Notes under the pieces: model-generated
The model's input: only the letters and a program-made list of their open reading frames with translations
Told to the model about the DNA's origin: nothing
Databases searched by the model: none
Translations under genes and position numbers: made by a program
In this document: piece by piece, positions 1 to 9,606 of the stretch
Layout: every line of letters starts with the position of its first letter
How positions within the stretch are numbered: position 1 is the first letter of the stretch
IMG/VR virus record: IMGVR_UViG_2541047901_000004
Coordinates: 1-9,606 of that record
Strand: one strand, 5' to 3'
DNA length: 9,606 nucleotides
Source of the DNA: a virus
Taxonomy: Duplodnaviria; Heunggongvirae; Uroviricota; Caudoviricetes

Positions 1-1239
1 ATGGGCAGCGCAATTCATAGACTTAGCGATACTTTTTTACGAAAATTAAGCGGATCACCAGCCACAAAAAACGCCTTTTTTAATGACGGTGGCAATCTTA
101 GCGTAAGACATTCCACCAGCGGCCTTTTAACCTGGTATTTCACTTACAGGGCCGGAACTGGTAGGCAGGTATCACCTGAACGTCTGAGGCTGGGCAATTA
201 TCCCGATCTGAGCCTGAAAGCAGCCAGGGAAAAAGCGGCACAGTGTCGCGCCTGGCTGGCGGAGGGGAAAAATCCACGCCATGAGCTTAATCACACAGTG
301 CAGGAAGCGTTATCACCTGTGACGGTTAAGGAAGCGCTCACTTACTGGCTTGAGTCGTATGCGAAGGAAAAGCGCACAGACTACGAATCTCTGAAGAGCC
401 GGATCAATAAACACATAATCAGCCAGATTGGCGCTATGCCGCTGGAGAAATGCGAGCTACGGCACTGGCTGGCCTGTTTTGATCAGATGGCAAAGCTAAG
501 CCCTGTATCTGCCGGATTTTTGCTACAGGTATGCAAGCAGGCGCTTAAATACTGCCGCAAACGTCGCTACGCAATCAGCAACGTTCTTGATGATATGGTT
601 GTCGGTGATGTGGGAAAAAAAGCAGAAGTGAGCGAGCGCGTACTAACAAACAAGGAGCTTGGGGAATTACTCCGCGCCCTGGATGACAAAATATTCCCGC
701 CGTACTACAGCGCTCTGATTCGCCTCCTGATTGTTTTTGGATGCCGTACCACTGAGCTAAGACGCTCTGAGGTGCAGGAGTGGGATTTTAAGGAAATGCT
801 CTGGACAGTGCCGAAGGAGCACAGCAAAACGAAGGTCGCCATATTCAGGCCAATACCGGAAAGCATTTTGCCGTTCGTCACGCAGCTGGTGGAGCAGAAC
901 CGACGCACGGGTTTATTGCTTGGTGAACTGAAAGGGCAATCTTCGGTAGCAGAGTACGGAAGAACAGCGCACAGGCGCATTAATCAAGCCCCCTGGTCGT
1001 TGCATGACATCCGGCACACATTTACAACCATGCTGAACGATTTAGGCGTGGATCCGCATATTGTCGAGCAGCTTACAGCCCACCAGATGCCAGGGATGCA
1101 ACGAGTCTATAACCACTCCCGTTATCTCGATGCGAAACGTGATGCTCTTAATCTATGGGTAGACCGTCTCGAGCTTCTCCAGAACAATGATGAAAAAATC
1201 GTTGTTATGACCCCGCGAATTTACCACCAAAATTCTTGA
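1..1239 (+). CDS. int: Tyrosine site-specific integrase, P4 / IntA-like family
   Basis: 412-aa ORF. N-terminal region shows the P4-integrase pattern (LSDTFLRKL...DGGNLSVRHSTSGLLTWYFTYR). C-terminal catalytic region has HDIRHTFTT (His-x-x-Arg box) and RVYNHSRYLD (candidate catalytic Tyr). The ATG at position 1 leaves a short N-terminal lead typical of the family, so the gene is probably complete, but upstream sequence is not visible. Confidence 0.9.
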   Translation: MGSAIHRLSDTFLRKLSGSPATKNAFFNDGGNLSVRHSTSGLLTWYFTYRAGTGRQVSPERLRLGNYPDLSLKAAREKAAQCRAWLAEGKNPRHELNHTVQEALSPVTVKEALTYWLESYAKEKRTDYESLKSRINKHIISQIGAMPLEKCELRHWLACFDQMAKLSPVSAGFLLQVCKQALKYCRKRRYAISNVLDDMVVGDVGKKAEVSERVLTNKELGELLRALDDKIFPPYYSALIRLLIVFGCRTTELRRSEVQEWDFKEMLWTVPKEHSKTKVAIFRPIPESILPFVTQLVEQNRRTGLLLGELKGQSSVAEYGRTAHRRINQAPWSLHDIRHTFTTMLNDLGVDPHIVEQLTAHQMPGMQRVYNHSRYLDAKRDALNLWVDRLELLQNNDEKIVVMTPRIYHQNS

Positions 1240-1622
1240 CAAATCACGGCTGTTTTTTCTTTAAGAGATTACAGCCGTGAATAAATCGGTAAATATCGAC
1301 AAAATTCGTTGATTTTTTATTTGTCAATCATCGAAAAAATTGAAATGTGCTCTTATTAATCTTTATTTTCTGTTTCTTGATTCTTCCAATGGCTGATTGA
1401 TTTATCTCTTTGTTTTACATTGGATAAATCAGGCGAACTGCCAGATGACGACATTTTTTTGTTGCGTCTCTGAAAAACTCGTGACACGATTTTAAACACT
1501 AACGAGCTTCTACGAACCTTAGCGAACATAGCTTTTGGCAAGGTTGTGTCTTTAATCTAAGAGGTGAAAAATAATTTAAGCTATCTCCGGTCTCATATAT
1601 CTACAGCTAGACAAAAGTTTAT

Positions 1623-1859
1623 ATGCGTAAATTTTATGTAGGTTTTTGTATGCGTGAAATAAATGAAGATCGCGTAATTCGCGAAAAAGAGTGCAGAGAG
1701 CTAACAGGCGTTTGCCGCACAACCCGTTATGAGATGGAAAAGCAAGGTCGGTTTCCTTCCCGCATTAGTCTGGGTGGTCGTTCAGTTGGCTGGGTAAGAT
1801 CTGAGGTTGTTGCATGGGTTAATAACCGTAAGCGTGTCAATGTTGGTAAGACTGCCTGA
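1623..1859 (+). CDS. alpA: AlpA-family small DNA-binding regulator (prophage excision/transcription activator type)
   Basis: 78-aa ORF. The core RVIREKECRELTGVCRTTRYEMEKQGRFPSRISLGGRSVGWVRSEVVAWV matches the AlpA layout (HTH followed by the SVGW motif). An alternative ATG at 1650 would give 69 aa; neither start has a strong SD. Same orientation and position relative to int as in CP4-57-like elements. Confidence 0.75.
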   Translation: MRKFYVGFCMREINEDRVIREKECRELTGVCRTTRYEMEKQGRFPSRISLGGRSVGWVRSEVVAWVNNRKRVNVGKTA

Positions 1860-1872
1860 GGTTGTTGCAATG

Positions 1873-1906
1873 GTACATAAAACAAAGGCGACCGGTGGCG
1901 GTCGCC
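1873..1906 (-). terminator. Intrinsic terminator for the minus-strand small operon
   Basis: Perfect 8-bp GC-rich stem GGCGACCG / CGGTCGCC with a 4-nt loop (1887-1906). On the minus strand it is followed by TTTGTTTTATG (complement of 1873-1886). Confidence 0.55.
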
Positions 1907-1970
1907 AGTGGATACACACTAAACATAAGCCCGTGCATCATAGCGATTTGCTGGCTGGTGGGCAATTTGA

Positions 1971-2159
1971 TCAGTCAGATTCGGTTCGTTCCCAGGTTTG
2001 CAATGAGCGCTTTTCCCTGTACTCTTTAAGGAATTGCTCAAGGGCAAAAGCACATGGCGCGAATCTTTCTGATTCATGCTCTATCTTTCTGCGCCGTCTT
2101 TTCCGTGTCGGTGATAATGTTTTGGTCAATTCTTTATCGGTCATTGTGTTGTCCTGCAT
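1971..2159 (-). CDS. Hypothetical small charged protein (second gene of the minus-strand operon)
   Basis: 62-aa ORF (57 aa from the internal ATG at 2144, which has an AGGA-like SD). Lies between the RHH gene and the minus-strand terminator. No recognisable motif; basic RKRRRRK stretch. Confidence 0.3.
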   Translation of the reverse strand: MQDNTMTDKELTKTLSPTRKRRRRKIEHESERFAPCAFALEQFLKEYREKRSLQTWERTESD

Positions 2160-2201
2160 AGCAATGCGCCGTAGTTACTCACACCACGGCGCTGGTGATG
2201 G

Positions 2202-2381
2202 TTATTCCTGCTCTTTGGCCTTTCGGCGCTGGCGGCGTTTGATCTCACCTTCAAGCGCCGAAACGATAAATTGCCCAGTGCTTTCGCCTTCTTCCTTTAA
2301 ATTTTCTACAGCGTCAGCTATTGCATGGGGTACTCGTGCCTCAAGTTTTTTGGATTTTCCATTAACTGCTTTCGTTGCCAT
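2202..2381 (-). CDS. Small ribbon-helix-helix-like DNA-binding protein (candidate repressor of the element)
   Basis: 59-aa protein from the ATG at 2379-2381 (minus), with AAGGAAA SD 7 nt upstream. MATKAVNGKSKKLEARVPHAIADAVENLKEEGESTGQFIVSALEGEI fits a beta-strand/helix/helix RHH pattern. Divergent from the rightward replication operon. The longer 117-aa version in the ORF track would run into the repeat region and looks non-coding. Confidence 0.55.
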   Translation of the reverse strand: MATKAVNGKSKKLEARVPHAIADAVENLKEEGESTGQFIVSALEGEIKRRQRRKAKEQE

Positions 2382-2402
2382 ATCTGATTTCCTTGTTATT
2401 AG

Positions 2403-2485
2403 GTGGCTGACAGTATACACACAAGAAAATAGAAAAACACTATTGACGTGGCTGACACCTGTCACTAGCATAGTGGCTGACACCT
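2403..2485. promoter_or_regulatory. Divergent promoter/operator region with three direct repeats of GTGGCTGACAC
   Basis: GTGGCTGACA at 2403-2412, GTGGCTGACACCT at 2448-2460 and 2473-2485. Candidate minus-strand -10 TATACT (complement of 2412-2417) preceded by TGTG. Candidate plus-strand -35 TTGACG (2443-2448) and -10 TAGCAT (2466-2471). The repeats overlap both candidate promoters. Confidence 0.45.
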
Positions 2486-2580
2486 TTATTAAGGTAATCG
2501 ATGAAAAGACAAAGCCCGCAGGTGCTACCAACACCAACGGGCTTCTAACCACCAACGATAGCAGAAGTATCGAGGCAGCT

Positions 2581-2784
2581 ATGAGAAATTATACCAGACA
2601 CCCGCAAGGGCGGGACTCGTACAACCTGAATAAATACATCTGGCGTTTTATCGCCCTGAGCACGGCACAACCGCGCGTGATTACCATTGAGGCCACCAGC
2701 GAACAGGAAGCACGCCAGCAATCCCCGGCTGGCTGCGTGATGGTATTCGCCGCCCGTATTCGTCAGGGGGTGAGTCATGCATAA
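2581..2784 (+). CDS. Hypothetical small protein (possible first gene of the rightward operon)
   Basis: 67-aa ORF with GAGG 6 nt upstream of the ATG. Its stop overlaps the next ORF start by 8 nt (GTGAGTCATGCATAA). No recognisable motif; it shares the frame of a long, probably spurious ORF, so coding status is uncertain. Confidence 0.3.
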   Translation: MRNYTRHPQGRDSYNLNKYIWRFIALSTAQPRVITIEATSEQEARQQSPAGCVMVFAARIRQGVSHA

Positions 2785-3004
2785 AATACCCTTTGATGTT
2801 CTTGTTCATTCTGAAAACGCATTAATCCGCGCAAAGGAAATGGACGCATTACTACTTAAGTTAATTGATGTGCCGGAAAGTGGCGATGAATCTGATTCAA
2901 TGATGTTTTCTGCCGTGCGTACGCTATTAACGCCTGTTATTAATGAATTAAATACAGTGATGGCAATTCACGAGAATAATAAAGCGCAGCACACCGGAGA
3001 ATAA
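2777..3004 (+). CDS. Hypothetical small acidic protein
   Basis: 75-aa ORF preceded by GGGGGTGAG. Tightly packed in the operon leading to the replication gene. No motif recognised. Confidence 0.5.
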   Translation: MHKIPFDVLVHSENALIRAKEMDALLLKLIDVPESGDESDSMMFSAVRTLLTPVINELNTVMAIHENNKAQHTGE

Positions 3005-3009
3005 AAAAC

Positions 3010-3291
3010 ATGAAAAATAAAAATTCTGGCGTTACTGCCAGCGGCCCCGCTCGTCCTGAATTTATGAACGGCGATATTTACCGCGATAAATATGGCGGCA
3101 TGGTAACGATTAAAGGCGTGGCAGAACGGCGCATCACCTACCGCCGTGAAGGTTACGAATATGATTGCGTGATGCCTGTTTATCAATTCCGGCGTGATTT
3201 CACGCTGGTGGGCCATCGTAAAGCCGTAAATCAGAAACGTGCAGCAAGTCATATCCGCAAAATCCGTGAAATGCTGGTCGCAGGGGGGTAA
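3010..3291 (+). CDS. Hypothetical small basic protein
   Basis: 93-aa ORF with GGAGA 11 nt upstream. Stops 3 nt before the replication-gene ATG. No motif recognised. Confidence 0.55.
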   Translation: MKNKNSGVTASGPARPEFMNGDIYRDKYGGMVTIKGVAERRITYRREGYEYDCVMPVYQFRRDFTLVGHRKAVNQKRAASHIRKIREMLVAGG

Positions 3292-3294
3292 GAA

Positions 3295-5049
3295 ATGAAA
3301 CTGGCACCGAACGTAAAAAAACAGCCTCGCGGAATAAAACACGAACAAACCGAAGTGATCATTTTTGCGGGTAGTGATGCTTGGTCACACGCGAAACAGT
3401 GGCAGGAACACGACGCGCGTACAGCCGGAGATAATGAGCCTCCTGTGTGGCTTGGAGAGCAGCAGCTATCCGAACTGGATAATCTACAGATTGTACCGGA
3501 AGGCCGAACATACGCTCGTATCTACAGAGCCGGACATCTTGCGCCTGTAATGATTAAGGCGATTGGTCAGAATCTGGCTGCGGCAGGCGTACAGGATGCA
3601 AATTTTTACCCTGAGGGAATGCACGGTAAGAAGGTGGAGAACTGGCGCGAATATCTGGCCCGTGAACGCCAGAATCTTTCTGATGGGCTGGTTATTGAGC
3701 TTCCGGTAAAGCAAAAAATGCAGCTTTCGCAGATGGCGGACAGTGAGCGCGCGCAACTGCTTGTCGATCGCTTTGATAGCGTTTGTGTGCATCCGGAAAG
3801 TGAAATCATCCACGTCTGGCGCGGCGGGGTATGGTGTCCGGTCAGCACAATGGAACTGAGCCGCGAAATGGTGGCGATTTATTCAGAACATAAAGCCACT
3901 TTCAGCAAGCGCGTAATCAGTAACGCCATTGAAGCGTTAAAAGTTATTGCCGAACCAATGGGCGAGCCGTCCGGTGATTTGCTGCCGTTCGCTAATGGCG
4001 TGCTTGACCTGAAAACAGGGGAATTTTCCCCGCACTCGCCTGATAACTGGATCACCACACACAACGGCATTGAGTACACGCCGCCAGTACCAGGGGAGAA
4101 TATCCGCGACAACGCGCCAAACTTTCATAAATGGCTTGATCACGCAGCCGGAAAAGACCCGGGCAAGATGATGCGCATATGTGCCGCGCTATACATGATT
4201 ATGGCGAACCGGTACGACTGGCAGATGTTTATTGAGGCCACAGGAGACGGCGGGAGCGGCAAGAGTACATTTACGCACATAGCCAGCCTTCTGGCAGGGA
4301 AACAGAACACAGTAAGCGCTGAGATGACATCGCTTGATGATGCTGGTGGGCGTGCGCAGGTTGTCGGGAGTCGGCTTATCGTCCTGGCAGACCAGCCGAA
4401 ATATACAGGCGAAGGAACGGGCATCAAGAAAATCACGGGCGGCGACCCCGTGGAAATTAACCCGAAATATGAAAAGCGTTTTACGGCGGTAATCAGGGCG
4501 GTGGTGCTGGCAACCAATAACAATCCGATGATATTCACCGAACGGGCCGGAGGTGTGGCACGTCGTCGGGTGATATTCCGGTTCGATAACATCGTAAGCG
4601 AGGCAGAAAAAGACAGGGAGCTACCGGAAAAGATCGCGGCTGAAATCCCTGTCATTATCCGCCGCTTGCTGGCGAACTTTGCCGACCCTGAAAAGGCACG
4701 GGCTTTACTCATTGAACAGCGTGACGGTGATGAAGCACTGGCAATAAAGCAACAGACGGATCCGGTTATTGAGTTTTGCCAGTTCCTGAATTTTCTGGAG
4801 GAAGCACGCGGCCTGATGATGGGCGGCGGTGGCGATTCAGTGAAGTACACGACCAGAAACAGCCTTTACCGCGTCTATCTGGCGTTTATGGCGTACGCAG
4901 GCAGGAGCAAACCGCTAAACGTAAATGACTTTGGCAAGGCTATGAAGCCAGCTGCGAAAGTTTACGGACATGAATATATTACGCGGAAAGTTAAGGGAGT
5001 AACGCAGACTAACGCAATAACAACAGACGAGTGCGACGCGTTTTTATAA
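3295..5049 (+). CDS. Replication initiator: D5_N-like region plus SF3 (P4 alpha / D5-type) helicase with C-terminal domain
   Basis: 584 aa, GGGGGG SD 6 nt upstream. Walker A GDGGSGKST (about 4243-4269), Walker B RLIVLADQ, motif C VVLATNNNP. Upstream LPFANGVLDLKTGEFSPH resembles the D5_N region of phage/plasmid primase-helicases. The N-terminal ~230 aa could not be assigned to a primase fold by eye. Confidence 0.85.
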   Translation: MKLAPNVKKQPRGIKHEQTEVIIFAGSDAWSHAKQWQEHDARTAGDNEPPVWLGEQQLSELDNLQIVPEGRTYARIYRAGHLAPVMIKAIGQNLAAAGVQDANFYPEGMHGKKVENWREYLARERQNLSDGLVIELPVKQKMQLSQMADSERAQLLVDRFDSVCVHPESEIIHVWRGGVWCPVSTMELSREMVAIYSEHKATFSKRVISNAIEALKVIAEPMGEPSGDLLPFANGVLDLKTGEFSPHSPDNWITTHNGIEYTPPVPGENIRDNAPNFHKWLDHAAGKDPGKMMRICAALYMIMANRYDWQMFIEATGDGGSGKSTFTHIASLLAGKQNTVSAEMTSLDDAGGRAQVVGSRLIVLADQPKYTGEGTGIKKITGGDPVEINPKYEKRFTAVIRAVVLATNNNPMIFTERAGGVARRRVIFRFDNIVSEAEKDRELPEKIAAEIPVIIRRLLANFADPEKARALLIEQRDGDEALAIKQQTDPVIEFCQFLNFLEEARGLMMGGGGDSVKYTTRNSLYRVYLAFMAYAGRSKPLNVNDFGKAMKPAAKVYGHEYITRKVKGVTQTNAITTDECDAFL

Positions 5050-5063
5050 TTTTTTGTAATTGC

Positions 5064-5289
5064 TGTCTACCCTGTCTACCTGAGTAAATAAAAATACATT
5101 TAATTCAGTGCATTAAGTTAGGTAGATAGCCTTTTTTTACTGTCTACCCACTATCTCCCCTCTCTACCTGATTTTACCTGAATCAGACAGGGAGGTAGAC
5201 ACGGGGTAGATAGTGGATAAAAGCACTCTACCCCGCTGAAAGCCGCGCCATTACTGGCATGAGGGCCACTAAGGTAGATAAGGTAGACA
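5064..5289. repeat. Iteron cluster, putative origin of replication
   Basis: Octamer GGTAGAYA and its complement TGTCTACC at 5064, 5073, 5141 (TGTCTACC) and 5121, 5194, 5205, 5273, 5282 (GGTAGAYA), plus degenerate copies near 5151, 5162 and 5226. Opposite orientations flank an AT-rich core (5081-5120). Sits immediately 3' of the helicase gene. Confidence 0.65.
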
Positions 5290-5337
5290 AGGGGAGGCAC
5301 AACTCAAAACTTTTTAAACGAGGGGGTAAAAATAAAT

Positions 5338-5616
5338 ATGCACACTTCAGGGAAATTTAATAAATCACTCAAAAAACGCAGAGACAGAACAGAACCGAAA
5401 TATCGCGCGTTAGACATGACAGAGCACGCTTTAAAGGTGGCAATCAGAACGATAGACCGCCACGCGGGGGAAGGATACGCGAAAGCACATCCCGAACTGA
5501 TAAGCGCATTCATGACCACGACGGCGGCAAATTTTGCCACGCTGACAGAGCGGGAGATTGCCGAAGCGGAACAGGTAACAACCATCAACGTTAAAACCGG
5601 AGAGCAGACAGCATGA
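5338..5616 (+). CDS. Hypothetical protein, translationally coupled to the SSB-like gene
   Basis: 92-aa ORF with GAGGGGG SD. Its stop overlaps the next start in ATGA (5613-5616). No motif recognised. Confidence 0.5.
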   Translation: MHTSGKFNKSLKKRRDRTEPKYRALDMTEHALKVAIRTIDRHAGEGYAKAHPELISAFMTTTAANFATLTEREIAEAEQVTTINVKTGEQTA

Positions 5617-6035
5617 CAGCACAGATAGCGGCTTACGGGCGGCTGGTGGCTGACCCGCAGTTAAAGACCACCAGCAAAGGGACACAAATGGCGATGGCGA
5701 GTATGGCGGTTCCCCTGCCGTGCAGCCAGGCAGATGACGGAACGGCGACAATGTGGTTATCCGTTCTGGCGTTTGGTAGGCAGGCCGACGCACTGGCAAA
5801 ACACCACAAAGGCGAACTGGTGAGCGTGGCGGGTAACATGCAGGTAAGCCAGTGGACAGGCCAGAACGGCGAAATACGGCAGGGCTGGCAGGTTATCGCA
5901 GACAGTGTAATCAGTGCCAGAACGGCGCGACCAGGTGGTAAAAAAGGCCAACAGGGGCAGGCCACTGACGCACTGAACAGGGCAAAACAACAGGCGGGAA
6001 ATGATGATCCGTACGGGGATAACATACCGTTTTAA
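5613..6035 (+). CDS. ssb: Short single-stranded-DNA-binding (SSB)-like protein with conserved C-terminal IPF tip
   Basis: 140 aa. The OB-fold region aligns by eye to E. coli SSB (GRLVADPQLK...TQMAMASMAV ; WLSVLAFGRQADALAKHHKGELVSVAGNMQVSQWTGQNGEIRQGWQVIADSV). The C-terminus DDPYGDNIPF resembles the SSB tail DFDDDIPF. The Gly/Gln-rich linker is much shorter than in host SSB. Confidence 0.8.
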   Translation: MTAQIAAYGRLVADPQLKTTSKGTQMAMASMAVPLPCSQADDGTATMWLSVLAFGRQADALAKHHKGELVSVAGNMQVSQWTGQNGEIRQGWQVIADSVISARTARPGGKKGQQGQATDALNRAKQQAGNDDPYGDNIPF

Positions 6036-6051
6036 GCAACGAGTAACAGAG

Positions 6052-6073
6052 GCCGGAGCAATCCGGCTTTTTT
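6052..6073 (+). terminator. Intrinsic terminator after the replication/SSB operon
   Basis: Stem GCCGGA / TCCGGC with loop GCAA, followed by TTTTTT (6068-6073), 17 nt after the ssb stop. Confidence 0.6.
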
Positions 6074-6074
6074 A

Positions 6075-6144
6075 CGGGTCCTCCCGGTGTAGTGACCTGC
6101 CACGGGGCGGGAGCGGCGCGGAAAAAGGCTGGTTTTTGCATTTT
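6075..6144 (+). repeat. Copy 1 of a 70-bp conserved element (putative late-operon regulatory site)
   Basis: CGGGTCCTCCCGGTGTAGTGACCTGCCACGGGGCGGGAGCGGCGCGGAAAAAGGCTGGTTTTTGCATTTT. Matches 8611-8680 at 68 of 70 positions. Contains an imperfect dyad (CTCCCG ... CGGGAG). Confidence 0.8.
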
Positions 6145-6191
6145 CATGGCGGCGGCAGCATGTGTGATAATTTATTGATAATTAAAAATTA

Positions 6192-6292
6192 TTTCTGTTT
6201 TCACCTGTACAATATTTTTTTCTCCCTGTCATTAGATCAGTTTGCAATTAATTGAAATATATAAATAAATCTGTTTTTCACCTGCCAGGTGG
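6192..6292. promoter_or_regulatory. Leader region with direct repeats TCTGTTTT(T)CACCTG and a CACCTG-C-CAGGTG palindrome
   Basis: TCTGTTTTCACCTG at 6194-6207 and TCTGTTTTTCACCTG at 6270-6284. Perfect inverted repeat CACCTGcCAGGTG at 6279-6291. Extended -10-like TGTGATAAT at 6163-6171 lies upstream. Confidence 0.3.
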
Positions 6293-6334
6293 AGTTGCCT
6301 GTGTCAAAACGTGTTCAGATGGCGGGATATTTAT

Positions 6335-6357
6335 GCCGGATTTTCTCCGGCTTTTTT
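6335..6357 (+). terminator. Intrinsic terminator/attenuator inside the leader of the capsid operon
   Basis: Stem GCCGGA / TCCGGC (same arms as the 6052 terminator) with loop TTTTC, followed by TTTTTT (6352-6357). Lies about 100 nt upstream of the next start codon. Confidence 0.45.
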
Positions 6358-6459
6358 GTGTCTGAATCTTATTAATCTATTTTTATGATAGAAATATGTT
6401 TATCTACCACTTTTATCGATCAATAATGTGCACAGTTTAGTCAGTAAGAGGAAGTTACT

Positions 6460-9606: not shown

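Follow-up and report, generated by a model that had tools for sequence, protein, structure and literature searches.

An RHH protein of the YlcI/YnfO family and co-varying candidate operators in the divergent control region of a Gram-negative PICI

Described control systems and the island carrying the locus

In phage P22 the RHH repressors Mnt and Arc of immI act at the divergent promoters P_mnt and P_ant. Stl proteins are larger helix-turn-helix proteins. In SaPIs and other Gram-positive PICIs the gene for Stl/Rpr lies divergent from the xis/pri-rep operon, and Stl is inactivated through binding of helper-phage proteins (PMC6092414). For Gram-negative PICIs the founding paper called the global repressor 'unclear' and gave the phage inducer as unknown; AlpA was necessary for induction of the prototype EcCICFT073, was sufficient if over-expressed, and activated downstream island genes in an ORF3 reporter fusion (PMC6092414). 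Two further systems bear comparison, namely CopG (pMV158), an RHH repressor of the copG-repB promoter (PMC2724298), and the RNA repressors upstream of icd-like genes, P4 CI RNA and P1 c4-icd-ant, found in Rfam as C4/isrK (PMC10111431). Within the openly searchable full-text literature we found no RHH or YlcI repressor linked to PICIs.

A Gram-negative PICI as defined by Fillol-Salom 2018 has int, alpA and pri-rep followed by ori, a length of ~10-15 kb and a specific att site. The DNA stretch analysed here, 9,606 nucleotides of an IMG/VR virus record (IMGVR_UViG_2541047901_000004; hereafter the window), carries this gene set of int, alpA (PF05930), primase and iterons. The island is ~10 kb long, is flanked by yljB/cspD and clpS, and has a gene order that matches EcCICFT073. 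Matches to the region described below were found in 1,801 of 5,426 complete E. coli genomes. A PADLOC search for defence functions among the small island proteins found none. Outside the control locus, the features referred to below are as follows.

1-1239: int
3295-5049: gene for a P4-type primase
5057-5294: ori iterons (inferred), repeat unit AGGTAGA(T/C)A, past the 3' end of the primase gene

The divergent unit, its repeats and its leader

Between int and the primase gene, a leftward unit on the minus strand faces the start of a rightward operon across a set of short repeats. The first-pass annotation had taken the leftward genes for the only minus-strand genes in the window, but PGAP annotates another at 6400-6573.

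1877-1906, minus strand: intrinsic terminator of the leftward unit, from a terminator scan (stem 1887-1906, U-tract 1877-1886)
1971-2144 (longer reading 1971-2159), minus strand: ORF62/57, encoding a small basic protein without assigned function; it probably shares a transcript with the RHH gene
2166-2192, minus strand: 10-bp hairpin (inverted repeat) in the gap from the RHH stop to the start of ORF57
2202-2381, minus strand: 59-aa RHH protein of the YlcI/YnfO family (family HMM and fold), candidate repressor
2389-2394, minus strand: Shine-Dalgarno sequence AAGGAA of the RHH gene
2403-2413: candidate operator O_L, GTGGCTGACAG, across the -10/+1 of P_L, the leftward promoter
2412-2417, minus strand: predicted -10 hexamer of P_L, TATACT (consensus match only; 2-nt overlap with O_L)
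2443-2471, plus strand: predicted promoter P_R, TTGACG / 17 nt / TAGCAT (-35 at 2443-2448, -10 at 2466-2471; promoter scan, 9 of 12 positions matched)
2448-2460: candidate operator O_R1, GTGGCTGACACCT, in the P_R spacer (11-mer GTGGCTGACAC at 2448-2458)
2473-2485: candidate operator O_R2, GTGGCTGACACCT, over the predicted +1 of P_R (11-mer GTGGCTGACAC at 2473-2483)
2494-2596, plus strand: structured RNA leading the icd operon (hairpins SL1 2514-2542 and SL2 2556-2572; CUAACCACCAAC single-stranded)
2572-2575, plus strand: Shine-Dalgarno sequence GAGG, adjoining leader SL2
2581-2784, plus strand: icd-like gene, first of the putatively controlled operon (NF033153, E = 1.5e-19; phrog_6196)

The minus-strand gene that had been noted as RHH-like encodes a member of the YlcI/YnfO family: NF041551 (NCBIfam) was matched over residues 9-50 with a score of 61.9 bits (cutoff 30; E = 4.2e-17), and the identical protein in RefSeq, WP_000201464, is named YlcI/YnfO family. 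The protein has the fold of the RHH superfamily (MetJ/Arc/CopG), with a beta-strand at the N-terminus and then two helices connected through a G-x-S/T/N turn, and ends in a 10-residue basic tail. No Pfam family was matched at E<=0.1, DUF3950 (PF13132) included, although PF13132 does match both K-12 YlcI and the cf-PICI variant. A PDB sequence search gave no match to the RHH protein, nor did tblastn recover either the RHH protein or ORF62 from 50,697 phage records. K-12 YlcI/YnfO (DUF3950), from the cryptic prophages DLP12 and Qin, belongs to the same NCBIfam family and shares the strand / helix / G-x-S / helix pattern at 22% identity (YlcI), but the ylcI gene adjoins the cos/nohD packaging region and not an immunity region. 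For its function, the record offered only the DUF3950-domain name and a full-text search returned only annotation listings.

Relative to P22 immI, the window RHH showed no detectable sequence relationship in the PDB search. The P22 operator is a single symmetric element of 17-21 bp, whereas the candidate here is an 11-bp GTG-N5-CAC unit in three separate copies, and the genes concerned are an antirepressor in a phage there but icd and replication genes in a satellite here. The likeness to Stl/Rpr (PMC6092414) lies in the same place on the map and in the proposed job of keeping the island silent until a helper phage acts. However, the fold here is RHH and Gram-negative PICIs also need the activator AlpA. 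Membership of the Stl family is excluded; only the proposed role is analogous.

The two predicted promoters are sigma-70-like and stand back to back, with the candidate sites at classic repressor positions. P_R is predicted to drive icd-orf75-DUF4222-primase; of the 67 genome loci whose upstream sequence reached far enough, 63 had TTGA(C/A) at the position of its -35. P_L, with a weak -35 and a T-rich spacer ahead of its -10, escaped the consensus promoter scan. The -10 itself is nearly invariant, with TATACT (or CATACT/TATAAT) in 52 of 52 distinct related sequences. At the other end, the proposal that the leftward unit has its own terminator was borne out by a hairpin at 1887-1906 (RNA fold, -16.6 kcal/mol, z = -4.6), which is followed by the U-tract UUUGUUUUAU on the minus strand only, the plus strand having AGUGGA there; at the equivalent place EcCICFT073 has a different stem and then the same TTTGTTTT. 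The hairpin at 2166-2192 (-20.2 kcal/mol, z = -1.9) has no clear U-tract after it, is conserved in two related loci (L002 and L071), and is possibly an attenuator or stabiliser.

Three direct repeats on both candidate divergent promoters had also been proposed, and they hold up both in position and in comparison with relatives. The copies begin at 2403, 2448 and 2473 and read GTGGCTGACAC/G. In the window alone their statistics are weak (5 matches with <=2 mismatches against 1.84 expected, a level reached in 5 of 200 shuffles); across relatives the repeats are highly significant. O_R1 begins at the last base of the P_R -35 and fills the spacer, O_L lies at a constant offset of -31 from the RHH ATG in nearly all relatives, and in other specificity classes O_R2 is inverted and lies 22-36 bp from O_R1. 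Multiple copies overlapping both divergent promoters are the arrangement of phage-type immunity regions. The repeats are not the ori, since the inferred ori iterons lie elsewhere (5057-5294).

The small minus-strand ORF of the first-pass annotation is a real gene, judging from its pattern of substitution (dN/dS 0.17-0.58; third-position excess 285 versus 190 and 178), which indicates purifying selection. Translation most likely begins at its second ATG (2144), with AGGA 7 nt upstream, giving 57 aa as in most homologues. The 31 protein clusters of ORF57 were all from E. coli and align with in-frame indels around a conserved core, ERFAPCAFALEQFLKEY. No match was found in Pfam, NCBIfam or PADLOC, the sole family match being PHROG phrog_21027 of unknown function, and a low-confidence AF2 model (pLDDT 72) consists of a disordered basic N-terminus and one long helix. 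We considered whether ORF62 is an antisense artefact of a decayed plus-strand BRO-N/antirepressor gene, as PGAP annotates in L002 ('BRO-N ... incomplete'). This was rejected because the plus-strand translation opposite ORF62 had no Pfam BRO match and only E >= 0.05 against BRO/AntA/Rha-like ORFs of related loci, while the minus frame is under purifying selection. Small ORFs just 3' of the RHH gene in other genera resemble neither each other nor ORF62 and are probably not genes.

The icd operon begins with a two-hairpin leader RNA, absent from Rfam, whose conservation is shown by covariation in aligned sequences. Across 33 aligned loci, 92.9% of cells were paired compared with 28-40% in slid controls, and compensatory changes were observed in 12 of 15 pairs, a level reached in 0 of 500 shuffles. 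A covariance model scored the window copy at 77 bits; applied to 41 other sequences, it recovered the leader in 38, at 53-101 bits. Neither Rfam C4 nor isrK matched the window at E<=1, positions 2380-2640 at E<=10, or any of 17 related loci at the gathering score. For the control region the sole Rfam hit of any kind, a SymR-like match on the antisense strand (23.7 bits against a gathering score of 61), was sub-threshold and treated as chance. The likeness to P4 and P1 is that of an icd-like ORF after a conserved structured leader at the start of an early/replication operon. In P4 the homologous ORF lies just 3' of cI and corresponds to the last 66 aa of what was formerly annotated as the 'cI' CDS, and among 50,697 phage records tblastn with the Icd-like protein gave one match only, a cf-PICI deposited as phage. 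Unlike P4 and P1, however, the leader here matches neither C4 nor isrK, and the leader model found no copy in P4; control here also appears to include a protein repressor, which P4 does not have.

Recurrence and co-variation of the candidate repressor and operators

About 140 related satellites, drawn from genomes of Enterobacterales and from IMG/VR, share the RHH/operator architecture. It was found in 66 genome loci outside E. coli (>20 genera), in 80 IMG/VR contigs and in EcCICFT073; the related RHH-bearing elements include the 'induced prophage' vB_KppS-Ant. The unit had been thought to set this island apart from the 'classical AlpA-only' enterobacterial PICIs. That view did not survive, since the prototype EcCICFT073 itself carries the RHH gene, an ORF62 homologue, three operators, the leader and icd. 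The unit is an overlooked conserved component and not a deviation. It was probably overlooked because the 59-codon gene, C_RS30120, apparently entered CFT073 only on re-annotation, as its out-of-series RefSeq locus tags suggest.

Across the relatives, the inner bases of the 11-mer shift together with residues 11-16 of the RHH beta-strand. The beta-strands fall into more than 25 classes, and every class has an 11-mer to itself (permutation p<=1e-5), which is the matched specificity expected of an immunity region. The copies at one locus change together while the -35 and -10 between them stay constant. O_R1 and O_R2 differed by 0.74 mismatches at the same locus and 3.34 across loci (23 beta-strand classes; permutation p<=1e-5), and O_L differed from the O_R sites by 2.3 mismatches at its own locus and 4.1 at other loci (permutation p<=1e-5). 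Locus pairs with an identical beta-strand hexapeptide shared the operator in 91% of cases, compared with 0.9% of pairs with a different strand. Where a pair was >=70% identical in AlpA, Int, Pri or Icd and differed in the beta-strand, the operator was shared in only 1-8%. Operator identity correlated with RHH similarity at 0.40-0.42 (Spearman) and with AlpA, Int, Pri or Icd similarity at |rho| <= 0.11.

Individual loci follow the same pattern. The window and Xenorhabdus loci have KKLEAR and GTGGCTGACAC in common, though their AlpA proteins are about 45% identical, and one operator type was observed with AlpA proteins 25-50% identical. The window matches L002 at 97% in Int and 93% in Icd, yet the RHH proteins and operators differ, the L002 operator class being GTGTTCAACAC. 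EcCICFT073 has the strand QALKAR with the site GTGGGCCACAC, and the locus L024 (QSLKSR) has the same site, as independently predicted. The IMG/VR set repeats this strand-operator code and adds new classes. As strong indirect evidence, the co-variation supports a repressor/operator pair that would shut off the replication operon and regulate itself.

On these grounds the 59-aa YlcI/YnfO-type RHH protein is probably the transcriptional repressor of this PICI. Its dimer would read GTG-GCTGA-CAC through the major groove, inserting a two-stranded beta-sheet (residues about 9-17, K-S-K-K-L-E-A-R-V). With O_R1, between the -35 and -10, and O_R2, over the +1, both occupied, P_R would be blocked, and icd, DUF4222, the P4-type primase/helicase and downstream genes would stay silent during integration. 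O_L abuts the -10 of the RHH gene's own promoter, where binding may give negative autoregulation of a leftward transcript that would include the accessory ORF57 and stop at the terminator 1887-1906. Because some RHH proteins, such as Mnt and AmrZ, also act as activators, P_L could be regulated in either direction. Nor can the RHH protein be an insurmountable block, because over-expressed AlpA is sufficient for EcCICFT073 induction (PMC6092414). Of the earlier idea of an immunity/switch region over the rightward operon, the repressor/operator part is supported by the co-variation, while the departure from AlpA-only PICIs and a toxin-antitoxin or antirepressor pairing are not supported.

Competing explanations and significance

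It had been suggested that the RHH protein is paired with the small ORF as a type II toxin-antitoxin or repressor/antirepressor system, in which case the RHH protein would be an autoregulating antitoxin and the repeats would serve as its own operator, without any part in regulating the replication operon. We regard this as very improbable. ORF57 occurs only in E. coli and is no constant companion of the RHH gene: it was absent from 66 of 66 non-E. coli loci that keep the RHH gene and operators, where the RHH stop lies as little as 110 nt from the convergent alpA, and it follows a different RHH gene in an O157:H7 island. The RHH protein has no toxin-binding extension past its short basic tail, the single predicted helix of ORF57 matches no toxin fold or family, and two of the three candidate operators lie on the promoter of the opposite operon. 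Just as improbable is the explanation that the repeats are iterons or sites for AlpA, integrase or the primase/initiator, associated with the RHH gene by mere linkage. Because the RHH gene adjoins the repeats, shared descent alone would give some correlation, and AlpA does activate downstream island genes, as the ORF3 reporter fusion showed (PMC6092414). Against this, operator identity is untied to AlpA, Int, Pri and Icd, the same operator occurs with divergent AlpA proteins, the copies co-change around constant promoter hexamers, and the inferred ori iterons sit 3' of the primase gene.

A stronger contender, though still unlikely, is that the RHH protein is a lytic-phase (Cro-like) or copy-number (CopG-like) regulator made after induction, with quiescence due solely to the absence of AlpA. 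Cro and CopG are the first genes of the operons under their control, whereas the RHH gene here is divergent from the replication operon and has its own promoter, the geometry of CI, Stl and Mnt; the more than 25 specificity classes are also what immunity repressors show. The weak -35 of P_L suggests low basal expression, which would suit a regulator of this kind, as would the necessity and sufficiency of AlpA for EcCICFT073 induction (PMC6092414). CopG is likewise an RHH protein that throttles a rep promoter, as a dimer on a short pseudo-symmetric element overlapping the promoter hexamers of a replication-initiator operon, much as proposed for the window RHH (PMC2724298). However, copG shares a transcript with its target gene and serves copy-number control, while the window RHH is divergent and has many specificity classes.

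If the RHH protein is a repressor as we favour, a wider reading may be entertained, tentatively and short of calling it probable: YlcI-type RHH proteins could be the missing master repressor of Gram-negative PICIs and cf-PICIs, the counterpart of Stl, and their removal or bypass the real induction step. A helper-phage protein might inactivate the RHH protein; alternatively, AlpA-boosted transcription of alpA might cross the one-way terminator 1887-1906 and run antisense over the RHH gene into the icd-primase operon. On this reading the 25+ operator classes would correspond to immunity groups of satellites, deciding which of them can coexist in a cell or superinfect it, and the conserved icd leader would add a further layer to the switch at the level of RNA.

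Gram-negative PICIs and capsid-forming PICIs (cf-PICIs) are abundant in Enterobacterales and transfer genes for virulence and defence from cell to cell. As published, the model of their control consists of the activator AlpA only, to which an autoregulated RHH protein with matched operators would add a concrete candidate component. The more than 25 pairs on one scaffold amount to a natural table of beta-strand-to-DNA recognition, of use for studies of RHH specificity and for orthogonal synthetic repressors. Since each lineage has its own beta-strand/operator pair, the module would define immunity or compatibility groups of co-resident satellites, much as the immunity regions of lambdoid phages do, and the operator classes may offer a way of sorting satellites into such groups.

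Organization of the island and its minus-strand unit

The window was 100% identical to a ~10-kb island that E. coli IrN and three further strains carry between yljB/cspD and clpS. Its gene order is that of a Gram-negative PICI, the same as in the prototype EcCICFT073, with a minus-strand unit (RHH gene and ORF57) placed between alpA and the Icd-like gene. The features observed were as follows.

Features of the window
1-1239: integrase
about 1650-1859: AlpA gene (PF05930)
1887-1906: terminator hairpin (-16.6 kcal/mol), followed by UUUGUUUUAU on the minus strand only
ending at 1971 (-): second small ORF (ORF57)
2381 (ATG) to 2202 (stop) (-): RHH gene, 59 aa, AAGGAA 7 nt upstream of the ATG
2403-2413: repeat 1 (O_L, putative operator), GTGGCTGACAG
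2443-2448 and 2466-2471 (+): rightward promoter P_R predicted by consensus scan, TTGACG, 17 nt, TAGCAT
2448-2460 and 2473-2485: repeats 2 and 3 (O_R1 and O_R2, putative operators), GTGGCTGACACCT
2494-2596 (+): conserved leader RNA upstream of icd, after the third operator
2514-2542: leader SL1, 10-bp bulged hairpin
between the two hairpins: single-stranded CUAACCACCAAC of the leader
2556-2572: leader SL2, 5-bp hairpin, holding or abutting the Shine-Dalgarno
2581-2784: Icd-like gene
between the Icd-like gene and the primase: orf75, then a DUF4222 gene
3295-5049: P4-type primase/helicase
5057-5294: iterons, 3' of the primase gene
after the iterons: SSB, then a ClpP-protease/major-capsid fusion, then a DUF1441 small terminase

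The first-pass annotation had described a minus-strand unit facing three direct repeats, and both the unit and the positions of the repeats were confirmed. It had also considered these the only minus-strand genes in the window, which was incorrect since RefSeq annotates a further minus-strand ORF at 6400-6573. Repeat 2 takes up the P_R spacer, and the predicted start lies within repeat 3. The predicted leftward promoter has a good -10 and a poor, T-rich -35, and so may be weak or helped by another factor. Within the window the repeat statistics were weak (5 matches at ≤2 mismatches, 1.84 expected), and the case for the repeats therefore rests on the comparison of related loci. The iterons, AGGTAGA(T/C)A and its complement, form two opposed sets flanking an AT-rich centre directly 3' of the primase gene, where a PICI replication origin is expected; the GTGGCTGACAC repeats are thus not the origin.

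Other repeats were also observed in the window. Direct repeats TTTATATGCGTAAA (1618-1631) and TTTGTATGCGTGAA (1645-1658), 27 bp apart at the alpA 5' end, are candidates for sites of AlpA autoregulation or for promoter elements. An AT-rich 39-nt direct repeat pair in the SSB-capsid operon gap (6169-6207 and 6246-6284, 72% identical, 77 nt apart) could be a late promoter or packaging-related site. An antisense open frame of 325 codons (1807-2784, +) is almost certainly spurious; it passes through the ORF57 and RHH genes and the operators and continues into icd. Pieces of this frame appear in RefSeq as 'pseudo' proteins or over-long 'Icd-like' CDSs in relatives, e.g. at 3785-4189 in the sister island L002 and 3300-3893 in the O157:H7 island L071, and these calls conceal the control region there.

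The 59-aa protein matched the NCBIfam YlcI/YnfO model (NF041551) with 61.9 bits (cutoff 30) as well as PHROG 949, of unknown function, while no match was found in Pfam and PDB sequence searches. An alignment of 23-31 homologues showed an invariant K9-S10 and R16 enclosing variable residues 11-15, a G-E-S-T turn, and an invariant E-I-K-R-R-Q-R tail. The family is small, with 92 representatives at 50% clustering. Two related loci (L072 3743-4048; L076 2362-2667) encode longer YlcI/YnfO variants of 101 aa with a C-terminal helical extension, and retain the three-operator layout.

Co-variation of the operators with the RHH beta-strand

Relatives of the RHH protein, scanned in one genome per species, gave 66 loci from Pectobacterium, Yersinia, Xenorhabdus, Serratia, Proteus, Kosakonia, Edwardsiella and others. 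These loci keep the order int, alpA, a variable gap, RHH on the opposite strand, and a divergent icd-like/DUF4222/primase operon. Anchoring the loci on the RHH start codon revealed a single architecture. About 20 nt from the start lies an 11-mer, usually GTG-N5-CAG, whose end is overlapped by a near-invariant TATAC that, with the last two bases of the 11-mer, forms the leftward -10 (TATACT, other strand). Beyond TATAC are an A-rich stretch of ~27 nt and TTGAC/A, the last base of which is the first base of the second 11-mer; a TAnnnT hexamer follows, and then, at a distance of 22-36 bp from the second copy, a third one in either direct or inverted orientation. Promoter elements flanking the sites are constant between loci, while the inner bases of all 11-mer copies within a locus change together, and they co-vary with RHH residues 11-16. 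Further beta-strand classes obey the same rule as those listed here.

RHH residues 11-16 and the operator observed with them
KKLEAR / RKLEAR: GTGGCTGACAC
KRFDVR: GTGTC(C/G)GACAC
QTVAAR / QTIAAR: GTGTT(T/C)AACAC
QQLNAR: GTGCGATTCAC
LQVSVR: GTGGTGTTCAC
QKMSAR: (G/C/A)TGGGTGCCAG
K/QKMQAR: GTGGAGCACAC
QMTTVR: GTGTATTTCAC
QSLKSR: GTGGGCCACAC

Statistics were computed with one representative for each of 23 beta-strand classes. The second and third sites differed by a mean of 0.74 mismatches within a locus versus 3.34 between loci, and the autoregulatory site by 2.3 versus 4.1 (permutation p ≤ 1e-5 for both). Among locus pairs whose beta-strands were the same, 91% had the operator in common, versus 0.9% among pairs with different strands; among pairs that differed in the beta-strand but had at least 70% identity in AlpA, integrase, primase or Icd, the share was only 1-8%. 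Linkage alone does not account for these figures. The operator of the window recurs in the Xenorhabdus loci even though AlpA identity is only about 45%, whereas the window and L002 are 97% identical in integrase and 93% in Icd, yet their RHH proteins are 61% identical and their operators differ.

Two independent checks agreed with the table. EcCICFT073 itself (E. coli CFT073, NC_004431 1379525-1381052), which lay outside the first set, carries an ORF57 homologue, a YlcI/YnfO RHH with QALKAR, the leader and icd; its operators are GTGGGGGACAG and two copies of GTGGGCCACAC, already seen with QSLKSR. The table was also reproduced in 80 IMG/VR contigs (out of 343 with relatives), which added the classes KRIDAR, QSVTAR, KKIDVR and QKLQAR. 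This co-variation is strong indirect evidence, drawn from sequence comparison, that the RHH protein reads the 11-mer sites through its beta-strand. The proposal of a repressor whose operators control the replication operon is well supported by comparative evidence. The view that the locus departs from known enterobacterial PICIs was not supported, as the prototype has the same RHH unit. The CFT073 RHH gene has the RefSeq locus tag C_RS30120, and the tags of both small genes break the numbering of the neighbouring genes, suggesting that the two entered only with re-annotation; the accessible papers mention neither of them.

The small ORF and the leader RNA

Three lines of sequence evidence mark ORF57 as a real gene. 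Its homologues fall into 31 protein clusters, in which indels stay in frame and a ERFAPCAFALEQFLKEY core is conserved; dN/dS values are 0.17-0.58 and there is a third-position excess; and the second ATG, at 2144, has a Shine-Dalgarno in front of it, which sets the length at 57 aa. The predicted structure is a disordered basic N-terminus and one helix. No family match was found in Pfam, NCBIfam or PADLOC, and the sole match was PHROG phrog_21027 (unknown function). A toxin-antitoxin or repressor/antirepressor pair with the RHH protein had been suggested, and this was not supported: ORF57 homologues were found in E. coli islands only and were absent from all 66 RHH loci of other genera, where the shortest gap to alpA is 110 nt. 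Furthermore, in the E. coli O157:H7 DEC4E island at roxA/pepT (L071), ORF57 follows a different 57-aa RHH protein (MSTPLEKRSPPYQMRLPEDF..., 3743-3916, -), which scores below threshold with the Arc as well as the YlcI model and occupies the YlcI-type slot with its own palindromic repeats (CATGGTAATTACC twice, 3914-3960) and faces the same leader and icd. This swap makes the repressor slot a replaceable module. ORF57 is not a conserved partner of the RHH protein, and in our reading it is lineage-specific cargo co-expressed with the repressor. In lambda, rexAB has the same position beside the repressor.

In the leader, 92.9% of cells across 33 loci were paired, versus 28-40% with the partners slid, and 12 of 15 pairs showed compensatory changes; none of 500 shuffles reached the observed values. 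A covariance model found the leader in 38 of 41 other sequences and gave no match in P4; among the 38 were the O157 island and a cf-PICI with a record labelled 'phage vB_KppS-Ant'. No Rfam family matched, including C4 and isrK, which an earlier survey reported in some PICIs. One related locus (L076) has two leader copies. In P4, the Icd-like ORF has its homologue immediately after the CI RNA, within the obsolete 'cI' CDS, and this accounts for the PHROG label 'transcriptional repressor'. The leader could thus be an RNA-immunity analogue or a translational control element of icd.

Proposed regulation and relation to known systems

The comparison established the RHH fold, the 11-mer sites with their placement, and the specificity classes; the regulation built on them is proposed. 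Occupancy of the P_R spacer and +1 by the RHH protein would repress the icd-primase operon, and occupancy of the site starting at the last bases of the leftward -10 would give negative autoregulation. In EcCICFT073, AlpA turns on its own gene as well as downstream genes of the island, is required for induction, and suffices for runaway replication when over-expressed (PMC6092414), so the RHH protein must be surmountable. Since alpA converges on the RHH unit and the 1887-1906 hairpin has a U-tract for the minus strand only, boosted alpA transcription could read through the hairpin, disturb expression of the RHH gene and continue into the replication operon.

Between the RHH and alpA stops, the gap in the 66 loci ranged from 110 nt to 1.8 kb, and long gaps contained antirepressor-type genes (BRO-N, AntA or Rha-like) co-oriented with alpA, not RHH. 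The int-alpA RNA motif (RF02996) was observed in 6 of 17 related loci scanned and not in the window. In a decayed Xenorhabdus japonica element (L017), with split primase and integrase genes, a deletion upstream of 4001 fuses O_L to the region after O_R2, and both promoters are lost.

Immunity-like switches built from an RHH repressor and its operators are a well-known kind of system. The closest parallels in mechanism include P22 Mnt/Arc, RHH repressors at the divergent immI promoters, and CopG of pMV158, while the Stl/Rpr master repressors of Gram-positive PICIs are a parallel in role. The founding paper called a global repressor in Gram-negative elements 'unclear' (PMC6092414). In the openly searchable literature, YlcI/YnfO appears only as an annotation label, and no repressor of this kind is mentioned in the papers on EcCICFT073, cf-PICIs, EcCIMP1 and HE-PICIs. 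Within that literature, three things are new: the assignment of such a repressor to the YlcI/YnfO family and to Gram-negative PICIs, the table of specificity classes (more than 25), and the accompanying leader RNA. The K-12 YlcI of DLP12 (L079, 152-346), after which the family is named, is 22% identical to the window RHH and is divergent from nohD across the cos region, a packaging rather than an immunity context, and the YlcI/YnfO family may therefore have more than one role.

Follow-up and report, generated by a model that had tools for sequence, protein, structure and literature searches.

A cluster of small genes upstream of a satellite replication initiator

The window (the whole stretch of DNA analyzed here, 9,606 nucleotides [nt] in length) carries three small, tightly coupled open reading frames (ORFs) on the plus strand that lead directly into a satellite replication initiator. 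ORF1 (positions 2581 to 2784, plus strand) encodes a basic protein of 67 amino acids (aa; pI 10.4). ORF2 (2777 to 3004, plus strand) encodes an acidic protein of 75 aa (pI 5.0) and overlaps the ORF1 stop by 8 nt (2777 to 2784). ORF3 (3010 to 3291, plus strand), which encodes a basic protein of 93 aa (pI 10.2), begins 5 nt downstream of the ORF2 stop and ends 3 nt short of the pri ATG. The pri gene, downstream of the cluster (3295 to 5049, plus strand), encodes the initiator, with a D5_N/DUF5906/P4-family primase C-terminal domain. On the other side lies alpA (1650 to 1859, plus strand), a RefSeq coding sequence that matches PF05930 with an E value of 7.8e-16. A locus in E. coli IrN is 100% identical to the window, and the RefSeq coding sequences at that locus match all three ORFs exactly, under the names Icd-like protein, hypothetical protein (WP_000549001.1), and DUF4222 protein. 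The three genes that a sequence-only reading had placed here are thus present and annotated. The region also contains several antisense ORFs that are obviously spurious.

The window is a phage satellite of E. coli, namely, a PICI of the EcCICFT073/EcCIIHE3034 type. As in other Gram-negative PICIs, int, alpA, and pri-rep lie in one orientation within about 10 kb, and the element combines a dedicated att site and capsid/packaging remnants with the absence of tail and lysis genes. Its att site is flanked by cspD/yljB on one side and clpS on the other. EcCIIHE3034, whose att site has been listed previously (PMC6092414; Fillol-Salom et al. 2018), uses the same site.

The gene order int, alpA, ylcI (minus strand), icd-like, small ORFs, DUF4222, replicase, and ssb recurs in E. 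coli IrN, IHE3034, CFT073, IAI39, O55:H7, and others, and DNA resembling the block is present in about one-third of complete E. coli genomes (1804 to 1967 of 5426). A blastn search of phage genomes with positions 2400 to 3400 matched nothing, and a plasmid collection yielded just a handful of partial matches. When the genome collection was scanned with Pri, 3 loci only were found; the N-terminal 125 aa of Pri are 64% identical to the RepA-helicase-type replicases of sister islands. None of the three ORF proteins matched a defense-system model in PADLOC-DB at an E value of ≤0.01, and searches of PDB sequences with ORF1, ORF2, ORF3, and YlcI gave no meaningful match.

All three genes are under purifying selection, with median dN/dS values of 0.30 for ORF1, 0.46 for ORF2, and 0.35 for ORF3 (pairwise Nei-Gojobori estimates across 9 to 10 island variants). 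The sequence-only reading had pointed to conservation and synteny in related islands as informative and to frame-breaking indels as evidence against these ORFs. We find the frames kept, with a frameshifted DUF4222 gene in just 1 of 13 relatives (L011). With their lengths conserved and selection purifying, decay through frame-breaking indels is not what the related islands display.

ORF1 belongs to the Icd-like family

ORF1 is the first ORF of the early operon and the first in the replication operon that can start independently, with a GAGG Shine-Dalgarno (SD) sequence located 5 nt 5' of its ATG. It had been rated the weaker of the three candidates, a rating that its family match overturns. Against the curated NCBIfam model NF033153 (Icd-like), ORF1 scores 69.8 bits (cutoff, 25; E = 1.5e-19); it also matches phrog_6196 (E = 1.7e-43), is 94% identical to the Icd-like protein of EcCICFT073, and forms the end of a longer open frame (1798 to 2784). 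That NCBIfam model also recognizes P4 Kil, at 76.1 bits (E = 1.6e-21). Judged from its sequence, ORF1 is an Icd-like protein of the same family as P4 Kil.

Searching phage genomes by tblastn with ORF1 returned one match only, to a 16.5-kb "phage" that we rejected as a true phage, as it is really a cf-PICI. The corresponding search with P4 Kil finds the N15 gp32/cA region and PY54 icd. The P1 Icd protein is said to inhibit cell division. Expression of P4 Kil leads to inhibition of cell division or to host killing (PMC10111431).

ORF2 is an orphan with a predicted helical hairpin

Of the three ORFs, only ORF2 may have a function yet to be described. It has no match in Pfam, NCBIfam, or PADLOC, and it matches phrog_2196 (E = 4e-10), a PHROG without an assigned function. 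An exhaustive profile search of 1.84 billion proteins recovered only 14 representative clusters, all of them small hypothetical proteins, and none was found when the genome collection was scanned with the ORF2 profile. The AF2 model (pLDDT, 85.8) predicts a two-helix hairpin with helices at residues 6 to 30 and 38 to 72. Compared with the PDB by Foldseek, this model retrieved merely generic helical hairpins (E > 0.7) and no significant fold match.

The relatives of ORF2 are nearly all exactly 75 aa long. Its helices are well conserved, and variation is confined to the loop. Homologs are found in EcCICFT073 (41% identity), the O55:H7 island, and the cf-PICI vB_KppS-Ant, in each case as the final small ORF ahead of rgdR or pri, while the protein encoded in IHE3034 and IAI39 (WP_000549001.1) is identical to that of the window.

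One possibility is that ORF2, and perhaps ORF3, manipulates the helper, either as an epsilon-like antirepressor that releases a resident helper prophage from repression or by binding a helper or host protein for interference or antidefense. ORF2 sits at the position of P4 epsilon, the protein that derepresses the helper of P4; both lie directly behind kil or its counterpart, and both share with it an 8-nt overlap of stop and start. ORF2 is also small, acidic, and helical, like many protein-binding inhibitors. Moreover, icd and rgdR are separated by a cassette that varies among islands, from 1 to 4 small ORFs, as expected of accessory functions caught in an arms race. However, ORF2 has no detectable homology to P4 epsilon (hhalign probability, 0.35%) and, as noted above, no match to PADLOC models or other families that would indicate such a role. 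The conservation of its helices, together with a dN/dS of 0.46 that is not elevated, points to a partner that is conserved, not to a phage target under rapid evolution; islands with different flanks carry the identical ORF2 protein; and the documented effects of RgdR, the family of ORF3, are directed at the host rather than at the helper. We therefore regard helper manipulation as unlikely, albeit with a real outside chance.

ORF3 is an RgdR-family protein

ORF3 scores 86.3 bits against the Pfam family DUF4222 (PF13973; gathering threshold, 27; E = 1e-24), covering profile positions 1 to 52 of 53. It is 63% identical to its O55:H7 ortholog and 65% identical to the CFT073 protein, and all share a position upstream of the replicase. 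Its relatives are 95 to 99 aa long. On the strength of profile and identity, ORF3 is an ortholog of RgdR/ECs1581/C1493. It shares with RgdR of enterohemorrhagic E. coli (EHEC) the DUF4222 domain, a length of about 93 to 99 aa, and a place upstream of the island replicase. Its predicted structure consists of an SH3/Tudor-like barrel followed by a basic C-terminal helix, and the Tudor-like fold resembles RNA polymerase-binding domains.

RgdR (ECs1581), encoded on O-island 51/CP-933C of EHEC O157:H7, has been studied by experiment and regulates both LEE type III secretion and motility (PMC3378721). It activates LEE1, represses motility, and binds DNA nonspecifically (Flockhart et al. 2012, PMC3378721), and its orthologs are also known from strains that lack the LEE (PMC3378721). 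RgdR was reported in every E. coli PICI analyzed in a 2018 PICI survey. Residues 20 to 22 read NGD in ORF3 and RGD in the O55:H7 and CFT073 proteins, and a change of residue 20 to N reduced the activation of type III secretion (Flockhart et al. 2012, PMC3378721). The C-terminal tail of ORF3 corresponds to the HRKAVNQKR...GG(KK) allele, a 1-nt difference ahead of pri having removed its last two lysines.

This location raises the question as to whether ORF2 and/or ORF3 might act as accessories of Pri, for example, as a Cnr-like copy-number regulator, a loader, or an origin-binding cofactor, with translational coupling fixing their stoichiometry. Both ORFs sit just before the initiator gene, to which they are coupled; a 4-nt overlap between rgdR and the replicase start is seen in most relatives; and in the cf-PICI vB_KppS-Ant, the ORF2 homolog immediately precedes pri. 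In P4, alpha is directly preceded by orf106/DUF5375, which we take to be cnr, an alpha-binding regulator, and DNA binding by RgdR would also suit such a role. Nevertheless, DUF4222 is found before three unrelated replicase types (pri, a RepA-type helicase, and DUF927), occurs far from any replicase beside xis in a lambdoid prophage of CFT073, and is absent from Serratia, Morganella, and cf-PICI islands despite their homologous Pri. Neither ORF2 nor ORF3 has homology to the Pfam family DUF5375, DUF4222 in ORF3 being the sole Pfam match, and RgdR on its own alters host transcription. A role as a Pri accessory therefore appears improbable.

The sequence-only reading had recognized no family in any of the three genes and had proposed homology searches and structure prediction. 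For ORF2, its statement stands; for ORF1 and ORF3, it gives way to established families. With ORF2 as the only orphan, the block is largely ordinary and already catalogued.

A stop-free frame extends from alpA into ORF1

ORF1 has its own start but is also, in frame, the 3'-terminal portion of a longer Eta-like ORF beginning at the end of alpA. This plus-strand frame (1870 to 2784; 304 aa) is open from position 1798 and ends at the ORF1 stop. The alpA stop codon abuts it: a GAGG SD sequence at 1858 to 1861 overlaps that stop, and an ATG follows at 1870. Across this region, the Eta-like frame contains no stop codons, compared with 16 and 21 in the other two plus-strand frames. The same frame is stop free in 10 of 13 related islands, including EcCICFT073 (433 codons); in these islands, the other frames contain 13 to 28 stops. 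In dinucleotide shuffles of the 9 loci tested, a frame without stops never arose (0 of 2000), and an SD sequence with an ATG lies directly 3' of the upstream gene at 7 of the 9 loci examined.

Outside ylcI, an antisense gene that the frame crosses, its dN/dS is about 1, and it thus appears to be translation, not the peptide sequence, that is selected. The remaining relatives (L003, L004, and L012; 3 of 13) lack the long open frame but keep the short Icd-like ORF, indicating that the long frame is dispensable. No Pfam domain was found in the N-terminal part of the E. coli versions, and this result together with the dN/dS of about 1 rules out a conserved protein. The same two observations are compatible with another origin, as the N-terminal part could instead be a decaying Bro-family gene. 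A "Phage_ASH" match to the N-terminal part in Morganella was set aside, as it coincides with isrK/C4 RNA genes.

A long frame ending in an Icd-like gene has also been described in another context. Expression of phage orf24 makes the six-gene ECOR61 prophage locus inhibitory to growth, an effect that is lost once its Icd-like gene is removed (Silas et al.). The long form at that locus would correspond to the Eta-like frame. By this comparison, the block would primarily be an abortive-infection or programmed-cell-death module that senses a phage protein and kills or arrests the cell. The ECOR61 phenotype is equally well explained by a helper-encoded inducer that triggers a satellite, however, as AlpA overexpression alone is toxic, and PADLOC gave no match. 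We consider such a module quite improbable.

A putative repressor gene and operator-like repeats lie within the long frame

The gene crossed by the Eta-like frame belongs to the ylcI/ynfO family (2202 to 2381, minus strand; 59 aa) and encodes a putative ribbon-helix-helix repressor. It is annotated in RefSeq, matches NF041551 (E = 4e-17), and has a dN/dS of 0.09 to 0.29 in its own frame. A Pfam search gave no match, and the hhalign match to P22 Arc is weak (probability, 25%), although in the correct register.

Three copies of an operator-like direct repeat, GTGGCTGACA(C), start at positions 2403, 2448, and 2473 (within 2403 to 2485). They bracket and overlap a sigma-70-like promoter, TTGACG-17-TAGCAT (2443 to 2471), that is directed at ORF1. 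Relatives keep this layout, with a conserved TTGAC -35 element and GTG-N5-CAC repeats. Across islands, the center of the repeat covaries with the sequence of the N-terminal strand of YlcI; in sister islands, the counterparts of the window operator are GTGTTCAACAC and GTGGGCCACAC.

The leader that follows contains a conserved hairpin, AAGCCCG...CGGGCTT (2512 to 2544, plus strand), and then a C-rich tract, TCTAACCACCAACG. A second small hairpin lies 3' of this tract and adjoins the ORF1 SD sequence. RNAalifold analysis of 9 islands supports 14 pairs in the leader hairpin, 5 of them with compensatory changes, and its single-sequence z-score is -2.3. An Rfam scan of the window (E ≤ 1) detected neither C4 nor isrK nor any other credible RNA. 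At three sister loci (L005, L009, and L012), isrK and C4 RNAs are encoded directly before the Icd-like ORF, which links the island family to P1/P4-type immunity.

That one or more of the three ORFs are chance open frames in a leader region, as their short lengths and the neighboring long frame with a dN/dS of about 1 and spurious antisense ORFs might suggest, is effectively refuted by the curated HMM matches of ORF1 and ORF3, the conserved lengths and dN/dS below 0.5 of all three, the good SD sequence and coupling at every start, the confident helical model of ORF2, and the published phenotype of an ORF3 ortholog.

A model for the early operon

We think it probable, by analogy with P4, that these genes form the promoter-proximal part of the early (replication) operon in a PICI of the EcCICFT073 type, controlled by antitermination and by YlcI repression. 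AlpA is the activator of the PICI cycle, and its overexpression induces the island and harms growth (PMC6092414). In our model, a helper phage would switch alpA on, and transcripts from the alpA promoter would then be translated without a break through the stop-free frame, as in P4 eta/kil and P1 c4-icd-ant. On this path, ribosomes would pass the antisense ylcI gene, the internal promoter, and the leader hairpin with its C-rich tract. Unbroken translation would prevent Rho termination, so that ORF2, ORF3, and pri could be expressed through translational coupling. In the quiescent state, YlcI bound to the three GTGGCTGACA operators would silence the internal promoter and stand in for the CI/C4 RNA immunity of P4.

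The activities assigned to the products in this model are ones that we infer from their families and predicted structures. ORF1, made either from its own start at 2581 or as the 3' end of the Eta-like frame of about 300 codons, would be the Kil/Icd protein of the island and would block host cell division or kill the host upon induction. ORF3, as a small, basic, Tudor/SH3-like RgdR protein, may bind DNA nonspecifically and modulate host transcription globally, possibly via RNA polymerase. With its acidic helical hairpin, ORF2 would act on a conserved binding partner as an adaptor or inhibitor.

A broader version of this model can be offered only tentatively, and we would not expect all of it to hold. 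PICIs of the EcCICFT073 type may have rebuilt the RNA-immunity device of P4 with a protein, YlcI/YnfO serving as a master repressor with island-specific GTG-N5-CAC operators. The frame of about 300 codons would then be translated without constraint on its sequence and kept stop free only for the passage of ribosomes, and ORF2 would represent a new class of satellite-specific effector at the epsilon position.

The gene block itself adds little, as it is routinely found in a satellite family that is very common in E. coli, and two of its three genes are already named. What the analysis contributes is a tie between the PICI early operon and the logic of P4 eta/kil and P1 icd, which provides a testable route from AlpA induction to the replication genes. 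YlcI and its covarying operators are a candidate for the Gram-negative PICI repressor, which was called unclear in 2018. The functional questions are thereby narrowed to the ORF2 orphans and to the native role of RgdR; because RgdR variants affect virulence gene expression in EHEC, a primary role in the satellite cycle would be of practical interest.

Comparison with P4, P1-type modules, and EcCICFT073

The window matches the gene order and strand logic of the P4 left operon (vis, eta/kil, epsilon, orf151, orf106, and alpha), and both operons end in a P4-family primase/helicase. The sequence-only reading had expected helper-manipulating functions in this slot. To look here for such functions, or for early accessory ones, is reasonable, given the gene-for-gene match of position to P4 kil/eta, epsilon, orf151, orf106, and alpha, which marks this as the place where satellites keep early accessory genes. 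In P4, an eta frame of 217 codons overlaps the end of vis and is nested with kil, a layout described previously (PMC10111431); in the window, the long frame runs from the end of alpA and is nested with ORF1. The kil/epsilon overlap in P4 is 8 nt (8168 to 8175), as is that between ORF1 and ORF2. The analogy is only partial, since the window lacks CI/C4 and isrK RNAs; instead, its long frame harbors a YlcI/YnfO gene in antisense orientation together with protein-type operators. Neither ORF2 nor ORF3 shows homology to epsilon, orf151, or orf106. In addition, the Pri protein of the window is without the N-terminal zinc-finger/toprim primase part of P4 alpha, a part that is present in a Morganella relative.

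The immI-type module of P1, N15, and PY54 (c4 antisense RNA, icd, and antirepressor) likewise has an Icd-family ORF as the first to be translated. In the P1 immI-type operon, to which we liken that of the window, read-through hinges on icd translation, and the P1 icd system reportedly involves Rho-dependent polarity. The window differs from this module in that the RNA repressor is absent and the downstream genes are replication genes rather than an antirepressor.

A further comparison is with EcCICFT073, like EcCIIHE3034 a prototype Gram-negative PICI (PMC6092414). Its YlcI allele and operator sequence are not the same as those of the window, it has four small ORFs between icd and rgdR where the window has a single one, and its capsid and decoration genes are separate, whereas the late region of the window contains a ClpP-protease/major-capsid fusion. 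Both islands carry the same block of alpA, ylcI (minus strand), icd-like, small ORFs, rgdR, pri, and ssb.

The cluster lies in an EcCICFT073-type island

We mapped the window from its ORF listing and from domain scans. It encodes a tyrosine integrase (1-1239), alpA (1650-1859), a YlcI/YnfO gene on the minus strand (2202-2381), the primase-helicase gene pri of the D5_N/P4 family (3295-5049) with a small ORF and ssb on its 3' side, a ClpP-protease/major-capsid fusion (6666-8579, plus strand) and, listed last, a DUF1441 protein; the small-ORF cluster (2581-3291) sits between the YlcI/YnfO gene and pri. By megablast, a 100% identical copy of the window lies in E. coli IrN between cspD/yljB and clpS. 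IHE3034 has an island at this site that is 88.6% identical over a 3.6-kb query and 82.5% identical over 1500-3400; Fillol-Salom et al. 2018 (PMC6092414) tested it among other phage-inducible chromosomal islands (PICIs). The prototype EcCICFT073 has a block like that of the window: alpA, ylcI (minus strand), an icd-like gene, four small ORFs, DUF4222, pri and ssb. Because it shares its site with a tested PICI and this block with EcCICFT073, the element is an EcCICFT073-type PICI. DNA similar to the window occurs in about one-third of complete E. coli genomes.

Several other features of these islands were recorded. The fusion, carried by an island of only ~10 kb, joins a ClpP-like prohead protease to a major capsid protein of the HK97 type; close relatives have separate capsid and decoration genes in its place. 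An 80-nt direct repeat (95% identical, plus strand) follows ssb (6068-6147) and the capsid gene (8604-8683), each copy forming a long hairpin (-36 to -38 kcal/mol) and then a U-run; these are probably duplicated terminators bounding modules, possibly bidirectional. Pri residues 1 to 125 (3295-3669), 64% identical to the N terminus of the RepA-family helicase replicase of the O55:H7 island (6971-7336 of that locus), are a swappable module common to different replicase types. The genes of LR881103.1, a 16.5-kb entry named "Escherichia phage vB_KppS-Ant" by its depositors, are those of a capsid-forming PICI (cf-PICI). The "plasmids" NZ_CP148328.1 and NZ_CP142848.1 (~10.5 to 10.8 kb) have ORF1-like DNA in common and may be excised satellites.

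The three ORFs are genuine and conserved

ORF1 (2581-2784), ORF2 (2777-3004) and ORF3 (3010-3291), all on the plus strand, are each preceded by a Shine-Dalgarno (SD) sequence and annotated in RefSeq. They are as tightly packed as the sequence-only reading had described: ORF1 and ORF2 overlap by 8 nt, and gaps of 5 nt and 3 nt separate ORF2 from ORF3 and ORF3 from pri. Frame-breaking indels in relatives had been named as the observation that would count against them; the frames are kept, with a frameshifted DUF4222 gene in only one relative. Nearly all ORF2 relatives are 75 aa long, ORF3 relatives range from 95 to 99 aa, and in pairwise comparisons of island variants the median dN/dS is 0.30 for ORF1, 0.46 for ORF2 and 0.35 for ORF3. 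The same reading had argued soundly from position, but its statement that none of the ORFs belongs to a recognizable family holds for ORF2 only, since ORF1 falls in NF033153 and ORF3 in DUF4222.

ORF1 belongs to the P4 Kil/Icd family and ends a long stop-free frame

In NCBIfam, ORF1 falls under NF033153, "host cell division inhibitor Icd-like," scoring 69.8 bits (cut-off, 25), and it also matches phrog_6196. The 65-aa Kil peptide of P4, encoded by the 3' part of what was formerly called the "cI/ash" ORF, matches the same model (E 1.6e-21), and tblastn with Kil found, among others, N15 gp32 and PY54 icd. In P4, kil is nested in frame inside eta, a 217-codon open frame starting at the end of the alpA homologue vis. 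As Mageeney et al. summarize the P4 literature (PMC10111431), translation of eta prevents termination, Kil is a truncated form that kills cells, and eta harbors two RNAs, CI and seqA (C4 and isrK in Rfam). The ECOR61 prophage locus of Silas et al. is probably an operon of the same kind as our cluster, and its phenotype points, indirectly, to an Icd-like product that is toxic when activated.

The in-frame nesting seen in P4 recurs in the window, where the frame of ORF1 lacks stops from 1798 to 2784 (plus strand; 328 codons) and passes antisense through ylcI. An ATG at 1870 comes after a GAGG (1858-1861) that overlaps with the alpA stop. Ten loci, the window and nine of the 13 related islands, have such a frame, 726 to 1128 nt long upstream of the Icd domain; they include the Klebsiella cf-PICI ("phage vB_KppS-Ant"), a Morganella island and EcCICFT073 (433 codons); three relatives (L003, L004 and L012) have the short form only. 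Over the same stretch the other two plus-strand frames contain 13 to 28 stops, and none of 2000 shuffles per locus was stop-free in the nine loci tested. An SD sequence and ATG lie immediately 3' of the preceding gene in 7 of 9 loci examined. Outside the part antisense to ylcI, dN/dS is ~1 (0.63 to 1.28) and no Pfam domain was found. It thus appears that translatability is kept rather than the peptide, and the frame looks like an analogue of P4 eta whose translation is selected for its own sake. At the alpA 3' end, a 25-nt direct repeat (84% identical, CTGAGGTTGTTGCA..., plus strand) occupies 1801-1825 and 1856-1880; the second copy provides the alpA stop, the GAGG and the ATG, and the pair may be a recombination junction.

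Like P4, three sister islands carry C4-type RNA. C4 (RF01695, 73 to 84 bits) lies directly 5' of the Icd-like ORF in L005, L009 and L012, and isrK (66 to 73 bits) is also 5' of this ORF in L005 and L012 (RNA regions: L005, 2214-2429; L012, 3285-3470; L009, 3300-3387). In contrast, an Rfam scan found neither RNA in the window. In Morganella the Pfam "Phage_ASH" match falls on the isrK/C4 RNA genes, so much of this family may consist of translated RNA genes.

YlcI is a candidate repressor

The 199-bp spacer between ylcI and ORF1 (2382-2580) contains three GTGGCTGACA repeats, at 2403, 2448 and 2473 (within 2403-2485), which overlap a predicted promoter, TTGACG-17-TAGCAT, directed towards ORF1. 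All sister islands conserve a TTGAC -35 element flanked by GTG-N5-CAC repeats. The repeat center co-varies with the N-terminal strand of YlcI: GTGGCTGACAC accompanies KKLEARVP (window and L012), GTGTTCAACAC accompanies QTVAARVP (L002, L009 and L011), and GTGTATTTCAC accompanies QMTTVRIP (L008); the CFT073 repeat is GTGGGCCACAC. This co-variation, and the pairing of the gene with repeats over a divergent promoter region, make YlcI a candidate island-specific repressor, or immunity determinant, of Gram-negative PICIs. The alignment of YlcI to Arc, a ribbon-helix-helix repressor, keeps the register but is weak (probability, 25%), and we infer a protein of that fold. In the literature searched, no paper tied YlcI/YnfO to PICI regulation.

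Downstream of the promoter and repeats, a conserved leader hairpin (2512-2544, plus strand) has compensatory changes in 5 of 14 pairs. On its 3' side come an invariant C-rich tract, TCTAACCACCAACG, and a small hairpin adjoining the ORF1 SD sequence (2512-2580 in all); hairpin and tract could be a Rho-utilization or processing signal. In the arrangement we propose, YlcI would repress the internal promoter, an analogue of P4 PLE, and translation of the Eta-like frame on transcripts from the alpA promoter would protect read-through into ORF1, ORF2, ORF3 and pri. This frame, running across an antisense repressor gene, and the candidacy of YlcI are more novel than the cluster and lie mostly outside 2581-3291.

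ORF2 is an orphan

ORF2 had no match in Pfam, NCBIfam or PADLOC and corresponds to phrog_2196, of unknown function. A k-mer search returned E. coli and Shigella proteins only, and an exhaustive profile search returned 14 clusters. The protein is acidic (pI 5.0) and is confidently predicted to form a two-helix hairpin (pLDDT, 85.8), for which fold and PDB searches gave no informative match; both helices are conserved, and the loop between them varies. Homologues 32 to 41% identical, in EcCICFT073, the O55:H7 island, a Shigella island and the cf-PICI, are the final small ORF before rgdR or pri. Identical ORF2 proteins occur in islands whose flanks differ by 18 to 38%, which indicates mosaic exchange. 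ORF2 occupies the position equivalent to that of P4 epsilon, yet has no homology to it. We favor a protein that binds a conserved partner, as an adaptor or an inhibitor; an epsilon-like derepressor of the helper is a less likely but live alternative.

ORF3 is a relative of RgdR

ORF3 matches Pfam DUF4222 (E 1e-24), the family of RgdR (ECs1581) from EHEC O-island 51. RgdR activates LEE1 and type III secretion, represses motility and binds DNA without specificity, and has orthologues in CFT073 (C1493), IHE3034 and IAI39 (Flockhart et al., PMC3378721). ORF3 is 63 to 65% identical to the O55:H7 and CFT073 orthologues but has NGD where they have RGD; changing RgdR residue 20 to N lowered activation of type III secretion (Flockhart et al., PMC3378721).

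DUF4222 genes precede three different replicase types, and the domain is absent from the Serratia, Morganella and cf-PICI relatives. A 79-aa DUF4222 gene also adjoins xis in a CFT073 lambdoid prophage (L014, 15192-15431); satellites are thus not the only carriers of RgdR-like proteins. That prophage lies at icd, the integration site reported for the helper of EcCICFT073 (PMC10111431). The varied replicases, the absences and the copy near xis together argue against an obligatory role of ORF3 in replication. In an alignment of its 3' end, ORF3 of the window finishes in ...AGG-stop, 3 nt 5' of pri (3283-3297), while most relatives finish in ...GGKK and overlap pri through an ATGA stop/start; the last two lysines and this overlap were lost by a 1-nt difference.

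Comparison with the P4 left operon

The cluster is a regular component of EcCICFT073-type PICIs. Its homology to the kil-proximal section of the left operon in P4 is partial, and by analogy it would function like that section.

Follow-up and report, generated by a model that had tools for sequence, protein, structure and literature searches.

Directly downstream of a gene for a 584-aa helicase-like protein, the 9,606-bp stretch of DNA analyzed in this work (the window) carries a dense cluster of short repeats at positions 5064-5289. The question raised by this locus is what the cluster does and which protein reads it. In the first-pass annotation, the cluster was taken for an iteron-type origin of replication placed immediately after the initiator gene of a satellite or PICI, the repeats were proposed to be recognized by the C-terminal domain of the encoded protein, and a second cis-acting site was suggested, speculatively, at 6194-6284.

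Several E. coli chromosomes contain the window sequence at 100% identity, and in strain IrN the element is located between cspD/yljB and clpS. Its genes, mostly on the plus strand, are arranged in the following order: an integrase (int, 1-1239), an HTH regulator, an Icd-like protein, a DUF4222 protein, the 584-aa ‘DNA primase family protein’, a small ORF, SSB, a ClpP-protease/major-capsid fusion, and a DUF1441 protein; the genes that follow the repeat cluster occupy 5338-6035. Both the gene context (int, an alpA-type HTH regulator, rep, and morphogenesis/packaging genes in a common direction) and the cspD-clpS attachment site are those of a PICI. Supplementary Table 1 of Fillol-Salom et al. 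2018 (PMC6092414) places a 10.5-kb PICI, EcCIIHE3034, at cspD-clpS. On gene content and attachment site, we assign the window to the E. coli PICIs of EcCIIHE3034 type.

The octamer GGTAGAYA occurs nine times in the 9606-bp window, with eight of these copies within 5064-5289, while 0.23 copies are expected by chance in the whole window and none of 200 dinucleotide-preserving shuffles reached nine. A one-mismatch search added the octamers at 5152-5159 (GGGAGATA) and 5161-5168 (GGTAGAGA), and a further degenerate copy (GGTAGAGT) is found at 5225-5232. The cluster thus comprises 11 iterons in both orientations, eight exact and three degenerate (iterons 5, 6, and 9 in the window copy), in good agreement with the ‘about 10’ copies in 226 bp counted previously, and their extended consensus is R-GGTAGAYA-G. 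The sites are arranged as follows, a top-strand GGTAGAYA being written ‘+’: - - (40 bp, 80% A+T) + (12) - - - (25) + + (12) - (40 bp, 40% A+T) + +. The features of the locus are as follows.

3295-5049, plus strand: rep (pri-rep), encoding a 584-aa P4-alpha-family SF3 helicase with a C-terminal origin-binding domain (Pfam, TIGR01613, alignments).
4756-5031, plus strand: predicted winged-helix origin-binding domain, Rep residues 488-579 (phmmer match to PDB 1KA8, E 7e-7).
4924-4935, plus strand: codons N544-D545-F546-G547, at the predicted start of the third helix of the binding domain (covariation; low-confidence model).
5064-5289, no strand: probable origin of replication with 11 predicted Rep-binding iterons (repeat enrichment; 94% identity to the tested EcCICFT073 ori region).
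5064-5080, minus strand: iterons 1 and 2, left outer pair (5064-5071 and 5073-5080, both GGTAGACA on the minus strand; exact match).
5081-5120, no strand: spacer of 40 bp, 80% A+T, predicted DNA-unwinding element (composition, duplex stability, conservation).
5121-5128, plus strand: iteron 3 (GGTAGATA; exact match).
5141-5168, minus strand: iterons 4-6 (5141-5148, GGTAGACA; 5152-5159, GGGAGATA; 5161-5168, GGTAGAGA).
5194-5212, plus strand: iterons 7 and 8 (5194-5201, GGTAGACA; 5205-5212, GGTAGATA; exact match).
5225-5232, minus strand: iteron 9 (GGTAGAGT, degenerate; position kept in homologues).
5236-5258, no strand: conserved non-iteron block CTGAAAGCCGCGCCATTACTGGC, within the right 40-bp spacer (locus comparison).
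5273-5289, plus strand: iterons 10 and 11, right outer pair (5273-5280, GGTAGATA; 5282-5289, GGTAGACA).
5306-5315, no strand: A4-C-T5 tract (AAAACTTTTT), just beyond the last iteron pair (cross-genus comparison).

The first iteron lies 15 bp 3' of the stop codon of rep, and the cluster takes up all of the space that separates rep from the following operon genes. Most iterons are paired, 9 or 11 bp apart from start to start. Both strands are used, and iterons 10 and 11 are inverted relative to iterons 1 and 2, whose position is kept in all homologues compared, so that the outer pairs build a 22-nt inverted repeat (5064-5085 with 5268-5289). The A+T-rich core described by the first-pass annotation is real, but it is not central: the spacer 5081-5120 separates iteron 2 from iteron 3, close to the left edge of the cluster, and the equivalent right-hand 40-bp spacer is just 40% A+T. 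The duplex free energy of the 30-bp stretch 5076-5105 is -30.6 kcal/mol, as compared with a window mean of -40.8 (sd 3.6); the spacer is therefore unstable, yet not the least stable part of the window, the duplex at 6167-6276 being weaker. All alleles examined, those of Serratia, Morganella, and Xenorhabdus among them, have an A+T-rich spacer of 36-40 bp at the same position.

The protein encoded upstream of the cluster (hereafter Rep) matches the Pfam families D5_N, DUF5906, and Pox_D5, and scores 108.9 against a cutoff of 108.7 with TIGR01613, ‘primase, P4 family’. Its residues 143-579 align with residues 326-762 of P4 alpha at 41% identity over 438 aa (E 2e-114), and the structure matched by its C-terminal part, PDB 1KA8, is the origin-binding domain of P4 alpha. 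A single-sequence AlphaFold (AF2) model of the C-terminal domain, which is poor (pLDDT 58.6) and was used just to place helices, has a helix at 543-557. The N-terminal domain of Rep (residues 1-142; window 3295-3720) is the part that varies most among alleles (48-90% identity), and it is common to DUF927-type and other initiators, from Tenebrionibacter and E. albertii, at 40-46% identity. No significant alignment was obtained between Rep 1-142 and alpha 1-325, and Pfam and NCBIfam searches returned nothing in Rep residues 1-152; the P4 alpha primase domain is absent, and the ‘primase’ label of Rep is therefore unproven. Rep 195-432 also matches PDB 7OLA, deposited as ‘DNA primase’, a SaPI primase-helicase.

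In the Gram-positive PICIs SaPIbov1 and SaPI1, the ori is reportedly located directly 3' of the rep helicase gene (Ubeda et al. 2007, 2012, as summarized in PMC6092414), and SaPI origins are said to consist of two sets of short iterons flanking an A+T-rich region, with island-specific Rep/iteron pairs. The placement and the iteron/A+T-rich layout of the window cluster are the same. The SaPI iterons, in contrast, have no sequence similarity to those of the window, and the DNA-binding domain of the window Rep is of the P4-alpha winged-helix type, unlike that of SaPI.

A much closer counterpart is provided by EcCICFT073 (NC_004431, 1377749-1389210). Its Rep, also of 584 aa, is identical to the window Rep at 556 of 584 positions (95%), and the 288-bp intergenic regions that follow rep are identical at 272 positions (94%), with 16 substitutions. 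The iterons of EcCICFT073 have the same GGTAGAYA sequence and occupy the same 11 positions around the same A+T-rich spacer, and a small gene and then SSB follow downstream as in the window. The differences include iteron 5, which is the degenerate GGGAGATA in the window and GGTAGATA in EcCICFT073, the attachment site (cspD-clpS in the window, as in EcCIIHE3034, versus ycfD-phoQ), and the morphogenesis module, which in the window consists of the ClpP-protease/capsid fusion and the DUF1441 protein. As described by Fillol-Salom et al. 2018 (ISME J, PMC6092414), the region after rep in EcCICFT073 is the PICI ori and was tested on plasmids (pJP2027-2029): a thermosensitive plasmid with pri and ori was maintained at the restrictive temperature, the Delta-pri plasmid was lost, and the Delta-ori plasmid gave significantly fewer colonies, their number being reduced, not abolished. 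The same paper ascribes to Pri-Rep a distant homology to alpha and distinguishes four alleles in E. coli PICIs.

The window shares with the EcCICFT073 pri-rep-ori replicon an ori position directly 3' of rep and two iteron sets flanking an A+T-rich region, along with homology to the tested sequences themselves. Of 5426 complete E. coli genomes, 565 contain the intergenic region, at identities as low as ~68%; among the matches listed, it always follows a primase-family gene, and the repeats were retained at this position in the homologous islands at every locus examined. From these comparisons, we consider it very probable that an E. coli PICI of the EcCICFT073/EcCIIHE3034 replicon type has its vegetative origin of replication at 5064-5289, as the first-pass annotation had proposed in more general terms. 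Since the 94%-identical EcCICFT073 origin was published and tested in 2018, the class of this origin, its position, and its iteron/A+T-rich layout are already known from a near-identical island.

Whether Rep reads these iterons was addressed by comparing rep alleles with the repeats that follow them. Two iteron classes were distinguished among 12 related E. coli and Shigella loci: class A, with the iteron GGTAGAYA (the window, CFT073, IHE3034, L002, L004, L014, and Shigella L017), and class B, with the iteron GGTAGAGG (L003 and L005-L008). All iteron sites change together between the classes, and in divergent copies the positions of the repeats are kept while the surrounding sequence drifts. 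The alignment of the 12 Reps has 186 variable columns, and N544A and G547S alone segregate with the iteron class; D545E accompanies the class change in most cases. Mean Rep identity is 89.9% within classes and 90.0% between them, so the split is not a matter of how closely the Reps are related overall. Different iteron classes go with Rep pairs that otherwise share 98% identity: the Reps of CFT073 (A) and L003 (B) differ at 10 residues and those of IHE3034 (A) and L005 (B) at 14, both sets including N544A, D545E, and G547S. N544 and G547, together with D545, are thus candidate determinants of iteron specificity, with the qualification that in 12 related sequences shared ancestry of the 544-547 segment and the adjacent ori is not fully separable from functional coupling. 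The covariation of iterons with this domain across alleles, combined with the match of residues 488-579 to 1KA8, supports the earlier suggestion that the C-terminal domain reads the repeats; on these comparative data, we infer that Rep binds the iterons.

More distant rep alleles are followed by iterons of other sequences. A profile search of genome contigs with the Rep alignment yielded six loci, too few for cross-genus statistics. The following alleles were compared.

E. coli 1223 (L013; 3736-5840): 605-aa Rep, 48% identical to P4 alpha; iteron after rep TGTTCACC, exact P4 type I.
E. coli AR_0011 (L012; 3709-6210): DUF927 initiator; iteron after rep TAACCCGCA.
Serratia (L018): D5/P4-type Rep; iteron after rep ACTGTTCAC.
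Morganella and Xenorhabdus (L019, L020): D5/P4-type Rep; iteron after rep GTGTTCAT.
Tenebrionibacter (L021): DUF927-like initiator; iteron after rep TAACCCAC.
E. albertii (L022): other Rep type; iteron after rep CTTGTCCCA.

The iteron layout of the E. coli 1223 locus is the same as in the window and is essentially constant among all D5/P4-type alleles. In the islands of E. coli 1223 and AR_0011, the integrase, SSB, cos, and capsid genes are ~94% identical to those of the window. The rep-ori cassette is, to judge from this mosaic, exchanged as a unit between otherwise near-identical islands.

The relation of the origin to that of P4 requires separate consideration. The P4 record gives the type I iteron TGTTCACC, as stated in the first-pass annotation, with the variants TGTTCACA, TATTCACC, and TCTTCACC. 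The window octamer (TGTCTACC) agrees with TGTTCACC at six of eight positions, and in both replicons the octamers have the form TGTnnACC and occur in both orientations. The helicase and origin-binding domains of alpha are homologous to those of Rep, which is in this respect an alpha-type SF3 initiator. The differences are equally clear: the window uses TGTCTACC, not TGTTCACC; the N-terminal primase region of alpha (1-325) is missing from Rep and replaced by an unrelated domain of ~140 aa; P4 has separate ori and crr, whereas the window has a single compact cluster; and no type II repeats are present. The exact P4 octamer is, nevertheless, used by another rep allele on the same island backbone, that of E. 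coli 1223.

The layouts can also be superimposed. The P4 ori, + + + (14) - (37 bp, 78% A+T) + +, contains a module, + + (+) (12-14) - (37-40) + +, that is colinear with the right half of the PICI ori, and the sub-module - (37-40) + + followed by an A/T tract recurs in each P4 crr repeat and, on the other strand, at the left end of the PICI ori. An A-tract/T-tract follows the last iteron pair in E. coli classes A and B, in Xenorhabdus and Morganella, and, as AAAAGTTTT, in Serratia; both P4 crr repeats have a matching tract (A8CT6 and A8T6). The PICI ori looks like two inverted copies of a module that P4 has singly at ori and twice, directly repeated, at crr.

This likeness also suggests another reading, in which Rep binds the cluster as a cis-acting enhancer of the P4 crr kind, while replication starts from an origin located at some other place on the island. 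The element directly 3' of alpha in P4 is crr, the ori being 4.5 kb away, and the module of an iteron, a spacer of ~37-40 bp, an iteron pair, and an A/T tract is common to P4 crr, P4 ori, and both ends of the cluster. However, the right half of the cluster is colinear with the P4 ori itself, and no second iteron cluster was found in the island or its flanks; outside the cluster GGTAGAYA occurs just once, at 6401-6408, and islands whose Rep types are unrelated have this copy too. Moreover, rep and the post-rep region of EcCICFT073 alone gave plasmid maintenance (PMC6092414). An enhancer acting on a distant origin is therefore a very unlikely explanation of the cluster.

The repeats could alternatively be mainly transcription operators, serving Rep autoregulation or termination, or a promoter for the genes at 5338-6035. 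Plasmid iteron-binding initiators often autoregulate, the cluster occupies the entire gap between rep and the next operon genes, and two further elements of the region, the conserved 5236-5258 block and the A4CT5 tract, are unexplained. Every class A and class B locus has the block CTGAAAGCCGCGCCATTACTGGC, even where the spacer sequence next to it has diverged; the P4-type allele is without it, and the right spacer there is A+T-rich. On the other side, a scan of 4900-6700 for promoters and terminators showed nothing convincing inside the ori: 5050-5337 contains neither a terminator nor a sigma-70-like promoter facing the downstream genes, and the single weak promoter-like match in this interval is on the minus strand. 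The arrangement itself, with 11 sites whose sets are inverted about a spacer rich in A+T, is that of an origin, and the functional test in PMC6092414 concerns replication. A regulatory role would add to the origin role rather than replace it. We regard operators as the main function of the repeats as highly improbable.

Several other signals were sought in the same region. A DnaA-box-like sequence, TTATCCACT, is located at 5212-5220 on the minus strand between iterons 8 and 9 (8/9 match). It is found in CFT073-like class A copies and is absent from L002, L004, and class B; a DnaA box as a conserved component of the origin was rejected, as it occurs in a subset of class A loci only. A scan of the ori with the IHF consensus found no site inside, and an Rfam scan of 4800-6700 gave only sub-threshold miRNA-hairpin matches, caused by the inverted iterons.

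Repeats devoted to packaging or recombination (a pac/cos accessory site or integrase arm sites), of which satellites have examples and for which the lambda-like cos ~0.8 kb away might speak, can be set aside almost entirely. The module swaps speak against this reading, since a different rep allele brings different iterons with it and leaves the integrase, cos, and capsid/DUF1441 modules much as they were; in addition, a separate cosQ/cosN-like sequence is present at ~6070-6110, and the integrase gene and the island ends are kilobases off.

With the cluster read as the replication origin, a plausible mechanism can be outlined. Induction of the island would lead to production of the 584-aa Rep, whose C-terminal winged-helix domain would bind the 11 RGGTAGAYAG iterons; their pairing at 9 or 11 bp suggests dimeric or cooperative binding. 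The inverted arrangement of the iteron sets on either side of the 40-bp, 80% A+T spacer could allow Rep hexamers to assemble at 5081-5120, open the duplex, and load onto it. Copying of the excised circle would then fall to host replication proteins, and the SSB gene of the island is located just downstream of the origin. The melting site, the stoichiometry, and the manner of priming are presumptive only; our literature search found no Gram-negative PICI with a mapped start point of synthesis.

The second site suggested by the first-pass annotation fared differently. Two related motifs are indeed present at 6194-6284, as copies of TCTGTTT(T)TCACCTG (TCTGTTTTCACCTG at 6194-6207 and TCTGTTTTTCACCTG at 6270-6284, the second with one extra T). 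They match the window iteron at just five of eight positions, and a pattern search for the motif recovered one of the two copies and a chance-level match at 5168. A role as a crr-like second Rep site was rejected, since the segment is nearly invariant whatever the rep allele: class A, P4-type, and DUF927 islands have almost the same sequence at 6036-6665. This near-invariance across initiator types assigns 6036-6665, on comparative grounds, to the morphogenesis/packaging module and not to the replicon. The sequence at ~6070-6110, just upstream of the two motifs, resembles lambda cosQ/cosN (30 of 41 bases identical, including ACGGGGCGG). Binding of terminase at a cosB-like site, or late regulation, is more likely for 6194-6284 than binding of Rep.

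The lambda-like cosQ/cosN segment (TTTTTTRCGGGTCCTCCCGGTGTAGTGACCTGCCACGGGGCGGGAGCG...) is present in two direct copies, 6067-6144 and 8603-8680, identical at 74 of 77 positions and 2.5 kb apart, one upstream of the capsid-fusion operon and the other upstream of the DUF1441 gene; published PICI cos sites are located upstream of rpp. The interval 6160-6360 is A+T-rich, forms the least stable duplex in the window, and is conserved regardless of the rep allele. Besides the two TCTGTTT(T)TCACCTG motifs, it includes an IHF consensus on the minus strand (6168-6180), a palindrome (CACCTGCCAGGTG, 6278-6290), and, at 6335-6351, a hairpin that resembles a terminator and has a T-run after it; no Rfam family matches the interval. 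This interval could be a cosB-like terminase site or could give a small transcript or leader.

Some observations concern the remaining genes of the island. RefSeq annotates a 57-aa ORF at 6400-6573 on the minus strand, overlapping an ORF at 6460-6666 on the plus strand. In CFT073 and IHE3034, a 68-aa plus-strand gene is annotated instead, with the same length and position as 6460-6666 and abutting the start of the capsid gene; the plus-strand reading looks the more plausible one. The single additional GGTAGATA in this segment, at 6401-6408, is kept whichever rep type is present and is therefore probably a chance match. Downstream, 6666-8579 encodes the ClpP-protease/major-capsid fusion and 8750-9322 the DUF1441 (small-terminase-like) protein, whereas EcCICFT073 and EcCIIHE3034 have a plain capsid, a decoration protein, and Rpp or TerS at these positions. 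This variant of the morphogenesis module is also distinct from that of the 15-kb capsid-forming PICIs; identity as a cf-PICI was not adopted, the island being ~10.5 kb and without the full head and packaging gene set of EcCIEDL933.

The locus illustrates that a satellite origin is recognizable from sequence alone, and it adds no new kind of element. What the comparison may add is, first, a testable specificity code that relates two or three residues of the Rep binding domain to iteron positions 7-8, and second, the swapping of rep-ori cassettes, one of them with the exact P4 iteron, as units between islands. Neither a specificity switch nor a module shared by P4 and PICIs was found stated in the literature that we searched, where Fig. 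2a of PMC6092414, with its iteron list for several islands, may already show both classes. The GGTAGAYA and GGTAGAGG classes may be interconvertible by as little as N544A, D545E, and G547S. The combined proposal, that at least two iteron specificity classes exist, that N544A/D545E/G547S are possibly enough to switch between them, and that the ori consists of two inverted P4-like modules, is one to which we assign an even chance. If true, such a minimal natural switch of specificity could let co-resident islands avoid cross-talk between their origins, and the specificity code together with cassette exchange would matter for replicon compatibility where satellites are co-resident and for the question of how P4 and the PICIs are related in evolution.

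What the first reader, a model, noticed from the sequence alone, without database searches (positions are those of the whole stretch)
5338..6035. Short SSB-like protein retaining the host-interaction IPF tip, coupled to an unknown 92-aa ORF
The 140-aa protein has an SSB-type OB fold and ends in ...DDPYGDNIPF, echoing the E. coli SSB tail (DFDDDIPF) that recruits many host repair and replication proteins, but the flexible linker is very short. On a mobile element this could be a replication accessory, or a competitor for SSB-interacting host proteins, or a trigger/decoy for immune systems that sense phage SSBs. The upstream 92-aa ORF overlaps its start (ATGA), suggesting co-function, and has no recognisable family.
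Basis: partly seen in the sequence, partly recalled or inferred. Interest (0 to 1): 0.55.

Follow-up and report, generated by a model that had tools for sequence, protein, structure and literature searches.

The report
Satellite island's own SSB gene
This is an ordinary single-stranded-DNA-binding protein gene in the replication module of a well-known type of E. coli phage satellite (PICI), preceded by a small conserved gene of unknown function. Both are already annotated or catalogued, so the finding is real but not surprising.

Summary
A 92-aa ORF (5338-5616) overlaps by ATGA a 140-aa ORF (5613-6035) that is a true SSB-family protein (Pfam PF00436, 56.5 bits against a cut-off of 26). It ends in DDPYGDNIPF, and this tip is kept in nearly all homologues, including relatives only 53-67% identical in other genera.

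The window is a ~10 kb E. coli phage-inducible chromosomal island (PICI). Its order is integrase, AlpA, P4-type primase/helicase, an iteron origin (8 GGTAGAYA copies at 5064-5289), ORF92, SSB, a terminator, then capsid and TerS-like genes. The prototype island EcCICFT073 has the same ORF-SSB pair at 70-71% identity. SSB has already been listed as a "Replication" gene of Gram-negative PICIs (PMC10111431).

The best reading is a non-essential replication accessory whose host-like tip recruits host SSB partner proteins. ORF92 belongs to a large uncharacterised family (phrog_1231, no Pfam model) and is predicted to be a helical hairpin. It is translationally coupled to the SSB in 100 of 121 non-redundant loci. 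The two are nevertheless separable and reassort, and distant ORF92 relatives do not sit next to SSBs.

I found no evidence for the decoy or competitor ideas. Novelty is low.

The parts
3295..5049 (+). P4-type primase/helicase (PICI Pri-Rep), first gene of the replication module
   Evidence: Pfam D5_N, DUF5906 and Pox_D5. TIGR01613 phage/plasmid primase P4 family, 108.9 bits against a cut-off of 108.7. RefSeq name 'DNA primase family protein'.
5064..5289 (.). Iteron cluster, the putative island origin: two opposed sets of GGTAGAYA/TRTCTACC, with an AT-rich stretch (about 5083-5140) inside the cluster
   Evidence: 8 of the 9 window matches to GGTAGAYA lie here, where 0.23 are expected for the whole window and 0 of 200 shuffles reach 9. 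Repeats are listed. The motif tracks the primase allele: 7-9 copies in 20 of 38 loci with >=85% identical primase, and 0 copies in 79 of 81 loci with other primases. It fits the published PICI origin layout of two iteron sets flanking an AT-rich region immediately 3' of the replication initiator gene (PMC6092414).
5338..5616 (+). ORF92: small conserved protein of unknown function (phrog_1231 family), with a basic disordered N-terminus and a helical hairpin
   Evidence: phrog_1231, E 1.3e-50. No Pfam, NCBIfam, PDB or PADLOC match. AlphaFold2 with a 105-sequence alignment gives pLDDT 79.9, with helices 20-43 and 52-91. dN/dS is about 0.27. GAGGGGG lies 11 nt upstream of the ATG. RefSeq 'hypothetical protein' WP_021561219.1.
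5613..5921 (+). SSB OB-fold domain (residues 1-103)
   Evidence: PF00436 covers residues 5-99. It is 26% identical to E. coli SSB. W48, F54 and W81 align with E. coli W54, F60 and W88 and are invariant in the family alignment; E. coli W40 is not conserved. GGAG at 5599-5602 precedes the ATG.
5922..6002 (+). SSB linker (residues 104-130), short and variable in length among relatives
   Evidence: Alignment A5: the proteins range from 136 to 149 aa, and the differences lie in this segment.
6003..6035 (+). SSB C-terminal tip NDDPYGDNIPF plus the stop codon
   Evidence: Conserved in homologues. P133, D136, P139 and F140 are nearly invariant in A5.
6052..6073 (+). Terminator-like hairpin (GCCGGA-GCAA-UCCGGC) followed by U6, 16 nt after the SSB stop codon
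   Evidence: Fold energy -18.9 kcal/mol, z -4.46, with 0 of 200 shuffles folding as well. The simple terminator scan did not list it.
6068..6147 (+). Copy 1 of an 80-nt repeat. It marks the boundary between the replication module and the capsid/packaging genes (context, not part of the SSB itself)
   Evidence: 95% identical to 8604-8683. Homologous to a segment between the lysis genes and terS/cos in the lambdoid phages mEp460 and phi458.

Best explanation
The 140-aa gene encodes a true bacterial-type SSB that belongs to the replication module of an E. coli phage-inducible chromosomal island (PICI). After induction it is probably co-transcribed with the island's primase/helicase. No promoter-like or terminator-like site was found between them on the + strand, and a hairpin terminator follows the SSB. 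Its proposed job is to coat the single-stranded DNA produced when the primase/helicase opens the adjacent iteron origin. Its conserved acidic ...D-x-IPF tip, the same kind as the host SSB tip, would then recruit host proteins that dock on SSB tails, such as the chi subunit of the Pol III clamp loader, so that host polymerase copies the island. It is an accessory (extra or dedicated SSB supply during runaway island and helper replication) rather than an essential initiator. ORF92 is a separate small helical-hairpin protein of a widespread uncharacterised mobile-element family. It is translationally coupled to the SSB in most E. coli islands but is not an obligate partner. Shown here: family membership, tip conservation, purifying selection, position next to the primase and origin, and modular exchange. 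Inferred: ssDNA binding, oligomerisation, host-partner recruitment, timing of expression, and any role for ORF92.
For: SSB family scores are above the curated cut-offs, and solved SSBs are matched. The aromatic residues W54, F60 and W88 of E. coli SSB are conserved. The tip is conserved down to 53% identity in other genera while the linker varies. dN/dS is 0.15. The gene order is primase, iteron cluster, ORF92, SSB, terminator. The iterons track the primase allele. The same order occurs in EcCICFT073, the experimentally studied PICI, whose origin lies right after pri-rep (PMC6092414). Mageeney et al. place the Primase, SSB and DUF5906 genes, which co-localise with mapped origins, in a 'Replication' category of Gram-negative PICIs (PMC10111431). 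The region is found in 2158 of 5426 complete E. coli genomes. Nearly identical SSB alleles sit beside primases of 38-95% identity, which fits a generic host-facing function rather than one tuned to a single primase.
Against: There are no functional data for any PICI SSB in the searched literature. As described, the EcCICFT073 rep-ori segment alone drives plasmid replication in E. coli, so host SSB suffices (PMC6092414). Some islands lack the SSB, have replaced it with a PerC-like gene, or carry decayed copies, so it is dispensable for island persistence. W40 of E. coli SSB is not conserved, and the tip has fewer acidic residues (GDNIPF against DDDIPF). Tetramer formation and binding to host partners were not tested.
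Confidence: 0.62

Rival explanations
1. ORF92 and the SSB form one two-protein functional unit. ORF92 would load, regulate or partner the SSB, or bridge it to the primase or origin.
For: The ATGA overlap occurs in 100 of 121 non-redundant loci and in EcCICFT073. Both genes are under purifying selection. ORF92 has a basic N-terminal tail and an almost invariant loop (GEGYAKxHPEL) suited to binding something.
Against: 7 loci have ORF92 without an intact SSB, and 4 have the SSB without ORF92. The SSB is just as tightly coupled to PerC-like or unrelated upstream ORFs. One SSB allele is seen with up to 9 ORF92 cores, and pairwise divergences do not co-vary (Spearman -0.12). Distant phrog_1231 members sit in prophage or island early regions, but none is adjacent to an SSB in six look-ups.
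Confidence: 0.15
2. The SSB is a takeover or interference factor. With its host-like tip and short linker it would compete with host or helper SSB for SSB-tail client proteins or for ssDNA, favouring the island over the helper phage or altering host recombination and SOS.
For: The tip is host-like and conserved. PICIs are known to interfere with helpers (PMC6092414). This SSB clade is absent from 50,697 phage records, where the best match is 31% identity, so it is island-specific rather than borrowed from a helper.
Against: There is no direct evidence. The position inside the replication module, before the terminator that precedes the packaging genes, fits replication better. The interference described for E. 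coli PICIs maps to other genes (PMC6739421 abstract).
Confidence: 0.1
3. The SSB is an interface with immunity. It would act either as a decoy that shields the island or helper from defence systems that sense phage SSBs, or as a trigger of such systems.
For: Phage SSBs are documented activators of Retron-Eco8 and DARNA (PMC13402713; bioRxiv 10.64898/2026.02.22.705581; abstracts).
Against: There are no PADLOC matches for ORF92, the SSB or their neighbours, and no defence genes in the window. The protein is only 26% identical to host SSB and at most 31% identical to known phage SSBs, so nothing links it to a known sensor.
Confidence: 0.06

Closest known systems
SSB and preceding small ORF of EcCICFT073, the prototype E. 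coli PICI (NC_004431.1, 1384284-1384948)
   Same: Same gene order: DUF4222, primase, a gap of about 290 nt holding the origin, small ORF, SSB with a 4-nt overlap, then capsid genes. The SSB is 70% identical and ends DDPYGDDIPF. The small ORF is 71% identical.
   Different: The EcCICFT073 SSB is 136 aa with a partly different linker. A PerC gene follows it. The capsid module differs: a separate major capsid and decoration protein there, against a ClpP-protease/capsid fusion here.
E. coli chromosomal SSB (178 aa; PDB 1EQQ)
   Same: An OB fold of the same Pfam family. W54, F60 and W88 equivalents are conserved. The C-terminus ends in acidic residues plus IPF.
   Different: Only 26% identity. The linker is about 27 rather than about 56 residues. 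The W40 equivalent is missing. The tip is GDNIPF, not DDDIPF. It is encoded on a satellite rather than being an essential host gene.
SSBs encoded by conjugative plasmids (for example the F leading-region ssb)
   Same: A mobile-element copy of a host-type SSB that keeps the tail and is dispensable because the host has its own SSB (general knowledge; background papers PMC9849209 and PMC11541004, listed).
   Different: Plasmid SSBs act on transferred single strands on entry to a recipient. Here the gene sits next to a primase/helicase and iteron origin of a phage satellite. Only 6 of 3329 matching places in E. coli genomes are on plasmids.
PHROG phrog_1231 (function unknown), for ORF92
   Same: ORF92 matches at E 1.3e-50. 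Distant relatives found here also match it.
   Different: Nothing is known about this family, so there is nothing to compare. Most members are not adjacent to an SSB.

Membership tests
Bacterial SSB family (PF00436 / TIGR00621) | OB-fold domain scoring above the curated family cut-offs | tested here: met
   PF00436 scores 56.5 bits against 26. TIGR00621 scores 59.6 against 53.95. 26 PDB SSB sequences match at E<=0.001.
Bacterial SSB family (PF00436 / TIGR00621) | Conserved aromatic ssDNA-stacking residues (E. coli W40, W54, F60, W88) | tested here: inconclusive
   W48, F54 and W81 align with W54, F60 and W88 and are invariant in A5. The W40 position falls in a shortened loop and is not aromatic.
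Bacterial SSB family (PF00436 / TIGR00621) | Flexible linker followed by an acidic C-terminal tip ending in PF | tested here: met
   The protein ends ...NDDPYGDNIPF. The tip is conserved across homologues and genera, and the linker is short (about 27 aa) and variable.
Bacterial SSB family (PF00436 / TIGR00621) | ssDNA binding and homo-oligomer (tetramer) formation | not testable with these tools
   This needs biochemistry or a multimer prediction.
Gram-negative phage-inducible chromosomal island (PICI) | Integrase at one end, an AlpA-type regulator, pri-rep followed by an origin of two iteron sets around an AT-rich region, size about 10 kb, and no lysis or tail genes | tested here: met
   Int, AlpA and primase by Pfam. 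Iterons at 5064-5289. The island spans about 10 kb between cspD/yljB and clpS in NZ_CP070063 and carries only capsid-fusion and TerS-like late genes. The criteria come from PMC6092414.
Gram-negative phage-inducible chromosomal island (PICI) | Induction, replication and packaging dependent on a helper phage | not testable with these tools
   This requires experiments. Indirect hint: a copy of a lambdoid cos-proximal segment lies upstream of the TerS-like gene.
Capsid-forming PICI (cf-PICI) | A full set of capsid, portal, head-tail connector and terminase genes | tested here: not met
   Only a protease/capsid fusion, a DUF1441 TerS-like gene and one small ORF follow. Host clpS comes next.
phrog_1231 (ORF92) | Significant match to the family profile | tested here: met
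   E 1.3e-50 over residues 12-91. The wider family shares the IDxxFGxGYAKxHPELIAAFMxTAAxDF core.
Known anti-phage defence or anti-defence proteins (PADLOC) | Match to a defence-system profile | tested here: not met
   No hits for ORF92, the SSB or the small neighbouring ORFs.

The most novel reading that the evidence does not exclude
The cassette is not mainly a replication aid but a host-interface module. In this reading a short-linker SSB with a host-type tip, together with the phrog_1231 hairpin protein, captures or blocks proteins that dock on SSB tails (such as RecQ, ExoI, PriA or chi), or masks ssDNA from SSB-sensing defences. That would tilt the cell towards the satellite and against the helper phage. 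It would also give the first function to a family of at least 716 sequence clusters that has no Pfam model.
Probability: 0.1. Interest if true: 0.6.

Novelty: already known. Interest (0 to 1): 0.2.

Why it matters
The finding matters little as it stands. It confirms that E. coli PICIs carry their own tail-bearing SSB beside the origin, which is already annotated in RefSeq and noted in the literature. Two modest points could be of use. First, no experiment on a PICI SSB was found, so why a satellite that can replicate with host SSB keeps a tail-bearing copy under purifying selection is open and easy to test in EcCICFT073. Second, the upstream ORF belongs to a large, strongly conserved family of small mobile-element proteins that has no Pfam model and no structural relative.

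Tried and rejected
- **ORF92 function by genomic context.** The search for related loci with the family alignment returned only close E. coli relatives. Six look-ups of distant members showed prophage or island early regions, or isolated genes. None had an adjacent SSB; one had an SSB about 5 kb away.
- **80-nt repeat.** I considered whether it is a known RNA family. Rfam gave only chance-level hits.
- **Capsid-forming PICI.** I considered this classification and rejected it because the portal and connector genes are missing.
- **Capture from a coliphage.** I considered that the SSB was recently taken from a coliphage and rejected it. No phage record exceeds 31% identity.
- **Literature.** Searches for experimental work on PICI SSBs found only a gene-category mention.

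Full report
**Observation.** The window holds a 92-aa ORF at 5338-5616 and a 140-aa ORF at 5613-6035, both on the + strand. The stop of the first overlaps the start of the second as ATGA at 5613-5616. Each has a plausible ribosome-binding site: GAGGGGG lies 11 nt before the first ATG, and GGAG at 5599-5602 precedes the second. The 140-aa protein ends ...NDDPYGDNIPF. The coordinates and the description in the finding are correct.

**The 140-aa protein is an SSB.**
- It scores 56.5 bits on Pfam PF00436 (cut-off 26), covering model positions 4-101 of 104. It scores 59.6 bits on TIGR00621 (cut-off 53.95).
- It matches 26 solved SSB sequences. The best is Thermus SSB at E 5.8e-10, and E. coli SSB scores E 7e-5.
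- A direct BLASTP against E. coli SSB gives 26% identity over the OB domain.
- In a family alignment, W48, F54 and W81 align with E. coli W54, F60 and W88 and are invariant. The W40 position lies in a shortened loop and is not conserved.
- The linker is about 27 residues against about 56 in E. coli SSB.
- No three-dimensional model was made for the SSB, because both prediction jobs went to the unknown ORF. The OB-fold call rests on profile and sequence matches.

**The tip is not a chance ending.**
- About 110 of the 120 nearest homologues end in (I/L/V)(P/S)F, mostly as DDPYGD[NGDE]IPF. The exceptions are mostly partial or fused sequences.
- In 108 non-redundant E. coli loci that carry both genes, all but two of the tails end in IPF or ISF.
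- Relatives of 53-67% identity in Leclercia, Citrobacter, Edwardsiella and Scandinavium keep an acidic tip ending in IPF or PPF, while the linker changes in length and sequence.
- dN/dS across 98 distinct coding sequences is about 0.15.

**Context.** The window is a phage-inducible chromosomal island (PICI) of the E. coli type.
- Gene order: tyrosine integrase (1-1239), AlpA (1623-1859), a DUF4222 protein (3010-3291), a P4-family primase with D5-type helicase domains (3295-5049), ORF92, the SSB, a ClpP-like prohead protease/major capsid fusion (6666-8579), and a DUF1441 TerS-like protein (8750-9322).
- A 99.8% identical copy in NZ_CP070063 lies between cspD/yljB and clpS. It is about 10 kb long, and RefSeq already names the two genes 'hypothetical protein' and 'single-stranded DNA-binding protein'.
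- The 1.2-kb region around the two genes has matches in 2158 of 5426 complete E. coli genomes.

**Origin next door.**
- The 288-nt gap between the primase and ORF92 holds 8 of the 9 window copies of GGTAGAYA, where 0.23 are expected for the whole window. They are arranged as opposed sets, with an AT-rich stretch inside the cluster.
- This is the origin layout published for E. coli PICIs: two iteron sets flanking an AT-rich region, immediately 3' of the replication initiator gene (PMC6092414).
- The motif follows the primase allele. It occurs in 7-9 copies in 20 of 38 loci with a primase at least 85% identical, and is absent in 79 of 81 loci with other primases.
- No promoter-like or terminator-like site was found on the + strand between the primase and ORF92.
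- A strong hairpin plus U6 follows the SSB stop codon (6052-6073, -18.9 kcal/mol, z -4.46).
- The simplest reading is one replication operon that ends after the SSB.

**Already-known status.**
- The prototype island EcCICFT073 has the same order: DUF4222, primase, gap, 85-aa ORF, 136-aa SSB with a 4-nt overlap, PerC, then capsid genes.
- Its SSB is 70% identical to the window's and ends DDPYGDDIPF. Its small ORF is 71% identical.
- Mageeney et al. [quoted passage not shown]
- I found no paper that tests a PICI SSB experimentally.
- As described in PMC6092414, the EcCICFT073 rep gene plus ori is enough to replicate a plasmid in E. coli. This suggests the SSB is an accessory, not a requirement.

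**ORF92.**
- It has no Pfam, NCBIfam, PDB-sequence or PADLOC match, but it is phrog_1231, function unknown.
- Close homologues are confined to Escherichia, Shigella and Citrobacter. They share a nearly invariant core (residues about 24-88) and a variable basic N-terminus.
- An exhaustive profile search found 716 50%-identity representatives at E<=0.001. Most are proteins of 60-150 aa that share IDxxFGxGYAKxHPELIAAFMxTAAxDF. These also hit phrog_1231 and no Pfam family.
- With a 105-sequence alignment, AlphaFold2 predicts a helical hairpin (helices 20-43 and 52-91). pLDDT is 87-98 over residues 21-70, and the N-terminus is disordered.
- Fold searches gave nothing informative.
- dN/dS is about 0.27.
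- My best guess is a small oligomeric accessory of the early/replication region that binds a partner through the conserved loop. This is inference only.

**Are the two genes a unit?**
- Among 121 non-redundant E. coli loci, 108 carry both genes, and 100 of those have the ATGA overlap.
- The pair is nevertheless separable. Four loci have the SSB without ORF92: two with an unrelated upstream ORF of 116 or 257 aa, and two with no upstream ORF. Both of those unrelated ORFs still end in ...VKTGEQTA and overlap the SSB start, so the exchange junction lies in the last dozen codons.
- Seven loci have ORF92 followed by a PerC-like gene, by nothing, or by decayed SSB copies.
- In Citrobacter and Scandinavium, the gene immediately upstream of the SSB is PerC-like.
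- One SSB allele is seen with up to nine ORF92 cores, and pairwise divergences of the two proteins do not co-vary (Spearman -0.12). That sample was selected by similarity and indels were handled crudely, so this is a weak test.
- Distant phrog_1231 members sit in prophage or island early regions, or alone, and none is adjacent to an SSB.
- Coupling therefore looks like operon packing in a mosaic module rather than an obligate partnership.

**Mechanism.**
- The best-supported model is a satellite-encoded accessory SSB. It would be expressed with the primase/helicase and would coat the single strands generated at the neighbouring origin. Through its host-type tip it would recruit host proteins that dock on SSB tails, for which the C-terminal domain is an established hub (general knowledge; for example PMC3000357).
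- Nearly identical SSB alleles occur beside primases of 38-95% identity. This argues that the SSB faces the host rather than a particular primase.
- This SSB clade is absent from 50,697 phage records, where the best match is 31% identity. It is rare on plasmids, with 6 of 3329 places. It is thus an island lineage.
- The competitor and decoy/trigger ideas are conceptually reasonable, since phage SSBs do activate Retron-Eco8 and DARNA. They have no support in this locus.

**Verdict.** The feature is an already annotated and published component of a known satellite family. Interest is low. The residual novelty lies in the untested function of PICI SSBs and in the uncharacterised phrog_1231 family.

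Noticed in passing
window 6068-6147 and 8604-8683: An 80-nt direct repeat, 95% identical, each copy just after its own terminator-like hairpin. It is 80-92% identical to a segment that lies between the lysis genes and terS/cos in lambdoid phages: 118 nt before the right end of mEp460, and 144 nt before terS of phi458. Copy 2, upstream of the TerS-like gene, keeps aligning with the phages for about 100 nt more. Copy 1 does not. No Rfam family matches. It may be a mimic of the helper's cos flank or a late-transcription element.
   Followed up: partly
window 5064-5289: An iteron cluster (GGTAGAYA, 8 copies in two opposed sets, with an AT-rich stretch inside the cluster) between the primase and ORF92, which is the likely island origin. 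The motif is present only in loci with a closely related primase.
   Followed up: yes
L162 and L163 5242-5514; L160 5243-5500; L161 4674-4973; L147 3142-3303: The slot after ORF92 is variable. A PerC-like gene replaces the SSB in two islands. Other islands carry decayed SSBs: an 85-aa internal deletion that still ends DDPYGDNIPF, a 99-aa truncation, and a 53-aa SSB/PerC fusion.
   Followed up: partly
L011 5654-6004; L020 5231-6004: Unrelated upstream ORFs of 116 and 257 aa still end in ...VKTGEQTA and overlap the SSB ATG. The module-exchange junction therefore lies within the last dozen or so codons of ORF92, which also carry the SSB ribosome-binding site.
   Followed up: partly
proteins P0323 and P0317: Two oddities in the phrog_1231 family. 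P0323 (149 aa) ends ...PVYPEDLPF, which resembles an SSB tip. P0317 carries an N-terminal T5orf172/MUG113 domain fused to the family core.
   Followed up: no
window 6666-8579: A ClpP-like prohead protease/major capsid fusion (NF045540, 904 bits) in an island of only about 10 kb with no portal or connector genes. Other islands with the same SSB carry a different capsid module or none.
   Followed up: no
L008 1080-1421: A Sphingomonadales metagenome-assembled genome encodes a relative 53% identical over the OB domain. It has no linker or tip, and its end overlaps a downstream 275-aa gene.
   Followed up: no
window 6169-6207 and 6246-6284; 6400-6573 (-): An AT-rich 39-nt direct repeat (72% identical) lies upstream of the ORF68/capsid genes. 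A 57-aa minus-strand ORF is annotated as a hypothetical protein in RefSeq, and the ninth GGTAGATA copy sits at its end (6401-6408).
   Followed up: no
L031, L034, L046, L081 (viral contigs of 50-57 kb): The same SSB cassette occurs inside contigs of prophage size, beside an integrase only 35-42% identical to the window's. These may be the helper-embedded PICIs described in PMC10111431.
   Followed up: no
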